IMG/VR virus record: IMGVR_UViG_3300046492_000369 | Location: 13,042-77,041 of that record | Length of the DNA stretch: 64,000 bases | Direction: 5' to 3' (one strand) | Source: a virus | Part shown: piece by piece, positions 1 to 64,000 of the stretch | How positions within the stretch are numbered: position 1 is the first letter of the stretch | Layout of the letters: every line of letters begins with the position of its first letter | The notes under the pieces: generated by a model | Database searches by the model: none | Seen by the model: the letters and a program-made list of their open reading frames with translations, nothing else | What the model was told of the DNA's origin: nothing | Position numbers and translations under genes: made by a program

Positions 1-1
1 A

Positions 2-826
2 GGGTCAGGGATATTGGGTATCGGCAGCGATGGCGCAGGATCAATGATCCTTGGTCGCGCTATCGACTTTGCCGGCACACCGCAGATGGAATACGCAAGG
101 TTTGATGCCAGCGGCAACCTGTTGGTAGGGGCGACGAGCGGTAATAGTCACATCTTCGTTAAGCAAGTAGCTGAGGGACAGACCATTCTCGGGGTTCACA
201 ACGGGAGCAACTACTCATTCGCCGCATTCGCGGTAGCGAACATGAGTTGGAACGCCGCTGGATGTGCTGTCGTAACAGGTAAAAACGCCACCACTGACCG
301 CTCGATCAACACCGCAGGCACCATCAACGCATCTGGCGCTGACTACGCCGAGTACATGACCAAGGCTGAGGGCTGCGGCGTGCTGACTAAGGGCCAGATC
401 GTCGGTGTCGATGCGGAAGGCAAGTTGACCGACAAGTGGGCAGAGTCGGTGTCCTTCCTCATCAAGTCCACTGACCCGTCGTATGTCGGTGGTGACGTGT
501 GGGGCAGTGAGGAGGCGCTGGGACTGGCCTACCCTACCGACGAAACCAGTGAAACTTATGCTGCTGATTTGGAAGCCTTCAATTCCGCGCTGGAAGCAGC
601 ACGTCAGAAGGTTGATCGAATCGCTTACGCAGGCCAGGTACCTGTCAATGTGCAAGGTGCCATTCCTGGTCAGTACGTTGTGCCTCAAGCTATGGCTGAT
701 GGCAGCATTGGAGCCCGTCTGGTAGGAGCTTCAGGGATCTCACTGCCGGAATACATGGCTGCTGTGGGCATCGTGCAGAACATCCTGCCTGATGGTAGGG
801 CTAATGTCCGTGTGAAAGTCGTTTAA
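2..826 (+). CDS. Tail fibre/spike, C-terminal part with intramolecular chaperone-type (peptidase G2/S74-like) domain; 5' truncated by the window
   Basis: Frame is open from the window edge. Gly-rich beta repeats precede SGADYAEY...GQVPV...RVKV, typical of C-terminal chaperone domains of phage fibres. Confidence 0.8.
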   Translation, partial: GSGILGIGSDGAGSMILGRAIDFAGTPQMEYARFDASGNLLVGATSGNSHIFVKQVAEGQTILGVHNGSNYSFAAFAVANMSWNAAGCAVVTGKNATTDRSINTAGTINASGADYAEYMTKAEGCGVLTKGQIVGVDAEGKLTDKWAESVSFLIKSTDPSYVGGDVWGSEEALGLAYPTDETSETYAADLEAFNSALEAARQKVDRIAYAGQVPVNVQGAIPGQYVVPQAMADGSIGARLVGASGISLPEYMAAVGIVQNILPDGRANVRVKVV

Positions 827-851
827 TCTATCAACAACAAGGATCTGAGCA

Positions 852-1136
852 ATGCATATTCTTTCCATGGTTTCTTTGTTAGTACTGGCAATCCTGCAGC
901 TTTGTGATGGTCTGCTTACTGCAAGAGTGTTGGCTCGTGGTGGATGGGAATTGAACCCTGTTATGCACTACCTAATGGATAAATTGGGTATCACTGCAGG
1001 GCTGATCCTACCTAAACTGGTTTTAACGGTGCTGCTCTGGCTTTACGTGAGTAATTATCCATTGGTGTTGGTGCTGCTCGTGATTACCTATCTGATCGTG
1101 GTAGTCCACAACTGGCAACAGTTGAGCAAGGATTGA
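852..1136 (+). CDS. Small membrane protein (DUF5658-like)
   Basis: Three hydrophobic segments; D-x-x-L-T...GG-x-E-x-NP-x-M motif. Confidence 0.65.
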   Translation: MHILSMVSLLVLAILQLCDGLLTARVLARGGWELNPVMHYLMDKLGITAGLILPKLVLTVLLWLYVSNYPLVLVLLVITYLIVVVHNWQQLSKD

Positions 1137-1268
1137 GTCACTGAATCTTGCGTTCTGTCCAGAAACCAACGATTTGTTTGACTTAATTCATTCTTACAGG
1201 CAACAATTCCTATGAACAAGGTAGAATACTCCGACACCATTTTTAACCTAAATTTACAGAGATTCAAA

Positions 1269-1496
1269 ATGCGAAATGTGAGTGCTCCCGAGTTCACCAG
1301 CTATGCCGGATCAGTCACTGCCATCGGCGCGTCCATGACGCTGACCAATATTGGCATCCTGATCGGTATTGTTACTGCACTGCTGACGTGTGCACTCAAC
1401 ATTTACTTCATGCGACGCAAGGATCAGCGGGAACAACGGGAAAGTGATGCCAGGATGGCACTGCTGTCCCAGAAAGAGGATGTGGTTCATGGATAA
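1269..1496 (+). CDS. Holin
   Basis: Short TM protein with charged C-terminus (RRKDQREQRE); overlaps the endolysin start. Start chosen at ATG 1269 (ORF open from 1212). Confidence 0.75.
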   Translation: MRNVSAPEFTSYAGSVTAIGASMTLTNIGILIGIVTALLTCALNIYFMRRKDQREQRESDARMALLSQKEDVVHG

Positions 1497-2010
1497 TGAC
1501 ACCAGCAACCGGCTCAGGGTGGCAGTGGCCAGCCTGGCTCTGTCTGCAGCAGGCTTCATTGGCATCATCTCCAGCGAGTATTACACCGATAACGCCGTGG
1601 TGCCGACATTAAACGATCGGCCCACAGTAGGCTTTGGCTCGACCTACTGGGAAGATGGTACACCCGTCAAGATGGGCCAGAAGATCACGCCAGTGCGGGC
1701 CTTACTAGTGGCCAAGACGCACATCAGCAAGGAGGAAGTGAGCTTCCGAAAGTCTTTGCCCGGTGTCGCACTGTCGCAGACCGAGTACGACGTGTACATG
1801 GATTGGGTCTACCAGTACGGCACCGGCGCTTGGTCCGGCTCCAGCATGCGCAGTCACCTCCTAAGAAAAGAATATGCAAGTGCTTGTGGGGCACTGCTGG
1901 CATATAAGTTCTCCGGTGGTTATGACTGCAGCATCCCCGGTAACAAGGTGTGTGCGGGCGTCTGGACACGCCAGAAAGCCCGCTACACCACCTGCATGGG
2001 GGCACAATGA
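1489..2010 (+). CDS. SAR endolysin (GH24 lysozyme family)
   Basis: N-terminal weakly hydrophobic Ala/Gly/Ser-rich segment (VAVASLALSAAGFIGII), then E...D-R-P-T-V-G-F-G-S-T and C-terminal GVWTRQ..RY..C. Confidence 0.85.
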   Translation: MDNDTSNRLRVAVASLALSAAGFIGIISSEYYTDNAVVPTLNDRPTVGFGSTYWEDGTPVKMGQKITPVRALLVAKTHISKEEVSFRKSLPGVALSQTEYDVYMDWVYQYGTGAWSGSSMRSHLLRKEYASACGALLAYKFSGGYDCSIPGNKVCAGVWTRQKARYTTCMGAQ

Positions 2011-2375
2011 ATATTCAAGGTCTGTTGATTGCGGTATTACTCTGGGTTGCTTCGATAGCTGGCTCATTCTTCTATGGTCAATCGGTAGGAACCGACCAGG
2101 AGAAGGTCAAGCAGACTGAAATCAAGCAAGCTATCGAAGACACCCGTGAAGTGGCACGTCAAGGAGCTGCAAGTGAAATTGCAAAAATTAAAGTTCGGAA
2201 CACCACCATTCAAGGCAAGGTCACCACACTGGTCCGTGATAATCCTGTGTACCGCGATTGTGTCAATGATCCTGCAGGGCTGCAGCTCATTAACGAAGCG
2301 CTCACCGGTAAATCCAGTGGGACCGGACGCTACAGTGGTGATGGCTTGCCCACTACTGTCTCCCCTCTCCGATAG
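2007..2375 (+). CDS. Rz: Inner-membrane spanin (i-spanin)
   Basis: ATGA overlap with endolysin; N-terminal TM, coiled coil, PVYRDC motif. Confidence 0.8.
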   Translation: MNIQGLLIAVLLWVASIAGSFFYGQSVGTDQEKVKQTEIKQAIEDTREVARQGAASEIAKIKVRNTTIQGKVTTLVRDNPVYRDCVNDPAGLQLINEALTGKSSGTGRYSGDGLPTTVSPLR

Positions 2376-2466
2376 TTCCTTCGGAGGCACCGTGGCCAAG
2401 CTAGTGGAGGTAGGTAGCCAATACAACGAATGTCGTACTGCTGCCCTGGCTGGATTAAAAAAGTGA
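2236..2466 (+). CDS. Rz1: Outer-membrane lipoprotein spanin (o-spanin), overlapping Rz in the +1 frame
   Basis: Hydrophobic signal with lipobox LQGC, Pro-rich segment and CP...YNEC. Start uncertain (GTG 2236; ORF open from 2146). Confidence 0.75.
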   Translation: MIILCTAIVSMILQGCSSLTKRSPVNPVGPDATVVMACPLLSPLSDSSFGGTVAKLVEVGSQYNECRTAALAGLKK

Positions 2467-2499
2467 TTAGCCTCCTGTCCCAGATGTTGATACTGGTTA

Positions 2500-2682
2500 G
2501 TGAAATACCTGCCCAGCCTGAACCGAAAAGAATCACTGCAGCTGAGCCAGTATATCGGCCTCGCTGCAGCGAATGTGACGACGAAGGACGAGATGCCCGT
2601 CTTCCTTGTGAAGGGCATGACTGAATCTGGGAAAGGAGGTGATCTTATCTACACCGATGCCCCGGATGTTCTCGGGGCATTT
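2500..2682 (+). ncRNA. Candidate small RNA (or leaderless short ORF) containing a perfect 16S-tail complement and a terminal hairpin
   Basis: GAAAGGAGGTGATC at 2631-2644; hairpin ATGCCCCG/CGGGGCAT at 2657-2680 followed by TT. Confidence 0.35.
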
Positions 2683-2685
2683 GTG

Positions 2686-2886
2686 TTATTGGCGCACCAA
2701 ACTGGCAGCAGGTACGGGAATGCAGTAAGCGTACAGGAAAGCTCCTCCACTTCTATCGCGGGATTGCTGTTGTAAGTCTGCTGCTGCAGCCCTACATGCC
2801 TGCCCATCATTCATCACTGCCAGTGTAGAAGGGGAAGTGTGACCCCCACTTGACCCAATCAGAAGCCAGACAATTGCCTTGATCAT
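2686..2886 (-). CDS. Small hypothetical protein
   Basis: 4-bp ATGA overlap with the rIIB stop; hydrophobic N-terminus; two Cys. Confidence 0.55.
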   Translation of the reverse strand: MIKAIVWLLIGSSGGHTSPSTLAVMNDGQACRAAAADLQQQSRDRSGGAFLYAYCIPVPAASLVRQ

Positions 2887-4742
2887 TTGGCTTCTACCAG
2901 CTTCAGGATCTGAGCAACCTGCTCTTCAGTCACCCCAAGCACCGTCCAGCTCTTCTTGGCCTTTTGCTTGATGGTCAGGATAGCCTGAGCTACACCAACC
3001 GAAGTAATCCCAATAGCCAGCATCTTCTGGATGCGTTCCTTGGGTCCACCTTCCCCCAGCTCGACACCATTAACGACACGCTTGGTCGATGCCATGACTG
3101 GTGCGTCATCCCGGGCATCATTCAAGACATCAGCACGGGTGTCTTCGCTACCGTCCAGTTCAACTTCCATGACCTGAGGTGTAGGCTTAACTGGCTTGGC
3201 TACTGTCGGTTTCGGGAATGGCTTTGGTGGTTTGGTCTTAGTACCTGGCTTAGTGGTAGGATCAGGAATGCCGAGGCGATCCCAGCCAACTTTGGCTGTT
3301 TTTTTAAAGATCACTAACGCATCCAGATCGTCACGGTGGCCACTAGCCTGCCACTTAGCATACATGGCTTGAGCCTGCTCCTTACGGGACAGCTGTACCT
3401 TTTCTTCTTGCTGTTCGACCTCGGCCACCACTTCTTTCGGGTCAGTGGGTTGGTCCAGTGTCTCAGCTTCAGCATTACCGATCGCTTCCGCTTGAACAGG
3501 TGCTACCAAAGTAGCTTTCACCTCTAGCTTCATGGTTCCCAGCTTCTTCACCTGCACACCGCCACCATGCTGTGCCGTGATACGCACTTCATGGGTCTTG
3601 CCGATGTGCTGACCGCTAAGTGCCTTAGCTAGCAGCTGCTTGCCATCTTCCAGCTTGGTGATGGGCTCATTACGATTTAGTAAGTTGTACTGTTCCTTGG
3701 TGAGCTCCGCGATGATGTGATAACCACAGACACGCATCTTGTTGGCGTCGTAGGTCGGCACAGCGATCACGTCTTCCGGAGTCAGCTTGGCCAGTACGCA
3801 CACGTCGCCATTGAAGCCCCTGATGTAGCCACGACGGGCCACATGCAGGCCGTTGGAGCACTCGTTGTTGCGGTTGTGGTCCACCAGCTTCTCATCCATG
3901 CAGACGTAGGCCCCGACCCACTGTTCTACCTTCTGGGTATGGCAGTCCACGTACGTGTCCTTGCCATAGGTACGAAGTACCTTGTAGATCAGGATGGTGC
4001 CATCATCCGCGATTGGCAGGTCAGCTCGCTCCAAGAACTTGAGCAGGTCTTCCACCGAGTGACTGCGTTTGTCGATTACTGAAGCCAGCCGCTGTAGGAA
4101 CGCTTCGACACCCTGAGTCGAACCGAGCTTGGAGGCCCGGGCGAACTGGGTCTTGATCCGTTCCATACCCGGGATGATGGTATCCCCTACCACGGCGATG
4201 ATGGTGTCCGGTGCCGCAGCATGGACTTCATCATTGCGGTCATTGGGAGTTTCCCCATTGGCTTCCACCACATTGCCCTGCTTGCCGACCGTGACTTCAT
4301 GGAAGTCTGGTGACGATACCGGCACAGCATGCTGCATGATCTCGGCCACGACAGACTGGGTCTGTTCGACTTTGGATGGCATCTTGGCAGCCATTACTGC
4401 TTCAATACTTTCCTTCGTTGTCGGAATGTGGCCGAGCGCCTGTTCCGGGACCACCTCTACTGGCTTCGGTGTGAACAGGTTCTTCAGCCTTTCCTTGGCC
4501 ACCCTGAAGAACTTGACCACGCCCCCGGATTTCTCCTCGAACTGGGCATAGCTGTTGTCCTCCGGTTGGTCGATGGCCACGTAAGCATGGTCCCTCTCGA
4601 CCAGCTGGGGCGTGACGGCATCGACGATCCGACGCAGGCGCGGATCGCCTTGGGGAATGACGATCGTACTGCCATCGTCCTTGTACAGAGTGAGATTGCG
4701 GGTATCGACCACTGCCGCAACGATACGAATGAGATTACTCAT
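2883..4742 (-). CDS. rIIB: rIIB-like protein
   Basis: LPIADDG..L.YK, CSNGLHV and KMRVCGY motifs of rIIB; directly follows rIIA. Confidence 0.9.
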   Translation of the reverse strand: MSNLIRIVAAVVDTRNLTLYKDDGSTIVIPQGDPRLRRIVDAVTPQLVERDHAYVAIDQPEDNSYAQFEEKSGGVVKFFRVAKERLKNLFTPKPVEVVPEQALGHIPTTKESIEAVMAAKMPSKVEQTQSVVAEIMQHAVPVSSPDFHEVTVGKQGNVVEANGETPNDRNDEVHAAAPDTIIAVVGDTIIPGMERIKTQFARASKLGSTQGVEAFLQRLASVIDKRSHSVEDLLKFLERADLPIADDGTILIYKVLRTYGKDTYVDCHTQKVEQWVGAYVCMDEKLVDHNRNNECSNGLHVARRGYIRGFNGDVCVLAKLTPEDVIAVPTYDANKMRVCGYHIIAELTKEQYNLLNRNEPITKLEDGKQLLAKALSGQHIGKTHEVRITAQHGGGVQVKKLGTMKLEVKATLVAPVQAEAIGNAEAETLDQPTDPKEVVAEVEQQEEKVQLSRKEQAQAMYAKWQASGHRDDLDALVIFKKTAKVGWDRLGIPDPTTKPGTKTKPPKPFPKPTVAKPVKPTPQVMEVELDGSEDTRADVLNDARDDAPVMASTKRVVNGVELGEGGPKERIQKMLAIGITSVGVAQAILTIKQKAKKSWTVLGVTEEQVAQILKLVEAK

Positions 4743-4753
4743 GGGGCTTCCTT

Positions 4754-7201
4754 TTAGTTTTTAAGTACGAGAGCCAGGACATCAATGGCAGCCTTGGCTA
4801 GCTGGGGAGAGGTATCGCTCGAATTCAACAAACGAGCTAAACCAGACTTATCAAGGATACTCAACAGTTCACTATCCTTGACCTTTTTAATGAACAGTGC
4901 ATTCGCTGGATCGAGAGGAATAGCATTCAAATATGTGCGCACACTGGCCATATCAGGCGGGATGTTGTAGCGATGATGGGAAATCAAGTCCTTCCAGAGG
5001 TGCACATACTTCCTGTCTTCCTCGGTCAGATTATTCACCAAGCCAAATTCCTGTCGCAAGATCTCAGTGTTGTACACCATTTCAATGACTGAAGTGTTAT
5101 AGAAGCAGTCGGAATAGTACGTCGTCAAAGCCCGGTTCACATCGAATGCCCAGTATTCCCTGATAGTCGGACTGTTCAGCATGTAATCACAGACCTTTTG
5201 CCGAACATAGTCCGTCATCTCGGGAATATTCTTGCCCTTCCACTTCGCATGCATGGATGAATTGGTGGTAATGCCACCTTTATCCCCGAACAATTCGACG
5301 ATATAAAAAGACGCCAATTCATCCCAATGATCCAACACCAAGGTCGAAGTGGTCTTATTGATTTTTACTTCTACCAAGAACTCAGGATTCTCAATACGGG
5401 GTGCCGTATCCAGTCGAGACAATGTAGTATTAATATGCATGCGAACATTCTTGGCTGGCACGACTGACTTCAGGCACGCCAAGCCTTTCTGTACTGGCTT
5501 GCGTGCAGAATAGTCCCGCTTTTCTGGTTCTTCTTCCCAATCCTGTCGTGTAGTCAGGTCCACCACAGTCATACCACTAGCTTGGAAGAACGTAAGTGCT
5601 GCTTCCTGCTCGGCCTTCTTCATGCCAACGTGGTACACCAGGAAGCCCTCGTACTTGCCGAGCTGCTTGAACACGTCATGACGGAAGATCCGCAACTTGA
5701 GATCTCGGCGTGATTTGGTGAGTACGACGATGTTGCGCAGGTAAGGCAGTGTGGCAAACAAATGACGTGGAGCCACCATGTTGAAGGCCACCATGGGCGG
5801 GGTGCTGGTGTCGTAGGAATTGCTAGGTGCATTGGCGTCACCGGAATCGAACACATACAGCTTCTTGTGGTCGATGCCCGCCTTGATCAGCTTGACGACC
5901 AGCGGGCCCACCACACAACGCTGCAGCCAGTCGTTGGGTTCATGACCACGCTGGAAACCAGCTTTCACCTTGTCCAGATGCCGCAGGAAGGTCTGCACCG
6001 TGCCACGCTGCAGCAAGCCAGCCACCACCATCTTCTCCAACCGGAACTTGATGTCTTGCTTGCGGAAGTCCAACGACTTCGGATAGTTCGATTCCATGTA
6101 CCGCTGAGACATGGTCAGCAGATCGCTGATATGGGTCGGATGGGTGGAGTCTCCCTTGATCGGCAGGCATTCAGCCGTGGTCAAGAGATCGGCAATACGC
6201 TTGTCGGCTACCGCATTTTCCACTGCAGCTTGGGCGAACTCGCTGCAGGCTTCCTTGAAGGTCGTGTTGAGCGTATCGACGAAGCCACCCAGCAGCATCT
6301 TCAGCGTCTTGATGGTGTGCTCTTGCATCGACAGGGATTCTCGGCTTGGGGTCACCGAGATGCTGTGCGGGGGAGCTTGGAAGATGATGTTGTAGTTCCG
6401 GCTGTGGCGACCCAAGGCTTCGAGATGTGCCTTGATAATCTTGTATTCGTGGCCGATCTCCGAAGCCGTATCTACCGGATAGATCACGTTCCCATACCGC
6501 ACCATAATGTCGGTTTGGTTCTCGATGAATTCGCCGGGTGCGATCAGGTAGTTGGCTTTGGTCGTATCGAAGCCAAGGGTTTCCACTTGCTTCCCGTTGA
6601 AGAGCACATTCATGTCGCCGTTCTTGGCGATACGCTGCACCAGCCGCATGAAGCGATTGCGATTCATGTTGTTGAGGATGCGGATCGTCACCTGCAGGCC
6701 GGTATCCGTGGTTGGGAACGAAGCGATCGGAATGATTCCTGGCTTGCCCATGGCCTGTGCCGACGACTTGGAAAGGTTGTAAATTGTTTTCACCCCATCG
6801 TGGCAGGATATCACCTCGAAATGGTCAGTGTAGGCAAAGGGTGCCTTGCAACCCAGACCGAAGCCACCAGTCTGCTGGCCATCGTTCTTTTTGGTCGAGT
6901 TGCCGTAGGTGCCGTAGATTAGCCCCATGTCATCCTTGTGGATGCCCCGGCCAAAGTCCTTGATGATGAACTTATCGTCGGTGATGGTGACTTCCACTGG
7001 CTTGTCGGTATAACCCGCTTCGATATGGGCATCCCATGCATTGCACAGCACTTCACGCACCACAGCCAGAATCTGATCCTTGTACAACGTGGACGACAGG
7101 ATGTTGAAGAACTCGGCACTGGACGAGATACCGAATTCAATGGGCTGGCTGCCACCAATGATAGCGTGCGTGATATGGTCTTTTTGATGTGCTACTTGCA
7201 T
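4754..7201 (-). CDS. rIIA: rIIA-like protein (GHKL/HATPase N-terminus)
   Basis: ILSSTLY..., REVLCNAWDAH, DFGRGI, STK...GGFGLGCKAPFAYTD. Confidence 0.9.
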   Translation of the reverse strand: MQVAHQKDHITHAIIGGSQPIEFGISSSAEFFNILSSTLYKDQILAVVREVLCNAWDAHIEAGYTDKPVEVTITDDKFIIKDFGRGIHKDDMGLIYGTYGNSTKKNDGQQTGGFGLGCKAPFAYTDHFEVISCHDGVKTIYNLSKSSAQAMGKPGIIPIASFPTTDTGLQVTIRILNNMNRNRFMRLVQRIAKNGDMNVLFNGKQVETLGFDTTKANYLIAPGEFIENQTDIMVRYGNVIYPVDTASEIGHEYKIIKAHLEALGRHSRNYNIIFQAPPHSISVTPSRESLSMQEHTIKTLKMLLGGFVDTLNTTFKEACSEFAQAAVENAVADKRIADLLTTAECLPIKGDSTHPTHISDLLTMSQRYMESNYPKSLDFRKQDIKFRLEKMVVAGLLQRGTVQTFLRHLDKVKAGFQRGHEPNDWLQRCVVGPLVVKLIKAGIDHKKLYVFDSGDANAPSNSYDTSTPPMVAFNMVAPRHLFATLPYLRNIVVLTKSRRDLKLRIFRHDVFKQLGKYEGFLVYHVGMKKAEQEAALTFFQASGMTVVDLTTRQDWEEEPEKRDYSARKPVQKGLACLKSVVPAKNVRMHINTTLSRLDTAPRIENPEFLVEVKINKTTSTLVLDHWDELASFYIVELFGDKGGITTNSSMHAKWKGKNIPEMTDYVRQKVCDYMLNSPTIREYWAFDVNRALTTYYSDCFYNTSVIEMVYNTEILRQEFGLVNNLTEEDRKYVHLWKDLISHHRYNIPPDMASVRTYLNAIPLDPANALFIKKVKDSELLSILDKSGLARLLNSSDTSPQLAKAAIDVLALVLKN

Positions 7202-7214
7202 GGGATTCCTCTAA

Positions 7215-7487
7215 TTATTCGTTGGGTTCGTTGATGTAGTGTTTGAATTCCAGCCGGGTGACGTGGTATTCCTCCAATAACCGATCCACGTCTTCCTCGG
7301 TCATCTGTTTTTCCAGCCAGGGGGCTTTGATCTTGCGATGGTCAAGGATCGTGTAGCTGAATTCCTCGTCGTAGCCTTCCTCGGCGTCTTCCATCGGGCC
7401 GGATACCTTGTCCGGTCGGCCCGGGGAATAGTGATCAACCCTGCAGTAGCAGGGGATGTCATTGATCTTGGTTTCAAAGGTCACCAT
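7215..7487 (-). CDS. Hypothetical protein
   Basis: Fits the operon; acidic 90-aa ORF. Confidence 0.7.
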   Translation of the reverse strand: MVTFETKINDIPCYCRVDHYSPGRPDKVSGPMEDAEEGYDEEFSYTILDHRKIKAPWLEKQMTEEDVDRLLEEYHVTRLEFKHYINEPNE

Positions 7488-7489
7488 GC

Positions 7490-7702
7490 TTAGTACTCTC
7501 CTCTTCGGTCAGGGTCTACTTGCTGGTGCTGGAGTTTATGGATGTACAGGGCCAGATCATTCTGAGCCTGTTGCAGCTCCAGCCTGACCTGTTCCCTGTA
7601 GTTAAGATCAATGACTCCGCTCATTCGGGCATTGTCCAGTTCCGCTTCGACCAATTTACGGATCTTTAGCACTAGTATTCTGGCCTGTCTATCATTGAAC
7701 AT
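7490..7702 (-). CDS. Hypothetical coiled-coil protein
   Basis: AAGGAG SD directly after the polymerase stop. Confidence 0.7.
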   Translation of the reverse strand: MFNDRQARILVLKIRKLVEAELDNARMSGVIDLNYREQVRLELQQAQNDLALYIHKLQHQQVDPDRRGEY

Positions 7703-7714
7703 GGCATTACTCCT

Positions 7715-10447
7715 TTATGCTGCTTCTTTCTCCTTGGGGTTGAGATAATCATTCACCGCTTCCTTACAGATGGTGATGATCTCTTCTTTACCAGCATTGT
7801 TGGGTAGAGTGATCGGGTTATGCCAGGCAGGCCAGAAGATGTCCAATGCAGCACCCAGCTTCACGGTCGGATGCTGTATCTCAGGCAGCTCCTGCCACTC
7901 CATGCAGGCGATCAGTTCCCGGTTGACCCACTCCGTCACTTCGGCGTCATCGGTCCACAGGTAGTACTGGGCATCATGAATCTGTGCACAAGGCCAGATG
8001 TCATAGCGATACTTCGAGGCCCATACCTTCTCCATGAAGGCATTGGCTGCCCGGTTGTTCAGCAAGCCATAGGACTGTCCCAGTGCATTGCCTGCAGTCC
8101 GGCCTTCCGCTGCAGCTTCATACGGCATGCGCGATGCACCGTAAATCACCTGCTTGAGTAGGGGGGTCCGCAACCGCAGCCCGAATGCCACTTCCACGTA
8201 GCCATCCTTGGTGGCCTGCTTGATGCGATCGGCCACATACTGGTCCGACACCTTGTAGAGCTCATGGTAGTTGGCTTCGATACGCTGTGACTTCTCCTTG
8301 GGCCAGCCGAGGTTGGCCATCATGCCGTGGTACGTGCCTCCGTACGTCAGCAGGAAGGTTGGAGCCTTGCTGTCCTGTCGCCAGTGCTTGGCTTCCTTCT
8401 TGATGCGGTTCACCGACTTCGGATCGGTCACATCAATGTTCAGTCCTTCCGCAATGAGCTCTTCCCGAAAGTAATACGCTGCACGCAGACAGTGACCATC
8501 GAATCCTTGGATGTACACACCCAATTTGTTCGGATCTTTGGTAGTGAGTGCCGAGATATAGTCTTCCAGCGAGTTGAAGTCCGCTCCACCGAACACCATA
8601 CCCTTGGGAGCCATGAAGATGGTCTTGATCAGCTTACCGAGGTGTAGTTCCACGCCGTCGATCATCATAGTGACGTTCGATGGAATGTTTTGCATGTTCG
8701 GATCGGAGGATGACAACCTGCCCGATACCGTGCCTCCGAGGTTAAAGCTACCATGAAGCCAGATGATGCCATCCTTGGCTTTCTCGATCCCCTTCTCAAA
8801 CGCCGGGATGAAGTTAGACAGGATAGTGGTCACTTGGCCATGGCCGATCAGTGCCGTGATCAATCCCTTGTAGGCATCGTCATCGGTGTGGTGCAGCAGC
8901 TTCTCCAATGTCTCCGCTCCGGTGGCAGGCAGCTTGGTGTCGGTGAAGTCGAGTACCGGCAGCCCCATCAGCTCGTACAGCAGGAACTGCAACTGTGGAC
9001 CACTGTTCGGGTTGAACTCAAAACGGGGGAAGGTAGCCCGGTCCTTGGGCTGGATCTTGTCAGGATTCTTGGCTTTGCCTCGCCGTTCTTCATAGTCTTT
9101 CCGCCATTCCTTCTCGGTCATGGCGTCTTCGAACGTGGACAGCACCGGGGTCTTGCGGATCGTAGCCAGGAATTTATCCCGAATCCGCTCCAGCTGCTCC
9201 TTGACCTCTTGCACCCGCTGCTTGTTCATCGGCATGCCGGTCAACTCCATCTGCAGGATGGTCTTCAGGCTCGGAAGGAACAGGTTGTGGTAGATGGCTT
9301 CCTGATTGTCGGCCACCAGCACCGGCCAGTACTTGCCACGGACATAGTGGGTGGACAAGGTATCGACACCGTTGTACTGCAGCAGCTCCGGCAATGGGAT
9401 GCGCCGGATGTCCTTGATATCGTCCTTGGCCCAGTTGCCAGCGAATTCATGGGCTAGCGACTTCAGGCCCAGTACATTGCCAGCGGTAGAATTGGTGGCC
9501 AGGTAGGCGATCAGGCGGGTGTCGTCGATGCCTCCTACCCGGGTCATCACTTCCAACCCTTCCAGCAGCCCTCTCGTATCGAGCAGGTCCTGCATGTACA
9601 GCGTGTAGATGATCACCTTCACGTCATAAGCGGCATGGTGCCAGATCAGCTTGCCCTTGTAGGTGTTGAAAAACTGCTTGAGCGCGGCACGAACGGCAGG
9701 ATTGGGAGCGAAGCGACCAAAATCCGACCGCCGTTCAGTGCCAAGCGGGGCAAGAAGGGAATTATTGGGCTGGTAGTCACATGGAAAAGCAACAAACCGA
9801 TGTTGATCAGGAGCAAAAGCGATGGTCCCGATCCCTGCCTCGTTAAAACGCAGCGAGAAGGCTTCGATGTCACAGGCGAGGGTTGGGTACTCATGGAGGG
9901 CATTTAAGGCCGCCTGGATCGAACTGACGCCTTCTGGGTACACTGCCTGATGGATGATCCCCGTTCCCGGTGCCTGATACGCACCCTGCAGGTGCGAAGC
10001 CAAGGCAAACAGTCCCGCATCGAGCTTGGTTTGCAGGGAGGGATCATAGATCAGTTGCTGGTAGTTCATCCCCAGCACGACATGCAGGTGCTGGAAACCA
10101 TCAATCTTGCAGGGGAGAACGTAGCCAGCGTGGACATCGGCCTTGGCTTGGCCGGTGAGTACCTTGAAGAAGGCACTATCGGAACAATACAGGTGGGTAA
10201 CCTTCAGGGAGGTGAGCGCCGGAAGCAGGGATTCAAGGAGATACTCCTTAATGTGCTTCACGGGCGCCTTCCCCAGTTCATTGTATTCTAATGTATAAGC
10301 GATAACATTAGTAGGGCTCAAACCGTGCGCGGCCAGCTTGTTGACGTAATTCTTCCGCAGTTCGTCCTGTTTGAAGGCTGACACCTTCATCAACAGGGCG
10401 ACTTGGTAGTTGCCGTCCACTGACGGCTCGAAGAGGTGGTAGCGCAT
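7715..10447 (-). CDS. DNA polymerase, family A (N4 gp39-like), with 3'-5' exonuclease domain
   Basis: ExoI DIE, ExoIII YNGVD, GTVSGRLSSSDPNMQNIP, motif A ADFNSLE, motif B RQDSKAPTFLLTYG, motif C QIHDA. Confidence 0.97.
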   Translation of the reverse strand: MRYHLFEPSVDGNYQVALLMKVSAFKQDELRKNYVNKLAAHGLSPTNVIAYTLEYNELGKAPVKHIKEYLLESLLPALTSLKVTHLYCSDSAFFKVLTGQAKADVHAGYVLPCKIDGFQHLHVVLGMNYQQLIYDPSLQTKLDAGLFALASHLQGAYQAPGTGIIHQAVYPEGVSSIQAALNALHEYPTLACDIEAFSLRFNEAGIGTIAFAPDQHRFVAFPCDYQPNNSLLAPLGTERRSDFGRFAPNPAVRAALKQFFNTYKGKLIWHHAAYDVKVIIYTLYMQDLLDTRGLLEGLEVMTRVGGIDDTRLIAYLATNSTAGNVLGLKSLAHEFAGNWAKDDIKDIRRIPLPELLQYNGVDTLSTHYVRGKYWPVLVADNQEAIYHNLFLPSLKTILQMELTGMPMNKQRVQEVKEQLERIRDKFLATIRKTPVLSTFEDAMTEKEWRKDYEERRGKAKNPDKIQPKDRATFPRFEFNPNSGPQLQFLLYELMGLPVLDFTDTKLPATGAETLEKLLHHTDDDAYKGLITALIGHGQVTTILSNFIPAFEKGIEKAKDGIIWLHGSFNLGGTVSGRLSSSDPNMQNIPSNVTMMIDGVELHLGKLIKTIFMAPKGMVFGGADFNSLEDYISALTTKDPNKLGVYIQGFDGHCLRAAYYFREELIAEGLNIDVTDPKSVNRIKKEAKHWRQDSKAPTFLLTYGGTYHGMMANLGWPKEKSQRIEANYHELYKVSDQYVADRIKQATKDGYVEVAFGLRLRTPLLKQVIYGASRMPYEAAAEGRTAGNALGQSYGLLNNRAANAFMEKVWASKYRYDIWPCAQIHDAQYYLWTDDAEVTEWVNRELIACMEWQELPEIQHPTVKLGAALDIFWPAWHNPITLPNNAGKEEIITICKEAVNDYLNPKEKEAA

Positions 10448-10458
10448 TGTTATTGTTC

Positions 10459-10980
10459 CTATGTAATGACCAGTTCCAGCACCATCCGCTTTTTGAGCAT
10501 CAGGAGCCAGTCCTTGTGTGCTTCCTTGAATGCTTCCACCTGTTCATCCGTCATCTCCCGTGGTAAGACGAACTCAGCAGGCAAGAACAGGTTGTAGATG
10601 GCGCTGTGTAAGCTCTCTGGCAGGATCTGCAGGTAGTCATGCACACTGTTGCTGGCATTGAGCATCTTGTTGAAGAAACCAACGACGAAAGGCACCTCGG
10701 TGTACTCAAGGTGCTTCTTTTCCGCCAAGTATTCATCCATGCTTGGCTGCAATTCTGGCAGAAGTCGGTTGGTTTTGAAACGGGGATGGGTGAATTCGAA
10801 GCTGTAGTACTCGCCCTTGTAGGTGAAGGACTCATGTACGTACCGGGCTGCCGTGGTGTTGGTACGCAACAGTTCCTTCAGTTTGGCTTCGAAACGCCGG
10901 TGGGTCGGCGCATACATGGCGGCTTCAAGGGCGTTCTTGATGGTCTGCTTGACCCGAGGTTCCAGTTTGGGTCTGTGCAT
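10459..10980 (-). CDS. Conserved N4-like hypothetical protein upstream of the polymerase
   Basis: Syntenic position; SD GGGAG. Confidence 0.7.
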   Translation of the reverse strand: MHRPKLEPRVKQTIKNALEAAMYAPTHRRFEAKLKELLRTNTTAARYVHESFTYKGEYYSFEFTHPRFKTNRLLPELQPSMDEYLAEKKHLEYTEVPFVVGFFNKMLNASNSVHDYLQILPESLHSAIYNLFLPAEFVLPREMTDEQVEAFKEAHKDWLLMLKKRMVLELVIT

Positions 10981-10991
10981 GGGAGTCTCCC

Positions 10992-11192
10992 TTAGTTGGG
11001 TGCCCCCTTGGCTTGCCTCTGGGAGCGGAGTCGATCGGCAGCCTGCACGATCAAGCTGATCAGTGCACGCATCTTGTAGGTACTGCCTTCTGAGCTGTTG
11101 GCTAAAGCCAACTGCTGTCCATAGATCCGGGCCAGACTGTCCAGCTCATCGAAGGTCAGTCCGCAATCATCCATGCTGGATTGGTTGGTCAT
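10992..11192 (-). CDS. Hypothetical protein
   Basis: 4-bp overlap with the upstream gene. Confidence 0.6.
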   Translation of the reverse strand: MTNQSSMDDCGLTFDELDSLARIYGQQLALANSSEGSTYKMRALISLIVQAADRLRSQRQAKGAPN

Positions 11193-11383
11193 TGTTTCCT
11201 CGCGTATTGCATATCCTGCAGGTGATGCAGTGTGACCAGCAGCACCTTACGGGTAATTTCAAATGCAGAGCCAAGTTTTCTCAGACTTTCTATCGCTTCC
11301 TGATAGTCCTTGATGCCCTGCTCCAGCTCATCGTTGGTGATGCTTCCACCATCACAGCATTTACGATAGAGATCACGACTCAC
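11189..11383 (-). CDS. Hypothetical protein
   Basis: 4-bp overlaps on both sides. Confidence 0.6.
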   Translation of the reverse strand: MSRDLYRKCCDGGSITNDELEQGIKDYQEAIESLRKLGSAFEITRKVLLVTLHHLQDMQYARKQ

Positions 11384-11769
11384 AGCAGCCCCTCCGGTAT
11401 GTCGACTTCATCGCCCAACTTGCTGGCGATTAGGCAGCGCATGGCGGCGATCAGGGGCGTTTGGCCGTGGATATTGCGGCTACTATCCTTCGACGCCAGC
11501 CATAGCTCTTCGTAGTGGTCACCCTTCTCGTTCCCTTTTGGGAAGTACAGGTCATTACCACGAAGTACATTAATGCGCTCGCGCTCGATGATCGGACCGC
11601 CCTGTGCCCAGTTGGTGGAATGGGACTGCTGCCACAATCCCGCCTCCCATACCGGATTGGGGAACAACGAGCCGTCATCGTTACGCATCAACGTGGTGTT
11701 CTTCCCCTCGCACTTTGCCACCGCCCAGTCAAGGGCAGCGCCGATTAATTCGCTGGTTTTGATCATCAT
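11380..11769 (-). CDS. NinX/DUF2591-family protein
   Basis: LIGAALDWAVA...STNWAQGGPIIERE...GQTPLIAAMRC..ASKLG signature. Confidence 0.8.
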   Translation of the reverse strand: MMIKTSELIGAALDWAVAKCEGKNTTLMRNDDGSLFPNPVWEAGLWQQSHSTNWAQGGPIIERERINVLRGNDLYFPKGNEKGDHYEELWLASKDSSRNIHGQTPLIAAMRCLIASKLGDEVDIPEGLL

Positions 11770-13109
11770 GCGAAGTCTCCAACGAGATAAATATAATGAC
11801 GTGCCCTACTTACGGCTACATACATCAAGCGAGCAATCAGGTCACCCAAGTTACACCGGCTCACATCGTCCAAGTCGATGAATACTTTGTCGTAAGTGGA
11901 GCCCTGACTCTTGTTGATGGTCTGCGCAAACGCTGCACGCAGGTCGAACCAGCATTCCTCGATTTCGGCCAGCAGTCGATATTCGTTGAGGGCTTTGGCT
12001 CGCTTCACGCGCTCATTCTTGGCAGCCAAGGACTTGGGGAAGAATGCCCGGATGCTGTAATCGACCGTGACCCAGTTGCCGACGACATCGTGGTACTCGA
12101 CATCGGGTTCGATGCAGGTGATGTACACCAGTTGATCGGTCTTGATACTGTGCTTGCCTACGATGACATGCTTGTTGCATACCACGTAGTCACCCACTGC
12201 AAAGTGCGGGTCACCGGAAATGTGGTTATTCACCGCATGGTTGTAGTCGATCACGCACTTGTTGGTCCAGCCAAGGATCTTCGAATCGTTGTAACGCCAG
12301 TCGTTACGGGTGAATTCGTCGATGATCCTGTCCTCGAAGTCACTGCGCGGCAGATGGACAATATGATGGCCATCTGGCTTGAAGTTAAACCACTGACCAC
12401 TACTCACCGTATTTCGGAACTGGGTAGCTAGTGTGATGATCGGGTTGCCTTCAGCCTGACGCATCACCTTCTCCAGTTTGGCCGTGGTAAAGCCTGCATC
12501 GAATACTGGAGTGTTGTTGTACTTCACAGGAGGAAGCTGGGCCGGATCCCCGATGAACATGATCTTGCAGTTCTGGGTCTTCTTGAAGATCGTGGTCAAG
12601 AGCTTACTGTCGATCATGGACGCTTCGTCGATGATCAGGATGTAACCGAATTCCGGGATTTCACTGCGAGGTACCAGTTCAGTATGGCCGGTACGGTAGT
12701 CCTTCGACACCCGCAAACCAAGGAAGCTATGAATAGTCCGCACTTCCATGCCGGTGATCTGGGCCAGTGCCTCGGCTGCCTTGTTAGTGGTAGCTGTCAG
12801 CTGAATCTGGTAGTCGAACATGCTCGGGTTGACCAGCTTAGCCATCTGCAAGTACTTGGGCATGTTGTCCATCAGAGTCTTGACCAGCGTGCTCTTGCCG
12901 GTGCCAGCGTAACCTTGCAGTACAAAGACCTGCTCGATCGGGCTGATCAGGAAATTGATGAACATATTCTTGGCTTTTTCCTGGTCCTCGGACAGGATGA
13001 AGGCTGGAGCTGTGACATCGACTTCTTCCGGAGCAGGAGGCCACTCACTGCGATCAAACAGATCATCTATCGCTGCATCTTCTTCTTCAGGCGAGTTAAA
13101 GTCACTCAT
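11766..13109 (-). CDS. SF1 DNA helicase (Dda/RecD-like, N4 gp37-like)
   Basis: GYAGTGKS, TIHSFLGL, IIDEASM, GDPAQLPPV, TINKSQGST, YVAVSRAR. Confidence 0.95.
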   Translation of the reverse strand: MSDFNSPEEEDAAIDDLFDRSEWPPAPEEVDVTAPAFILSEDQEKAKNMFINFLISPIEQVFVLQGYAGTGKSTLVKTLMDNMPKYLQMAKLVNPSMFDYQIQLTATTNKAAEALAQITGMEVRTIHSFLGLRVSKDYRTGHTELVPRSEIPEFGYILIIDEASMIDSKLLTTIFKKTQNCKIMFIGDPAQLPPVKYNNTPVFDAGFTTAKLEKVMRQAEGNPIITLATQFRNTVSSGQWFNFKPDGHHIVHLPRSDFEDRIIDEFTRNDWRYNDSKILGWTNKCVIDYNHAVNNHISGDPHFAVGDYVVCNKHVIVGKHSIKTDQLVYITCIEPDVEYHDVVGNWVTVDYSIRAFFPKSLAAKNERVKRAKALNEYRLLAEIEECWFDLRAAFAQTINKSQGSTYDKVFIDLDDVSRCNLGDLIARLMYVAVSRARHYIYLVGDFA

Positions 13110-13117
13110 GTGGTTTC

Positions 13118-14284
13118 CTATTCGGTGTGGGTGTTGTAGTAGATAATTTTCCCGAACGGGGCAGTCCAGTCCGGGTTATCGTGGATCATCCACAGGATGT
13201 TGGTGTTACAGGTATCCCTGTCGTGATAGAAGCCACCATCAGTAAAGATCATGGCCACCTTCGGCTTGGTCTTCTCGATATGGTCCAATACATCGGTGAT
13301 GACAGTACCACCCCGGCCATGGAACTTCACATTGGCCAAGTCCACGACGTTACGCACCGGAGTGATCGACTTGATGCAGGTGTCGAACTGTCCCAGCTCG
13401 ATCTTTTTGGGCTTCATCATGCGCAGGATACCGTTGATCTCGGAGACGAAGCGTTGGAAGTCCTCATCGGTTTCCGAACCAGAGATATCCACCCATGCCT
13501 GGAAGTCCACCATGGCCCCTTCGCTCCACAGCGATGGAAGATAGTGATCTGGCATGAAACGACGGTTGGGTCGCTTCCAGCTATAGTCGAACTTGCCCAA
13601 GCTTTTGAGCCACTTGCGCAGAATGGTCTGCCATGGCAACTTGGGGTCGAGCAGCTTGTCGAGGTACAGTTCGATCTCGCCAGGAATGGCTCCTGGCTTT
13701 TCATTGGCCATGCGGGAATGGGTAATGGCCCGAACCAAGATGTCATCGAGCGATCGCTTCAAATCATCGGCAGGCATCTTGTCGCCTTGCCCTTCACCGT
13801 CACCTTCCCCGGGTTCACGCAGGTCCGGCATGCCATTTTGCGGTTGCGGTGCCCCTTGCTGTTGTTCCTCCTGCAGGAGCTTGTACACTTCTTCGGTGCT
13901 CATGCCCTTGAAACGGTCATCGGCCAGTCGCATGGCAGGCAGCTTGAAGCCACGTTCCAGCAAGTACAGGTTGATAACATGATCGGCTGCAATGTTGAAC
14001 AGGTTACGGTCCCGGGTACCTAGACGCACCGTATGCATGTAGGCCACATGGCAGCACTCGTGCACCAACACACCGATCCGTTCTTCTGGCCTCAGGCTCA
14101 GGAAGAAGTTACGGTTGAACCCCAGCTTCAGTCCCGTGGTCCATGCGGTTGGGTGGGCATCATCCCAGACGAACTTCATGCTGAACAGGATGGTAGTAAA
14201 GAAGTGGGTTTCCGGGTGCTGCATCAGGCCGATCTTGGCCTTGTCCAGCAGCTTGTTCAGCTGGGCTTGATCAATGGTTTGCAT
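13118..14284 (-). CDS. Metallopeptidase-like + vWA domain protein (N4 gp25-like; partner of the MoxR AAA ATPase)
   Basis: HECCH (HExxH), MIDAS DISGS, GRGGT, FTDG. Confidence 0.9.
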   Translation of the reverse strand: MQTIDQAQLNKLLDKAKIGLMQHPETHFFTTILFSMKFVWDDAHPTAWTTGLKLGFNRNFFLSLRPEERIGVLVHECCHVAYMHTVRLGTRDRNLFNIAADHVINLYLLERGFKLPAMRLADDRFKGMSTEEVYKLLQEEQQQGAPQPQNGMPDLREPGEGDGEGQGDKMPADDLKRSLDDILVRAITHSRMANEKPGAIPGEIELYLDKLLDPKLPWQTILRKWLKSLGKFDYSWKRPNRRFMPDHYLPSLWSEGAMVDFQAWVDISGSETDEDFQRFVSEINGILRMMKPKKIELGQFDTCIKSITPVRNVVDLANVKFHGRGGTVITDVLDHIEKTKPKVAMIFTDGGFYHDRDTCNTNILWMIHDNPDWTAPFGKIIYYNTHTE

Positions 14285-14341
14285 GTGGTCCTCTGTGGAT
14301 TGGAAGGGCGAAGCTCACCCAGCGCAGGACAGCGCCTGTCT

Positions 14342-14611
14342 TTAATAGGCTGGGTGAAATTGGGCCACGTTAGGTTGAACAGCAGGCTCTTCATTTTTGT
14401 AGAGGAACTGCTTGAGCCGGATAATGCGGTTGTGGTGGTATTCGGCAGTCAACTTGTGGATCTGCACTCGCAAAGCCGCGTATTCTGCCATGGATTGGGC
14501 TTGCAGCTCAGCCAGCTCTGCTTGTTTGAGTTCAGCATGGGCCAGCTTCATTGGAGTAGGTTGAAACCGCTGGAGGAAGCGTTCCCACCAGCTTAATGTC
14601 TGTCCGTACAT
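14342..14611 (-). CDS. Hypothetical coiled-coil protein
   Basis: SD AGGGG; helical composition. Confidence 0.65.
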   Translation of the reverse strand: MYGQTLSWWERFLQRFQPTPMKLAHAELKQAELAELQAQSMAEYAALRVQIHKLTAEYHHNRIIRLKQFLYKNEEPAVQPNVAQFHPAY

Positions 14612-14625
14612 GATAATCCCCTATA

Positions 14626-14808
14626 TCATTTATATTGTTTTCCGTATTCGCAGTTACAGGGCTTCCTGCCCTGATCACAGTCACCAGCACAACCATAGAC
14701 AATGCGATGTGCTTCGGTACGACGATCCTTGCCAGTACGACGTTCCCCGATCAGGTACTGCCAAAACAGTACCCAAGGCCATGTCGATCCCTTACGCCGG
14801 TCACTCAT
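14626..14808 (-). CDS. Small Cys-rich hypothetical protein
   Basis: 4-bp overlap; CAGDCDQGRKPCNC motif. Confidence 0.6.
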   Translation of the reverse strand: MSDRRKGSTWPWVLFWQYLIGERRTGKDRRTEAHRIVYGCAGDCDQGRKPCNCEYGKQYK

Positions 14809-15110
14809 AGCAACTTGTCCTTCGCTGGCCAGATGTGATCCACCTTATCCAGCAGTTCTTCCAGTGTGCTGGCCTCGTACGATTCAAAGCCAACCGGAGT
14901 CTCTGGGTATACCTGAAAGACAAAGACACCCTTTGGATCTACCGGCTCGTAGTACAGGGCACTTTGACGACAGTCGATGGAAGCGGAGACACCGGACTCC
15001 AGCATCTTCTTGAGCTTACGGAAGCGTGCACCATCCTTCAGCATGGCTTCAACATCCTGCTGAAAGGCCATCATCTCGTGATGGGTCATTACCTTGGCTT
15101 TGATACTCAC
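14805..15110 (-). CDS. Hypothetical protein
   Basis: GTG start at 15110 with GGAG SD. Confidence 0.6.
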   Translation of the reverse strand: MSIKAKVMTHHEMMAFQQDVEAMLKDGARFRKLKKMLESGVSASIDCRQSALYYEPVDPKGVFVFQVYPETPVGFESYEASTLEELLDKVDHIWPAKDKLL

Positions 15111-15120
15111 TAGTTTCTCC

Positions 15121-15450
15121 TTACAGGAAGTAGGCAACGGCCCGGACAGGATTGCGACGCAAAGGATCGTCGAACTTAGTAGGATCATCCTTGTAGGTGG
15201 TTTCAACCCGGTTATCCTTGTGACGCACGAATTCAGCAAACAACCTGCCTGTGTCGGCCGAGAATACCTGCGCCACGCTGGAGCCATAATGGTTCATCGA
15301 CATATGCATGAAGCAGCGCATGGCTGCCGTGTTCGGCTTGTTGGCGGTGGTCTTCTTCACCACTACACCTTCTTCGATGTAGGCAGTAATGATCGGACGT
15401 TGGGAGTTGACCCCTTCCAGTACCTTGCGACGTTGAGTAATAGTGAACAT
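15121..15450 (-). CDS. Hypothetical protein
   Basis: ATG 15450 immediately after the HNH stop. Confidence 0.6.
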   Translation of the reverse strand: MFTITQRRKVLEGVNSQRPIITAYIEEGVVVKKTTANKPNTAAMRCFMHMSMNHYGSSVAQVFSADTGRLFAEFVRHKDNRVETTYKDDPTKFDDPLRRNPVRAVAYFL

Positions 15451-15451
15451 G

Positions 15452-15805
15452 TTAGGCAGCGATTTTCTCAAGGGTGAATGGATGGACATCACGGCCAAAC
15501 AGCACCGCTTTGCCTCTTAATGTATTGATCTGATGGGTGACCGGCTCTAGATGAGCCGGGTTAACGCAACAACGAGTACTACAGCGATGGTCGAGCAACA
15601 GTCCTTCCGGGATGGGACCAACCAGTGCTTCATAGGCCAGCCGATGGGCCATACGCTCATCGCCATCATGGAACAGCCTGCCATAGCCATTGCGGTTCAA
15701 TCGAGCGACCCACACCCAGCACTCGCCAACAGGGGCAAGTACCAGTACGGGAACCACCCGATCAAGGATCTTCTCGATGAGCCTTTCTCGATGGGTGTGG
15801 GTCAT
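15452..15805 (-). CDS. Free-standing HNH endonuclease
   Basis: CWVW...GYG...AHRLAYE...GPIPEG..LDHRC..RCCVNPAHLE.VT...N. Confidence 0.9.
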   Translation of the reverse strand: MTHTHRERLIEKILDRVVPVLVLAPVGECWVWVARLNRNGYGRLFHDGDERMAHRLAYEALVGPIPEGLLLDHRCSTRCCVNPAHLEPVTHQINTLRGKAVLFGRDVHPFTLEKIAA

Positions 15806-15811
15806 GATGTC

Positions 15812-16180
15812 CTACCCGTTAAGAATGGCTGTGACGTGGACGACCTTCGAGATGATCAGGCCTACTCCGGCAATACGGTGCTGATAATTGGCATCCATGC
15901 AGCGGATATGCGCTAGTACTGCTTTGTGCAGCGACTGACCATCATTGATGAAGCCAGAATTGAAATCGACTTGGCCGGGTGGTGGGGGTTCTCCCACGTA
16001 CACGGCTTCAGCAATCCGGGTGTAGATGTTCCCATCCCAGAATTCAGTGGGGATCTCATCGATCGGTGGTAGCAACCTCTGTGTACCTCGCCAGAATTCC
16101 AGCTCGGTGATCGAATCCAAATCAGCTTGGGTGATATTCCATGGCTTAGGGGGTTCAGGTGCTTTCTTCTTGGCTTTCAT
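15812..16180 (-). CDS. Hypothetical protein
   Basis: 4-bp overlap; LLPP..EIP.EFW motif. Confidence 0.7.
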   Translation of the reverse strand: MKAKKKAPEPPKPWNITQADLDSITELEFWRGTQRLLPPIDEIPTEFWDGNIYTRIAEAVYVGEPPPPGQVDFNSGFINDGQSLHKAVLAHIRCMDANYQHRIAGVGLIISKVVHVTAILNG

Positions 16181-16860
16181 GAGTCATCCTTACGTGCGAG
16201 CTGGGCGGCACGCTCTGATACCTTTGGGTCAAGCGCGATTTCTTCTCGCCATGCGATCAAACGAGCTAGCGATCCCCGTGCATCGTTCTCGTCCCAAGGG
16301 AGTTCACCCGACACTACGCAGGCATCCGTTACGGCGTCATACCACTGCTTATAGCGCGCGAGCTGGGCTTGAACTTGAGCCAACGCCTTTTCGGATTCTG
16401 CTGCATGCCGTTGCTCATACTCCTTGGCCTGATGTGCACTGGCTAACTGGGCGCGCAGGTCGGCAGCTGTCTGCTCTAGCTCGATGCAATACAAGCTGGT
16501 CGCCTTCGAGATCGGACAGGCTTGCTGCTGGGCGCTATATGCTGCGATGGCGTCGAGGGCGTCGAGGGCGTACTGGCGCATCTGACGTGCGGTGTAGTAC
16601 GGATCGCCTGCTTTCCCGAATACGCTTGTAAAGCGCAGCGTGTGGTCCGGCAGCGGCGGCAGTCCCTCGTCGCTCCCATGCGCAGCAACAGCGGAGGATG
16701 GGGCGGTGCGGCGGGCGGCTTGCCATGCTTCCCATAACTCGCAAACGTAATGATCCGTGTACGAGTCCCCTTCGCGTTCAGATTTCGGGCCAACCCTGTC
16801 ATTCAGGCCAAGCCACGCCTCAAACGCTGCCCGCTCGGCTTCGATGTTCAGATTGCTCAT
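16177..16860 (-). CDS. Hypothetical protein of temperate-phage type (mosaic)
   Basis: ERAAFEAW...WEAWQAAR and LPPLP...YTARQMRQYA modules typical of lambdoid early accessory genes. Confidence 0.65.
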   Translation of the reverse strand: MSNLNIEAERAAFEAWLGLNDRVGPKSEREGDSYTDHYVCELWEAWQAARRTAPSSAVAAHGSDEGLPPLPDHTLRFTSVFGKAGDPYYTARQMRQYALDALDAIAAYSAQQQACPISKATSLYCIELEQTAADLRAQLASAHQAKEYEQRHAAESEKALAQVQAQLARYKQWYDAVTDACVVSGELPWDENDARGSLARLIAWREEIALDPKVSERAAQLARKDDS

Positions 16861-17207
16861 TGCTGTCCTTTCTCGCCCGACTCCGGGGCGGGGGTTCTCT
16901 GCTGATTCATTGCCGCCAGAATCTCGTCCTGGCGGGCCTTCATGAAGTCCGCGATGGTCTGCTGGATGTCCAGAAACTCGCACTTGGTCCGGCTGTGCTG
17001 CAATGTGTAGCCGCGCCGCGCCATGAACCACAGGAACACATCGATGGTGTAGATGTGTGCGTCACGCCAAGTGATGGCCTTAGTGCCGTCGTGCGCATGG
17101 ACCAGTCCGTGGATCGTCTTGAACAGGTCTTTCTGGTCGTGGAAGTCGCGCATGAACTCCGGGAGGTATTCAGCGGAATCCAGCCACGCCCGCAGGTCGC
17201 GCGTCAC
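16857..17207 (-). CDS. Conserved phage hypothetical protein
   Basis: YLPEFMRDFHDQKDLFK...HIYTIDVFLWFMARRGYTLQ; GTG start overlapping the upstream stop. Confidence 0.7.
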   Translation of the reverse strand: MTRDLRAWLDSAEYLPEFMRDFHDQKDLFKTIHGLVHAHDGTKAITWRDAHIYTIDVFLWFMARRGYTLQHSRTKCEFLDIQQTIADFMKARQDEILAAMNQQRTPAPESGEKGQQ

Positions 17208-17989
17208 TTCGCACCGCCTTCCTGACCTGCTGCGCCCACAGCGGCGGCTCTGACCCCGCTGAGCAAACGCGCGTTGAGGTAGCCGTTGGCATCCTTGACC
17301 CGTACAAACACACGGTGCGCGTCCTTCTCGCCGTCTTTCACCTGATGCGACAGCGCGCCCCATACGTAGTAGCCGACGACGGTATGCTCGACCCATGCGT
17401 CTTGGCGAGCGAGGTGGATCAGCACTTTCGACCCAACTGGCGGCAGCAAGTCGCCCTCTACCGGCTCCACTTCACCCGCATTGGCGGCAGCAGGCGCAGG
17501 GGCGGCTCGCTGGGCGAGCACTTCGCGCGCAAACTTCAGGATTGCATTCAATGGACCGCCGAAACTCAACCAACGGCTCTGTACCCGGTTGAAAATCTGC
17601 ACAATCTTTTCGTCGGTCACTACTTCTATATGCTGTGCAGCCGAAGGGTTGGGGGATGGGGCGACGAACTTAGTAACTGCCTCGCGCACCTTCCGTGCTA
17701 CGTCTTCACCTTTACCGATATAGCGCCATACTTCAGAGTTTCCTTCGCGGACAAGGCTCTGTGAAAAACTAGTAGTATCCAGTTCTTCAGCAACCATGCG
17801 AAGGATTTCATAAAGCTCGCGCGCTGCCGTGGTGGCCGCTTGCTGTGCAGTAGTGGCGCGGCGCGCGAGGGCGATCATTTCACGCAATTTGTCTGACGCA
17901 CTGTACTGAAAGTTACCTTCCAACTGATCAGCGATTGCTTCCAGCTTGTCCAGGTCGATGCCTCCCGGTTCGGTAGTGTGTTTGCTCAT
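17204..17989 (-). CDS. Mosaic hypothetical protein (Ead/Ea22-like N-terminus)
   Basis: IDLDKLEA N-terminus; C-terminal LLPPVGSKVLIHL...HRVFVRV..NARLL module; SD GAGG. Confidence 0.65.
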   Translation of the reverse strand: MSKHTTEPGGIDLDKLEAIADQLEGNFQYSASDKLREMIALARRATTAQQAATTAARELYEILRMVAEELDTTSFSQSLVREGNSEVWRYIGKGEDVARKVREAVTKFVAPSPNPSAAQHIEVVTDEKIVQIFNRVQSRWLSFGGPLNAILKFAREVLAQRAAPAPAAANAGEVEPVEGDLLPPVGSKVLIHLARQDAWVEHTVVGYYVWGALSHQVKDGEKDAHRVFVRVKDANGYLNARLLSGVRAAAVGAAGQEGGAK

Positions 17990-17993
17990 GGTG

Positions 17994-18203
17994 TTATTCC
18001 TCGCTGGCTTTCTCGGTGTTGCTGGCGGCGGTGCGCCGGACTTCGCGCTCGATGGCGCGGGCAAATTTGAGCCATCCGGGCGGTAGTCGCTTCGGAACTT
18101 CGTGCGTGATTGAGCCGAGCGCGGCCAAAATTTGCTCGTCGGTCAGCTCGCCCGGTACCTCTGCGCTCTGCTGCGGTGCTGGTGGGACAGGTGTTGTCAT
18201 CAC
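17994..18203 (-). CDS. Small hypothetical protein
   Basis: LTDEQI...FARAIERE module common in temperate phages; SD AAGGA. Confidence 0.65.
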   Translation of the reverse strand: MMTTPVPPAPQQSAEVPGELTDEQILAALGSITHEVPKRLPPGWLKFARAIEREVRRTAASNTEKASEE

Positions 18204-18225
18204 AGTTCCTTTCTTGGTTTAAGGT

Positions 18226-20172
18226 TTAAAACAAGGCTTCAGCATGCATACCCAACCACTTCTGCATGTCTGCATCGTTGACCAGCTCTTTGTTGCGACC
18301 CAGCACCATCCTTACGCACACCACTTGGAATTCCAGTGGCAGGCGCTTGATGTACTTCATCAGTGGGTTGATGTTCACCTTGTTGATCTTGTCCGCAATG
18401 CTACCGGACAGAGCAAACAGGATGCTTGGCTCACCTGGTACCTGGATCGATTCAGGATTGGCCATGATCTCGGCTACCGTGGGCAACTGGTCGAAGATCT
18501 TGCAGTAGCTGAGAAATTCCCGTGCCACGCCTTCGGACAGGGTACCAGCCAACAGCGGCAGCATGTCGGCGTCGTTGGCGTCCATGATCTTCAGGAAGCT
18601 ATCCGCAAATTCCCATGTCCGTGGCGAAGCATAGGTACGATCCGAGTGGTCTGGCTTGAAGGTGTACAACAACGTAGGTCGGAACTCCATGAAGCTGATG
18701 ATGCGGTGGTCAAGACCAGTAGCAGACGCCCACTGTACCCATTCAACAGGATTAACCACCATTTCCATGTGCACGATACGCGACTGCAGTGCAGTGCTCA
18801 TCTGCTCGACGATGGCTCCATCGGTTTCTAGGTTACCAGCACAGACTACCGCCACATTCTTATGCAGGTTGTACTTGCCCACCATCCGATCGAGCACGAC
18901 CTTGTAAGACGCGGCTTGAACGGCGACCGAAGCACTGTTGAACTCATCCAGGAACAGCAACCAACCATTATAAGCTTGGCCATTTTCTGGATTAATAGGT
19001 AATGAGTCACCTTCAATAGGAAAAGTGTCCATTGGCAAATACCCGGCACGATTACCTTGTATATTAGGAAATCCGAGGATATCTGTAGGGTCACATTGAG
19101 AAAGACGTAAATCAATCAATTTAAGATTATATTCACGCGCTATTTGATGCACGATTCCTGACTTACCCTTGGTATTCAAGAGAGTACGTTACCCCCCTCT
19201 CCGCTATTAAGCTGCTCATGCTTTCGCATGAGAATAGACTATATCTTCATCTTATACTGACATGGCCGACACATAATGTTGGTCTGTCTCAGCGTCGAAG
19301 AATCAGTTCTGCATACAAGTTTTGTAGGGCAATTAGAGCAATAAAATTCTACAAAATTACGTGGATTTTCATTGATCACTCGAATAAAATTCAAGCCTAA
19401 TTTTTCCCTGAAAAATTTCTCTGTTACAGCAAACTTGGCAGCACTTGCTGCTTTACTGGCATTCAGATAGGGTGTTTTACCCATACTAATCGCGTGTAAT
19501 TGATTTCCTGATTTTGTAGTCCATTCCAGATTGTCTTTCCAATCATGGCCAGGAACCAAATCCTTGTGATTTACTTCCACATCATCTGGTCCTTTGACCA
19601 GATAAATTTCAGCAACCATTCGGTGTACAAAAAATCGTTCAGTTTTACCTTGTATTGACAGAGTAACCCGACGATAGCCTTTTGGCATTACATCGGCTTT
19701 TAGTGCAGTACTTTTTCCTTTTCGATATACATTCCCATCTTCTGATACCAGATAAGGCGTATTTCTGAATTGACGCATATTTTACCTTTTAAGGAGAACC
19801 ACATACATGGTAGACCTGTTGAGGTAAAAAGTAAAGAGCTTCCCATTTCCACCCACTTGGGTGTACGGCTTTCGCCTAGTCGTTGAACGTTCACCTATAC
19901 GGTGCTTCGCTGCTGATTGCCCAATTCTCATACTTTTCAAGCCTTGGCTTTGTCTTTCGACGCGCAGTGGCAATGAGACTATCAGGAGTTTCCAGCAATT
20001 AGAGAAGTTTGTTTTGACACCTCACGGTGAAAGCTATCTAGTAGAGTCAAATAGCTGGTGAGCCATGAATCATGGCCACACGCTTAGCCTTGATGCAGGC
20101 CGTGACCATGCGGATGGCCTGACTGATGGTGACTTTCAGGGTCTGTTGTACTTCGTTGTCGTTCTTTGCCAT
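18226..20172 (-). CDS. MoxR-like AAA+ ATPase (N4 gp24-like), spliced: exon 1 20172-20050, exon 2 19167-18226 (354 aa)
   Basis: Exon 1 ends ...MIHGSPAI and exon 2 begins GKSGIVH, which restores Walker A GSPAIGKS. Also LFLDEFN (Walker B), AGN and SPRTW. Confidence 0.92.
19168..20049 (-). mobile_element. Group I self-splicing intron (882 nt)
   Basis: P1: exon GCUAUU pairs with IGS GAUAGC (20038-20033), U-G at the 5' splice site. P AAUUGCUGGAAA; Q AAUCAGCAG; R GUUCAACGACUAG; S AAGAUAUAGUCU (P7 GACUA/UAGUC); P3 CUUCUC/GGGAAG; terminal G at 19168. Confidence 0.93.
19239..19778 (-). CDS. Intron-encoded HNH homing endonuclease (I-HmuI-like) with C-terminal CxxC/CxxC
   Basis: YLVSEDGNV...GYRRV.L...VHRMVAE...VNHKD......NLEW.T...N..H. 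AT-rich; the stop codon lies in the intron S element. Confidence 0.88.
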   Translation of the reverse strand: MRQFRNTPYLVSEDGNVYRKGKSTALKADVMPKGYRRVTLSIQGKTERFFVHRMVAEIYLVKGPDDVEVNHKDLVPGHDWKDNLEWTTKSGNQLHAISMGKTPYLNASKAASAAKFAVTEKFFREKLGLNFIRVINENPRNFVEFYCSNCPTKLVCRTDSSTLRQTNIMCRPCQYKMKI

Positions 20173-20189
20173 GTTGTACTTTCGTTGGT

Positions 20190-20840
20190 TTAGCAGCTGC
20201 AGGACAGGAAATTACCCTGATTTTCGTTGTCTACTTTCTGTCCAGTGACGATCTCGTAAGCAGGCCAGAAGATGTCCGGGTCGATCGAACGTCCTTCAAA
20301 ACGACCACCTTCGGACCAGTAGTGCCAGCCATCAGCGGCATGTACTTTGGCATGAGCCATCAGATCGTCATATTCGACGCCCAGCCGGTCTGCGATGTCC
20401 ATAATGGTCTGCTTGGCTACAGCCCCTTCTTCACGCACCAGCAGCTTCATCTGGTGCAGCTGTTCTTCGGTGGCTTGAGGTTCACGCACCTGTTCAGTCT
20501 CACCACTGGCCGGGAAGTCCGGGTGTTCCCAGACATGACGCAGGGAGGTGATTTGACGGGGATACACGATCAGCCAGAAATGCTCACCTTTTTTGATACC
20601 ACCGCGCTTGATAATAAAGGGATCTACGATACCTACCGTTTTCCAGTCTTCGCCTGTTTGAGCGTAGTTATATGCTTTACCATCGTGACCAATGCCCACA
20701 TGTTGCCCAGGCTTCAGGTCACATCCAGCTTCGATGGGTTCTACGCCAAGGTGAATAGCGTCACGCTTTTCTTGTTGCGTATGAATCATGCCAAGGGTAG
20801 CCAAGGCATCGGTGATGGGGGAACGGCTATCTGCGGCCAT
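20190..20840 (-). CDS. Conserved phage hypothetical protein
   Basis: RDAIH...GIVDPF...FWL..YP..ITSLRHVWEHP; start ATG 20840. Confidence 0.75.
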   Translation of the reverse strand: MAADSRSPITDALATLGMIHTQQEKRDAIHLGVEPIEAGCDLKPGQHVGIGHDGKAYNYAQTGEDWKTVGIVDPFIIKRGGIKKGEHFWLIVYPRQITSLRHVWEHPDFPASGETEQVREPQATEEQLHQMKLLVREEGAVAKQTIMDIADRLGVEYDDLMAHAKVHAADGWHYWSEGGRFEGRSIDPDIFWPAYEIVTGQKVDNENQGNFLSCSC

Positions 20841-21012
20841 ATTTTTCTCTCTCTGAAGTGGGAAGCACCAACGCCAGCATGGTGTTGTGCTTACGTTGTA
20901 GTTTGATGAGCCTGCGCAGCTCACTGCTGGGAGTGTTCTTCACACCCCGTTTTTGAAGGAATGAGATCCGTTGATTAACCTCAACCGGTGTGAATGCCTT
21001 CACACCTTTCAT
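20827..21012 (-). CDS. Small basic hypothetical protein
   Basis: 4-bp overlap with the upstream ATPase gene. Confidence 0.5.
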   Translation of the reverse strand: MKGVKAFTPVEVNQRISFLQKRGVKNTPSSELRRLIKLQRKHNTMLALVLPTSEREKYGRR

Positions 21013-21806
21013 GGCATGGCCAGAGTTTTCTGGAAAGTTGTCTTAGCTACTTCTTTAGGCTTGAGACCACCTTCAATAAAGTACTGATGCAGCAGAGTGT
21101 TGATCATGCGTACACCAATGGTGTTCTTCTCGTGGTTTTCGGTCAAAACCTTCATGATGGACGTAACTACCAGATCTTTGCTGACAGTAGGAATCAGAGT
21201 CAGATAATGGGCCAGTAGTTTGCTGTTCTCCAGAATATTCTGCATCTGTTCAAGGCTGACTTTATCCATTCCATAAGCCAAGCCAACACGACCAAGAAAT
21301 TCTGTCTTCAAACCGAATTCACGCAGCCTGTCGATCGTAATGTTCTCTTCACCATTGAAAGCACCAGCAAAGATGAATAAGACATTATCTGTCTTGATGT
21401 TATGGTACTTGCCGTAGTCAGCCGAGATGTTGGCCAGTCCTTCAAGCGCTTTCAGGAACTCATTCTGCACGCCATTGGTGGTTTCATGGGCCAATGCGGA
21501 GTTGGAGTTGCCACTGATGAACAGCTTGTCAAACTCATCAACGAAGCACACCACTGGACGGCCACCATACTGCACCAATGGAGCCAGTGCCTTGGACAGG
21601 GAATTGCCTGCGGTGCCTTCCTTGGTCAAGCCAGCCGCATTGATCTCAACCATGGGGAGGTCAAGCTCTTCGCACAGCATGCCGATGTTGTGGCTCTTGC
21701 CTGAACCGGAGGGACCGGTGACGATGAAATGCGGACGGATCTCGCCTTCACTGTTGAGGTAGATGTTAAGGATGCGACGGATGCTGTCGATGGACTTCTG
21801 GCTCAC
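21009..21806 (-). CDS. ClpX/HslU-like AAA+ ATPase
   Basis: GPSGSGKS, VDEFDKL, GVQNEFLKALEG, TDNVLFIFAGAF, GLKTEFLGR. Confidence 0.85.
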   Translation of the reverse strand: MSQKSIDSIRRILNIYLNSEGEIRPHFIVTGPSGSGKSHNIGMLCEELDLPMVEINAAGLTKEGTAGNSLSKALAPLVQYGGRPVVCFVDEFDKLFISGNSNSALAHETTNGVQNEFLKALEGLANISADYGKYHNIKTDNVLFIFAGAFNGEENITIDRLREFGLKTEFLGRVGLAYGMDKVSLEQMQNILENSKLLAHYLTLIPTVSKDLVVTSIMKVLTENHEKNTIGVRMINTLLHQYFIEGGLKPKEVAKTTFQKTLAMP

Positions 21807-21816
21807 GGCAATACTC

Positions 21817-21960
21817 CTATTTTTTGGTTTTGGTTCGGTTGATTTGTTGAATATTTAATTTTTTAAACATGCGACGAGCTTCGTGCAGGGCTGGTGACAT
21901 GTGGGTAAGTCCCAGGCGGTAGTGCACGATGTTCCAAGCCCAGCGAATATGGAACCACAT
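21817..21960 (-). CDS. Small basic hypothetical protein (47 aa, not in the ORF track)
   Basis: MWFHIRWAWN...KTKK; TAATG overlap with the upstream ORF. Confidence 0.45.
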   Translation of the reverse strand: MWFHIRWAWNIVHYRLGLTHMSPALHEARRMFKKLNIQQINRTKTKK

Positions 21961-22103
21961 TACTGTGCATCCAGCAGTTCTAGTACAGCTTCGCTTACCG
22001 CCTGATCATAGGCAGTTAGTACGTCATTGCGACCCCAGCCAGTCTTAGTGGCTAATTTGGCGGCAAACTTGGCACGAACCAAGTCAAGTAGCTTTTTGTT
22101 CAT
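21960..22103 (-). CDS. Small hypothetical protein (47 aa, not in the ORF track)
   Basis: MNKKLLDLVRAKF...KTGWGRND; SD AAGGAG. Confidence 0.6.
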   Translation of the reverse strand: MNKKLLDLVRAKFAAKLATKTGWGRNDVLTAYDQAVSEAVLELLDAQ

Positions 22104-22299
22104 CTTGTAGCTCCTTCAGCAGCGTGTTGTGGTAGATCATCAGCAAGCTGACGATAGAGTTGGGTGTTTGTAGTGGTAACTGACTTAAAGCAAGGTCAAT
22201 AACCGACTGAAGGCTGTTCAGTGTGGGGAACAGCCCCATTGGTACCGGACGGACGACCGGCTGCTCAGTTGACTTAGTTGAACTTGCTTTAGTACTCAT
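22084..22299 (-). CDS. Hypothetical protein
   Basis: 4-bp overlap; YHNTLLK motif. Confidence 0.7.
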   Translation of the reverse strand: MSTKASSTKSTEQPVVRPVPMGLFPTLNSLQSVIDLALSQLPLQTPNSIVSLLMIYHNTLLKELQDEQKAT

Positions 22300-22769
22300 G
22301 CAGCCTCCAGATCAAAGCCAAGTTGTGCACTCTTTGGAATTGGCTTGCCTTCAGGAGCTGCATACAGTGCTTGTACCGCCAAACTTTTCTTCTGTGGGTC
22401 ATCTGAAAGGATCAAGCCAGCACCAATCAGGATGACAGCTAATTGTTCCCTATTGCACTTCTTCAGGAACACGGAGATGTTGCCTGGTGTCAGTGCCGGG
22501 GTATTCAGTATCTGTTCCAGCATGTTCGGGTCAATCTTGTGCTTGTACAGCAACTGGATAACCTTATTGGCTTCAGTGTTTACATTGCCAAAGCGTGCTT
22601 TCATCGGGCTGTCGATGCCCTTCTCTTCCAACACACGGCCCACGGTGCGGGTGGAGACACCAAGAAAACTGGCGATCTCCTTGATCGTCTTGGGCTTGTC
22701 TTTGGACGTGTAAATGGTGACGATCGCCTCTTTCTGGGCGTCGGTGATTTTCTTGACAGGCATGTTCAT
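22296..22769 (-). CDS. Helix-turn-helix DNA-binding protein
   Basis: TIKEIASFLGVSTRTVGRVL. Confidence 0.8.
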   Translation of the reverse strand: MNMPVKKITDAQKEAIVTIYTSKDKPKTIKEIASFLGVSTRTVGRVLEEKGIDSPMKARFGNVNTEANKVIQLLYKHKIDPNMLEQILNTPALTPGNISVFLKKCNREQLAVILIGAGLILSDDPQKKSLAVQALYAAPEGKPIPKSAQLGFDLEAA

Positions 22770-22790
22770 ACCTCGTTGGTTTATCGGTTG

Positions 22791-22831
22791 GATATAGTAG
22801 AAAAATCAAAAATTTTATTAATTACTATATC
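22791..22831. promoter_or_regulatory. Inverted repeat with AT-rich spacer; possible middle (RNAP II) promoter element
   Basis: GATATAGTA...TACTATATC flanking AAAAATTTTATTAAT, upstream of the HTH gene. Confidence 0.35.
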
Positions 22832-22874
22832 GGTTGAGTAGTTTTGGGGAAGTCAGGGACACTTGTAAAAACTT

Positions 22875-23165
22875 CTACAAAATCACCCTGTTAGTGAGAT
22901 TCATACGCTTGGCCATGGGCTCGACCTTCCACGCACCATGGATATTCTGGCTGCCTAGCAGCCCACCTACACGCAAGGGACGAGGGAAAGCATTGGGGAT
23001 AATTCTCCGCAGGTTGTCAATCTGGCGGATATCATAAGCAGACAGGAAAGCCATGACTTCCTTGCCAGAGTACTTGGCCAATGTTTCAACTGTCTGGCTT
23101 CCCGGATCTTCCGGATTGTTAGCCACGAACTGGGCAATCTTGATCAGCAGAGTTTGATACAGCAT
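22875..23165 (-). CDS. Hypothetical protein
   Basis: SD AAGGA; ATG 23165. Confidence 0.6.
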   Translation of the reverse strand: MLYQTLLIKIAQFVANNPEDPGSQTVETLAKYSGKEVMAFLSAYDIRQIDNLRRIIPNAFPRPLRVGGLLGSQNIHGAWKVEPMAKRMNLTNRVIL

Positions 23166-23185
23166 GAATATTGTTATTCCTTGGT

Positions 23186-23554
23186 TTAAAGATGTTCCCC
23201 ACACTTGGGGCAACCGCACATATAACGCTGTGCTTCGTTCATGAAAGCGCCACAGTGGTGGCAGTTGGAGAGCTTCTTGACCTTGGGTACCGATCGAATA
23301 TCCAAGCCAGTGTCCACCAGTGCATCACTCTGCTGGCACAAGTTGGTATCCACCGTCGGACGTACCCGCTCGTCAATGTATTCCTTGGGCCAAGGTACAT
23401 CGGTGGGACGACGATAATGCATGGCCTGAGCCAGTTCAGCATCAATGACCAAGGCTTCATTCAGGTTAGTGGTGTAGCCTTCATAGCCCTGCCTCCACCA
23501 CACCATGCAGTTACCGAGATAAGTACGACTGTCTTGCAGGTAGAACTGTCTCAC
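23186..23554 (-). CDS. Hypothetical protein with C-terminal Zn ribbon
   Basis: GGAGG + GTG start; YLQDSR..GN...WW...GYTT...D.PWPK.YID; CHHC...CPKC. Confidence 0.7.
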   Translation of the reverse strand: MRQFYLQDSRTYLGNCMVWWRQGYEGYTTNLNEALVIDAELAQAMHYRRPTDVPWPKEYIDERVRPTVDTNLCQQSDALVDTGLDIRSVPKVKKLSNCHHCGAFMNEAQRYMCGCPKCGEHL

Positions 23555-23654
23555 GCTACCTCCTGTGGGAATCTGTGGGAAAAAATAGGGGAGAGCAGCC
23601 ATGTAGGCTCCTCTCCTCCAACTCACCCACCGCCCGGAGCGGCGGATGCCCTAA

Positions 23655-24896
23655 TCAGGACAATGCATAATTACTTCCCCTGATTAGTTGCCCCAAGTTG
23701 TTATTCAGTTTGGTGTAGGTACCTGGCACACCATGAATCTGGCTCAGAATGTCAGCCAGCAGCTCGCTCTCAGCCAGCTCAGCAAAGATGTTGATGTAGT
23801 GTTGGCGCAGGTGGTTCATGTGATTACCGCCACACTTGAACTCGTCATGGACGGTCACCACTGGGAAGGGCTTGTGCTTCAACATCGAAAACACGATACC
23901 AGTCAGCCCTTCTAAATGCTGCGTGGAGAGCTGGTGCACGTTGTTGTCATTGACGTATGGGAGGATCACGACATCAGCGATGCCACTACGGTTGTACTGC
24001 TCGATGTAGTAGGCCAGCTTGGTGCCAGCCTTCACATCCAATGCCGTGCAGCTGTGATTCTGGCGTATGCTGAGCTCTGCCATCATTACATCGTAGGCAT
24101 TGTTCGCCATGGCTTCATCATAGTTGCAGCGACGCTGGATGCAGCGCAGGATGTAAGCATCGACACTGTGGATCACATTGGCAGCATTGGCCCGGCCCTT
24201 CTCTTCCGGTTCATTGACAGCAAAGTTGTAGGTGAACGAGGTGTGATCGAGCTCATCAATCTCGATGCGCGCGTCCTTGTCTACCATGACCTTGATCCGC
24301 GCATCATACCCGTCCGGCAGCTTCCATGCATGTACCAATGCATGAGGTTGCCAAGAATCCAACAGTTCCTGTAACAGGATCCACGCCCCTGGTCCGATGA
24401 TGCTGGCTGCTTCATAGAAGGCTGCCAGTTCCGGGGTATCTTCCCCGAAGATCTTCTTCGGTTCAGCCTTGGAGCCATACAAGGACTTCATGTAGGCATC
24501 CTTGGAGTCGTTCCTGCTTACCCCTGTGCTGACACCGAGGATGTCCTTCATGACCTCATTGAGCTCAGTATAGGCATCCGACCGCACATTCGGATCAACC
24601 AAGCCAGTGGCAGTAGCGCCCTTGATGCAGCCAGTGAGCACGCTCATGATCTGCAAGCCAGAACAGCAGGCATCCAGTCCAACCAGATGGCCGGTTGGTT
24701 CACCATTCAATACCTTGCGGATGGTCAGTACCGCCTTCATATACAGCGGCTTCTTGTCTGCTTTATCTGCCAATGCTTCTAATTGATGCAGGTTGTTGTT
24801 AGCCCATTCGATACGTTCTTCGAACAGCAATTTATCCAAGCCAAAATGATTAGCCAAATCAATCAGCAAGTATTCCCAGCCTGAGTATAAAACCAT
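23655..24896 (-). CDS. RNA polymerase II large subunit (N4 gp16-like, RNAP2)
   Basis: T7-type motif A GLDACCSG, motif B RNDSKDAYMKSLYG, ANVIHSVDA, motif C VHDEF. Confidence 0.95.
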   Translation of the reverse strand: MVLYSGWEYLLIDLANHFGLDKLLFEERIEWANNNLHQLEALADKADKKPLYMKAVLTIRKVLNGEPTGHLVGLDACCSGLQIMSVLTGCIKGATATGLVDPNVRSDAYTELNEVMKDILGVSTGVSRNDSKDAYMKSLYGSKAEPKKIFGEDTPELAAFYEAASIIGPGAWILLQELLDSWQPHALVHAWKLPDGYDARIKVMVDKDARIEIDELDHTSFTYNFAVNEPEEKGRANAANVIHSVDAYILRCIQRRCNYDEAMANNAYDVMMAELSIRQNHSCTALDVKAGTKLAYYIEQYNRSGIADVVILPYVNDNNVHQLSTQHLEGLTGIVFSMLKHKPFPVVTVHDEFKCGGNHMNHLRQHYINIFAELAESELLADILSQIHGVPGTYTKLNNNLGQLIRGSNYALS

Positions 24897-24908
24897 GTTA
24901 TTTCTCCT

Positions 24909-25139
24909 TTATAGTGGAATGTTCAGTACTAAGCAGAGCATCTTGATCTCTGCCGGGATATCTGAAAGATTAATTGGACTGGTATGGGATACCGTTATTA
25001 CGCGGTACCAGAATGCAGATTTATTGCCCCAATGATGTCCAAGCTTTTCTCGAATGATAGCGCCATAAGGAAGAAACTTTGGCCATTCATCGTATTCTCC
25101 ATACAGTTTGCCTTCGTAAAACACGATAACCTTAGCCAT
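24909..25139 (-). CDS. Small paralog E of the tandem array
   Basis: VIVFYEG...DIPAEIKMLCLVLNI; SD AAGGAG. Confidence 0.8.
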   Translation of the reverse strand: MAKVIVFYEGKLYGEYDEWPKFLPYGAIIREKLGHHWGNKSAFWYRVITVSHTSPINLSDIPAEIKMLCLVLNIPL

Positions 25140-25148
25140 AAGTCTCCT

Positions 25149-25367
25149 TTATAGATTCAATACCAGTGCCAGCATTTGAGTTTTCTTAGGTACATTATGT
25201 ACTGGGATAATTACTCCATCGGTGTTATACCAATTAGTTGGAATACCCATCAATGGTTGATAAGTACGATTGAACACATAGATATCATCTCTACATTCTG
25301 GTAGATCGTACCAATGATTAGATGATGCTATTACTTTGTCATTCTGAAATACTGTGAAGAGCGCCAT
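25149..25367 (-). CDS. Small paralog D of the tandem array
   Basis: FTVFQND...NVPKKTQMLALVLNL; SD AGGAG. Confidence 0.8.
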   Translation of the reverse strand: MALFTVFQNDKVIASSNHWYDLPECRDDIYVFNRTYQPLMGIPTNWYNTDGVIIPVHNVPKKTQMLALVLNL

Positions 25368-25375
25368 GTAATCTC

Positions 25376-25612
25376 CTATAGATTTAATACCAATGCCAGC
25401 ATCTGTAATACCTTGGGTACATCCTCGATTAATACTGGTGTCTTATCTGATCTGTACCATCGAGTGTATTTGTTTTCTGGGACATGGACATAAGCACCGT
25501 TATAGACCTCGTGATAATCCTCCATGGATCGTAGATATTGGTGATATTCCTTCCAGCTATCGAACTCACCGAATACCTGAGTTCCATAGAAGACCACTAA
25601 TTGCTTTGCCAT
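25376..25612 (-). CDS. Small paralog C of the tandem array
   Basis: LVVFYG...DVPKVLQMLALVLNL; SD AGGAGG. Confidence 0.8.
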   Translation of the reverse strand: MAKQLVVFYGTQVFGEFDSWKEYHQYLRSMEDYHEVYNGAYVHVPENKYTRWYRSDKTPVLIEDVPKVLQMLALVLNL

Positions 25613-25620
25613 GTAGCCTC

Positions 25621-25863
25621 CTATGGATAGACCAATGCGGTCATCTGATATTGTTTAGGTACTTCACCCAATTCCAATAGTTCCCATTGATTGCCTTTGT
25701 CACGTCCAAGCGTACTGTAGAACACACGCACCCATGCCCATTCAGTTCCAATCTTCTGACATGCGATGGTATCTACAGGTAATCCATAAGGCCGAGGCAG
25801 TGTTTGTACCACCAGCCCCAGCACCCTGCCATCCGGGTAGAACAGGATGAGATTTGATGCCAT
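25621..25863 (-). CDS. Small paralog B of the tandem array
   Basis: LILFYPDG...EVPKQYQMTALVYP; SD AGGAG. Confidence 0.8.
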   Translation of the reverse strand: MASNLILFYPDGRVLGLVVQTLPRPYGLPVDTIACQKIGTEWAWVRVFYSTLGRDKGNQWELLELGEVPKQYQMTALVYP

Positions 25864-25872
25864 TGGTTTCTC

Positions 25873-26154
25873 CTATGGATGGACGAGTGCGATCATCTGG
25901 AACTTCTTAGGTGGATCAGCACGACCGGGACCATAATGAACCCAATCTATCTGAAGAGACTTATCTGATTGGCTCCAGCTTGCCATTCTTAATTGGCTCC
26001 ATGGATCTTGTAATGGATAACCTTTTAGTTCAGGGTTATATGCCCATGTACCAATCGGATGGTCTATCTTATTGGGATATCCCATCCCTGCATATTCCAC
26101 AATGGTTCCATCAGGATAGAACAACAGCAGTCTAGTAACCACTTGGTACCCCAC
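25873..26154 (-). CDS. Small paralog A of the tandem array
   Basis: LLLFYPDG...DPPKKFQMIALVHP; start GTG 26154 or 26142, overlapping RNAP1. Confidence 0.75.
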   Translation of the reverse strand: MGYQVVTRLLLFYPDGTIVEYAGMGYPNKIDHPIGTWAYNPELKGYPLQDPWSQLRMASWSQSDKSLQIDWVHYGPGRADPPKKFQMIALVHP

Positions 26155-27070
26155 TCAAATATTCCTGATCAGCTAATTCGATCATGGCTTTCTTGAAGGC
26201 TGCTCCTTGTGGATTAATGTGATAACCCTGCGAGTAGATCCGACCACGCTTGTCTACCTTATGGGTCATGTAGAATACATTCCCCTGGCTGGCCATCAGG
26301 TCATACATCTGGTAGCTGTGACGCTTGAACATCTTCCAGTTGTCGATCTTCTCCGGTGTATCCAACTCATGCGTAGGCTCCTCTTCCACCTTGCACAGAA
26401 AGTCCAGTGCCAAGCTCAGTGGTACACGATTCATCAGGTTTAGCACATCGAGACACAGATCCCCATCGTGATGGTTACCTGATCCCAATACCAATGAATC
26501 ATTATGGGTCAGATAACCAGAGCAGAAATTACTCTTCAATTCCAATGGCTCAATCACCATGGGAGGCAGGCACCGGCTCTCTTCAATGAAGGTGATCAGT
26601 TTCTCGCTAAGTGGCATCCTGCTGATGATGCACAGGCTAGCCATGCGATCGGGCTTCACGATATCGAAGGCATCGGTATTACACAGTACGGCAATCAGTT
26701 CAGCAATGGTAGTAATGGCTTCCACCTTGTCACTGAACCGTAAACGTGATGCCATCTGAGCCGTTACTGCCGTGAACAGTTCTTCACGCTGGCAATAAGC
26801 AATACCAACGAAGATATCAGTCACCAGTACTTCAATGTCCATGTTCTTGAGCTGAGCAACACGGGTATTCTTGGAAGTGAACTCCTTGGTTTCACCATTC
26901 TTGGTGGTATAGGTGTAATGCGTATTAATATATTGTTCCACCAGCTTGATACCCTGCTGGACCTTCTTCTGCATGATGGGATCCGTTTGAATTGCATCAC
27001 GGATATATCCATCAATATGCTTGCGATTGAATCGCTTTTCATTGTGCTCTTGTACGATGTAATGGGACAT
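26132..27070 (-). CDS. RNA polymerase II small subunit (N4 gp15-like, RNAP1)
   Basis: LPPMVIEP, DKRGRIYSQGYHINPQG (DxRGR motif). Confidence 0.95.
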   Translation of the reverse strand: MSHYIVQEHNEKRFNRKHIDGYIRDAIQTDPIMQKKVQQGIKLVEQYINTHYTYTTKNGETKEFTSKNTRVAQLKNMDIEVLVTDIFVGIAYCQREELFTAVTAQMASRLRFSDKVEAITTIAELIAVLCNTDAFDIVKPDRMASLCIISRMPLSEKLITFIEESRCLPPMVIEPLELKSNFCSGYLTHNDSLVLGSGNHHDGDLCLDVLNLMNRVPLSLALDFLCKVEEEPTHELDTPEKIDNWKMFKRHSYQMYDLMASQGNVFYMTHKVDKRGRIYSQGYHINPQGAAFKKAMIELADQEYLSGVPSGY

Positions 27071-27073
27071 TAT

Positions 27074-27241
27074 TCACTCCTTGGCTTCTAGTTGAGCAAG
27101 TTCTTGTTTACATTTTGCGATCTCAGCCAAGAACACACGTATTTCTGTTGGAGTACTGAAGGCTAAATAACTCTCTAGTCTGTGAATATATTTGCGCAAT
27201 ATCCTCTTACGCTGCCAAATACGCCACCATTGCTTAATCAT
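27074..27241 (-). CDS. Small hypothetical protein (55 aa, not in the ORF track)
   Basis: AGGAGG SD; MIKQWWRIWQRKRILRKY... Confidence 0.6.
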   Translation of the reverse strand: MIKQWWRIWQRKRILRKYIHRLESYLAFSTPTEIRVFLAEIAKCKQELAQLEAKE

Positions 27242-27286
27242 TCAATCCTCCTGTAGTTATCTGTTGTCGAACACCACCCACAATAT

Positions 27287-27297
27287 GCCCGGAGGGC
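27287..27297 (-). promoter_or_regulatory. vRNAP-type hairpin promoter
   Basis: Template-strand GCCC-GGA-GGGC, matching the N4 C-GNA-G triloop; upstream of the RNAP II operon. Confidence 0.6.
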
Positions 27298-27371
27298 CAA
27301 CTGTGTATCTGTGGTTTAACTGTCTTGGATGTAGTCTGTCTGTTGTGTAAAGCAACCAAAGTCGCCAGGAC

Positions 27372-27405
27372 AAAAAGAACACCACCTTCCCCGAAGGGAA
27401 GGCGG
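27372..27405 (-). terminator. Intrinsic terminator after the Drc-like gene
   Basis: GC stem with cUUCGg tetraloop and U tract on the minus strand. Confidence 0.8.
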
Positions 27406-27415
27406 CAGCAGCATA

Positions 27416-27691
27416 TTACTCAGGCAGATCGAAGCCAGCCGATTCATCCGATACAGCCGGGTTGTACTCAACTTGCAGTTGAGCCAGCAGTACCTTGATG
27501 CGCTCCGGATCAGCCATCAGCCAGTCAGCCAGAGTGGCTTCGTTGGCATAGGCTTCACGCAGGGTGATGGCACCCAGCTTACGACGGCCACCATCCTTCT
27601 TCGGCAGGTAGAAGTTCAGGTAGCCCACGGCCTTCTTGTTGGCCGGGATATTGTTGGAACGAGCAGCAGCAGCAGGGCGATTGAATGCCAT
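27416..27691 (-). CDS. drc: Drc-like ssDNA-binding RNAP II cofactor
   Basis: K.A.GYLNF.LP.KDG...L motif, recalled from LUZ7 Drc; acidic tail; position just upstream of RNAP1. Confidence 0.65.
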   Translation of the reverse strand: MAFNRPAAAARSNNIPANKKAVGYLNFYLPKKDGGRRKLGAITLREAYANEATLADWLMADPERIKVLLAQLQVEYNPAVSDESAGFDLPE

Positions 27692-27802
27692 GATAGATTC
27701 TCCAGTTGAAGGATTAGAAAATGTAGAAACAAGATAGCGGAAGGAGGGTTTTGCCCTTGACCTTCCACCATAAGGACGGAGTCCCGGATGATTAGTGTTA
27801 GC

Positions 27803-28114
27803 TTAATGCAGCAAGGTACCAGCCTCAGGCATATGCTCTTCAGCCAGATGCTGCGTATAAGAAGCAAAGACTTCATTGAACAGCCTGCACAGTATGTCCA
27901 ATGAGATCTTACTGATGGTTTCAGGATGGTAGAACACCACACCGAACTCTCGGTGCAGTGCTACTCCTTCCATCTCGAAGTACTCAACGAAATGCAGCTG
28001 GTCACAGCAGGGATGCGCAGGCAATAACAGCCGCTGCGCTTCCAGTACCATGTCCCTGGCTTGGGCCGATGTCACAGGTGCATGTAGTAGCTCCACAGGC
28101 AGGTTGATCATCAT
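27803..28114 (-). CDS. Early hypothetical protein
   Basis: 4-bp overlap with the upstream gene. Confidence 0.6.
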   Translation of the reverse strand: MMINLPVELLHAPVTSAQARDMVLEAQRLLLPAHPCCDQLHFVEYFEMEGVALHREFGVVFYHPETISKISLDILCRLFNEVFASYTQHLAEEHMPEAGTLLH

Positions 28115-28374
28115 GGCTGCACCTTCTGTTCCAGCAGATGCATCATGTGAGCCACACCACGCGGCGTCACACAGTGCCGACCATCGTAGCGCACCAAACC
28201 AGCATCCATGAGCTCACGGATACGGGCAGAGAACACCTGATGGGATAGGAAGTGTCCCTTTTGCAGGCGTGTATCGAAGTCACCTTGGTAGATGGCGGTG
28301 AGATATAGCAGGTGCAGAGGCTTGAGCTCAAAGCTATTCAAGAACTCCAGTTCCATTTGGCTTGGCTTGGGCAT
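28111..28374 (-). CDS. Early protein, possible winged helix
   Basis: SARIRELMDAGLV....VTPRG resembles a wHTH; SD AAGGAG. Confidence 0.55.
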   Translation of the reverse strand: MPKPSQMELEFLNSFELKPLHLLYLTAIYQGDFDTRLQKGHFLSHQVFSARIRELMDAGLVRYDGRHCVTPRGVAHMMHLLEQKVQP

Positions 28375-28430
28375 AGTGATTCTCCTTGTAATTATGACAA
28401 CTATGGGGCATTGCTGCCCCATATGATTTA

Positions 28431-28658
28431 TTAATGCTCCTGCATGTCAGCAATCATGCTATCGTACATATCACGACCATGTTGCAAGTATTCAGCACGG
28501 CCATACACATACAGACCACGCTTCAGGGCATGCTCACGGTACTCGTGATGCGTGAGATCGCATGCCGAGCAGTGGCTCATGAAATGATGGGCAGCTTGTG
28601 TGTCAACAGGTACAACAGGGTTACGGACATCAGTAGTGATGGTATGCAGCATGGACAT
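28431..28658 (-). CDS. Early hypothetical protein (His-rich)
   Basis: SD AAGGAG. Confidence 0.65.
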   Translation of the reverse strand: MSMLHTITTDVRNPVVPVDTQAAHHFMSHCSACDLTHHEYREHALKRGLYVYGRAEYLQHGRDMYDSMIADMQEH

Positions 28659-28791
28659 GGTGAACTCCTTGTAGTTTTAACAAGTATAGAGAACAGATAG
28701 GGAACACTGATAGAAGGCAACAGTGTACGACAATTAGTATATCGGTGGGATATCGGAATGAAGATAAGGATGGATAGATGTGGTGAGTGTA

Positions 28792-28955
28792 GTTATGCAC
28801 AGGAGTATGGAGCTAGACATCATGAATACACAGTGCTACTCAGCACAGCCATCCCAGTATCCATCAGACTTGCGGTGTAAGTGAGTACTAACTAACTCAG
28901 TTAGATTGAGTGAGGGATGAGTACTGAATTAGGACTATCCACACAGTTATCCACA
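28792..28955. promoter_or_regulatory. DnaA-box-like cluster
   Basis: TTATGCACA 28792-28800, CTATCCACA 28935-28943, TTATCCACA 28947-28955. Confidence 0.4.
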
Positions 28956-28964
28956 TCCTCATAC

Positions 28965-28975
28965 AGCCGGAGGCT
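28965..28975 (-). promoter_or_regulatory. vRNAP-type hairpin promoter
   Basis: AGCC-GGA-GGCT on the template strand in the early non-coding region. Confidence 0.55.
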
Positions 28976-29089
28976 TATAGTTTAGACCCACTATCCCAAG
29001 ACGCTGACTTCTGTAGGAAGTTGAGGCCCATGGTGCGCTGGTGCTAGCTATGGTCTGTCTTATTGTGTGTAATGTGTAGTGTGTGAAGT

Positions 29090-29120
29090 AAAAGCGTGAA
29101 CCACCCGAAGGTGATTCACA
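29090..29120 (-). terminator. Intrinsic terminator
   Basis: GUGAAUCACcUUCGgGUGGUUCAC + GCUUUU on the minus strand. Confidence 0.75.
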
Positions 29121-29123
29121 TTG

Positions 29124-29405
29124 TTACCTATTGCTCAGCTCTGCGATCTTTGCTTTGCGATGCGCTTCAGCTGCATCAGCGAATGCATTGAAGTCCACTA
29201 TCGGTTGATCAGCCAAATCCTCATGCTTGCTATAGATAGCAGGCAGGATGAACATCATAACGATGGCCAAGGTAGCAATCGGGAATGCGATCGCTGGATG
29301 CAGACCATGACCGAAGTTAATCCAATCCATGCCAAGGTTGAAGGACACGAATGCAGCGAACATCAAGCCAATCAGTACGAGATGCTTGAGGAAATTGGTG
29401 AACAT
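29124..29405 (-). CDS. Early membrane protein (2 TM)
   Basis: Two hydrophobic helices; SD AGGAG. Confidence 0.75.
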   Translation of the reverse strand: MFTNFLKHLVLIGLMFAAFVSFNLGMDWINFGHGLHPAIAFPIATLAIVMMFILPAIYSKHEDLADQPIVDFNAFADAAEAHRKAKIAELSNR

Positions 29406-29433
29406 TGTTAGCTCCTGATATTTTGGTTAGATG

Positions 29434-29463
29434 ATGAGCCACCACGGTAAGGTGATGGCTCAT
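29434..29463 (-). other. Hairpin after the first early gene
   Basis: ATGAGCCA...TGGCTCAT; no U tract. Confidence 0.45.
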
Positions 29464-29470
29464 GAATTAC

Positions 29471-29707
29471 TTAAGCAGCAGCTACTTTAGCAGCAGCCTT
29501 CTTCTCTGCTTTAGGTAGAGCCGAGATGCCAGCTTCCTTCAGCATTTCCTTGATACGCTCCTGACGCTTGTGACGTGCTTCGTCTTCGAACGTACCTGCT
29601 GCTTCATCTGCCCACGTTGCCAGGTGATTGGCAGCCGATGCAGTCTTTTCGAATGCACCGAACAGTTGAGTCAGTGCTGCGAACAGAGCGGTGAACATTG
29701 CACCCAT
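29471..29707 (-). CDS. First early gene (small Ala-rich helical protein)
   Basis: SD AAGGAG; first ORF after the leftmost hairpin promoter. Confidence 0.8.
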   Translation of the reverse strand: MGAMFTALFAALTQLFGAFEKTASAANHLATWADEAAGTFEDEARHKRQERIKEMLKEAGISALPKAEKKAAAKVAAA

Positions 29708-29761
29708 GGTGATACTCCTTAGCTAAGTTAATGGAATGATGGTGATCAACCACCACCATAT

Positions 29762-29772
29762 GGGCGGAGCCC
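29762..29772 (-). promoter_or_regulatory. vRNAP hairpin promoter (Pe1-like)
   Basis: CC-ATAT-GGGC-GGA-GCCC, close to the N4 template consensus (CC, A-rich spacer, GC-GGA-GC). Confidence 0.7.
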
Positions 29773-29779
29773 GGCTGCA

Positions 29780-30120
29780 CCCAGCTCAGAGGCTAAAGAA
29801 TTCTTTTTGCATATTCACCGGGGGGGATGTTTTGCTTTTCGCTTGGCCATGCTCAGTACTACGTGCGTACCTATTTTGTAAAAAATCCCTAAACCTGCAG
29901 ACGGTTTTCTCACTACACACGTACCCATTTTCCCGATTTCCCCAAAAGTTGGGGTTATAAATTTTATAATCCCCCTCCCTACAGAGTTTCGTTAAAAATT
30001 TTATAACTCTGTCGCTAAAACCTGCGGATTAGCTTACTCTGTGTTGGTTTGTTTCCCTTCTACATGTTTCTTCTGTACAATCCCCTACGATATAAGGCCG
30101 GGGGCCTAACTACGGGATTA
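29780..30120. other. Probable genome-end / terminal-repeat junction
   Basis: Non-coding, AT-rich, with inverted repeats; lies between the divergent first early gene and the gp69-like gene, where N4-like genomes end. Confidence 0.55.
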
Positions 30121-30125
30121 AGCCA

Positions 30126-30830
30126 ATGACAGCACTTGCTCCACTCACCGTTGAACAGTTCAAGGACGCTCTTCCAGCCAAGATGAAGAAGAGTGTCAAT
30201 CAAGAGCTGATTGACCAAGTTAATTCGATGCTCTCCGATCCTGCGATGTTTGAACAGTATCGGGAGAACTTGGTCAGCTATACCAGCGTCATGAGCGATG
30301 GTAAGTTCAAGATTGAGAGCTATGTGGATGCAGTGAAGTATGTAAGCCACAAGCTGCTGGGGTGTACGAACATTGATGCATACATCAAGACATTCCCGGA
30401 CAAGCATGCAGCGTTTGTGGCTTCCGGGGTGTCGGCTAAGGATATTGCCTCGTATGTGACCGCGTATAACAAGGGCAAGCTGGTGAATCTGATCATGGCC
30501 CAGACCTTGGTGCCGAGTTACGTGTTGAACCAGGATCTGTATCAGCGGGCATTGAATGTGCAGGCAGACCTGATGATGTCGGCCAAGAGCGAGAAGGTAC
30601 GGTCCGATGCAGCGGCTCACTTGATGAATGCCCTGAAGATGCCTGAGGTGATGAAGGTGGAGCTGGATGTGGGGGTCAAGGAGGATAGCGCGATTGCTCA
30701 GCTGAGGGCAACGACACTGGAATTGTCTCGTATGCAGCGGATGCAGATTGAGGCTGGGGCGATGAATGCGCAGGAGGCAGCCCACAGCAAACTGATTATC
30801 GACATGGGTGATGCGGAGGTGGTGCAATGA
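30126..30830 (+). CDS. N4 gp69-like protein (putative small terminase subunit)
   Basis: Y..AVKYVSHKL.G.T..DAY.KTFP, YNKGKLVN.I, AKSEKVR.DAA; upstream of the large terminase. Confidence 0.8.
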   Translation: MTALAPLTVEQFKDALPAKMKKSVNQELIDQVNSMLSDPAMFEQYRENLVSYTSVMSDGKFKIESYVDAVKYVSHKLLGCTNIDAYIKTFPDKHAAFVASGVSAKDIASYVTAYNKGKLVNLIMAQTLVPSYVLNQDLYQRALNVQADLMMSAKSEKVRSDAAAHLMNALKMPEVMKVELDVGVKEDSAIAQLRATTLELSRMQRMQIEAGAMNAQEAAHSKLIIDMGDAEVVQ

Positions 30831-31018
30831 TGCGTAGCCGAATGACCAAGAGTGAACGGGTGGAGTACGTGGTAGTGGGGCTGGTATTGTCAGGTGCCTG
30901 CGGGTTGATCCTCGGTGGTGCCTTGTCGATCGCCTTTCATTCCTTCTGGCTTGGAATGACGGTGGCAGCTGCGTCTGCTACCTACTTTGGTGTGTTGTAC
31001 TTTTCGGAGTCTCGATGA
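30827..31018 (+). CDS. Small membrane protein
   Basis: Two TM segments; 4-bp overlaps on both sides. Confidence 0.6.
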   Translation: MMRSRMTKSERVEYVVVGLVLSGACGLILGGALSIAFHSFWLGMTVAAASATYFGVLYFSESR

Positions 31019-32679
31019 TTGGGCTTACCAACGCTGCAGCAGCGATAGCTCTGTCAGCTTCCTTGGTTTACGGGCCAGTGGTCGAGGCAATTCAGTCGGC
31101 TGCACCATGGAAGGTGGAAGACTACCTGAACCACACCAACTATCGGGTGGATCCGAAGTATGTGCCCAGTGAATTCGCACTGGAGTTCATTACCTTCATC
31201 AAGCTGGTGAACGGGCAGGAAGGGGAAGAGCACAAGACGCCACTAGTGCATTATCACATGTTGGACACCCTGACCAAGGGTGGTTCCCGCGTCATCAACC
31301 TGTGCCACCGGGGTATCGCCAAGACCACGCTGATGGGGGAATACCTGTTCCTGTACATTGCCTGCTATGGGGAGATTCCTGGCTTTGGTCGGATCGACCT
31401 GGCCCTGTATGTGTCCGACTCGATCGAGAACGGGGTCAAGAACATGCGGAAGAACTTGGAATTCCGCTGGGAGAACTCGGACTTCCTGAAGCAATACATC
31501 CCCGAAGCCCACTTCACGGATATTCGCTGGGCCTTCAAGAATGCTGATGGCAAGATGTTTGTCATCAAGGGTTACGGCGCGAAGACAGGTGTGCGTGGTG
31601 CCAAGGAGATGGGTAAGCGTCCGGGTCTGGCCGTGCTGGATGACTTGATCAGCGACGAAGATGCGCGCTCGGCTACTGTGATCAGCGCAGTAGAAGATAC
31701 CGTGTACAAAGCGGTGAACTACGCACTTCACCCGACCAAGAACATGATCATCTGGTCTGGTACACCATTCAATGCGAAGGATCCTCTGTACAAGGCCGTT
31801 GAATCAGGAGCATGGGCGGTCAACGTGTTCCCTGTATGCGAGCAGTTCCCTTGTAGCCGGGAAGAATTCCGGGGTAGCTGGCCAGACCGCTTCACCTATG
31901 ACTACGTCAAGAAGCAGTATGACGATGCCGTGAAACTGGGGAAGGTGGAAACCTTCAACCAAGAGCTGATGCTGCGGATTATGTCGGAGGAAGACCGACT
32001 GATCCGGGATGAGGACATCAAGTGGTTCAAGCTGGAGACTGTTCTCCAGAACAAATCCAAATTCAACTACTTCATTACCACTGACTTTGCCACTAGTGAG
32101 AAGCAGGCCGCCGACTTTTCCATCATCAGCGTCTGGGCATTCAACTCGAATGGCGATTGGCTCTGGGTAGACGGGATTTGCAAGCGCCAGGACATGGGCA
32201 AGAACGTCGATGATCTGTTCAAACTGGCCCAGAAGTGGCGACCCATGGGCGTCGGCATCGAGGTATCGGGCCAACAGGCAGGCTTTGTTCCTTGGATTCA
32301 GGATCAGATGCTGTCCCGGAACATCTATTTCACCTTGGTTTCGGAAGGGAATGACAACAAGCCGGGTATCCGACCCAACACCAACAAGATGGTGCGTTTC
32401 AATACCATGGTGCCGATGTTCAAGGCAGGCAAGATGTACTTCCCCAAGGAACTGGAGAAGACTACCGCAATGCTGGAGGCGATGAACGAGCTCAGTCTCG
32501 CCGCAGTATCCGGATTCCGTAGTAAGCACGATGACTTCATCGACTCGATTTCGATGCTGTCGAGTATGAAAGCGTGGAAACCATCGGAAGAAGCACCGAT
32601 CCAGGAATCCGAAAGCGGGATGTGGGAGATCGAAACCAACGATGCTTCTGCCGATCGCATGTCCTCTTACATTGTTTAA
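31015..32679 (+). CDS. Terminase large subunit (N4 gp68-like)
   Basis: HRGIAKTT, VLDDL, SGTPF, TTDFA, HDDFIDSISML. True start may be downstream. Confidence 0.95.
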   Translation: MIGLTNAAAAIALSASLVYGPVVEAIQSAAPWKVEDYLNHTNYRVDPKYVPSEFALEFITFIKLVNGQEGEEHKTPLVHYHMLDTLTKGGSRVINLCHRGIAKTTLMGEYLFLYIACYGEIPGFGRIDLALYVSDSIENGVKNMRKNLEFRWENSDFLKQYIPEAHFTDIRWAFKNADGKMFVIKGYGAKTGVRGAKEMGKRPGLAVLDDLISDEDARSATVISAVEDTVYKAVNYALHPTKNMIIWSGTPFNAKDPLYKAVESGAWAVNVFPVCEQFPCSREEFRGSWPDRFTYDYVKKQYDDAVKLGKVETFNQELMLRIMSEEDRLIRDEDIKWFKLETVLQNKSKFNYFITTDFATSEKQAADFSIISVWAFNSNGDWLWVDGICKRQDMGKNVDDLFKLAQKWRPMGVGIEVSGQQAGFVPWIQDQMLSRNIYFTLVSEGNDNKPGIRPNTNKMVRFNTMVPMFKAGKMYFPKELEKTTAMLEAMNELSLAAVSGFRSKHDDFIDSISMLSSMKAWKPSEEAPIQESESGMWEIETNDASADRMSSYIV

Positions 32680-32689
32680 GGAATAACTT

Positions 32690-33439
32690 ATGATGAAACT
32701 CTCCGAAATCTTCGAACAACTGACCACGGGGGAGCTTTCTCAGGTCGCCATTGGGGGCAATGAGCAGGGGGGGATCGACGAAGCCAATTACCGGGCCGTG
32801 GCCAATCATGTCAAGCTGGGATTGACCACCCTGTACAACCGTTTCGACCTGAAACGTAGTGAAGTCGATGTGCTCTTGATGCCAGACCAGTACGTGTACC
32901 CACTGCAGAGCAAGTATGCCCTCAATGGGAAGAACTCGACCGAGCCGAAACGCTGGATCATGGATACACCTTTGTCACCTTTCGGTGAAGATATCCTGAA
33001 AATTCTGGTTGTAAAGGGAGATACCGGAGAAGAATTCCCGTTGAACGACTACACCAACGAATATTCGGTTCATACCCCAACGATGGACAGTATCCGGGTG
33101 CCGGTGGAGGTGGTTACTCCAACCGACAGGACGCCAGTCTGGTACCGGACCACACAGTTAATGCTGTGTTACCAAGCCAATCACCCAAATTTCCTGCCTC
33201 GGGTGGGGTATTTTGATCCGGAGCTGACCAATATCGAGCTGCCGCTGACCCATCTGCAGGCATTGCTGTACTTTGTGGCTTCGCGGGTACATAACCCGAT
33301 CGGTATGGGCCAGGAATTCAATGCCGGGAACAACTGGGCACAGCGATTCGAAGCAGAATGCCAGCGACTGGAACAGGAAGGCCGGGAAATTGACAGCACT
33401 GCCGGGAATACCCGGGCAGAGCGGGGAGGATGGTGCTGA
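32690..33439 (+). CDS. Virion head-tail adaptor (N4 gp67-like)
   Basis: MKLSEIFEQL..GEL; IELP..HL.ALLYFVASR; C-terminal GW. Confidence 0.8.
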   Translation: MMKLSEIFEQLTTGELSQVAIGGNEQGGIDEANYRAVANHVKLGLTTLYNRFDLKRSEVDVLLMPDQYVYPLQSKYALNGKNSTEPKRWIMDTPLSPFGEDILKILVVKGDTGEEFPLNDYTNEYSVHTPTMDSIRVPVEVVTPTDRTPVWYRTTQLMLCYQANHPNFLPRVGYFDPELTNIELPLTHLQALLYFVASRVHNPIGMGQEFNAGNNWAQRFEAECQRLEQEGREIDSTAGNTRAERGGWC

Positions 33440-33458
33440 TTATGCGTAAATACTAAGA

Positions 33459-33490
33459 GAAGCGGCCCCCGAAGGGGCCGTTTTCTTTTG
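33459..33490. terminator. Bidirectional intrinsic terminator
   Basis: CGGCCCC-CGAA-GGGGCCG with T tract, between convergent genes. Confidence 0.8.
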
Positions 33491-33502
33491 AAGAGGTGGC
33501 GC

Positions 33503-33922
33503 TTAGCCGGTTGAACCGAACCCGCCAGTACCACGACGGGTTGGAGTGAGCGTAAGAACACGCTCTGGAGGGGAATCGAGGACTGGAACCAGTACGTATT
33601 GCAGGATTCTATCCCCTGCAGCCCAACCATAGCCAGGATAGTTCTTGGTTTTAAGGGAGGCAATCCATTCGCCACGGTAATCGGAGTCGATGATGCCGCA
33701 GGTATTGTTCAGTTCAAGGCCATGTTTGGCCCCAATACCGGAACGCGGGAAGATCATGGCCACATAACCTTCCGGAACTTGGGCTGCAAAGCCTAAAGCC
33801 ACCCTTGTAGCCGTGTGTTCAGACGTAAAGCCAGCTTCAGGCATGTAGATGTCGTATGCACCGGCACCTTCTGTCCCTTTTGTCGGAAGTTTGGCGTTTT
33901 CGTGGAAGATTAGTACTTTCAT
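33503..33922 (-). CDS. dut: Trimeric dUTPase
   Basis: AGAYDI, PRSG, GIIDSDYRGE, GDRILQ, RGTGGFGSTG. Confidence 0.95.
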   Translation of the reverse strand: MKVLIFHENAKLPTKGTEGAGAYDIYMPEAGFTSEHTATRVALGFAAQVPEGYVAMIFPRSGIGAKHGLELNNTCGIIDSDYRGEWIASLKTKNYPGYGWAAGDRILQYVLVPVLDSPPERVLTLTPTRRGTGGFGSTG

Positions 33923-33987
33923 GCAACGTATTCCTTTACAGAAAGGATTTCTATGGGATAATCGAGCATCATTTCTTTGGGACAATC

Positions 33988-36171
33988 ATGATTGATCAAG
34001 CACAGCTCAGCAAAGAGGATGACGACGCGGGCAGCGACACGGTGGACAAGGAGAACTCTCCTGATCAGCTTACTGATTGGGTTAATCCACCGACAATTTA
34101 TGATCTGAAGCAAGATCTTCAGGATGCCCGAAGTACTCATTCCGGTCAAGAAACAAAAATTGGCGAGTATCTCGACAATCTGAATGTCACCGGGAAAGCC
34201 AAGGTCAAAACCCCCAAGGGCAACTCCTCGATTGTCCCTAAACTTATTCGCAAACAGGCCGAGTGGCGTTATGCCGCCCTGTCCGAACCGTATCTGAGCA
34301 CCGATGATGTCTTCAAGGTGCAACCGGTCAGCTGGGAAGACCGTGCAGCCGCACAGCAGAATCAGATCCTGCTCAATAACCAGTTCAACACGAAGATTAA
34401 CAAGGTCAACTTCATTGATACGTTGATCCGCACCGCTGTGGATGAAGGAACAGCGATCGTGAAGGTTGGCTGGGACTTCAGGGAAGAAGAATACGAAGCT
34501 GTCGTGCCAAAGACACAATATGTGGTTGATCCTAGCTTCATGCCGACAATTCAGTACATTGACCAACTAAAGAATAACTCTCCCAGTCAGTACGACACTG
34601 ATGTACCGGACGAACTCAAGACTGCTTACGAGATGTCGGTCGAGCAGAAACAAGCCATTCGTCCCGAGATCGTTGGCCAGGAAACGGTTACCAAGACCCG
34701 CACTGTCAAGAATTGTCCGACTGTAGAAGTCTGCGACTACCGCAATGTTATCGTGGACCCAACCTGCCATGGTGATGTCGAGAAAGCTGGCTTCATCATC
34801 TATTCCTTCGAAACTTCGCTAGCCGAGCTTCGCAAGGATGGCAAGTACAAGAACCTTAATAGGGTGAATGTCGCCAACAATGGCCCGCTCAATGAGCCAG
34901 ACCATCGTACCGATTTGGATGTCGCCAGCTTCAACTTCAATGACGAGCCTCGCAAGAAAATCGTCGTGTATGAATATTGGGGCTTCTGGGATATCCACAA
35001 GAATGGCACCACAGTACCGATCGTAGCCGCTTGGGTTGGTGATCAACTGATCCGGATGGAAGAGAATCCTTTCCCGGACAAACAAATCCCATTCGTCATC
35101 ATCCATTACCTGCCAGTGCGTCGTTCCAACTATGGCGAACCGGATGGTGTGCTGATTGAAGACAACCAGAAGATTGCTGGCGCAGTCACCCGGGGCATGA
35201 TCGACATCCTCGCCAAGTCGGCTAATGGCCAGACTGGTATGCGCAAGGACATGCTGGACTCCACGAACAAGAAGAAGTGGCAGAACGGTGAAGACTACGA
35301 GTTCAATGGCAATGTAGATCCCCGTGTTGGTGTGCACATGCATACCTATCCGGAGATTCCACAATCTGCGGGCATGATGCTGCAGCTTCAGAACATGGAA
35401 GCCGAGTCGTTGACGGGTGTGAAGAGCTTCAGCCAGGGTGTGTCCGGTAATGCCCTCGGTGAAGTGGCTGCTGGTGTACGTGGTGCGCTTGATGCAGCCT
35501 CCAAGCGAGAATTGGGTATTCTTCGTCGTATCTCCGCAGGTATTGTAGCCATTGGTCGCAAGATCATCAGCATGAATGCGGAGTTCCTTGAGCCCCAAGA
35601 AGTTATTCGGGTCACCAACGAAGACTTCGTGAAAGTTCGTAAAGACGACCTTCCAGGTAACTTTGACCTGAAGCTGGGTGTATCCACGGCTGAAGAAGAT
35701 GAGAAGAAGGCGCAGGAACTGGCCTTTATGCTCCAGACCATGGGTAACAACATGGATCCAGAGATGACCAAGATGATCCTGTCGGATATCGCTCGTCTAC
35801 GCAAGATGCCGGAACTGGCCAAGAAGATCGAAATGTACCAACCAAAGCCAGATCCTATGCAGCAACAGATGCAACAACTACAAATGCAGCTGATACAAGC
35901 GCAGATTGCAGAATCTAACGCCAAAGCTCAAGCAGCACTGTCTTCTGTTGGTTTGCATCAGGCTAAAGTGGGTACAGAGCTGGCTAAAGCGGATCACTTC
36001 AAGGCTGATACGGATCAAAAGAATCTTGACTACGTTGAGCAAGAAAGTGGCGTGAAACAGGAGCGAGAGCTGGAGAAAGTGGACCGCCAGGCCACACATC
36101 AAGCTAGTAACGACCTTCTGAACCATTACATGGAACAAAAAGCCGCAAAAACTGCTGCCGCAAGTAAATAA
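33988..36171 (+). CDS. Portal protein (N4 gp59-like)
   Basis: PKLIRKQAEWRY..LSEP, RMEENPFPD, Gln-rich C-terminus; synteny. Confidence 0.93.
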   Translation: MIDQAQLSKEDDDAGSDTVDKENSPDQLTDWVNPPTIYDLKQDLQDARSTHSGQETKIGEYLDNLNVTGKAKVKTPKGNSSIVPKLIRKQAEWRYAALSEPYLSTDDVFKVQPVSWEDRAAAQQNQILLNNQFNTKINKVNFIDTLIRTAVDEGTAIVKVGWDFREEEYEAVVPKTQYVVDPSFMPTIQYIDQLKNNSPSQYDTDVPDELKTAYEMSVEQKQAIRPEIVGQETVTKTRTVKNCPTVEVCDYRNVIVDPTCHGDVEKAGFIIYSFETSLAELRKDGKYKNLNRVNVANNGPLNEPDHRTDLDVASFNFNDEPRKKIVVYEYWGFWDIHKNGTTVPIVAAWVGDQLIRMEENPFPDKQIPFVIIHYLPVRRSNYGEPDGVLIEDNQKIAGAVTRGMIDILAKSANGQTGMRKDMLDSTNKKKWQNGEDYEFNGNVDPRVGVHMHTYPEIPQSAGMMLQLQNMEAESLTGVKSFSQGVSGNALGEVAAGVRGALDAASKRELGILRRISAGIVAIGRKIISMNAEFLEPQEVIRVTNEDFVKVRKDDLPGNFDLKLGVSTAEEDEKKAQELAFMLQTMGNNMDPEMTKMILSDIARLRKMPELAKKIEMYQPKPDPMQQQMQQLQMQLIQAQIAESNAKAQAALSSVGLHQAKVGTELAKADHFKADTDQKNLDYVEQESGVKQERELEKVDRQATHQASNDLLNHYMEQKAAKTAAASK

Positions 36172-36187
36172 TTGCTGCACATAAACT

Positions 36188-36225
36188 AGAAAGTGGTTAT
36201 AGTGGCGTCGATGTAACCACTTTCT
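36188..36225. repeat. Long inverted repeat between portal and gp58-like gene
   Basis: AGAAAGTGGTTA...TAACCACTTTCT. Confidence 0.6.
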
Positions 36226-36256
36226 ATTAACTTCTTATAGCACTGGTAGAACTTAA

Positions 36257-36601
36257 ATGAGCACTCAAGACGAGATTAACTCGATCGAACGTGATGTAAA
36301 GGTGGCACAGAAGGTTAAAGACCTTGGTGCTGCACTAGAACGTCTGTATTCCAACCGGGACTTCCGCACTGTAATTAAGAGTGCGTACTTTGAAGGAGAA
36401 GCAGTGCGCTTGGTGCACGCTAAAGGCGATCCAAGCTGCCAGACCCCGGAAAAGCAGGCCAGTATCGTCAAACAAATCGATGCTATCTCGACGTTGAACC
36501 AGTTCTTCCTCACCATTCAGCATCAAGCCGGTCTGGCACTCAAGCAGATCGAAGAAGGCGAAGCGGTACTCGAAGAACTGCGGGCTGAGGAGCTCAAATA
36601 A
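36257..36601 (+). CDS. N4 gp58-like conserved protein
   Basis: AL.RL..NRDF...I...YF..EAVRLV; synteny. Confidence 0.75.
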   Translation: MSTQDEINSIERDVKVAQKVKDLGAALERLYSNRDFRTVIKSAYFEGEAVRLVHAKGDPSCQTPEKQASIVKQIDAISTLNQFFLTIQHQAGLALKQIEEGEAVLEELRAEELK

Positions 36602-37854
36602 TGGCTACTGAAGACCAAAACCAAGATCAAGCACCTGACTTCCTGAGTATGTCGGATGACGAGCTTGCCAACTTCGACCCAACCTCCATGGCTTCGGAAG
36701 CGGATAAGGAAACAACGACTGAACTATCCGATAAAGAAGCAGAAGAATATGGTGGTGAACCGCAAAACGTAACCGACGTTCAGGATGACGATGCCGGTAA
36801 CGGCAAAGGTGCTGGCGATGCAGACGAAGACCAAGACGACACGCAAGATGATGTGGACGGCGGTACTGCAGATGCGGCGGATAAGGCAGACAAAGATGCT
36901 GATGGCAAGGACGGCAAAACTACCGACCCAAAAGCCAATGACGGCAAAGATAAAGCAGTAAAAGATGGCGAAGCGAAGTCCGGCACCGAAGGTGCCAAGG
37001 ACGAGAGTGCAGCCGTCGATTACAAGTCAGCTTATGAAAAGCTGATGGCTCCTTTCAAGGCCAATGGTCGTGAAATTCAAGCCAAGAGTGTAGAAGACGC
37101 GATCTCCCTGATGCAGATGGGCGCGAACTACAACAAGAAGATGGCAGGTTTGAAGCCGAGCATGAAGTTCCTGAAGATGCTCGAATCGAATGACCTGCTC
37201 GATGAAAGCAAACTCGGATTCTTGATCGACCTGTCAAAGCGTGACCCGGCAGCGATCAACAAGCTGGTCTTGGATAGCAAGCTGGATCCCCTGGATCTCT
37301 CTGCTGAAAAGGCTGGTGAATATAAACCCGGTAACCACTCTGTCGATGATCGTGAGGTGGAACTGGATGAAGTGATCAATGAGCTGCGTAGCTCGGAACA
37401 CTTCACCCGGACACTCCAAGTCGTTGGCAAAGACTGGGATGTGAAAAGCCGAGGGGTTGTAGCTTCTACCCCTGACCTGATGCGCGTGATTAACGGACAC
37501 ATGGAGTCCGGCATCTACGATCGCATCGTGGCAGAGATGGAAAGTGAACGTACCTTCGGTCGTTTGAAAGGATTGTCTGATCTCGAAGCATACCGGCAAG
37601 TTGGTGATGCGATTGAGGCGCGTGGTGGATTTAACGACCTGTTCAAGGGTAGCTCCCAAGAGCAGGCGAAATCGGCACCAGCGACCAAACAAATCGTGGA
37701 ACCGAAACCGAAGCAGGCTGAAGACGACAAGCTGAAGGATAAGCGACGTGCTGCCAGCGGAACCCGCGCTGCACCCGCTGCCAAGGGAGTCCCTGCGGAC
37801 TTCAACCCTTTAAATATGTCGGACGACGACTTCGCTAAGTTCCAACCAACTTAA
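36601..37854 (+). CDS. N4 gp57-like protein (probable scaffold; often annotated as tape measure)
   Basis: Acidic disordered N-terminus; PFKANG...LMQMGANY.KKM; directly upstream of the MCP. Confidence 0.8.
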   Translation: MATEDQNQDQAPDFLSMSDDELANFDPTSMASEADKETTTELSDKEAEEYGGEPQNVTDVQDDDAGNGKGAGDADEDQDDTQDDVDGGTADAADKADKDADGKDGKTTDPKANDGKDKAVKDGEAKSGTEGAKDESAAVDYKSAYEKLMAPFKANGREIQAKSVEDAISLMQMGANYNKKMAGLKPSMKFLKMLESNDLLDESKLGFLIDLSKRDPAAINKLVLDSKLDPLDLSAEKAGEYKPGNHSVDDREVELDEVINELRSSEHFTRTLQVVGKDWDVKSRGVVASTPDLMRVINGHMESGIYDRIVAEMESERTFGRLKGLSDLEAYRQVGDAIEARGGFNDLFKGSSQEQAKSAPATKQIVEPKPKQAEDDKLKDKRRAASGTRAAPAAKGVPADFNPLNMSDDDFAKFQPT

Positions 37855-37866
37855 GAAAGGCACCAA

Positions 37867-39042
37867 ATGACTGCACGTCAGTATAACGGCGGTAACGCCG
37901 CAGGCAATCTGTCTACCATGTCGCCCCAACTCCTGGACCAGTACTTCCAGAAGCAGGCGCTGATCGAAGCACGCAAGACCCAGTTCTTCACCCAGCTGGC
38001 CGATGTCACGGCCATGCCGAAGAACATGGGCAAGAAGATCATTCGCTACCACTACCTGCCGCTGCTCGATGATGCCAACATCAACGACCAAGGCATCAAT
38101 GCGGCTGGCGTCACGATCGCCAACGGTAACCTGTACGGTTCGTCGAAAGACATCGGTACCATCCCGGGCAAGATGCCGGTGCTGTCGGAAGCCGGTGGCC
38201 GTGTCAACCGTGTTGGTTTCAAGCGCAAGACCATCGAAGGTACCTTCGAGAAGTTTGGTTTCTTCGACGAATATACCCAGGAATCGGTGGACTTCGACTC
38301 GGACGCTGACCTGCTGCAGCACATCAACCGCGAGATGATCAACGGTGCCAACGAGATCACCGAAGACGCCCTGCAGATCGACCTGATCAATGCAGCTGGT
38401 GTGGTGAAGTACGCTGGTAACGCGACCTCGAACGCCACTGTTGGTGCTGATGATGTCGTGACTTACTCGGACCTGATGCACCTGTCGATTGACCTCGACA
38501 ACAACCGCACGCCGAAGCACACCACGGTCATCACCGGCACCCGTCTGGTTGATACCCGTGTGCTACCCGCAGCCCGTGTCATGTACGTCGGTTCGGAGCT
38601 GATCCCGACCCTGCGTGCGATGAAGGACCTGCACAACAACCCGGCTTACATCTCGGTCGAGAAGTATGCGGCTGGTGGCAACACCGTGACCGGCGAAGAA
38701 GGCGCAGTGGACAAGTTCCGCATCGTCGTCGTGCCGGAAATGATGAAGTGGGCTGGTGCTGGTGCGGATGCTTCCGCAGACGCTGCGCACTACGAAACCA
38801 ATAGCAAGTTCGACGTGTTCCCGATGCTGGTTGTCGGTGACGAATCGTTCACCACCATTGGCTTCCAGACGGACGGCAAGACCGTGAAGTTCAAGATCAC
38901 CCACAAGAAGCCGGGTGACGAGACTGCGGACCGCAACGACCCGTATGGTGAAACCGGCTTCATGTCGATCAAGTGGTACTACGGCTTCATGGCCCTGCGC
39001 CCGGAACGTATCGCCCTGATCAAGACCGCGGCCTCGCTGTAA
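37867..39042 (+). CDS. Major capsid protein (N4 gp56-like)
   Basis: [38 protein letters not shown]...LRPERI; highly biased codon usage. Confidence 0.97.
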
Positions 39043-39060
39043 TCGGCAAGTAGCGTGATA

Positions 39061-39087
39061 GGGGAGGGGGCAACCTCTCCCCATTTC
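39061..39087 (+). terminator. Terminator after MCP
   Basis: GGGGAGGGG-GCAA-CCTCTCCCC followed by ATTT. Confidence 0.6.
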
Positions 39088-39129
39088 AACCTCACTCACC
39101 CCACTGATATCTATTCATTAGGACACAAC

Positions 39130-39855
39130 ATGGAAAACCAAGACCAAATCCCGGGCGTTGATGACGAACAGCCTGCCCTGCCCCAAGTCGATGAACTAAC
39201 CGCCCTGAAAGAGCGTGCCGACCTGATGGGTATTCAATATCATCCCTCGATTGGCTTGGAAAAGCTACGCGCAAAGATCAACGAAGCCATCACGACTGAA
39301 GGTGCTCCGAAGCGTGCTGAAGACGCTCCCGTTGCAGCCCCTGTCGCTGTCCCGACTCAAGCCTACCAGGCTGAATCGCTGGCTCCGGTACCGGAAAAAG
39401 CTGCACCAGTTCTCGAAAAGCGTACTTTCCTGACCCCGAAACAGCATGCTGATGCCGAATCGGTGCCAGTTGAAGGTGAAACCCTCTCCCAGAAACGTGT
39501 ACGCCTGAAGCGTCATGCCAATGAGCTGATCCGTATTCGTGTCACCTGCATGAACCCGGCCAAGAAGGAATGGGAAGGCGAAATCATCTCGGTAGGTAAC
39601 AGCCTCGTCAAGACGATCTCGAAATATGTCCCGTTCGGTATCGACGAAGGCTGGCATGTACCCCGCATCCTGTACAACGTCCTGCGTGATCGCCAAGCCC
39701 AGATCTTCGTCACCGTGACTGATGAAAAGGGTAACAAGGTACGCAAGGGCAAGCTCATCAAAGAATTTGCAATCGAAGTGCTGGAGCCCCTGACCAAGGA
39801 AGAACTGGCCGAACTGGCAGCCCGCCAAGCAGCCAGCCGCTCGGTTGACGCCTAA
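39130..39855 (+). CDS. N4 gp55-like protein
   Basis: LKERADLMGI.YHP.IG.EKLR; RIRVTCMNP.KKEW.GEI; EFAIEVL.PLT.EEL. Confidence 0.8.
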   Translation: MENQDQIPGVDDEQPALPQVDELTALKERADLMGIQYHPSIGLEKLRAKINEAITTEGAPKRAEDAPVAAPVAVPTQAYQAESLAPVPEKAAPVLEKRTFLTPKQHADAESVPVEGETLSQKRVRLKRHANELIRIRVTCMNPAKKEWEGEIISVGNSLVKTISKYVPFGIDEGWHVPRILYNVLRDRQAQIFVTVTDEKGNKVRKGKLIKEFAIEVLEPLTKEELAELAARQAASRSVDA

Positions 39856-39887
39856 ATAGTAAATACTGACCACCACCCGGATAGAAC

Positions 39888-40721
39888 ATGACTGAATTGA
39901 CGATCACTGATCTGACCGATGGCACCTTGGATGGTGCCGGTGTCTTCGACAAGATGATGGCTGCCGTAAAGGCCCACCTGGAGTCGGAGTACCTGAAGAA
40001 TCGGATCAAAGGACCGGAGTACGCCACGGTCTATCTGGGTGCGTTACAAAATGTGCTGAATAGTGGCCTGCAGTTCGTACTGCAGAGGCAAACTGCTGCT
40101 TTACAGGCAGATCTGTTGGCTCAACAGATCTTACTGGCTGAAGTCGAAGTCCAGAAAGCCAACGTCCAGTTGGAATTGCTGGCTTTGGAAAAGGACAAGT
40201 CCAATGCCGAGATTGCCCAGTTGACTGCTCAGACGGCACTGGTTGAAGCCCAACAAGCCAAGGTGGAAGAAGAAACGCTGCTGGTACCGAAACAAGGTGA
40301 GCAGATCGAGGCTCAGACGGCACTGCTGGTACAACAGGAAGCCAATGCAGTCCTCGAAGGCAAGGTACTAGTGGCACAGGAGTGCAAACTGCGTGCCGAG
40401 TACGACCTGACAGTGAATACCAACACCAAGACCACGGCAGAAATCTCGGTGCTGAATCAGAAGCTGGCCACTGAAAAAGCCCAGATCTTGTCGATGGGTG
40501 TGGATGAAGACAGTGTGATTGGTCGCCAGAAGCAACTGTATGCCAAGCAATCCGCTGGTTTCGACCGGGATGCCGAGCAGAAGGCAGCCAGCTTGATGGT
40601 TCAGTCGTGGAATACTCGCCGCATGACTGATGAAGCCACGGTTGCGGATGGTACCAACATGCTCAATGATGCCACGGTGGGTCGAGCAGTAATCAAGCTC
40701 CTCTCCGGTATCAACGCTTAA
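39888..40721 (+). CDS. Virion structural protein (N4 gp54-like), coiled coil
   Basis: G.GVFD.MM...KAHL..EY...RI.G.EYA.VY; IGRQK.LY..Q..GF.RDAEQKAA. Confidence 0.8.
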   Translation: MTELTITDLTDGTLDGAGVFDKMMAAVKAHLESEYLKNRIKGPEYATVYLGALQNVLNSGLQFVLQRQTAALQADLLAQQILLAEVEVQKANVQLELLALEKDKSNAEIAQLTAQTALVEAQQAKVEEETLLVPKQGEQIEAQTALLVQQEANAVLEGKVLVAQECKLRAEYDLTVNTNTKTTAEISVLNQKLATEKAQILSMGVDEDSVIGRQKQLYAKQSAGFDRDAEQKAASLMVQSWNTRRMTDEATVADGTNMLNDATVGRAVIKLLSGINA

Positions 40722-40751
40722 GAATGCCTTAGCCACCAGCGATGGGCCTTT

Positions 40752-40780
40752 GGGGAGCATAAAGCTCCCCGTTTTTTATT
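40752..40780 (+). terminator. Intrinsic terminator
   Basis: GGGGAGC-ATAAA-GCTCCCC + GTTTTTT. Confidence 0.8.
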
Positions 40781-40792
40781 CAGGAGCAGTGC

Positions 40793-43075
40793 ATGGGTCT
40801 GTTCAGTAGCAAATACGTCACTAATGTGTCCACCACGGTGGCCAGGGTGATCGAGGATCACTCGCTACCGAACTCCCTCAAGCATGGTGCCTTGAAAGGT
40901 TTGCTGGAAGATCCCGAGCAAATCGTGGAATACATACAGGAAGAAATGGTGGGCAGTCTTGGTATCAAGGCCCATAGCATGTTCCGTTACGGGAAGAACA
41001 CCTACCTGTATGGCTTACCGTCCGGTTCAATCCACGCTTCCGATGATGGCAGGGATGTAGCCCAAACCACGATCGCAAGTATCGTAGGCCAGTCCGTAAC
41101 ACTGGACTATTACCATTTTGGTGTCCTGAACAACCTGCATGTAGGTTGGGTCAAGCTCATTACCGAACATGGTTACAACACCAAGACCAATGTACTAGGT
41201 AACCTGACAGCAGCCAAAGGCAAACCAGTAGTACTCAATAACATGGTAGTAGTAGTGCAGGAAGCAACACTACCTGAGCTATCCAATGGTTCACTGGACC
41301 AATGGGGTACACCCCCATGGGCTACATCACAAGCGACTGGTGGCAGCAATGACCTCTTCCTTAATGCTGTCAACACTGTTGTCAAGCCTCAGCACTTATT
41401 CGAAGTAGATGCTACGGCAGCCAATGATTATGTGCGTGTTGAATATTCCTGGCTTGAAGATGTCGTTGCGCAGGTGGAAGGTGTCAATATCACCCGTCAG
41501 CAGAAGCAGACTGGCAGCTTCAGAATAGAGCTCCTTGGTTTGGATGACAACGCTGCCTGGCACCAGGCCAAGTACACCCGAGCTGATGGTGAAATCGGCT
41601 ACTGGCTGTATCAGGCGGGAACCAATACTTACCCAGAAATTGATAGCCTGCATGACCCGGATCATGATGAGAACGGTAGCTATTTCCCATTCGGGTACTT
41701 CCGCTATGCCAAGGTGAGTGGTCTACAGGACAAGAACAGCGATTGGTTCAAGCACAGCAAAAAACTGATGAACTGCATCGGCATAGACTATGAAACCGTG
41801 ACCGACGCGATCCACCAGAATCCAGGTATCGAAAACGTGGAACAAGCCATGCTTACCATGGCTGTACCTGCTGTGACCGAAAATCAGGTGGAGATGCGCT
41901 ACCTGTTCGACTATTTCAGCGAACTGATGGTGCTTACGGGTGGTTCACTGGGATCTCACCCCATTGGGGACACTAATGGCATTAAGGAACTGATTAACAA
42001 GGTACTCAATGGTGGTATGGCGGATAACGCCATCATCATTCAGGATAAACGCTTCAAGATGGCCTTGAGCTTCCGGGGCATCTACAAAACCATCGTCCAA
42101 GGCAGTATAGGTGATATCGGTACCTATGCTTGTGGCTGGAACATGCGGACCACAACTGAAGACTTCAAGGACGTGAACACAGGCGAGTCTGCACCATGGA
42201 ATACAACTACCCGGGCACACTGGTACCGTAAGCAAGTTAGTGATACCCAATACGAAGAGGTTCAAGTTAGTAACCTGAAGATGACCTACTACATCTATGG
42301 CGACTACACGACTGTAGGGGATGAGAACGACGACATCCTGCTGGTCCCGATCGACAAGTTCATCACCAATAACTACACACTGAAGGTACGGGAAGAGCTC
42401 TATGCACGCAGCCTGCACTACGTCTTCAACAGCCGTGTCATTACAGAAGTAAAGTGGTACCAGCAAGGCTGGTTCAGGGCACTCATGGTGGTGGCAGCCA
42501 TCGTCATCACAATCATTACTCAGGGTGCAACATGGCAAGCCATTGGGGCTGCTCTTGTAGCAGGGACTATTACGATTGAGGCTGTAATTTACATGATAGC
42601 AATCGCTATCTTGAAATATGTAGCGATCAGTATCGCGGTAAAGCTCTTCATCAAAGTAGTGGGTGTCAAATTTGCCTTGATTGTAGCTATTGTGGCTGCT
42701 ATTGCGGGCTCCTACCAAGCCATTGAAGCAGGATCCATTAAAGGCGCACCCTGGGCCAGTCAACTGCTACAGGCGTCCACCAGCATCAGTAAAGGCGTCA
42801 ATCTTGAATTGAAGAGGGAATTTGCTGAACTAAAGGTGGATGCCGAGAACTTCCAGCAATACACCAAGGATCAGAAAGAAAAACTTGATGCAGCCAAGAA
42901 TTTGTTGGTTAATGACACCGATTACTTGACACCCATCGTGATTTTTGGCGAAAAGCCAACTGAATATTTTCAACGAACAGTGCATTCCGGTAACATTGGG
43001 GTTTTAGGGCTCGATGCGATATCGGCGTATGTAGATGTGGCGCTCCAGCTGCCTAAATTGACCGATACCTTATAG
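40793..43075 (+). CDS. Virion structural/tail protein (N4 gp53-like) with C-terminal hydrophobic helices
   Basis: MGLFSSK start; VKWYQ..WF followed by TM segments; synteny. Confidence 0.8.
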   Translation: MGLFSSKYVTNVSTTVARVIEDHSLPNSLKHGALKGLLEDPEQIVEYIQEEMVGSLGIKAHSMFRYGKNTYLYGLPSGSIHASDDGRDVAQTTIASIVGQSVTLDYYHFGVLNNLHVGWVKLITEHGYNTKTNVLGNLTAAKGKPVVLNNMVVVVQEATLPELSNGSLDQWGTPPWATSQATGGSNDLFLNAVNTVVKPQHLFEVDATAANDYVRVEYSWLEDVVAQVEGVNITRQQKQTGSFRIELLGLDDNAAWHQAKYTRADGEIGYWLYQAGTNTYPEIDSLHDPDHDENGSYFPFGYFRYAKVSGLQDKNSDWFKHSKKLMNCIGIDYETVTDAIHQNPGIENVEQAMLTMAVPAVTENQVEMRYLFDYFSELMVLTGGSLGSHPIGDTNGIKELINKVLNGGMADNAIIIQDKRFKMALSFRGIYKTIVQGSIGDIGTYACGWNMRTTTEDFKDVNTGESAPWNTTTRAHWYRKQVSDTQYEEVQVSNLKMTYYIYGDYTTVGDENDDILLVPIDKFITNNYTLKVREELYARSLHYVFNSRVITEVKWYQQGWFRALMVVAAIVITIITQGATWQAIGAALVAGTITIEAVIYMIAIAILKYVAISIAVKLFIKVVGVKFALIVAIVAAIAGSYQAIEAGSIKGAPWASQLLQASTSISKGVNLELKREFAELKVDAENFQQYTKDQKEKLDAAKNLLVNDTDYLTPIVIFGEKPTEYFQRTVHSGNIGVLGLDAISAYVDVALQLPKLTDTL

Positions 43076-43086
43076 GAGATAGATAC

Positions 43087-43656
43087 GTGGGACTCTTTTC
43101 TAATATTGATGGCTTGGGGAACCCTGCTGACTACGGGTCATTGGGTGGATATGGGCTTAACCAAGCCCTGGCTCCCCCTGTCCCGGTTGCAGACTACGTT
43201 ACCAAGACTCCGTGGACTTCGCCCCCGATCGACCCATTGACTGGCCAACAGGACTTTCTAGCAGGAATAGGCGCACCTGCACAGGCTTCAGGACAGGTTG
43301 ACCTCAGTGGTCTGAACTTTGGTAATGCTTCTTCTGGAAGTTCCCTCAGTGACCTCTTTGGTGGCAATACTTTTGGTGGTTTCTTGGGCAAGACCGAGAA
43401 CGGTGTGGCTACCCAAGGTTGGGGTGGTCTGGCCCTCGGAGCAGCACAAAGTATTGGTAACATCTTCATGGGTATGAAACAGTATGGTTTAGCTAAAGAT
43501 CAACTGACCCAATCCAAGAAACAGTTTGACTTAAACTTCGGTGCACAACAGAAGCTTACCAACGCCAATCTGGAAGATCGCCAGCGTGCGCGAGTAGCCT
43601 CCAATCCGGGTGCTTACCAGTCGGTAGGCGATTATATGAAAGCTCACGGGATCTAA
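43087..43656 (+). CDS. Ejection protein (N4 gp52-like)
   Basis: Gly-rich; G.KQY.LAKDQL...KKQF..NF.AQ....N..LEDRQRARVASNP. Confidence 0.8.
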   Translation: MGLFSNIDGLGNPADYGSLGGYGLNQALAPPVPVADYVTKTPWTSPPIDPLTGQQDFLAGIGAPAQASGQVDLSGLNFGNASSGSSLSDLFGGNTFGGFLGKTENGVATQGWGGLALGAAQSIGNIFMGMKQYGLAKDQLTQSKKQFDLNFGAQQKLTNANLEDRQRARVASNPGAYQSVGDYMKAHGI

Positions 43657-43657
43657 T

Positions 43658-45157
43658 ATGCCCCCTATCACTTGGCAAAACGTAAACCAAGGGGATGCCA
43701 GCACTGCCTGGCGTGCCATGGACTCCGCACAACGGAGCATGAACGGTGCATTCGATGGCTTGCAAGGTCAGATCACGAAAAGTGAAGACATCCAAGCCAA
43801 GAACGATGTCGCCATCAAGAACAACAACACGCAGGACTACCTGAACAAGCTAGCTGAGCTAGGTAAAACACCTGACGATCTGCAGCATGCGATCGACACA
43901 GGTGCAATAGCCCAGTTGAAAGCCAGCTATGGGAATGCCATCAACCATGATCAAGTCCGTGGTGCAGCAGAAACTCTATTGTCTCAACGGTACCAGCAAG
44001 TCAAACAAGGTGTGGATTTCAAGAATGCCATGCTGGATGAAAAGACTGCTCCGATCATGGACAAGTTCAAGTCAGCCTACTTGGCTGGAAATATGGATCT
44101 GGCCAACCAGTACCGTCAGCAGTACGCTGATGTGGGCGGCAAACATTCGTCCGATTTGGAGAGTTTCGCTCGTACCACTGGCCATGAAAATCTGGTCTGG
44201 GATGAGGAGAAGAAGCAATGGTCCCGCAACCAAGCCATGCATGAAGCCAATGTCACGCACATGGCTAATCAGGACCGGATCGGCTTCGCTAATGTCGATG
44301 TGGCTCGACGTAATGCAGATACCAATGCAGAACAGGTCAAACTGCAGGGCAAGAGCCTGAACATGCAACTGCAGGACAAACTGGACCAACGCCTGGCTAC
44401 TGCCATTGATGGCCTGGGTAAGGCACGTTCTTACGAAGCTGGCTCGCAAGAAGGTACCAAAGCAGTGATGGATAGCATCAAGGAGATGTTTGGTAAGGAT
44501 GAAAACGGTGCTGCCAATGCTCGCATGGCCTTTAACGAGATCCTTCAGAAATATCCGGGTATCTCGACAGCAGATGCCATGAAAGCTGTTGGTGGTCAGG
44601 ACGTAAGTCGGATCTATAAAAATGATTCGTGGGTTCGAGATAATACGGTCGAGCGTGCTGGCCAATTTGCCGGTACCAAAGAATCGCAGGAACGTAATGC
44701 TGCTTTGCTGGCCCAACGTGCCGCAGCCGAGTTGTACTACAAGAATGCCAAGAAAGCGGCGGAAGCTGGTCCTTTGGCTGCACTGAAATCTGGCATCAAA
44801 GTTGGTGGATCAGGGGTTGCTGCTGGTGCTAATCCAGTCATCAACCCTGCTGTGGTTACGCCAGTAACTCCACCAGCGGCACCAGCAGCTGTTACAACGG
44901 TAGCTCCGGGTGGTGCACCTACTGCTGCTGATCTTGGTTTAAGGATCCCTCTCACTGCTGGCTTGCCAGAGGATACCCGGACCTTCAGCAAACCAATGGA
45001 GGCGCATCTGAAAGCTGTGGCCCGGGAAGAAGCAGCTAAAGCCGAAGCCCGGAAGACAGCAGCAAAAGCAGCCCAAATCGCCCAAGCAAATGCCACTGTG
45101 GCAGAAATGGTGCGATTAGGTAAATTGGCCGCCCAAGACCCTAATTTCTTCCAGTAA
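43658..45157 (+). CDS. Ejection protein (N4 gp51-like)
   Basis: PITWQNV N-terminus; Ala/Gln-rich; precedes vRNAP. Confidence 0.75.
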   Translation: MPPITWQNVNQGDASTAWRAMDSAQRSMNGAFDGLQGQITKSEDIQAKNDVAIKNNNTQDYLNKLAELGKTPDDLQHAIDTGAIAQLKASYGNAINHDQVRGAAETLLSQRYQQVKQGVDFKNAMLDEKTAPIMDKFKSAYLAGNMDLANQYRQQYADVGGKHSSDLESFARTTGHENLVWDEEKKQWSRNQAMHEANVTHMANQDRIGFANVDVARRNADTNAEQVKLQGKSLNMQLQDKLDQRLATAIDGLGKARSYEAGSQEGTKAVMDSIKEMFGKDENGAANARMAFNEILQKYPGISTADAMKAVGGQDVSRIYKNDSWVRDNTVERAGQFAGTKESQERNAALLAQRAAAELYYKNAKKAAEAGPLAALKSGIKVGGSGVAAGANPVINPAVVTPVTPPAAPAAVTTVAPGGAPTAADLGLRIPLTAGLPEDTRTFSKPMEAHLKAVAREEAAKAEARKTAAKAAQIAQANATVAEMVRLGKLAAQDPNFFQ

Positions 45158-45165
45158 TTGCCATA

Positions 45166-45200
45166 AAGCCGGGTTAAGAAGGATTTAACCCGGCTTATTT
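45166..45200 (+). terminator. Hairpin/terminator before vRNAP
   Basis: AAGCCGGGTTAA...TTAACCCGGCTT + ATTT. Confidence 0.55.
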
Positions 45201-45241
45201 CATATATACTGCAGGAAATTCCCATTCCATCAGGAAACTTC

Positions 45242-48200
45242 ATGTCCTCTTCCAGCATCGACAAATACTTCGACAAAGTCACTTCCGAGCTCGTTGATCA
45301 GAAAATGGAAGAGGTCCGCGCAGCCACCGATGCCAAGATCGCTGAACTTAATGCACGTATAGCTGGACCACACACCCCACCTCCTGTTGAACAAGCTGGT
45401 GTGCTGCGCACTGCTGGTGACGTGGGTATCAAGCTGGCTCAAGGTGCAGTTGATCTAGGCCAATCCGTAGTGGGTCTGGGAAGTCTGGTTACTGGTGGCT
45501 TGATTGGTGAAGGAATGCACGCTATCGGGTATGACCCGGAACGTACCAACCAGATCCTCGGTGAATACCTGTCGGACAGCCAGAAGGCTGCTGATGCCAA
45601 GGTCCAGCAGGCTGACGGCTTCATTGCGTCAATCAAGGCATACCTGAAGAATCCACGCTCGATTATGGGTGGTATTGCTGAGTCCACTCCAGGAATGTTG
45701 GGTGGTATGGGTGTTGCGGGCGCTGCAGCTCGTCGTATTGGTTTAAAAGCTGCTGAATTGGCTGGTGGTATGGAGACTGTGGCTGGTCAGAAAGCCTTCC
45801 AGACAGCGATCGAAGAAGCAGGTGCCAAGCTCTCAGCCCTCGGTGCAGTCACCGAAGGTGCCCAATCGGCGGGCCAGATCGCAGATCAGGCACAGGCAGC
45901 AGGCCGGGAATACAGTGATTACGCCTTGCCTGCACTGGGAGCTGGTGCCCTGACGGCAGGTATCGGTGCCGTATCAAACAAGTTCTTCGGGGATGCGGCC
46001 ACGGATTTTGCTACCGGAGCCAAGACCCTGAAGGGGAGCCGCCTTGCCAAGCTGGCCAAGGAAGGATTCTCGGAAGGCGTCACCGAAGAGATGCCCCAGT
46101 CGGCGCAGGAGCAGTACTTCACCAACATGGCCATGGGCAAGGATGACCTCATGGAGGGGGTCGGCAATGCTGCAGGCTCTGGCTTGGTGGTCGGTGCTGC
46201 CATGGGGGTAGGGATGGGGGGGCTCCATAGGAGCCCAACCGCTAAAAATTCGGTAAAAACGACCCAGGACCGTCAAAAATTCAAAGAGGCTGCTGCGAAG
46301 AACGACGTTTCAGCCTACATTGATCCACAGAGTCCAGATTATGACCTGTCCAAGGCGGTTGGAGTACTGTTGGGTCACGCAATGCAGGACTCTACCACCC
46401 CTGAAGTACGTCAAGCCAACCTTAAACAGGCTGGAGATATCGTCGCTAAGCTGGAAGAAGACCACGCTAAAGCGCTGCAAGACGTGGAAGCAGCCACTCC
46501 TACTGGCTTGGATGAGCTTCAAGGTCAGCTATCTGCAGTACAAGACCTGTTGAAGAAGACTGATCCACAGGATAAGGCCAAGATTGCTACCTTCAACACG
46601 ATGGTAGAAGACTTGACCGCCGAGATCGCGGATGCCAGCAATAATGACAAGGCTAAAGTAGCCCAAACCCGTGCTTCTAAGCTTGAACAGCAACTTGCTG
46701 CTGTGCGTGCTTCTGATCTGGGAAGGCAGCTTGATTCTGCTCGTGCACGCTTTGAAGGGCTGGCTACGGTCGCTGAACCTCAAGCCACCACGGCTGAAGT
46801 ACAAGATTTGCTCAAACAAGCCAACTCAACCGACCACACCACAGCAACTGAGCCAATCCAGCGCATCATCAACCTGTCGATGACGCAACCGGACGCATTG
46901 TCCGCGAAACAGGCCAAATACTTGGCCAATAACAAGGCCAATGGCCTAACCGACGAACAGCGTACCCATCTGCGTATTTTCAGCGAAGCCAGGATGGCTG
47001 AGAATGCCCTGTCCTCTACAGACAAGGTCCAGAACGATGTCCTGATTGGCTCGGACAAGAACGTGGGTATCGTCCAGTACCGTTCCCGGATCGGTGCAGC
47101 GATCGCTGCTGGCAACCAAGCCATCGCTAACCGTCAGCTCGGCCTGCTGGAACGTTTTACCAACGACCAAACCAGCAAGGCAGAAGCAGCCCAAAAAGCC
47201 ATGACACTGGGCAAAGGCAACCAGATCGTCAAACTGACCGATGGCACTGGCTGGCAGGTGGTCCTGAAGGAGCAGGCACTGGATGAGGATAAGCTCAGGA
47301 AGAACGGTGGCCTGACCATGGACTCGCCCCGTCTAGTGGAAAACATCCAGAAGGAAGCCACCGCCCTGCAAGCCACACTGGCTGAAATGAAATCTGCCAC
47401 CCAGTTGAAATTCGGGGTACAATCCGTTTCCTCTGCAAAACAATCTACCCCTTCCAAAAATAATCTACCTTCCAAGACTGTAGAGGATGCCGCACGTCCA
47501 TCCCAAGGGAATGGACCCTCTGCCGCACAAGCTCCCTCCCCTGCTTCTAAACTTACCTCCCTGCAACAAGCAGAAGCGAAACACACCCGGCAAGAAGCCT
47601 TGGTGAAAGAAGCACAAGCCAAGTACGAACAGCGCAAAGCAGAACGGGAAGCTAAGGCTAAGGCTAAGGCGGCAGCAACCGAGCAGCAAGCTGTCACGAG
47701 CGAAGCGAGTGCAGCGCCAGCTGCAGAGGTTGCAACGCCTGCAGCGGTAGAGAAGAAAGATAATCAATCTTCTCCTGTAGCCTCGCCAGCGTCGGAACCT
47801 TCCGCCCCAATCGCAGTCGCTGACGCTCCTGCTCAGGGCACGGTTCCTTCCTTGGCTTCGGCTACGGAAACTCAGGTAGAGGTGAAACCTACTGGTTTGA
47901 AGGTGTTCAGGCAGAAGGTTACTGGCTTGAATGGGAAGATGCAGGAGATCTTCCGCCAAGTAAATCCTATTGCCCAGTTCCTGACGCAACGAACCAACAG
48001 CGAACGCTACAAGACCCGTTTGCCACTGGTGGCCCAGCCAGACTTCTTTACTGCTATTAAGAACAAGACTGTTACACCCTTCGAGTTCATCGAAGAAGGT
48101 AGTAAGGAAAATACCACGCCAGAAGTTCGCCATGCACTGCGGAACATGTATGAAAACCTCAAATCATGGCTTCCGCTCATTGAACAGAACATTGCAGTCC

Positions 48201-51200
48201 ACAATGGCAATGTGGACTTCAAGACTGAAGATATGATGCAGTACCTGCTGGAGCAGGACGAACAAGGCAAACCAATCCGGGCAGTGGAAGAGAATGTCCG
48301 TACTGCCATCGCTTATGGTGCTTATTCCTGGTTTCTGGAACAGGCCCATTCCCCGGAATGGAAAACCATGAGTGACATCGCAGCCATGCACGGCAAGGAC
48401 AAGGAAACCTTTGTCAGCGATGAGGGTGTAGCCAAACTGCGTGAAATGGCCCACTTCGAAGACCGGATCATCTACCGTATCGGTGACAGGATCGTACAAG
48501 CCCTTGGTTTGCAGGCTGGTCCCAATGCTCCGCAGAATATCCTGCCACGCTTACGCATGGCATTGGGTACGCACGCCTTGCTGCTATTGGAGCACCCAGA
48601 TGTCAAACTGATCGAACGGGTATCGCTGCCGACCAAGGAAGTTGAAAGCTACTTCGGGGTAGGTATCAGCGATAACGAAGACAGCTCGATCACCGAAGAC
48701 GAAATTGACAACGTCGCCAAACTGAAAGAAAGCCGTAACAGCTACATCAAACTGTGGCGTGATGAAGATGGTCTGAGCCTGTCTGGTTTAGGTAAGGGCA
48801 TCAAGGATGCGGATGTAGGTAGCCGGGGTGCAGTCGATCGCCTGTTTGGCAGTGACAAGGCTGGTCGTATGCCCAGCACCAAGCCAGTGGAGTTTACTCA
48901 GAAATTCGCCAAGGGTACCCGTCAACTGATCACCAAGATGCAGCGTAAGGCGATTCAGGAAACCATGAATACGCCGCACACCGTCATCCCCGAGATGATG
49001 CAGTTGTTCTCACATCTGGGACGGGATACAGTGCTTCGGATTGCTGGTGCCCGTGATGTCGATGACGGAACCGTGCACTCCCGGTACCTGCGTAGCGTCG
49101 AAGCCCAGAACAATAACCTGATCAACCAGTACGACAATGCATGGGAGCTAATCACCAGCTACCCGGAAGGTACCGAGTTCTTCGTCGAACAACAGGTGGG
49201 TAAGAACTTCCGTGGTTTCTTCTCGAATCAGGCGCTGAACCAGCAGACCAGCAAGATTCACCGTGTCCTGTTCGCTCGCCCGGAGTGGAAGACCACGATC
49301 AAACTGAATGACGAAGCCATGGTCAATGAATTCAAGATTGCCGTGGCCATGTCCCTGGGCTTGAAGACAGACCAGCAACGCAATGTCACCACGCTGGAAG
49401 AATTCAACAAGGTACTGAAGGACCAGCCGGGCATCATGCAGGCTGTGGAATTGATCCGTATCGGTACGCTTAATGATGATCCTTCCGTCTGGACCGACGA
49501 AGCCAAGCAACTGGTAGAGAAGGTCGCTGGAGGCAAGGAACGCATGATGAGTCTGCAGGCTCTGGTGGCTTACGCCAAGTACCAGGAAGCCTTGATCGAC
49601 CAGAACCTGATGCACAAGACGGGGCAAGATGCTGCCGACCATTCGTTCGAAGTCACGCTGCTGGTGGGTGTCGATGGCAAGACCAACGGCCCAATGTTAT
49701 CTCATCTGGCTTTGGGCGCAGCCCGCGATATTGACAGCTTCTATGCCCTGCTAAACCGAGGTGGCTTCTACAGCACCGAGGAAGGCCAGCCGGACCATTT
49801 CAGCGAGTGGTATGAGCGTGCCACCAGCATGGACCTGTACGAGGATCTGGGCAGCCGTATCGTCGAACGGGTGCAGGGCTATGTCATGGAAAATTCGGCC
49901 CTGTGGGCACTACGCAAGGCAAACTACAAGGAGTCGAAAAAGTACTTCACCGAAGACCATCTGAAGGCAGTCGAGATGGTGACCAAGCAGCTGATCAAGG
50001 ATGGCAAGGCCACCAAGGACATGCGTAACCTGACCAAGGTGCCGCTGACTTCGTTCGCCTTTGGTTCCTCGCTGAAGAAGTCCATTCAGAACATGCAGGA
50101 CAGCTTCATCGACTCGTTCTATTCGAATATTGAGAAGATGGCTGCTAACAAGGAGAATGGGGTCAAGGTCCGTACTTACCTCACCCAGATTAACACGCTG
50201 ATGGATCTGGGTGACTATAAGCTCAAGTCGCCGGTCGATGTGGCCATGCCGATTGAAGCACTGCTGAAATTCGAGCTGGACCACGATCAGGAAGTGGCCC
50301 TGCGCAAGGCATTTAATCAGGTGATCGGTAACTCGGTTCGGGAAGAGATGAACTCGTACTTCGGTACCTTCATGGATCGACGTACCAAACTGAATAACAC
50401 CATCCAGTCAGCCTACCAGGTGTTCGAGGCAGCCTATGCTTCAGCCCGGGTCAAGGAGATGGAACGCCTGATGGATGAGGGTGAGATCGCTTCCCGTATT
50501 TCCAAAGCCAACGACGGTGTCGAGACTCGGGTACCACTGCATGACCTGACACAGGCACAGGAACAAGCTCTTCACGCCAAGGTGGAAAGCCTGATGCCGA
50601 CGATGCACAGCGCCTATTCGATCGAAGCCAATGACCTGTCCTCTGGCTTGCAGATGTCCAAGTCGAAGGTCACGATCTCGGATTCTCCGCTGTACAAAAA
50701 CAAGACCTACACCTACAAGAAGGTAGACCATGCCAATGGCACCAGCGTAGCGCATCTGAGCAGCAAGGCACAGACTCGTGTCGAGCAGTCTCCCGGTGTA
50801 GCTGGTGCTGCCTACTCGATCCACTCGACCGATTCGAGCATCATGCACCAGATGCTGCTGCGGGTGAAAGGCTCACTCAACGTGCACGATGAAGGTTCGA
50901 ACGGCGTACACAAAACTCGTGATGTGGCCAGGGGCTTGAACCAAGCCACGGTGGAAACCCTGCTGGAATACTCGCCAGCCCGGGAATCAGTGTTCATGCT
51001 GGAGCGGGTAATCACCAACATGGCCAAGCAGATCCGGGAAGGTACGGTAGATGCTACAGCAGTAAAACCACTGCTGGAGAACTGGGCTAACAACTACAAC
51101 AAGTTCGCGGAAGACGAGTCCGAATACCTGACGCCGGAACAGGCTGCGGATGTGACCCTGCAGGATGCCGTGACCAATGCCTACATGGCAGACCACATGC

Positions 51201-54200
51201 GTTTGACCGCCTATTCCATGATGAAGTCGGCTGACCAGTATGTGTGGGAAGGAGGCCAGTTCAACGATGAGAAAGCCATGGCCACCATTCGTAAGCGTGC
51301 GGAACAGAAGCTTGCTCAGTTGGTGGAGAAAGGTGGTAGTGCCAGCAAGGCTACGCTGGTTGATCTGGCTTTCCTGAAGGAGCAGTACGCTAAGGTTAAG
51401 GATCAGGAGATCACTCGTCCGACATGGCTCGACATGAAGTTCAAGGGCGAAGAGCAAGAAGCTGATCCGGTCAAGCCAAGCAAGGCCGTGCACAATGGTG
51501 TGGCTGTGCTGGGTAAGCCGATCGTCAAGAGCAATCCGAAGCTGGTGGAAGCCTTTGCTGCCAAGCCGGTTATGGCAGTGTCCGAGGTCGTAGCTGTGCT
51601 GCGTCCGCTGATCTCGAATGACTTCGAGAAGAAGCTACTGGCCCAGTTAGAGCGGACCGTTAATGGCAAGTTAGAAGTGCGTTACGTCACCAAGGACACA
51701 CTGCTGGAACAGCTGAAAGCTCCATTGGATGACAACGCAGCAGGTGCTTACCAAGCCACGTCGGCTGCAGTGACAGATCAGGCGATCTATGTGCTGTCGC
51801 CGGACTTCGTTCGCTCCAACCTAAATACCGAACTGCTGCTGCATGAACTGACCCATGCTGCCGTGGTATTTGCTACCCGTTCGCCTGCGGAAGAAACCAA
51901 GCCGCTGGTGCAGGAGCTACAGTCCTTGATGGAGCAGGCGCAGAAGGAAATGGAAGCCACGGGTGTCAAAGGCTTCGATGCAGCCTTCGCCAATCTGGAT
52001 GAGTTCATCGCCTACGGTATGACCAACAGTGCATTTCAAAATGTCCTGAAGGGCATGGAGTTTCAGTCGAGCCAAAACAAGAGCAACAAATTGGTCAAGG
52101 CAATGAAGCAATTCATTGATTCGGTTGCTGGTTTGCTGTTCGGTCGCAAGAACGAATCCATGTCCACCGGGATGGGTATCTTGCTGACTAACGTCGCTGG
52201 TTTGTTGGAGTCGTCGGCAAAGCAGGCAAATGCCGTAACCAACATTGATCCGATCAACCTGAGTATGACAACGACAGGTAACAGCCCACGTAACCTGTCC
52301 ACCAGTGACATCTATCAAGCACTGGCCCAGACCAACAATGGTCGCGTCGTGAGCAGCGAGTTCGCTACGCACCTGCAGGGTCTGTTGGAAGGGATCGTCA
52401 ATAAGTTGCACGGCCCGTTCGGTACCTTCAAGGAAGCGGTGATGCAGCAGGTTGCATCCAACCCGGAGGATGTGTTCTTCAACGCACTGGCTTCGGGCGA
52501 AGCTCCGTTCGCCTCGGAATCCTTGGCTGCCGGATTTGCCTTCACCCAGCAGGAAGCCTTTGTACTGGAGCAGGTAGAAGCCGTGGTCCGGGCAGGGATG
52601 GACACCAAGGATGGTGTGACCTCCATGGCTTACCGGGAACTGGCTAAACTGTATAACGAGATCAAGGCCACAACCAAGGTGGAAGACTTCCATTCGGGTG
52701 ACTGGGCCACGGCTACCCAAGCCGAGAAAGACGAAGCCCAGGCACTGCACGACTTCATCTTCAATATCAAGGCAGGGGCCGATGGCAAGTCAGCCTACCT
52801 GTCACGCTTTGCTGCAATGGGTCTAGCCCATGAAGGCTTCAACAAGATCCTGCATAAGGCCACCTCGATCAAGGACCGTAACTGGACTGGCCTGAATTTC
52901 ACCGAGCGCCTGAACAAGATCTTCAACACGATCATGGACTGGTTTGCTGGCAAGCTGACGCTGACCTATGGTGGTCAACCTGCTCATTCGAAGCTGACCA
53001 ATCTGGTCGAGCAACTGGTGCAGATCGAAGCCAAGAAGCGTACGGTTGTGCAGGATCGCCTGAAGCTGCTGGAACCGGCAGAAGAAGCTTTGAATAAACT
53101 GACCACCGCAGCCAAAGAAAAGCTGGAAGCGTTCGGCAAGAAGGACTTCTTCAAGCTCAACAGCAACCCGTTCATCCGTGCCATGGGTAGCCTGACTTCG
53201 GCCTATGCCGGTAACCGTACCGAGCTGCTGATGGAAGGCATTCAACGTATGCGCGATGCCTCGCTCAAGGGCCAACAAGGTGTCCTGGCTTCGCTGGTCG
53301 ATGAATTCCGTGGCTCCCATGATGGCAACTTGATGGCCAAGGCCCTGCTGCGTGTCACCAAGCTGATTGAAGGTATCCGCAAAGACATCATCGCCGGGAC
53401 CGGCAAGGCCATCATGGGATCGTTTGCCAACAAGGGTGATGACCTCAATGAGGACCACAAGGCAGCGATTTCGGCAGTGTTCCTGCGCACCGACATGGCT
53501 TCGTTGCTGGGCCATTACACCATGGCTGACCTAATGAAGCTGGTGAACGATCCGGCTGCTGTCAGCAAGGAGATCGCCAAGCAGGAAGCCAAGCTGGGTA
53601 CCCTGAACCATGCACAGGGACTGAATCGCTTTTTCATTAACTCAGCCAAGGCACTGGGTTACTACAAAGCTACCGGCAAGGTGACGGCCGCTCACCTGTT
53701 AATGAATGCAGAGAACATCGCACGTCTGCATGGTACCGGCATAGGCAGCAGGATCACGGAAGCCGATGCCAGGGCAGTGGCGCAGGTAGTGGATCCACTG
53801 GTTTCGCTGTATGCACTGGCTTATAGCAAGACCACCCATTTGGACAATGCTCGTGCTGTGCTGAAAGCAGAAGCTGCCCGTACTGATGGTGGTAATGGTG
53901 TGGAGATGGTACTCAAGACCCACAAGGCACTACTGGACAAGTCCAAGGCTGAACTGTTCGAAGGTACCGAAGCCTTGTTCATGAAAGGCTACCTGCCGGA
54001 AGTTTATGATCCGTATATGAATGTGGTCCAAGCCACCGAGAAGGAAGGCGAGCAACTGGTCCTGCAGGGCTACATCAAGGGTGCACCACTGCAGCGTGAC
54101 ATGGCTGACCCGGATCAGGAGCAACGCCACCTGTACCACTTGCGAGATGGTGGTTTGAAGCCTTACCTATCAGGGATCTTCAGCTTCACCGGCATGACAG

Positions 54201-55792
54201 CCAAGGGTCGCCGCATCCATCATGGGCACACGACCACGGCTACCTATGCTGGCCAGCTCAATGCTTCCACGATGGCCTCGATCGCGGCGGACAAGAAGGC
54301 CGGGATTCAATCCATGTTCAGGACCACTGGCTTCAATCCGGAAGCGGTAACCGAGAACCATCTGGCTCCGATCCTTGACCCGGCAGGTAACGTGGTCAAC
54401 TACCGCTACCTGATGAACGAGAACGTCAAGGATACGTTGCTGGACCGGGATAACCGTCCCGAACGTCTACTGGGTCTGCTGGCCGGTAATATCTACGACA
54501 AGGTCAAGTCGGAAGAGCAGAACAGGAAGGCAGTCAAAGCCCTGTACGACCAGTACAAGGAAGAGTTTGCGGAGCGTCCGGAGTCCTACCTGCGGGTAGG
54601 GCCGACCAGTACCGATCCCCAACTGCGGGAAGTGTGGGACATGTTACCCACTACCACCCAGAAGGCAGTGAAAGAGATCTGGGGTACGTCCGGTATGCTG
54701 GTGCGCCGGGATCTGATCGACATTAACTTCGGCTACCGCAAACTGTCGATCGCTGGCGCCTTCACCAAGGATGAACAGGAACGCAGCTTCATTGAAGGGA
54801 TGTTCGTGCAGATCATGGAAGCTGGCTTCCAAGAGAAGGCAGCCCTGCGTGCACGACAGGCTGAAGACATCTGGCAAGCGATCGTGAAAGCTGCCAAGGC
54901 CAATATGGTGGTCAAGTCGTGGTCCACAGTCAGTGGCAATCTGCGTTCGAACTTCTCGCAACTGCTGCTGATGGGGGTCAGCTTCAAGGACATCGTCAAG
55001 GGTCACCGGGTCGCCTTCAAGGCAGCATGGGACCACAAGCAGGATTCAGCCAAACTGTTTAACCTGCAGCACCAGCTCGATACCAAGTACTTTGAACCGG
55101 GCTGGAATGAAGCCAAGGCCAAGCAGGAAGTACTGCGCCTGACTGATGCGATCAACCGTAATCCGGTCAAGCCTCTGATCGATGCTGGCCTGATGCCGAC
55201 CATCGTGGAAGATGTGGAAGCGGACGACGAGATCTACTCGTACCAAGCTGGCTTCGAGAAGAAGGTAGATGAGTTCACCAGCAAGATCAACCCGCACGTC
55301 AAGGACGTGGCCCGGGAGGTGTTGATGGCCAAGGGTTCGACCGTGCACAAGGCCATGAATTACGTAACCCAGATCTCTGACTTTCTGGCTCGCTACACGC
55401 TGTATCAGGACCGGATTGCCAAGGGCATGAGCCATGAAGAGGCAGCACAACTGGCGTCCGATGCCTTCGTCAACTACGATGTCCCGACGCACCGGAAGAT
55501 CCAGTACGCTAATGATTCGGGCCTGCTGATGTTCACGAAGTACTACATTCGCATCCAGAAGATGATCATGCATATCTACCGTGAAAATCCGGGCCGGGCC
55601 ATGATGATGATCGCAGCCGAGCACCTGCTGATCGGTAACCAGCCAACGGTACTTGATGCCAGCCTGCTGGTACGAGGTCCGGGTCACCTGATCGGTGCCG
55701 GTGCACTGGACTACCCGGGTTCGTTGTCGGAGCTGACCACGATGCGGCTCTTGGCTGCACCGTTCAGCGGCTCCAGCTTCGTACCGCAGTAA
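45242..55792 (+). CDS. Virion-encapsidated RNA polymerase (N4 gp50-like), 3516 aa
   Basis: Size; no Cys seen; motif A VDGKTNGP, motif B RNLTKVPLTSFAFG, motif C VHDE; C-terminal FVNYD...GL.MFTKY. Confidence 0.95.
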   Translation: MSSSSIDKYFDKVTSELVDQKMEEVRAATDAKIAELNARIAGPHTPPPVEQAGVLRTAGDVGIKLAQGAVDLGQSVVGLGSLVTGGLIGEGMHAIGYDPERTNQILGEYLSDSQKAADAKVQQADGFIASIKAYLKNPRSIMGGIAESTPGMLGGMGVAGAAARRIGLKAAELAGGMETVAGQKAFQTAIEEAGAKLSALGAVTEGAQSAGQIADQAQAAGREYSDYALPALGAGALTAGIGAVSNKFFGDAATDFATGAKTLKGSRLAKLAKEGFSEGVTEEMPQSAQEQYFTNMAMGKDDLMEGVGNAAGSGLVVGAAMGVGMGGLHRSPTAKNSVKTTQDRQKFKEAAAKNDVSAYIDPQSPDYDLSKAVGVLLGHAMQDSTTPEVRQANLKQAGDIVAKLEEDHAKALQDVEAATPTGLDELQGQLSAVQDLLKKTDPQDKAKIATFNTMVEDLTAEIADASNNDKAKVAQTRASKLEQQLAAVRASDLGRQLDSARARFEGLATVAEPQATTAEVQDLLKQANSTDHTTATEPIQRIINLSMTQPDALSAKQAKYLANNKANGLTDEQRTHLRIFSEARMAENALSSTDKVQNDVLIGSDKNVGIVQYRSRIGAAIAAGNQAIANRQLGLLERFTNDQTSKAEAAQKAMTLGKGNQIVKLTDGTGWQVVLKEQALDEDKLRKNGGLTMDSPRLVENIQKEATALQATLAEMKSATQLKFGVQSVSSAKQSTPSKNNLPSKTVEDAARPSQGNGPSAAQAPSPASKLTSLQQAEAKHTRQEALVKEAQAKYEQRKAEREAKAKAKAAATEQQAVTSEASAAPAAEVATPAAVEKKDNQSSPVASPASEPSAPIAVADAPAQGTVPSLASATETQVEVKPTGLKVFRQKVTGLNGKMQEIFRQVNPIAQFLTQRTNSERYKTRLPLVAQPDFFTAIKNKTVTPFEFIEEGSKENTTPEVRHALRNMYENLKSWLPLIEQNIAVHNGNVDFKTEDMMQYLLEQDEQGKPIRAVEENVRTAIAYGAYSWFLEQAHSPEWKTMSDIAAMHGKDKETFVSDEGVAKLREMAHFEDRIIYRIGDRIVQALGLQAGPNAPQNILPRLRMALGTHALLLLEHPDVKLIERVSLPTKEVESYFGVGISDNEDSSITEDEIDNVAKLKESRNSYIKLWRDEDGLSLSGLGKGIKDADVGSRGAVDRLFGSDKAGRMPSTKPVEFTQKFAKGTRQLITKMQRKAIQETMNTPHTVIPEMMQLFSHLGRDTVLRIAGARDVDDGTVHSRYLRSVEAQNNNLINQYDNAWELITSYPEGTEFFVEQQVGKNFRGFFSNQALNQQTSKIHRVLFARPEWKTTIKLNDEAMVNEFKIAVAMSLGLKTDQQRNVTTLEEFNKVLKDQPGIMQAVELIRIGTLNDDPSVWTDEAKQLVEKVAGGKERMMSLQALVAYAKYQEALIDQNLMHKTGQDAADHSFEVTLLVGVDGKTNGPMLSHLALGAARDIDSFYALLNRGGFYSTEEGQPDHFSEWYERATSMDLYEDLGSRIVERVQGYVMENSALWALRKANYKESKKYFTEDHLKAVEMVTKQLIKDGKATKDMRNLTKVPLTSFAFGSSLKKSIQNMQDSFIDSFYSNIEKMAANKENGVKVRTYLTQINTLMDLGDYKLKSPVDVAMPIEALLKFELDHDQEVALRKAFNQVIGNSVREEMNSYFGTFMDRRTKLNNTIQSAYQVFEAAYASARVKEMERLMDEGEIASRISKANDGVETRVPLHDLTQAQEQALHAKVESLMPTMHSAYSIEANDLSSGLQMSKSKVTISDSPLYKNKTYTYKKVDHANGTSVAHLSSKAQTRVEQSPGVAGAAYSIHSTDSSIMHQMLLRVKGSLNVHDEGSNGVHKTRDVARGLNQATVETLLEYSPARESVFMLERVITNMAKQIREGTVDATAVKPLLENWANNYNKFAEDESEYLTPEQAADVTLQDAVTNAYMADHMRLTAYSMMKSADQYVWEGGQFNDEKAMATIRKRAEQKLAQLVEKGGSASKATLVDLAFLKEQYAKVKDQEITRPTWLDMKFKGEEQEADPVKPSKAVHNGVAVLGKPIVKSNPKLVEAFAAKPVMAVSEVVAVLRPLISNDFEKKLLAQLERTVNGKLEVRYVTKDTLLEQLKAPLDDNAAGAYQATSAAVTDQAIYVLSPDFVRSNLNTELLLHELTHAAVVFATRSPAEETKPLVQELQSLMEQAQKEMEATGVKGFDAAFANLDEFIAYGMTNSAFQNVLKGMEFQSSQNKSNKLVKAMKQFIDSVAGLLFGRKNESMSTGMGILLTNVAGLLESSAKQANAVTNIDPINLSMTTTGNSPRNLSTSDIYQALAQTNNGRVVSSEFATHLQGLLEGIVNKLHGPFGTFKEAVMQQVASNPEDVFFNALASGEAPFASESLAAGFAFTQQEAFVLEQVEAVVRAGMDTKDGVTSMAYRELAKLYNEIKATTKVEDFHSGDWATATQAEKDEAQALHDFIFNIKAGADGKSAYLSRFAAMGLAHEGFNKILHKATSIKDRNWTGLNFTERLNKIFNTIMDWFAGKLTLTYGGQPAHSKLTNLVEQLVQIEAKKRTVVQDRLKLLEPAEEALNKLTTAAKEKLEAFGKKDFFKLNSNPFIRAMGSLTSAYAGNRTELLMEGIQRMRDASLKGQQGVLASLVDEFRGSHDGNLMAKALLRVTKLIEGIRKDIIAGTGKAIMGSFANKGDDLNEDHKAAISAVFLRTDMASLLGHYTMADLMKLVNDPAAVSKEIAKQEAKLGTLNHAQGLNRFFINSAKALGYYKATGKVTAAHLLMNAENIARLHGTGIGSRITEADARAVAQVVDPLVSLYALAYSKTTHLDNARAVLKAEAARTDGGNGVEMVLKTHKALLDKSKAELFEGTEALFMKGYLPEVYDPYMNVVQATEKEGEQLVLQGYIKGAPLQRDMADPDQEQRHLYHLRDGGLKPYLSGIFSFTGMTAKGRRIHHGHTTTATYAGQLNASTMASIAADKKAGIQSMFRTTGFNPEAVTENHLAPILDPAGNVVNYRYLMNENVKDTLLDRDNRPERLLGLLAGNIYDKVKSEEQNRKAVKALYDQYKEEFAERPESYLRVGPTSTDPQLREVWDMLPTTTQKAVKEIWGTSGMLVRRDLIDINFGYRKLSIAGAFTKDEQERSFIEGMFVQIMEAGFQEKAALRARQAEDIWQAIVKAAKANMVVKSWSTVSGNLRSNFSQLLLMGVSFKDIVKGHRVAFKAAWDHKQDSAKLFNLQHQLDTKYFEPGWNEAKAKQEVLRLTDAINRNPVKPLIDAGLMPTIVEDVEADDEIYSYQAGFEKKVDEFTSKINPHVKDVAREVLMAKGSTVHKAMNYVTQISDFLARYTLYQDRIAKGMSHEEAAQLASDAFVNYDVPTHRKIQYANDSGLLMFTKYYIRIQKMIMHIYRENPGRAMMMIAAEHLLIGNQPTVLDASLLVRGPGHLIGAGALDYPGSLSELTTMRLLAAPFSGSSFVPQ

Positions 55793-55841
55793 AGAAAAAG
55801 CCCCCGATCTCGATTGAGATACGGGGGCTTTAGCGCACATG
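55793..55841. terminator. Bidirectional terminator
   Basis: AAAGCCCCCG...CGGGGGCTTT, with an A tract giving a U tract on the minus strand. Confidence 0.8.
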
Positions 55842-56270
55842 TTTACGCTGTTGCTTGGGTTCCCTGTAGGGCTACCCTCACGATGGAGGTGTGCGCTCCG
55901 CTGCTCGGCACTGAAGTATTTGTGGTGGCCGGGACGCAACCCCCGACTTAGCATAAGGCCACCCTAAGAGCTAACTTGTTACTGAGGGGTGGATGACCCC
56001 ACCACACGACTAGCGACTAAGCCGCTTCGACCGCAATCCGTGGCCTTTGGACCGGATGCTCAATCGCTATGCGTGTGATGGCCGGTCTTTCCCGGCTGTC
56101 AGTCGGTCTTTACGGTACCAACGCTCCGTGTTGGAAGTGTCTGTCCCTCTCCAACACAGCAGCACCATCAACCCATAAACCAGAGCACTCCCATGAACTG
56201 ATTAATGTAACAGTGATGATCCTGCTGTCTTGAGACTGCCCCAGTCCTATCTGGAAAGTGGGCAGTCTGG
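55842..56270. ncRNA. Candidate structured non-coding RNA region
   Basis: At least six successive stems (see findings); no convincing ORF. Confidence 0.4.
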
Positions 56271-56284
56271 GTACTACTGTGGTG

Positions 56285-56461
56285 CTATCTGTGGCTCCAC
56301 CAGTGTCGAATGACTGCTGAGAGGATCATGATAGCGCCGAGAATTCCGGCTCCAATTGCGATAACCGAAAAAGCTACCGAGATGATAGCAGCTCCTCCGA
56401 CGAGCGCACCCAGCAAGAGGATCGCCAGGATGATGGAGCCGACCCACTTGAGGGTGTTCAC
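56285..56461 (-). CDS. Small membrane protein (58 aa; different frame from the listed 56274-56465 ORF)
   Basis: GTG start; MNTLKWVGSIILAILLLGALVGGAAIISVAFSVIAIGAGILGAIMILSAVIRHWWSHR. Confidence 0.65.
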   Translation of the reverse strand: MNTLKWVGSIILAILLLGALVGGAAIISVAFSVIAIGAGILGAIMILSAVIRHWWSHR

Positions 56462-56476
56462 TCAACGAACCTTGGC

Positions 56477-56998
56477 TTAGCTACCGAACAAGCTGGTAGT
56501 CTTGACCGGGGTAGGTGCTGCTTCGGTTTGTACCTTGACTTCTTCATTGGCTTCCGGTTCCTTGGTGCTGGCAGCGGCCATGATGTCTTCTGCTTCCTTG
56601 AAGGCAGCAGTCACGGCAGCAGGTACTTCCACCGGGATACCGGCTTCCTTGATCTCTGCCAGCGTAGCCGGGGCAAGCACTGCTTCTTCGGCTTGACCAT
56701 CCACTTCGATCGCAGCTGCGGTCACGGCAGCCACTTCCTTCACGGCCTGCAGTGGGGTCACGGTAGCCATTGCTTGCACAGCAGCAGAAGGCTGGGCAGC
56801 CGGATAGACCATGTCATTACCATCCGTGTAACCCGGGATCTCGATGTCTTCGATCGTAACGCTGGCCGACAGACCATTGTCGCCTCGACCATGGGTGAAA
56901 CCCACTGCAAAGGTCTTGTTACGCAGCGAGAAACCCTGACGCTCGACGTACTGGCGCAGTGCTTTCTCGATGTCAGCTTGTTTCAGGATAATATTCAT
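56477..56998 (-). CDS. Conserved N4-like hypothetical protein
   Basis: M.I.LKQADIE.ALRQYV...G; Ala/Glu-rich tail ending SLFGS. Confidence 0.75.
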   Translation of the reverse strand: MNIILKQADIEKALRQYVERQGFSLRNKTFAVGFTHGRGDNGLSASVTIEDIEIPGYTDGNDMVYPAAQPSAAVQAMATVTPLQAVKEVAAVTAAAIEVDGQAEEAVLAPATLAEIKEAGIPVEVPAAVTAAFKEAEDIMAAASTKEPEANEEVKVQTEAAPTPVKTTSLFGS

Positions 56999-57030
56999 GT
57001 TGCTCTCTTTCGTAGTGGTGAAGCGGTTAA

Positions 57031-57630
57031 TCACGCTGCTTGCCTGAACTGCATCAGGTGCAACGACTGTTTGAAGCTGGTGGAGTTGATGCCAGCGTGG
57101 ATTGCTGCGACAGCATCGGCCATGTGTTCAGCCGTACTGGCTACTACGGTGGTAACGCCCTTTTGAGTCTGCATGGGCCACGGGGCGTCAGGGTGTTTCT
57201 TCATGGCCCAATCAATCATCTCGTCTTTGGTCGCCGTCTTCTTGCCGACCGAAACCATCTTGACTTCGTTGGGTGAGACTTCAAAGAAGGGAATACCCAT
57301 TGCTCGGAGTGCCCCGAGAACACCGATACAGAGCCCACAGGACATCGCAGCACGTGCGGACTGGGAGTTCACCGGGACTTCGACGAAAATCGCCTGTGCG
57401 CCCTGTGCTGCAGCCACAGCACCCCTAGCAAGGGTTTCAGCCGCCCCCAGGTCATGACTGTTCTGTCTGACCTGCTTGGCTTTCTCCGAATCGGTCTTGA
57501 CCACGTCTAACGATTCAATCTGAACAATCGAACCATCCGGGATCAGGATGCCCTTGGCGATGCCCCAGTTCCGCATGGATGGGTCAAAGCCCACCACCCG
57601 GATGCCGGATGAATTAGCCAGCGTTGTCAT
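57031..57630 (-). CDS. RuvC-like Holliday junction resolvase (N4 gp46-like)
   Basis: VGFDPSMRNWG, FVEVP..SQS, ATKDEMI.WA, EHMADA. Confidence 0.85.
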   Translation of the reverse strand: MTTLANSSGIRVVGFDPSMRNWGIAKGILIPDGSIVQIESLDVVKTDSEKAKQVRQNSHDLGAAETLARGAVAAAQGAQAIFVEVPVNSQSARAAMSCGLCIGVLGALRAMGIPFFEVSPNEVKMVSVGKKTATKDEMIDWAMKKHPDAPWPMQTQKGVTTVVASTAEHMADAVAAIHAGINSTSFKQSLHLMQFRQAA

Positions 57631-58174
57631 CGGCTTGCTCTTCTACGGACACACCAAAGGGCAGGTCCTTGAACACCTGCAGGGCGGTCAACACACCGGT
57701 ACGGAATACCTGCAGGTATGCGCCGTTAAGATCCATTTCGACGACTTCACCGGGCTTAGCAGCATCTTCGACCGAGATCGTGGTGCCTTCCGGGATCTCC
57801 AGCAGGCGGTTGCCGTGTTCCATGCACTGCCCATGCCAGTAATCAACCATCATGGCAAAGGTGTTGATATCTTCAATTGGCTTGGCACCGACCGGCACTT
57901 CGTTCTTGAAGACCGGGGTACCGGCCAGTTCAGGATTGAGCTCGGTAACCTTGCTCAGTTCTTCATCGGACGGGACCGGGAAAGCCACGATACGTTCGGT
58001 CAACACATCAGCGTAGGCCACCATGAGGCGGTTCTGGCCCTTCAGACGGTTCTGTTCAGCCAAATCGAGCTGGGCGAAGAGCGGGCTTTCAATGAACTTT
58101 TCCAGTGCATTGATCTTGGTATTGAGCTCGTCACGCTCAGTGACGACACGCTGTTGATGGGGAAGCAGCTTCAT
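57614..58174 (-). CDS. Hypothetical protein with N-terminal helical module (crAss001_48-like)
   Basis: PHQQRVV.ERDEL..KI..L..FI...Q...M..Y..VL.ERI; start ATG 58174. Confidence 0.65.
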   Translation of the reverse strand: MKLLPHQQRVVTERDELNTKINALEKFIESPLFAQLDLAEQNRLKGQNRLMVAYADVLTERIVAFPVPSDEELSKVTELNPELAGTPVFKNEVPVGAKPIEDINTFAMMVDYWHGQCMEHGNRLLEIPEGTTISVEDAAKPGEVVEMDLNGAYLQVFRTGVLTALQVFKDLPFGVSVEEQADDNAG

Positions 58175-58506
58175 TTGTCGAGCTCCATGAAGAGATTGAA
58201 ACCAAGCAGTTCCCACAGCTTGTCCTTGGCAGCCTGGCGGGCCTTGGAGATGGCGATGTCGGCACCAATCTGGGCATTGAAGTTCTCCGGAGAGACACAG
58301 GCACTATGGCCGGTCGCCAGATGAAAATGCTTCTTACCGTCCTTGCTGACCAGATAAGCATGGGTGAACGTGCTGGTGGTTCCTTCCGGTACCGTCGTCA
58401 CGTAGTCAACCCGCGACAGCAGGGCATTGACCTGTTCTGGGGAGATGCGGGGTGCTACGTAGGCCCGTGCTTCCTGAATGGCGCTTTCGATTTTATTGTC
58501 GTCCAT
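58171..58506 (-). CDS. Phage gp49/gp66-family protein
   Basis: APRIS.EQV...G.SACVSPENFNAQIG.DIA...A.DKLWELLGF. Confidence 0.85.
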   Translation of the reverse strand: MDDNKIESAIQEARAYVAPRISPEQVNALLSRVDYVTTVPEGTTSTFTHAYLVSKDGKKHFHLATGHSACVSPENFNAQIGADIAISKARQAAKDKLWELLGFNLFMELDK

Positions 58507-58596
58507 GGTTCCTCGTTGAGGTAAGAATGCTCCCCATGTAGACCATAGAGAGCACTTGGATACCAGCCAGCCATTGCTGGCCGGGTGCTGCTCTAC

Positions 58597-59373
58597 TTAA
58601 CCACCGAACAGGCTTTGCTTCGGCTTGGCTGTGCCGGTTGCCGCTGCTGCCGCACCCGGTTTGCCTGGAACACCTGCGGTACCCCCAGCCGAAGCACCTT
58701 TGGCTTTGTTCTTCGTCACGCCAGTCCACTTGGCTGTCCATGCATCGTAGAACTCAGCCTTCTCGGCCTTGGCCTTGATTTCGGTGGTGGTCTTGTTCTC
58801 ATGGCCTTCCTTGGCGCAGAAGAACTTGTCGATCTCGTTCTCTTCGCGGGTTTCACCAGTCGGTTCGTAGATCTTGCTACCAGGACTGGTTTCCTTGGTC
58901 TTGTCCACGGTCTGCTTGATCAGACCAACGACAACTTCCTGACCAATCAGCTCGGTCACTGCCTGCACCTTGGTGGCGACTTCAGCCTTGACTTCCGAGT
59001 TGTACAGCTTGATGACCTTCTCTTCGGTATCGAGCTCGCTGATTTCCTTGCCGGTGGTGAGCAGCGCCAGCGAGTTGGCCATGCTGTAGCCTGGCAGCGG
59101 ATAGTTCTCACCATCCTTGGTGTAGTAGGTCTTGTTACCTTTTTCATTACCTGAGGTCATCCACAGGATCTGGCGCACTTCACGGGCGCTGTCACCGACC
59201 AAGAGGGTCAGGAACAGGCCGAGGGCACCACCCTTGGATTTCTCGGTGTAGGCCATGCCGATCTTGGCACGGTAGGCACCCGATTCCATCGGGCCATTGC
59301 CACCGCCGAGGACATCTTTCTCATCGGCAATTTTGACGCCTTCTTCGGCTTTGAGGGAGGAGAGCAGACTCAT
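58597..59373 (-). CDS. ssb: Single-stranded DNA-binding protein (N4 gp45-like, late transcription activator)
   Basis: E.DVLGG, YPLPG, TGETREENEIDKFF; C-terminal SLFG. Confidence 0.85.
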   Translation of the reverse strand: MSLLSSLKAEEGVKIADEKDVLGGGNGPMESGAYRAKIGMAYTEKSKGGALGLFLTLLVGDSAREVRQILWMTSGNEKGNKTYYTKDGENYPLPGYSMANSLALLTTGKEISELDTEEKVIKLYNSEVKAEVATKVQAVTELIGQEVVVGLIKQTVDKTKETSPGSKIYEPTGETREENEIDKFFCAKEGHENKTTTEIKAKAEKAEFYDAWTAKWTGVTKNKAKGASAGGTAGVPGKPGAAAAATGTAKPKQSLFGG

Positions 59374-59492
59374 GATATTTCCTTTGTTTATGTTTAGTAT
59401 GGACGAAGTTGTTTATGGCAGTTGCATGAAGCTCTGCTCAACTCAATAAAACTGTATTGGATTGAGCAGTGTATTACAGAACTCTACAGCGT

Positions 59493-60230
59493 TCAACTGT
59501 AGTATTCGTGCAGTCGATCGAGAACTAACTGCATGTTGTTATCGATGTAGGTTTCCTTGGTACTGAACATGCCCAAAGGACCACGAATACGCTCGTTGAC
59601 GGTTTCTTTGGTCAGTTTGCACTGGAAGACGTACTTGAAGCCCAGTGCTTCCTCTTCAGGCGTGATCACCAGCAGATCATTCTGATAAGGAGTCAGATCC
59701 TTGATCTTCATCTTTTTGGTGGCCAGCACCAGAGAGAAGTAGGATTCAATGCCGTTGTTCTTCAGTGAACCCTGCACAGGTACTGATGTTTCCATGATCA
59801 TCTCGGTTTCATTCACCTTGTCGGCGGTATGAGCCAAGAAGATCACGTTCTTGCTGCATGCAGCAACTTTCTGCTGCATCAGGTTCTTGAAGTACTGGGC
59901 AAACTCGCCCCATGCGGCACGACCATCCTTTACCGTAGCGATGTACAACGATACATACATCTCCAGCAGATAGGTCAGTGTGTCGATCACAATGGTGTGA
60001 TACTTCGCTTGTTCGGGTTGTTCGAGCCAGTCGAACAGTTCAAACATCTGCAGAGGGTCGGTGATGACGAACTCTTTAAACTTGGATTTGAAGGGTAGTT
60101 TCTTGCCTGCCTCGCAGTTGGCATAAGCTACGCCTTCCGGGTTCTTCAGCCCCATGAGGGAGGCTGACTTGCCGGTAGCGGACTTGCCACCTACCAAGAT
60201 CAGGTTGTCATTGACTTGTTGTTGGGACAT
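59493..60230 (-). CDS. AAA ATPase (N4 gp44-like, Sak4-like)
   Basis: GKSATGKS, NCEAGKKLPF, IDTLTYL, GSLKNNGIESYFS. Confidence 0.85.
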   Translation of the reverse strand: MSQQQVNDNLILVGGKSATGKSASLMGLKNPEGVAYANCEAGKKLPFKSKFKEFVITDPLQMFELFDWLEQPEQAKYHTIVIDTLTYLLEMYVSLYIATVKDGRAAWGEFAQYFKNLMQQKVAACSKNVIFLAHTADKVNETEMIMETSVPVQGSLKNNGIESYFSLVLATKKMKIKDLTPYQNDLLVITPEEEALGFKYVFQCKLTKETVNERIRGPLGMFSTKETYIDNNMQLVLDRLHEYYS

Positions 60231-60293
60231 TAGTGCTCCAGTTGGGGAGTTGAAGAGAACAAAGCCAAGAGGCTTTGATACACAATCGCAGAA

Positions 60294-60308
60294 GTGCCCG
60301 GAGGGCAC
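60294..60308 (-). promoter_or_regulatory. GGA-triloop hairpin (vRNAP-promoter-like)
   Basis: GTGCCC-GGA-GGGCAC between the primase and gp44-like genes. Confidence 0.4.
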
Positions 60309-60321
60309 CCCTGTTCCTTTA

Positions 60322-62496
60322 TTACGGCAGCTTGGCGATCGCCTTGGCCACAGAGATCATGATAGTGCTGCTGATCTCGGCTTCATCCAGCTTGTCTGCA
60401 ATTCGCTCATTCAGGTCCATGACCTTCTGGCGGATTGCTTCAATCTGGAAGCCAGCATCGACGAGAATCATCGCATAACGAAGCAGCATGTTATTGCGGT
60501 TACCATCACCGATATTGTTCATCACCCAGCGTTCAAGGTTGTCCATGCCCTGCTGGTTTTGCAGCAGTGCCTTACGTTCCTCGTTCTTACTGGTTTTGGG
60601 GATGAACGGTAGCACATCGAGCACTTCACCCTCGTTGTACTCGTAGTGGCTGGGTGTTCCATCCAGTGACTGGGCACAGGACATCCACTTGCGTGCTCGC
60701 TGCTTGGTTTGCTCGTCGATGCCTTCGAATGGCAGCCATTCGAAGATGTTGGCCATGAACTCCTTGTAGTCCTTGGCATCGAGTTTGAGCTCGAAGTTGA
60801 TCGGCAGAACCAGACGGAATCGATCACCATTGTCAGCTACCCGATGGCGCTTGGTCGTATAGATCAAGAACTTGTACTGAGCCATCAACGTCTTCACGGT
60901 GCTCATGTTGGCCACACCATCCACGTCGATGACGATCATGGAAAAGCCTGGGATCGCATTCTCTTCGTTACGGTAGCCATTCACCAGATGGTGGTTGACC
61001 CAGTGCATCGAAGGGTGCTGCGTCAGGACATGCATCTTGTCCCATGGAGCCCGCTCATTGGCGTAATCCGTCGTGATGTCTTGGCTGTACGCCACGATCA
61101 TGCTGTCCAGTGAACTGGCTTTCAGGGCTTCGCCACGCAGGAATTCGATCCCGTCAGAGAAGGACTTCTTGATGATAATGCCGTTCTTGTAGCCCCATGC
61201 AGTAGCCAGGGACAGCATCTCCTGTTTCTGGCTTGCTGGTCCACGATAGAACGGCAGGTCTTCGGTCAGGTCAGCTTGGGTGCATTCGCGCTGGACCGAG
61301 CCAAGGTACTTGGCCATCTTGACGTAGTTGCGGTCCCGGGTCAGCAGCCGGTTGAAGGCTTCACCCGATTCCTCGGCCAGCTTGATGGCGTTGTACAGGT
61401 GTCCCTCGGTCAGCTCGGGCGAGTCGTCGATGAAGGCGTAGGCACCAGCCAGCTTCAGTGCCTTGAAGTAGCGGTGACTGATCTCGGCCTTCTTGATCTC
61501 TTCATGCTCCGGCAAGGCATTGGCGATCTTCTCGCACTTGAGCTTGTACTCGATCAGCAGCAGGCTGGTATCCTTGCTCATCACCAGCTTCTTGTTGACG
61601 TTGATGATGTCAGCCAGCTGGTCCAGCTTCTCGGCCAGATCTTCGATGAACACGTTGCTGGATTTGTCCGTCAACATGTCGTAGACCTGTTCCGGTGTCA
61701 GATCCACCTGCTTGTCACTGGCTTTGCTGTAGCCAAAAAAGCAGCGCCGTGCAAAGCCTGTCTCCAGCATCGAGTACAGCTCTTCCTCGACCTTGGAGCC
61801 GTTGAGTAGCTTGGAGGGTGTCCCGAATAACAGCATGTTGGTCGGTGTCTTGCCAACCATCTGCTCACCCCGGGTGTTCTCACTGGTATTCTTGACCAGC
61901 TTATCCTTGATGGCCCCGACATCGTACAGTTCGAGGAAGGTGTTGAGCACATCAATGCTGCCCAATAGGTTCGAGCCGATCTCGTCGATCTGCAGATTCA
62001 CACTGCCTGCATCGGCCATCAGTAGCTTGTGCCGTAACTGCTTGATGGCTGGTGGAGTGGCTTCCGAGAACACGAACATCAGGTTACCGAGGTTGTCGAA
62101 TTCCTTCTGCACCCGCACCAGTTCTTCTTCCGGATCGACGTTCTTGCGATTGGCACGCTTGACCGCCAGCTTCGGCAGGTTCTGTTCGGCCAGTATCGGG
62201 AATGTCTCTTCGATAAAGCGGGTACGGAAACGGTGGATGACTTCATTCTCCATGATATTGCTGGAGAAGCCCTTGCCTGATCCTGAGGTGCCGAGGTTCA
62301 AGGCATACAGGTTGACCGGGATCTCTCCACGATCATGCGTGACGATGGTGGTGCGCATCGTGGACGCAATCATACTGAAGTAGTAACCCACCAGCACCCG
62401 GAAGAACAGGGGATTGCTGTTCTGTGTTTTCGAACACAGAATCTCGACCATCTTTTCGCTGGTCGGGTGGTACATCATTTCATCGTTGGTCTTCAT
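60322..62496 (-). CDS. DNA primase (N4 gp43-like) with P-loop and PriCT domains
   Basis: SGSGKG, DEIGSNL, DVD...YTTKRH...RFRL (AEP core), GNRNNMLLRYA. Confidence 0.9.
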   Translation of the reverse strand: MKTNDEMMYHPTSEKMVEILCSKTQNSNPLFFRVLVGYYFSMIASTMRTTIVTHDRGEIPVNLYALNLGTSGSGKGFSSNIMENEVIHRFRTRFIEETFPILAEQNLPKLAVKRANRKNVDPEEELVRVQKEFDNLGNLMFVFSEATPPAIKQLRHKLLMADAGSVNLQIDEIGSNLLGSIDVLNTFLELYDVGAIKDKLVKNTSENTRGEQMVGKTPTNMLLFGTPSKLLNGSKVEEELYSMLETGFARRCFFGYSKASDKQVDLTPEQVYDMLTDKSSNVFIEDLAEKLDQLADIINVNKKLVMSKDTSLLLIEYKLKCEKIANALPEHEEIKKAEISHRYFKALKLAGAYAFIDDSPELTEGHLYNAIKLAEESGEAFNRLLTRDRNYVKMAKYLGSVQRECTQADLTEDLPFYRGPASQKQEMLSLATAWGYKNGIIIKKSFSDGIEFLRGEALKASSLDSMIVAYSQDITTDYANERAPWDKMHVLTQHPSMHWVNHHLVNGYRNEENAIPGFSMIVIDVDGVANMSTVKTLMAQYKFLIYTTKRHRVADNGDRFRLVLPINFELKLDAKDYKEFMANIFEWLPFEGIDEQTKQRARKWMSCAQSLDGTPSHYEYNEGEVLDVLPFIPKTSKNEERKALLQNQQGMDNLERWVMNNIGDGNRNNMLLRYAMILVDAGFQIEAIRQKVMDLNERIADKLDEAEISSTIMISVAKAIAKLP

Positions 62497-62508
62497 CTTG
62501 GTTCCTGA

Positions 62509-63501
62509 TTAGATAACGAGGTCGCCAGTAGCAATGAGCTTGTCCTTCTGCGAACAGATGGAGAAACCAGCACAGTACTTACATGCACTGACTTGCCCTG
62601 GCTTGGTAACGACGATGCCTTGGCCCTTCCCTACGGTCATCATGTGGGTCTTGGCTTCCAGTTCGGATTCGAAATTCTTGGTGCTGCGAGCAGCATTCGG
62701 ATCACCATTCTTGTACCACTTGAACTGGGGCTCGGAACGCCACAGGTCTTCGTCGGTGCACGATGGCAGGTCAGGTTCAGGCAGGTCCACAAGGTCATCG
62801 AAGTCGGACAGCTTCTTCTTCACGTAAGCATCCGTGTCTGCGATCGACAGCAGTTTGAGCTTGTGTTCTTGGAAGCGTTGTTGCGGGTAGCTGGAATTCT
62901 GGCGAGCTTGCAGGGATGACCAGTCGGTGAAGATGAACTGGATCGACATGTCGTCAGCCGTAATGATATCCGGATTCAGCCAACGATAGATTGAGCCTTG
63001 CAGGATGTACTTGTCATCATTCGATCCGCTCATGGCCGAGAAGGTCGTCGTGGTCTTGAAGTCTTCCAGGCGGCCTTGGCCAACGAAGTCGAACTTGCCT
63101 GCGACAAGGTATTTGCCAACCTGTTTGTAGGCACGCTGTTCCAGGTAGACCGGAATGATATCCGGGTCTGCGGCCACTTCTTCCTTGGTCGGATTGATGC
63201 GTACCAGCTTGATCACACGGGCCGGGTAGCCAAGTGCTGCCAGTGCATTGGTATGGTTGGTTTTCCAGCTCCGCTCAATCGCATCATGGATGGCCGAGCC
63301 TACCCGTGAAGCCATCATGGAAGCCAGATCAGGCAATCCCAGATCCTGCGGTACACGGCCAGCGAGGATCAGTTGACGCAACGGCTTGATCAGCGAGGTA
63401 GCCGAGATCGTGTTCGCGTCATGGTCATAATTATCAGTGGCGAGGAACACGCCCAGTGACAGGGGAACGGCTCCGGTATTGACATAGCGGGGTTGCGTCA
63501 T
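62509..63501 (-). CDS. PD-(D/E)xK exonuclease (N4 gp42-like)
   Basis: ISATSL, G.AIHD.IE, YLEQR, GKFDF...EDFKT, Q.SIY, CKYC...C. Confidence 0.85.
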   Translation of the reverse strand: MTQPRYVNTGAVPLSLGVFLATDNYDHDANTISATSLIKPLRQLILAGRVPQDLGLPDLASMMASRVGSAIHDAIERSWKTNHTNALAALGYPARVIKLVRINPTKEEVAADPDIIPVYLEQRAYKQVGKYLVAGKFDFVGQGRLEDFKTTTTFSAMSGSNDDKYILQGSIYRWLNPDIITADDMSIQFIFTDWSSLQARQNSSYPQQRFQEHKLKLLSIADTDAYVKKKLSDFDDLVDLPEPDLPSCTDEDLWRSEPQFKWYKNGDPNAARSTKNFESELEAKTHMMTVGKGQGIVVTKPGQVSACKYCAGFSICSQKDKLIATGDLVI

Positions 63502-63559
63502 GATTCACCTTTTTGGAGTTATTAGAAGATCGAAGAAGCGCAGGGACTGCGCCTGTTGT

Positions 63560-63970
63560 TTATTTTTTGGCTTGACGCTTGAGCGCAATCCGCTTCAGGA
63601 CCAGATAGCCCAGCAGATCCCATTCCGGATCTTCGTCTTCATTGTCCTTACGGTTACGGATACGGGACAGCTTGTCATCGATGCGGACGTTGATCAGCTC
63701 CACTGCATCGCAGCGGGAGAAGGTCTGGTTTGGATTGAGAGCCGCATCACCATACTTCTTGTTCTTTTCAATCAACATGCGTGACAGTTCAGTAAGAACG
63801 TCCGCCACGTCGATGTCGAATTGGGATGGCCCTTCCTTGAATTTGATCTCGCCTTCAGAAGGTTTGACGTAGCCAGAACCTTCAATCAGTTCACTGAGTG
63901 TGGGGTGGGGTGTGCCGGTTATGACACGTACTTCCATGTCGCAATCGAAGCAGACATCACGGCCTGCCAT
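63560..63970 (-). CDS. DUF1599 / nucleotide-modification-associated domain 1-like protein
   Basis: KNKKYGD...VRIDDKLSRI...ED..WDL.GY.VL signature; start uncertain. Confidence 0.7.
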   Translation of the reverse strand: MAGRDVCFDCDMEVRVITGTPHPTLSELIEGSGYVKPSEGEIKFKEGPSQFDIDVADVLTELSRMLIEKNKKYGDAALNPNQTFSRCDAVELINVRIDDKLSRIRNRKDNEDEDPEWDLLGYLVLKRIALKRQAKK

Positions 63971-64000
63971 GGCAGTATTTGCGCATTTCTTGCATGAGTG

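Follow-up and report, generated by a model that had tools for sequence, protein, structure and literature searches.

A predicted mobile group I intron with an HNH endonuclease gene in the Walker A motif of an N4 gp24-like phage ATPase gene

Interruption of the gp24-like ATPase gene of N4-like phages by HNH genes has been reported before. In the Vibrio phages JA-1 and VCO139, HNH genes were found to split the gp24 homologue and an intron was suggested as their possible carrier (Fouts et al. 2013, PMC3670811), while an HNH insertion was also reported in the ATPase gene of ZC03 and ZC08 (Amgarten et al. 2017, PMC5418858), and gp24 of pYD6-A is entered in its record as a joined CDS. Since HNH-split gp24 genes were thus reported in 2013 and 2017, the intron analysed here, in a 64,000-nucleotide stretch of viral DNA (the window), is a further case of an already reported arrangement and no new class, and a preliminary description of the window went too far in supposing that no intron had been described in such an N4-like ATPase gene.

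The interruption in JA-1/VCO139 resembles that of the window in affecting the same gene at the same codon boundary (i.e., GSPGV/GKS), and in having an HNH ORF in P8 (30–32% identity) with the same CxxC...CxxC tail and with its 3′ end running into GAUAUAGUC. In contrast, the corresponding paper describes neither the Walker A site nor a ribozyme (PMC3670811), the JA-1 core is just 59% identical to that of the window intron, and the JA-1 gene has a second interruption after VQAAA. Pollock (NC_027381, about 11154–11543) likewise has an intron at the same insertion site (GSPGI/GKS), with a ribozyme of the same family (73% core identity) and the same P9 and 3′ hairpins, but this intron totals 390 nt, has a P8 without endonuclease ORF and is unannotated. 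[quoted passage not shown] The ZC03/ZC08 HNH gene, considered as a further Walker A insertion, turned out to lie elsewhere: the P-loop (SPPGRGKS) is uninterrupted, and the gene is broken some 25 codons further downstream, after ...EPQD, where Rfam scores only 25 bits. The interruption of pYD6-A gp24 yielded no Rfam match even at E 0.01. Altogether, insertions into gp24 genes were encountered at three places, namely in the P-loop, after DPTD and after VQAAA.

We read the source record of the window, a 77-kb virus sequence that comes from a rhizosphere metagenome and has direct terminal repeats, as a complete, previously unsequenced N4-like phage. Its large ATPase ORF (18226–19179, minus strand) has GKS directly after a non-homologous TTG-MNTK start and lacks the first half of the P-loop, and a 41-aa ORF further upstream (20047–20172, minus strand) ends in GSPAI followed by TGA, both as preliminarily described. 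Joining U20050 to G19167 creates GSPAI/GKS within a 354-aa protein whose alignment with intact N4 gp24-like ATPases covers the full length, and G19168 is the sole 3′ intron end that gives back both the frame and the P-loop. The interruption is thereby positioned between codons 5 and 6 of the Walker A motif, and the predicted spliced product, with its full-length homology and its GxxxxGKS motif, classifies as an N4 gp24-like AAA+ ATPase. The coordinates of all features are collected in Table 1.

Table 1. Features of the interrupted ATPase locus (positions in the window).
Feature	Position	Strand	Remarks
Exon 1 of the N4 gp24-like AAA+ ATPase gene	20050..20172	-	41 codons, ends ...HGSPAI
5′ splice site	U20050	-	final base of exon 1
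Group I intron, subgroup IA-like with P7.1/P7.2	19168..20049	-	882 nt; GC about 0.40
Internal guide sequence	20032..20049	-	P10 strand UGACUCUACU (20040-20049); P1 strand GAUAGCU (20032-20038)
Ribozyme 5′ core	19838..20029	-	P2 to P3 3′
P2; P3 5′; P4	20018-20029; 20002-20007; 19992-19997 / 19911-19916	-	
P5-P5a; P6; P7 5′	19920-19985; 19892-19905; 19877-19883	-	
P7.1; P7.2; P3 3′	19867-19876; 19850-19863; 19839-19844	-	P7.1 GGCGAAAGCC; P7.2 CACCCAAGUGGGUG
Intron ORF in P8 loop, predicted 179-aa I-HmuI-like HNH homing endonuclease	19239..19778	-	ATG 19776-19778, TAG 19239-19241
P8 3′ strand, J8/7, P7 3′ strand (GUAUAAGAUGAAGAUAUAGUC)	19237..19257	-	also codes ORF tail QYKMKI-stop
3′ part of intron	19168..19232	-	P9 19215-19232 (GAAA loop), P9.1 19203-19212, P9.2 19179-19202, omega-G 19168
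Exon 2 of the ATPase gene	18226..19167	-	313 codons + stop, N-terminal GKSGIVHQIA
AT-rich tract, putative one-sided homing co-conversion tract	18961..19167	-	codons 42-110 of the spliced gene

The predicted junction is found uninterrupted in other phages. Specifically, the closest four intron-less relatives (L008–L011) start with MAKN..., read an unbroken MIHGSPAI/GKS and carry MIHGSPAIGKSGIVHQIA, which is exactly the junction predicted for the spliced window gene. Moreover, a survey of 81 IMG/VR homologue loci revealed a contiguous P-loop in 79 of the 80 informative ones (76 canonical, and 3 with S or A replacing the second Gly). Exon 2 matched the PHROG 1297 "ATPase" profile (E 5e-112) from profile position 37 onwards, and tblastn gave matches in 849 phage records; a Pfam search with exon 2 alone gave no match. 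The intact homologue VBP47 passed the Pfam cut-off for AAA_5 (24.7 vs. 22) and stayed under that for AAA_3 (21.2 vs. 27), so that the MoxR part of the initial label "MoxR-like AAA" is a tentative one. The L009 ATPase showed sub-threshold Pfam matches only, and the best PDB match was midasin (E 0.007).

The interrupting sequence was recognized by the Rfam group I model (RF00028), with a full-model match (positions 1–253) to nucleotides 19215–20061 of the minus strand that exceeded the curated gathering score (58.8 bits vs. 50; E-value of 2.3e-12). This match, the terminal omega-G and the frame-restoring exon junction together bear out the originally proposed group I intron and its boundaries (i.e., U20050 and G19168). 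Subgroup IA is distinguished by additional hairpins (P7.1 and P7.2) lying between P7 and P3′, and the window intron has both. The earlier assignments of P3, P4 and P7, of P1 with its U-G wobble and of P10 with its single bulge agree with the model alignment and the duplex energies. Specifically, P1 comprises 7 bp between the guide and exon 1 (AGCUAUU, 20050–20056; –7.1 kcal/mol), with the U20050.G wobble following from the Rfam model alignment, and P10 comprises 9 bp with one bulged C between the intron and GGUAAGUCA of exon 2 (–7.9 kcal/mol). The Rfam model also places the HNH ORF in the P8 loop, with its last codons and stop overlapping P8′/J8-7/P7′ and its TAG opening the P7 3′ strand (UAGUC), which agrees with the prior observation that this stop is part of the S element.

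Introns homologous to that of the window are inserted at this codon boundary in E. coli phage Pollock (Rfam score of 101 bits), in JA-1/VCO139 (52 bits for JA-1), in an IMG/VR contig (L033; 74 bits) and in a low-GC (38%) metagenome phage contig (L096), the window intron (58.8 bits) scoring lower than that of Pollock, which lacks an ORF. The RNAalifold consensus of five introns displays the canonical P1–P7.2 core with 50 pairs, 24 of which changed on both sides (i.e., compensatory changes, found in both P7.1 and P7.2), while P7, P8 and P9 were read directly in the introns beside this consensus. In P3, three of the six positions changed on both sides between lineages. The R element GTTCAACGACTA is invariant across the alignment, and the S element GATATAGTC was present in all six introns read. 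Furthermore, exon 1 ends in T in every intron-bearing allele, the splice-site U.G pair is kept in all four aligned ATPase introns (columns 13/27) and, by duplex inspection, in L096 (which is outside that alignment), and 3′ hairpins homologous to those of the window were found in Pollock, JA-1 and L096. Judged by these sequence comparisons, a chance origin of the intron features is excluded because of the covariance-model E-value, the exact junction match in intron-less homologues and the covariation in five related introns.

The guides co-vary with their own exons and fit these best where the codons differ (e.g., –7.9 kcal/mol for the window and –8.4 kcal/mol for L033), and the P1 and P10 guides of the window intron pair less strongly with the exons of other phages. 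The guides thus track their own exons, and P1 and P10 therefore appear to be in use. This bears on the possibility that splicing no longer occurs, with the element being either an intron in decay or a mere endonuclease insertion and the ATPase gene a pseudogene or expressed in two pieces. A "gene in pieces" has a precedent in the mobE-split nrdA of phage Aeh1, translation of exon 2 by itself could in principle begin at the TTG at 19179, and GenBank lists the equivalent Pollock and JA-1 genes as fragments (i.e., small ORFs and "ATPase" fragments, the kind of truncation that had been anticipated from standard annotation). Nevertheless, no Shine-Dalgarno sequence is visible upstream of this TTG, and a P-loop split into GSPAI and GKS leaves neither half able to bind nucleotide. 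Moreover, all core helices and the invariant R and S elements are intact, the guides follow the exon codons of each phage, and the two exons, part of a complete genome, are conserved and have open frames, making absence of splicing very improbable. An intein was ruled out by the stop codons and RNA fold of the interruption, and a frameshift or assembly error by the exact in-frame restoration and the five homologous cases.

The intron ORF combines an HNH motif with homology to I-HmuI, and likely encodes an I-HmuI-like homing endonuclease. It matched PHROG 59 (E 4e-24), and the profile of its family matched I-HmuI (PDB 1U3E) over residues 8–117 (E 1.7e-13), with the catalytic H52, N70-H71, N83, N92 and H95 invariant in the family. 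[quoted passage not shown] The proteins also differ in their C-terminal DNA-binding part, which is a helix-turn-helix in I-HmuI and a Cys4 module (CxxC...CxxC) in the window ORF, the alignment stopping at residue 117. The YKMKI tail of the ORF is nearly invariant among homologues down to 62% identity. Metagenomes yielded fifteen more intact family members (50–88% identity), the closest of which (76–88%) reside on contigs of up to 52 kb, and a metagenome scan for HNH relatives recovered only L096, a 59% relative. An IMG/VR search with the HNH protein found no close relative, the best match having 43% identity over half its length.

Conceivably, the intron could splice while its endonuclease is inactive, as in a late stage of the homing cycle with vertical inheritance only. 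The window protein indeed scored 18.6 bits with Pfam HNH_3 (PF13392), under the gathering score of 24.8, although a precomputed PF13392 match exists for its relatives P0010, P0012, P0013, P0015 and P0016. Among sequencing runs containing this sequence there was no RNA run and a single DNA run, of a rhizosphere metagenome that is the possible source of the record. Its contigs, moreover, showed the intron-plus form only, with no joint across the intron and no homing polymorphism seen among them. However, the HNH ORF is intact with all catalytic residues conserved, its family (50–100% identity) contains one truncation only, and the co-conversion signature described below implies recent movement, so that loss of endonuclease activity seems decidedly unlikely.

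This signature is found immediately downstream of the intron, where GC3 is 0.23 over the first ~69 exon-2 codons, vs. 0.66 in exon 1 and 0.69 in the rest of the gene (Fisher p = 9e-12); the AT-rich tract possibly extends into the last ~7 codons of exon 1 (20050–20070). Within the tract, third-base identity to the intron-less relatives drops from 0.54–0.69 to 0.21–0.32, while amino-acid identity remains at 0.70–0.77. The tract begins at the intron junction and approaches the GC3 of the intron ORF (0.30) and of the low-GC phage L096 (0.29), in which this intron and HNH family occur at the identical site, and no GC3 dip was observed at this position in the intron-less relatives. Biased, asymmetric exon co-conversion tracts are an established feature of homing, as shown for I-TevI (Edgell et al. 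2010, PMC2988022). Given its composition and drop in synonymous-site identity, consistent with donor-type sequence in the exon adjoining the insertion site, the tract is best read as one-sided homing co-conversion from a low-GC donor. It would form an unusually clear footprint of this process, pointing to a recent invasion.

Alternatively, the intron could be real and the tract a patch left by unrelated recombination or a product of local codon usage, shaped for example by selection against strong mRNA structure around the splice site. A donor with a matching tract was found neither among GenBank phages, where blastn with the tract and the intron 3′ end retrieved only Pollock (68%) and no near-identical sequence, nor in L096, whose synonymous-site match to the tract is no better (0.38). 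The tract-encoded protein moreover resembles the resident clade as closely as the remainder of the gene does (0.70–0.77 identity to L008/L009), and shares an LPINPxxG insert with L009. Nevertheless, the start of the tract at the junction, its GC3 resemblance to the intron ORF and L096, the evenness of the intron-less relatives at this position and the I-TevI precedent all argue for co-conversion, and an unrelated origin of the tract is unlikely.

Taken together, the gp24-like AAA+ ATPase gene of this N4-like phage very probably contains a group I intron that is functional and mobile, with its splicing, endonuclease activity and direction of transfer being what we infer from sequence. In the pre-mRNA, the guide would pair with the end of exon 1 in P1 (placing U20050 in the wobble) and with the start of exon 2 in P10, after which exogenous guanosine would attack behind U20050 and the released exon 1 would attack behind omega-G19168, yielding the mRNA for a 354-aa ATPase with intact P-loop. 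In mixed infections, the 179-aa HNH protein would presumably nick intron-less alleles near the P-loop codons, and repair would then copy the intron in. In this way, the intron would be a recent import from a low-GC N4-like phage, together with about 205 nt of the exon that follows it (GC3 of 0.23), the remainder of the ATPase gene retaining the resident GC3 of about 0.68.

The closest known core (85% identity over 170 nt) is that of an intron which interrupts RNAP2 (N4 gp16-like) in the Pseudomonas Litunavirus phages YH6, LP14 and Pa_WF01, is annotated as "Intron_gpI" in Pa_WF01 and has the same short P6, P5a, P7.1 and P7.2. However, this intron splits the DxxCSG motif of another host gene, has other guide sequences and carries a GIY-YIG ORF after P9, vs. 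an HNH ORF in P8 of the window intron. These differences in host gene, guides, and ORF type and place imply movement between genes and independent ORF capture, and the shared core thus points to ectopic intron movement and to the swapping of endonuclease genes as modules. A comparable HNH nickase encoded by an intron in an essential gene of PhiPA3 (gp210) targets the intron-less allele of a competing phage, phiKZ (Birkholz et al. 2024, PMC11620839), and its competitive benefit was shown experimentally. By analogy, the HNH protein might go beyond a selfish role and serve as an interference weapon that nicks the P-loop codons of intron-less N4-like competitors when rhizosphere bacteria are co-infected, the Walker A site being favoured because escape mutations there would be lethal, and the ribozyme lineage might have retargeted its guide and swapped endonucleases in moving between two essential genes, at the P-loop of the ATPase and the CSG motif of RNAP2; we regard this extended reading as tentative and rather doubtful.

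With the introns removed, the gp24-like ATPase would be whole in the window phage, Pollock, JA-1/VCO139, L033 and L096, and records that list a 28–41-aa "hypothetical protein" and an "ATPase" starting at GKS should become joined CDSs. The locus leaves the current picture of phage introns unchanged and adds a well-resolved example to it. A recurrently used homing site within the Walker A motif would be the RNA-level counterpart of the inteins of P-loop ATPases, in which the protein itself is spliced (Novikova et al. 2016, PMC4760082). Finally, phiKZ-like introns share the ribozyme core of the window intron as well (~81% over ~108 nt).

On the minus strand of the window, a 41-codon ORF (20172-20050) ends in ...MIHGSPAI followed by TGA, and the ATPase frame picks up again 882 nt downstream with GKSGIVHQIA as its first residues. 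A group I covariance-model search, as suggested in the preliminary description, matched RF00028 (the Rfam group I intron model) to 19215-20061 on the minus strand, covering the entire model at 58.8 bits (E-value 2.3e-12; curated threshold of 50 bits), and this was the sole Rfam match across the 64-kb window. In this alignment, U20050 is paired with a G in P1, the P8 loop holds a 540-nt ORF, and J8/7-P7 reads GAUGAAGAUAUAGUC. The intron boundaries inferred here, 19168-20049, are exactly those of the preliminary description, whose structural interpretation as a group I intron in the ATPase P-loop proved correct by the Rfam match, the restored gene and the covariation. Judged from its sequence, the element is with high probability a working, mobile group I intron.

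When 20172-20050 and 19167-18226 were joined by script, the resulting 354-aa protein aligned end-to-end with two uninterrupted ATPases, from Vibrio phages VBP47 and 1.097.O, whose motif at the junction position is GSPGIGKS. The match of exon 2 alone to PHROG 1297 ("ATPase") begins at profile position 37, indicating that exon 2 lacks only the contribution of exon 1. The alternative that homologous ATPases naturally begin at GKS was examined in 81 IMG/VR loci encoding ATPase homologues. The P-loop was contiguous in 79 of these (canonical in 76, and with the second Gly replaced by S or A in three), lost to the contig end in one, and interrupted at the window's own site in one (contig L033). Moreover, the four closest relatives (66-68% identity) carry MIHGSPAI/GKSGIVHQIA, letter-identical to the predicted junction. 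Together, these observations show that the homologues do not naturally start at GKS. As for the earlier label "MoxR-like", the assignment to AAA+ ATPases of the N4 gp24-like type held while that to MoxR itself was weak, making "N4 gp24-like AAA+ ATPase" the safer name.

A joint RNAalifold analysis of 5' intron portions, from the ATPase gene in four cases (window, Pollock, JA-1 and L033) and from Litunavirus RNAP2 in the fifth, yielded consensus helices P1, P2, P3, P4, P5, P5a, P6, P7.1 and P7.2. Changes on both sides maintained 24 of the 50 pairs, among them three in P3 (of six) and the majority in P2 and P5a. The R element GTTCAACGACTA was invariant across this five-intron alignment, and the S element GATATAGTC was found in all six introns read. 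The guide sequences track the own exons of each phage: exon 2 starts with GGU AAG UCA in the window, GGA AAA UCA in metagenome contig L096 and GGA AAA AGU in L033, and the corresponding introns start with UGACUCUACU, UGAUUUUAC and UAACUUUUUCU, respectively. When duplex energies were compared in a 5x5 matrix, the guides of the window (-7.9 kcal/mol) and L033 (-8.4 kcal/mol) paired far better with their own exon 2 than with any other, and P1 pairing showed the same own-exon preference as P10. The last base of exon 1 is T in all intron-bearing alleles and any base in intron-less ones. Since such tracking and the exon 1 T are difficult to account for without use of P1 and P10, the introns very likely splice.

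Introns at the same P-loop site were found in other phages (see table). The Pollock intron sits unannotated between gp30 and gp31; gp30, recorded as a 28-aa "hypothetical protein", is really exon 1 (...KGSPGI), and the annotated "ATPase" gp31 starts just ahead of GKS. This intron is absent from both the GenBank record and the genome paper (PMC4319500), in which the polymerase intron is the sole one mentioned. Vibrio phages VCO139 and JSF3 were grouped with JA-1 on the basis of their HNH match, and the L096 and window introns share 73% nucleotide identity across 621 nt.

Insertions in gp24-like ATPase genes of other phages, and the RNAP2 intron
Phage or contig	Site	Coordinates	Features
E. coli phage Pollock	GSPGI / GKS	L005:1111-1500 (NC_027381 about 11154-11543)	390 nt, ORF-less, Rfam 101 bits
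Vibrio phage JA-1	GSPGV / GKS		940 nt, 52 bits, HNH ORF in P8
IMG/VR contig L033	GSPGI / GKS		74 bits, HNH of JA-1 type
Metagenome contig L096 (GC about 38%)	HGSPAI / GKS		HNH 59% identical to window's
ZC03 (KU356690)	after DPTD / EPQD	L092:1398-3341	ORF annotated "I-HmuI"; Rfam weak, 25 bits
Homologue locus L017	after DPTD / EPQD	2123-3001	~877-nt gap at equivalent place
Pollock	after ...VQAAA	L005:1746-2594	HNH ORF; Rfam group I sub-threshold only (33.5 and 28.9 bits)
JA-1	after ...VQAAA	L007:2950-3643	HNH ORF
Pseudoalteromonas phage pYD6-A		L004:1408-3293	two-piece join, internal ORF labelled "ATPase"
Litunavirus YH6 (also Pa_WF01, L001)	RNAP2, after DACCSG	L002:2966-3962	82 bits

Beyond the P-loop, gp24 is a hot spot for insertions, with at least two further sites. 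One lies after DPTD / EPQD, about 25 codons past the P-loop, in ZC03/ZC08 and L017, the L017 gap giving no Rfam match; the other lies directly after ...VQAAA. The interruption in the annotated pYD6-A gp24 join showed no Rfam group I signal even at E 0.01. Splitting of gp24, DNA polymerase and gp43 homologues by HNH genes was reported for JA-1/VCO139 by Fouts et al. (2013), who noted that these "may be carried on an intron" (PMC3670811), and in ZC03/ZC08 the 350-aa ATPase was reported by Amgarten et al. (2017) to contain an HNH element (PMC5418858). Group I introns have also been published for other N4-like phage genes, e.g., td of pVa5 (PMC5746245). Our literature search found no paper naming the Walker A site or a ribozyme in gp24; the interest of the present case is modest, raised somewhat by its clean footprint of probable co-conversion, by the repeated use of the P-loop site and by its tie to the RNAP2 intron.

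A PHROG search places the 179-aa intron protein with HNH endonucleases (phrog_59, E 4e-24), Pfam HNH_3 staying below threshold. In the large protein collection searched, another 15 intact relatives were found, sharing 50-88% identity with it. A profile of the closest eleven family members matched I-HmuI (PDB 1U3E; E 1.7e-13, residues 8-117). Within the family, the HNH residues H52, N70-H71, N83, N92 and H95 are invariant, as are all four cysteines of a C-terminal CxxC...CxxC module. The ORF tail YKMKI-stop is nearly invariant in relatives down to 62% identity, and its codons overlap P8', J8/7 and the first P7' bases, so that a single stretch serves both protein and ribozyme. The sequence preceding the start of the HNH ORF, AAAGGUAAA(U/A)UAUG, is common to the window (19776-19790) and L096 (about 2990-3003); possibly it serves as a weak ribosome-binding site, whose accessibility might vary with how the RNA folds around P8.

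Over the 170-nt core from P3 to P3', the window intron comes closest to the RNAP2 (gp16-like) intron of Pseudomonas Litunavirus phages, at 85% identity, followed by L096 at 81% and the remaining same-site introns at 59-73%. The Litunavirus intron, unannotated in most records, splits RNAP2 within the DxxCSG motif and has an ORF of GIY-YIG type past P9, whereas the window intron carries its HNH ORF in P8. Such core identity despite a different host gene and ORF implies that a single ribozyme lineage has moved between two essential N4-like phage genes, those for the ATPase and RNAP2, gaining different endonucleases.

The source record (77,041 bp, rhizosphere metagenome) has direct terminal repeats and is estimated complete. 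Its best nucleotide matches, of about 75%, cover the gene for the terminase (against LUZ7) and that for the major capsid protein (against Stenotrophomonas phage Piffle), pointing to a phage only distantly related to sequenced ones. GC drops to about 0.40 across the intron, and the low region extends into exon 2. GC3 is 0.66 in exon 1, 0.23 in codons 42-110 and 0.69 in the remaining gene (Fisher p = 9e-12), and intron-less relatives show no dip at codons 42-110; the intron ORF has a GC3 of 0.30, and the L096 ATPase one of 0.29. Compared with the close intron-less relatives L008 and L009, amino-acid identity of the tract is 0.70-0.77, and third-base identity, counted where the residues are identical, drops within it from 0.54-0.69 to 0.21-0.32. 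The best reading of the tract is a one-sided co-conversion of about 205 nt, in which a low-GC donor phage from the same clade would recently have passed on exon sequence together with the intron; homing is known to entail co-conversion of exons, and to do so asymmetrically (PMC2988022). Neither a GenBank phage nucleotide search nor an IMG/VR HNH protein search found the donor. A second local GC dip (0.43 vs. ~0.52), without Rfam match, was observed at window positions 20950-21400, within an ORF (21009-21806) that encodes a Walker-A protein (GPSGSGKS).

Follow-up and report, generated by a model that had tools for sequence, protein, structure and literature searches.

In N4-like phages of the G7C type, 0–8 small variable genes separate RNAP1 and RNAP2, the two subunit genes of RNAPII (PMC5418858; also PMC3915230), and homing endonucleases are often found among the RNAP1–RNAP2 spacers of N4-like phages (PMC5418858). 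This spacer layout is already known, as are tandem arrays of fast-evolving early phage genes. The papers on G7C-type phages call the spacers unrelated hypothetical genes and report no paralogous family, motif or fold (PMC5418858; PMC3915230). Unrelated cargo occupies the same slot in other cultured relatives, namely an HNH endonuclease in phiA41 and a different 75-aa protein in Efbeekayvirus, and the spacer genes of EE36P1 have no match to the family described below. In Luzseptimavirus a single gene, gp21 of LUZ7 (107 aa), lies between RNAP1 and RNAP2. The LUZ7 RNAPII was purified as RNAP1 plus RNAP2 and bound its cofactor Drc, the function of which is known from this phage, without the slot protein gp21 (PMC7145618). 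In Littlefix and in the Litunavirus Ab09, tandem genes for predicted early proteins of 66–117 aa adjoin RNAP1/RNAP2; members of the Litunavirus group have been evaluated for therapy (e.g. PMC9729221). The small proteins of Littlefix, Ab09 and LUZ7 that resemble those described here are all hypothetical, and a literature search found no paper giving them a function.

Five small genes between RNAP1 and RNAP2

The array is carried by an uncultured N4-like phage (Schitoviridae), represented by a complete virus record of 77,041 bp with direct terminal repeats whose DNA is listed from one rhizosphere metagenome. The window, i.e. the whole stretch of DNA that was analysed, comprises 64,000 nt of this record. 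RNAP1 shares 45–48% identity (tblastn) with the RNAP1 annotated in N4-like phages of Pectobacterium, Pseudomonas and Klebsiella, and RNAP2 is 65–68% identical to the RNAP2 of relatives. The features of the locus are as follows.

27416–27691, minus strand: Drc-like gene for an ssDNA-binding RNAPII cofactor, 91 aa, upstream of the operon (BLASTP)
27380–27407, minus strand: strong intrinsic-terminator-like hairpin of 12 pairs plus a T run, ending the Drc transcription unit
27287–27297, minus strand: putative early promoter of the virion-RNAP type, hairpin GCCC-GGA-GGGC in the template strand (from the sequence)
27074–27241, minus strand: 55-aa ORF, first gene of the operon, without family assignment and outside the array family
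26132–27070, minus strand: RNAP1, small subunit of RNAPII (N4 gp15-like), 312 aa (tblastn, 45–48% identity)
25873–26154, minus strand: gene A, 93 aa (GTG 26154) or 89 aa (GTG 26142), subtype A/B
25621–25863, minus strand: gene B, 80 aa, subtype A/B (BLASTP to A 5e-9, tree)
25376–25612, minus strand: gene C, 78 aa, commonest subtype (AlphaFold model; 56% identical to the orthologue in IMG/VR locus L013)
25149–25367, minus strand: gene D, 72 aa, diverged copy of subtype C (BLASTP to C 2e-10, tree)
24909–25139, minus strand: gene E, 76 aa, subtype E, last before RNAP2 (BLASTP to C 3e-13)
23655–24896, minus strand: RNAP2, large catalytic subunit of RNAPII (N4 gp16-like), 413 aa

The initial annotation had described five ORFs of 72–93 aa between the RNAPII subunit genes as divergent paralogs. 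All five are present on the minus strand, and pairwise BLASTP supports the paralogy, with E values from 2e-4 (B and E) through 5e-9 (A and B) and 2e-10 (C and D) to 3e-13 (C and E) over alignments of nearly full length. On these alignments the homology of the five ORFs is beyond chance. A profile built from the five genes and run on the 77-kb genome matched precisely these five places. Each ORF falls within 65–100 aa, has an N-terminal hydrophobic strand ending in F/Y-Y and carries a C-terminal motif [DEN]-[VIP]-P-[KA]-x-x-[QK]-M, ending L-[AC]-L-V; the C-terminal motifs quoted earlier were recovered exactly in all five. Gene C reads VFYG..EVYNG..WYR.D.TPVL.EDVPK..MLALVLNL, and gene E carries the subtype pattern ..TPIN..DIP.EIKMLCLVLNIPL. 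The description of the middles as largely unalignable was true in part: a variable middle on one scaffold was found, but within subtypes (A/B and C/D/E) the proteins align end to end.

The junctions have the form that had been reported, with the stop codon fused to the next SD (CCATAGGAG / CTATAGGAG / CTATAAAGGAG), followed by 4–7 nt and ATGGC, so that the stop-to-start spacers at array junctions measure 8–12 nt. The accompanying claim of an ATG start at every junction does not extend to gene A, which has no ATG and starts at GTG 26154 or GTG 26142; its start overlaps the end of RNAP1, and the protein-database form is the one of 89 aa (GTG 26142). As had been noted, the array is AT-rich (gene GC 0.36–0.48 versus 0.52 for the window), gene D having the lowest GC (0.36); across C–E the GC is 0.38–0.42 versus about 0.48–0.55 in the flanks. 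The reported near-identity of the 3' DNA of C and D was also reproduced (24 of 26 nt, and 80% identity across 46 nt), and genes A and B have a common 43-nt stretch of 79% identity. With gene ends of 43–46 nt that are 79–80% identical, recombination among the array genes is plausible. That the gene ends are conserved as an element of the DNA or RNA was considered and rejected, since in distant members the peptide motif is retained but encoded by other codons.

The operon is tightly packed in the order 55-aa ORF, RNAP1, A–E, RNAP2. Inside the array there is no terminator and no sigma-70-like promoter of note. The proposal of co-expression with RNAPII agrees with this organization, i.e. one operon with stop–SD fusions and no internal promoter or terminator; since the stop codons are fused to the next ribosome-binding site, the genes are arranged for translation coupled to that of the RNAPII subunits. 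The hairpin at 27287–27297, 46 nt ahead of the first operon ORF, is a candidate for the early promoter of the operon. It folds weakly (z −0.6), has an exact second copy at 60296–60306, and a similar hairpin (AGCC-TCC-GGCT) lies near 28975. By analogy with N4, we infer that the array operon is transcribed early. The product of the Drc-like gene matches LUZ7 gp14 (Drc) with E 1e-11 and 31% identity (BLASTP). By sequence similarity, the array proteins themselves do not group with Drc or N4 gp2: LUZ7 gp14 and N4 gp2 have no match to the profiles (no hit or E > 5), and this separate Drc-like gene is present.

Breadth, conservation and predicted fold of the family

The family, which consists of small alpha/beta proteins and occurs in a single branch of the N4-like phages, is defined here by two of our own alignments, A3 and A8. 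An exhaustive profile search of 1.84 billion protein representatives yielded 189 clusters with E ≤ 0.001, of which 22 had E ≤ 1e-10; almost all of the matched clusters measure 65–100 aa. In a word-indexed search of 5.8 billion proteins, five homologues from outside this genome turned up. BLAST with individual members gave no match in 50,697 phage records; cultured phages were reached by profiles only. The five proteins have no match at the curated cut-offs of Pfam, PHROGs, NCBIfam or PADLOC, and 139 aligned family members have no Pfam, PHROG or PDB sequence match. Spanning 189 protein clusters as well as cultured phages on these profile matches, the family is no oddity of this phage. Our searches of libraries and papers found no description of the family or of its motif, subtypes or predicted fold.

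Mean identity in the alignment of 139 members is 25%. Near-invariant columns are F8, Y9, a tryptophan (W52), P59, P66 and L74, and the family consensus is ..VFYA..L..E...E.YNG.Y.Y...WYR.D.TPVL..DVPKELR.L.LLL. The well-conserved parts are the first strand, the Trp strand and the C-terminal helix, while positions 18–33 and 43–50 vary freely. The proteins are mildly acidic (median pI 5.5), so nothing in their charge points to DNA mimicry. A search for fused or longer forms found none, which is weak evidence; one database protein, P0074 (163 aa), consists of two family members in tandem.

Structures were predicted with AlphaFold2. The model of protein C, from a 139-row alignment, has a pLDDT of 94.1 and a pTM of 0.83 and the topology strand–strand–helix–helix–strand–strand–helix. 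That of protein A, from a 72-row alignment (pLDDT 91.0, pTM 0.79), consists of five strands followed by a C-terminal helix, with a middle that lacks helices. The common scaffold comprises an N-terminal hairpin (hhVFY), the Trp strand and a hydrophobic C-terminal helix that starts D-[VIL]-P-[KP]; D-V-P-K at the start of this helix is read as a predicted helix cap. Between the conserved ends, the segment is predicted to be helical in C and to consist of strands and loops in A. The earlier proposal of one small fold with a variable middle is borne out by the models of A and C, which are alike at the ends and unlike in the middle, and from them we take the conserved ends to be the first hairpin and the last helix and the variable middle to be a replaceable insert. 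A docking helix shared by the paralogs had also been suggested; the models give no sign that the C-terminal helix is free for docking, as it is predicted with high confidence as part of the fold.

Foldseek searches of the PDB with both models returned nothing at E ≤ 0.001, and VIA-align against 48,161 chains gave best Z scores of 4.0 (C) and 4.4 (A), below the usual noise level of the tool. As modelled, the fold is one without a solved relative. A search of the ESM Atlas gave nothing informative. The C-terminal region of topoisomerase II/GyrB (Z 2.7–3.3; Atlas TM 0.39–0.45) and phage neck proteins (Z up to 4.4) recurred as weak structural matches and were not trusted. In BFVD, the best Foldseek matches included hypothetical proteins from three N4-like phages of Pseudomonas, Littlefix, phCDa and phi176.

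In Littlefix, seven genes of 85–100 aa (gp49–52 and gp54–56) lie upstream of RNAP1, whereas the present array lies between RNAP1 and RNAP2, and their products end in ..P...M..L.GA. In Ab09, ORF17, 19, 20 and 21, the products of which have similar C-terminal ends, flank RNAP1 on both sides. The proteins of both phages end, like those of the array, in ..P-x-x-[LIV]-x-M/A-x-x-L-[IV]-G.., preceded by a Trp strand. With an iterated profile, the E value was 9e-11 for Littlefix gp52, 4e-7 for Ab09 ORF17 and between 1e-4 and 1e-2 for several further proteins, and whole-genome scans of Littlefix and Ab09 with the broad profile A8 gave E values of 1e-4 to 1e-2. Aligned with hhalign, the family and the Littlefix/Ab09 proteins gave a probability of 79% and an E value of 1.6e-5 over the last 35 columns; the similarity is significant over these C-terminal ~35 columns only, and several members were matched by motif alone. 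The hypothetical proteins of Littlefix and Ab09 are probable remote homologues.

LUZ7 gp21 shares with the array an N-terminal LIFF..G, a W.W strand and ..VPKEVRLMKTL.. near the C-terminus, but it has a longer C-terminal tail and its similarity is not significant (profile E 0.15–0.18, hhalign probability 0.4%); LUZ7 gp9 and gp11, like gp21, resemble the family by eye but not significantly by profile. Also similar by eye is the N4 replication inhibitor gp8; it was rejected as a relative, being matched by no family profile. A link between the hydrophobic C-terminus and a phage ClpX-like ATPase was rejected as well, the ATPase being absent from L013, a genome with three family members.

Copy number, order and divergence in relatives

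Synteny was analysed in 29 IMG/VR loci found with RNAP1 as bait (49–72% identity), in which the gap between RNAP1 and RNAP2 measures 2–1604 nt. The array had been proposed to be expandable, and this slot indeed holds 0, 1, 2, 3, 4 or 5 family copies among the 29 relatives. In some of them the members stand beside unrelated genes, encoding an AP2-domain protein, a ROS/MucR zinc-finger protein or a 112-aa ORF, and in several, family members are also found immediately upstream of RNAP1. Two relatives that are 100% complete (RNAP1 60–62% identity) have adjacent RNAP1 and RNAP2 genes and no member genome-wide, even with a broader 46-sequence profile; with this profile, none was found in the N4 genome either. 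The array proteins were also considered as homing endonucleases of the slot and rejected: they have no HNH, GIY-YIG or LAGLIDADG Pfam match, are too small and have an unrelated modelled fold.

These distributions bear on the suggestion, made in the initial annotation, that the paralogs are interchangeable RNAPII partners. They would then be accessory factors that bind the RNAP1/RNAP2 heterodimer or Drc via the shared scaffold or helix and modulate assembly, promoter choice or processivity. The position of the genes between both subunit genes, their apparent translational coupling to them, the conserved protein ends and the members or remote homologues that flank RNAP1 in many relatives, in Littlefix and in Ab09 are all consistent with such a role. 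However, the number of copies varies between 0 and 5, divergence among orthologues is far more rapid than in the polymerase, and the slot holds unrelated genes in other lineages (PMC5418858). The absence of the family from the two complete close relatives and from N4, together with the LUZ7 RNAPII that bound Drc without gp21 (PMC7145618), argues that the family is not needed for RNAPII, and we judge the RNAPII-accessory reading to be unlikely.

A tree of 54 family members was poorly resolved overall but contained three supported clades. Clade 1 (support 97) unites A and B with the first-position genes of loci L010 and L013, clade 2 (support 89) unites C and D with the C-type genes of L010, L011 and L013, and clade 3 (support 94) unites E with the last-position gene of L013, its orthologue of 56% identity. 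From the clades and positions, the closest relatives retain three old subtypes in the order A, C, E, and B and D are additional copies. Other lineages show independent expansions (L027, L017). On this tree, the array evolves by birth-and-death of three subtypes. Orthologues in the two closest relatives are 33–56% identical, compared with 65–73% for RNAP1/RNAP2, and at this divergence synonymous sites were judged likely to be saturated. In 15 of 16 relatives the family genes have a lower GC content than the polymerase genes beside them, and in most cases also a lower GC3 (0.48 versus 0.71 in L013). This pattern marks a family of dispensable, fast-evolving accessory genes that are probably exchanged.

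Such genes could be near-neutral passengers of a permissive recombination or homing hot spot between essential genes, persisting by duplication and hitch-hiking with little benefit. The patchy presence, the GC3 below that of the flanks in most relatives and the endonuclease genes in the same slot (PMC5418858) agree with this explanation, and the 79–80% identical gene ends of 43–46 nt could mediate unequal crossing-over. It is opposed by the five intact ORFs, each with its own SD, by the conservation of scaffold residues F, Y, W, P and L across 139 members despite their low mean identity, by the confident AlphaFold models and by the three subtypes in the same order across relatives. These observations point to purifying selection on folded proteins and make mere passengers very improbable.

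Proposed role and significance

Copy number, divergence and composition suggest accessory genes that face variable targets. The reading that we prefer, at an even chance, is that the array encodes dispensable early binders of host targets that serve takeover or counter-defence. The injected virion RNA polymerase would transcribe the operon early, as it does in N4, and the array proteins would bind host proteins stoichiometrically. The common scaffold would carry a different surface in each paralog, and the number of copies would follow the targets encountered from host to host. Counting against this reading is the observation that the family adjoins RNAP1/RNAP2 even in distant cultured phages, which a polymerase-linked role would also explain.

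Similarity to known anti-defence or takeover proteins was not found by sequence, and the corresponding fold matches are at noise level (Z ≤ 4.4). With AcrIF9 and T4 Dmd the array family shares a size of 60–100 aa, early expression (inferred here), fast evolution and patchy distribution, but it has no sequence similarity to AcrIF9, Dmd or RnlB, and the structural Z scores of 3.2, 2.6 and 3.8, respectively, are at noise level; the comparison with AcrIF9 and Dmd concerns a possible mode of action, not family membership.

The targets might instead belong to competing phages or mobile elements, with the variable surfaces tracking rival phage proteins in superinfection exclusion or inter-phage conflict. 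Either case would leave the same signature of fast divergence, variable copy number and an early operon, and nothing separates this explanation from the host-target reading; the homing endonuclease genes in the slot of relatives do indicate a region exposed to phage–phage genetic conflict (PMC5418858). The array proteins, however, have no membrane or nuclease features and no Pfam match to known exclusion proteins, and we consider rival elements very unlikely as the targets.

A more speculative possibility, which we hold to be decidedly unlikely as a whole, is that the paralogs make up a modular set of adaptors built on a new fold. The helix and hairpin would be a common handle for one shared partner, either the phage RNAPII/Drc complex or a conserved host hub, and the middle would select targets or promoters. 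If this were true, gain and loss of paralogs would re-aim a common machine at the start of infection.

The locus adds to the picture drawn from G7C-type phages in that the spacers, published as unrelated, are in this lineage one gene family. The analysis defines a sizeable unannotated family, comprising 189 clusters or more, whose fold is predicted with confidence and lacks a solved relative. It bears the signature of an accessory family, i.e. variable copy number, fast divergence and three old subtypes, at a fixed address adjoining the RNAPII genes. New inhibitors of bacterial machines and counter-defence factors come mainly from the small proteins that phages make early, most of which are uncharacterized; for this family, the probable remote homologues in cultured Pseudomonas phages make function directly testable.

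Genes and hairpins near the RNAPII operon

Immediately upstream of the operon encoding the RNAPII subunits RNAP1 and RNAP2, a Drc-like gene and a terminator-like hairpin form a separate unit. The gene product shares 31% identity (E = 1e-11) with LUZ7 gp14 (Drc), an ssDNA-binding RNAPII cofactor. Three short GC stems, each capped by a GGA loop, were located on the template strand with minus-strand early genes downstream of each, and are candidate promoter hairpins for the virion RNAP; two of these hairpins have weak folding statistics. The window also encodes a ClpX-like ATPase with a homologue in Litunavirus Ab09 (51% identical); no homologue was found in the closest IMG/VR relatives examined (L013, L021 and L023) or in Pseudomonas phage Littlefix.

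Features in the window
27416–27691 (−), Drc-like gene
27380–27407 (−), strong terminator-like hairpin after the Drc-like gene
27287–27297, template strand, GCCC-GGA-GGGC
60296–60306, template strand, second GCCC-GGA-GGGC
About 28975–28986, template strand, AGCC-GGA-GGCT (single copy)
21009–21806 (−), ClpX-like ATPase gene

Unrelated cargo and an interrupted RNAP2

In relatives, the RNAP1–RNAP2 gap also carries genes unrelated to the family of small paralogues.

Cargo in the gap
L027:4203–4838, 211-residue ROS/MucR zinc-finger protein (E = 6e-6)
L033:5980–6642, 220-residue protein, weak AP2-domain match
L013:6051–6240, 63-residue ORF between the last family member and RNAP2

The AP2 domain type occurs in HNH-AP2 endonucleases. 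L013 is the closest relative, and the window has no counterpart of its 63-residue ORF at that position. At locus L015 (6124–8350) RNAP2 is in two pieces, with the first ~80 codons at 6124–6366 and the remainder from 7352; the intervening ~1 kb holds a 224-residue ORF whose N-terminus is GIY-YIG-like and which has no match in Pfam. Probably either an intron or an endonuclease has inserted here, or the gene is split.

A two-domain protein and family members upstream of RNAP1

A database protein of 163 residues (P0074) was predicted as a single chain with two family domains, and is either a genuine tandem fusion or the product of a missed stop between adjacent genes. In several relatives family members also lie directly upstream of RNAP1.

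Family member(s) directly upstream of RNAP1
L024:4617–4922
L032–L035, about 4700–4968
L036:4706–4966

The address of the family is 'around RNAP1', the gap between the subunit genes not being its sole location.
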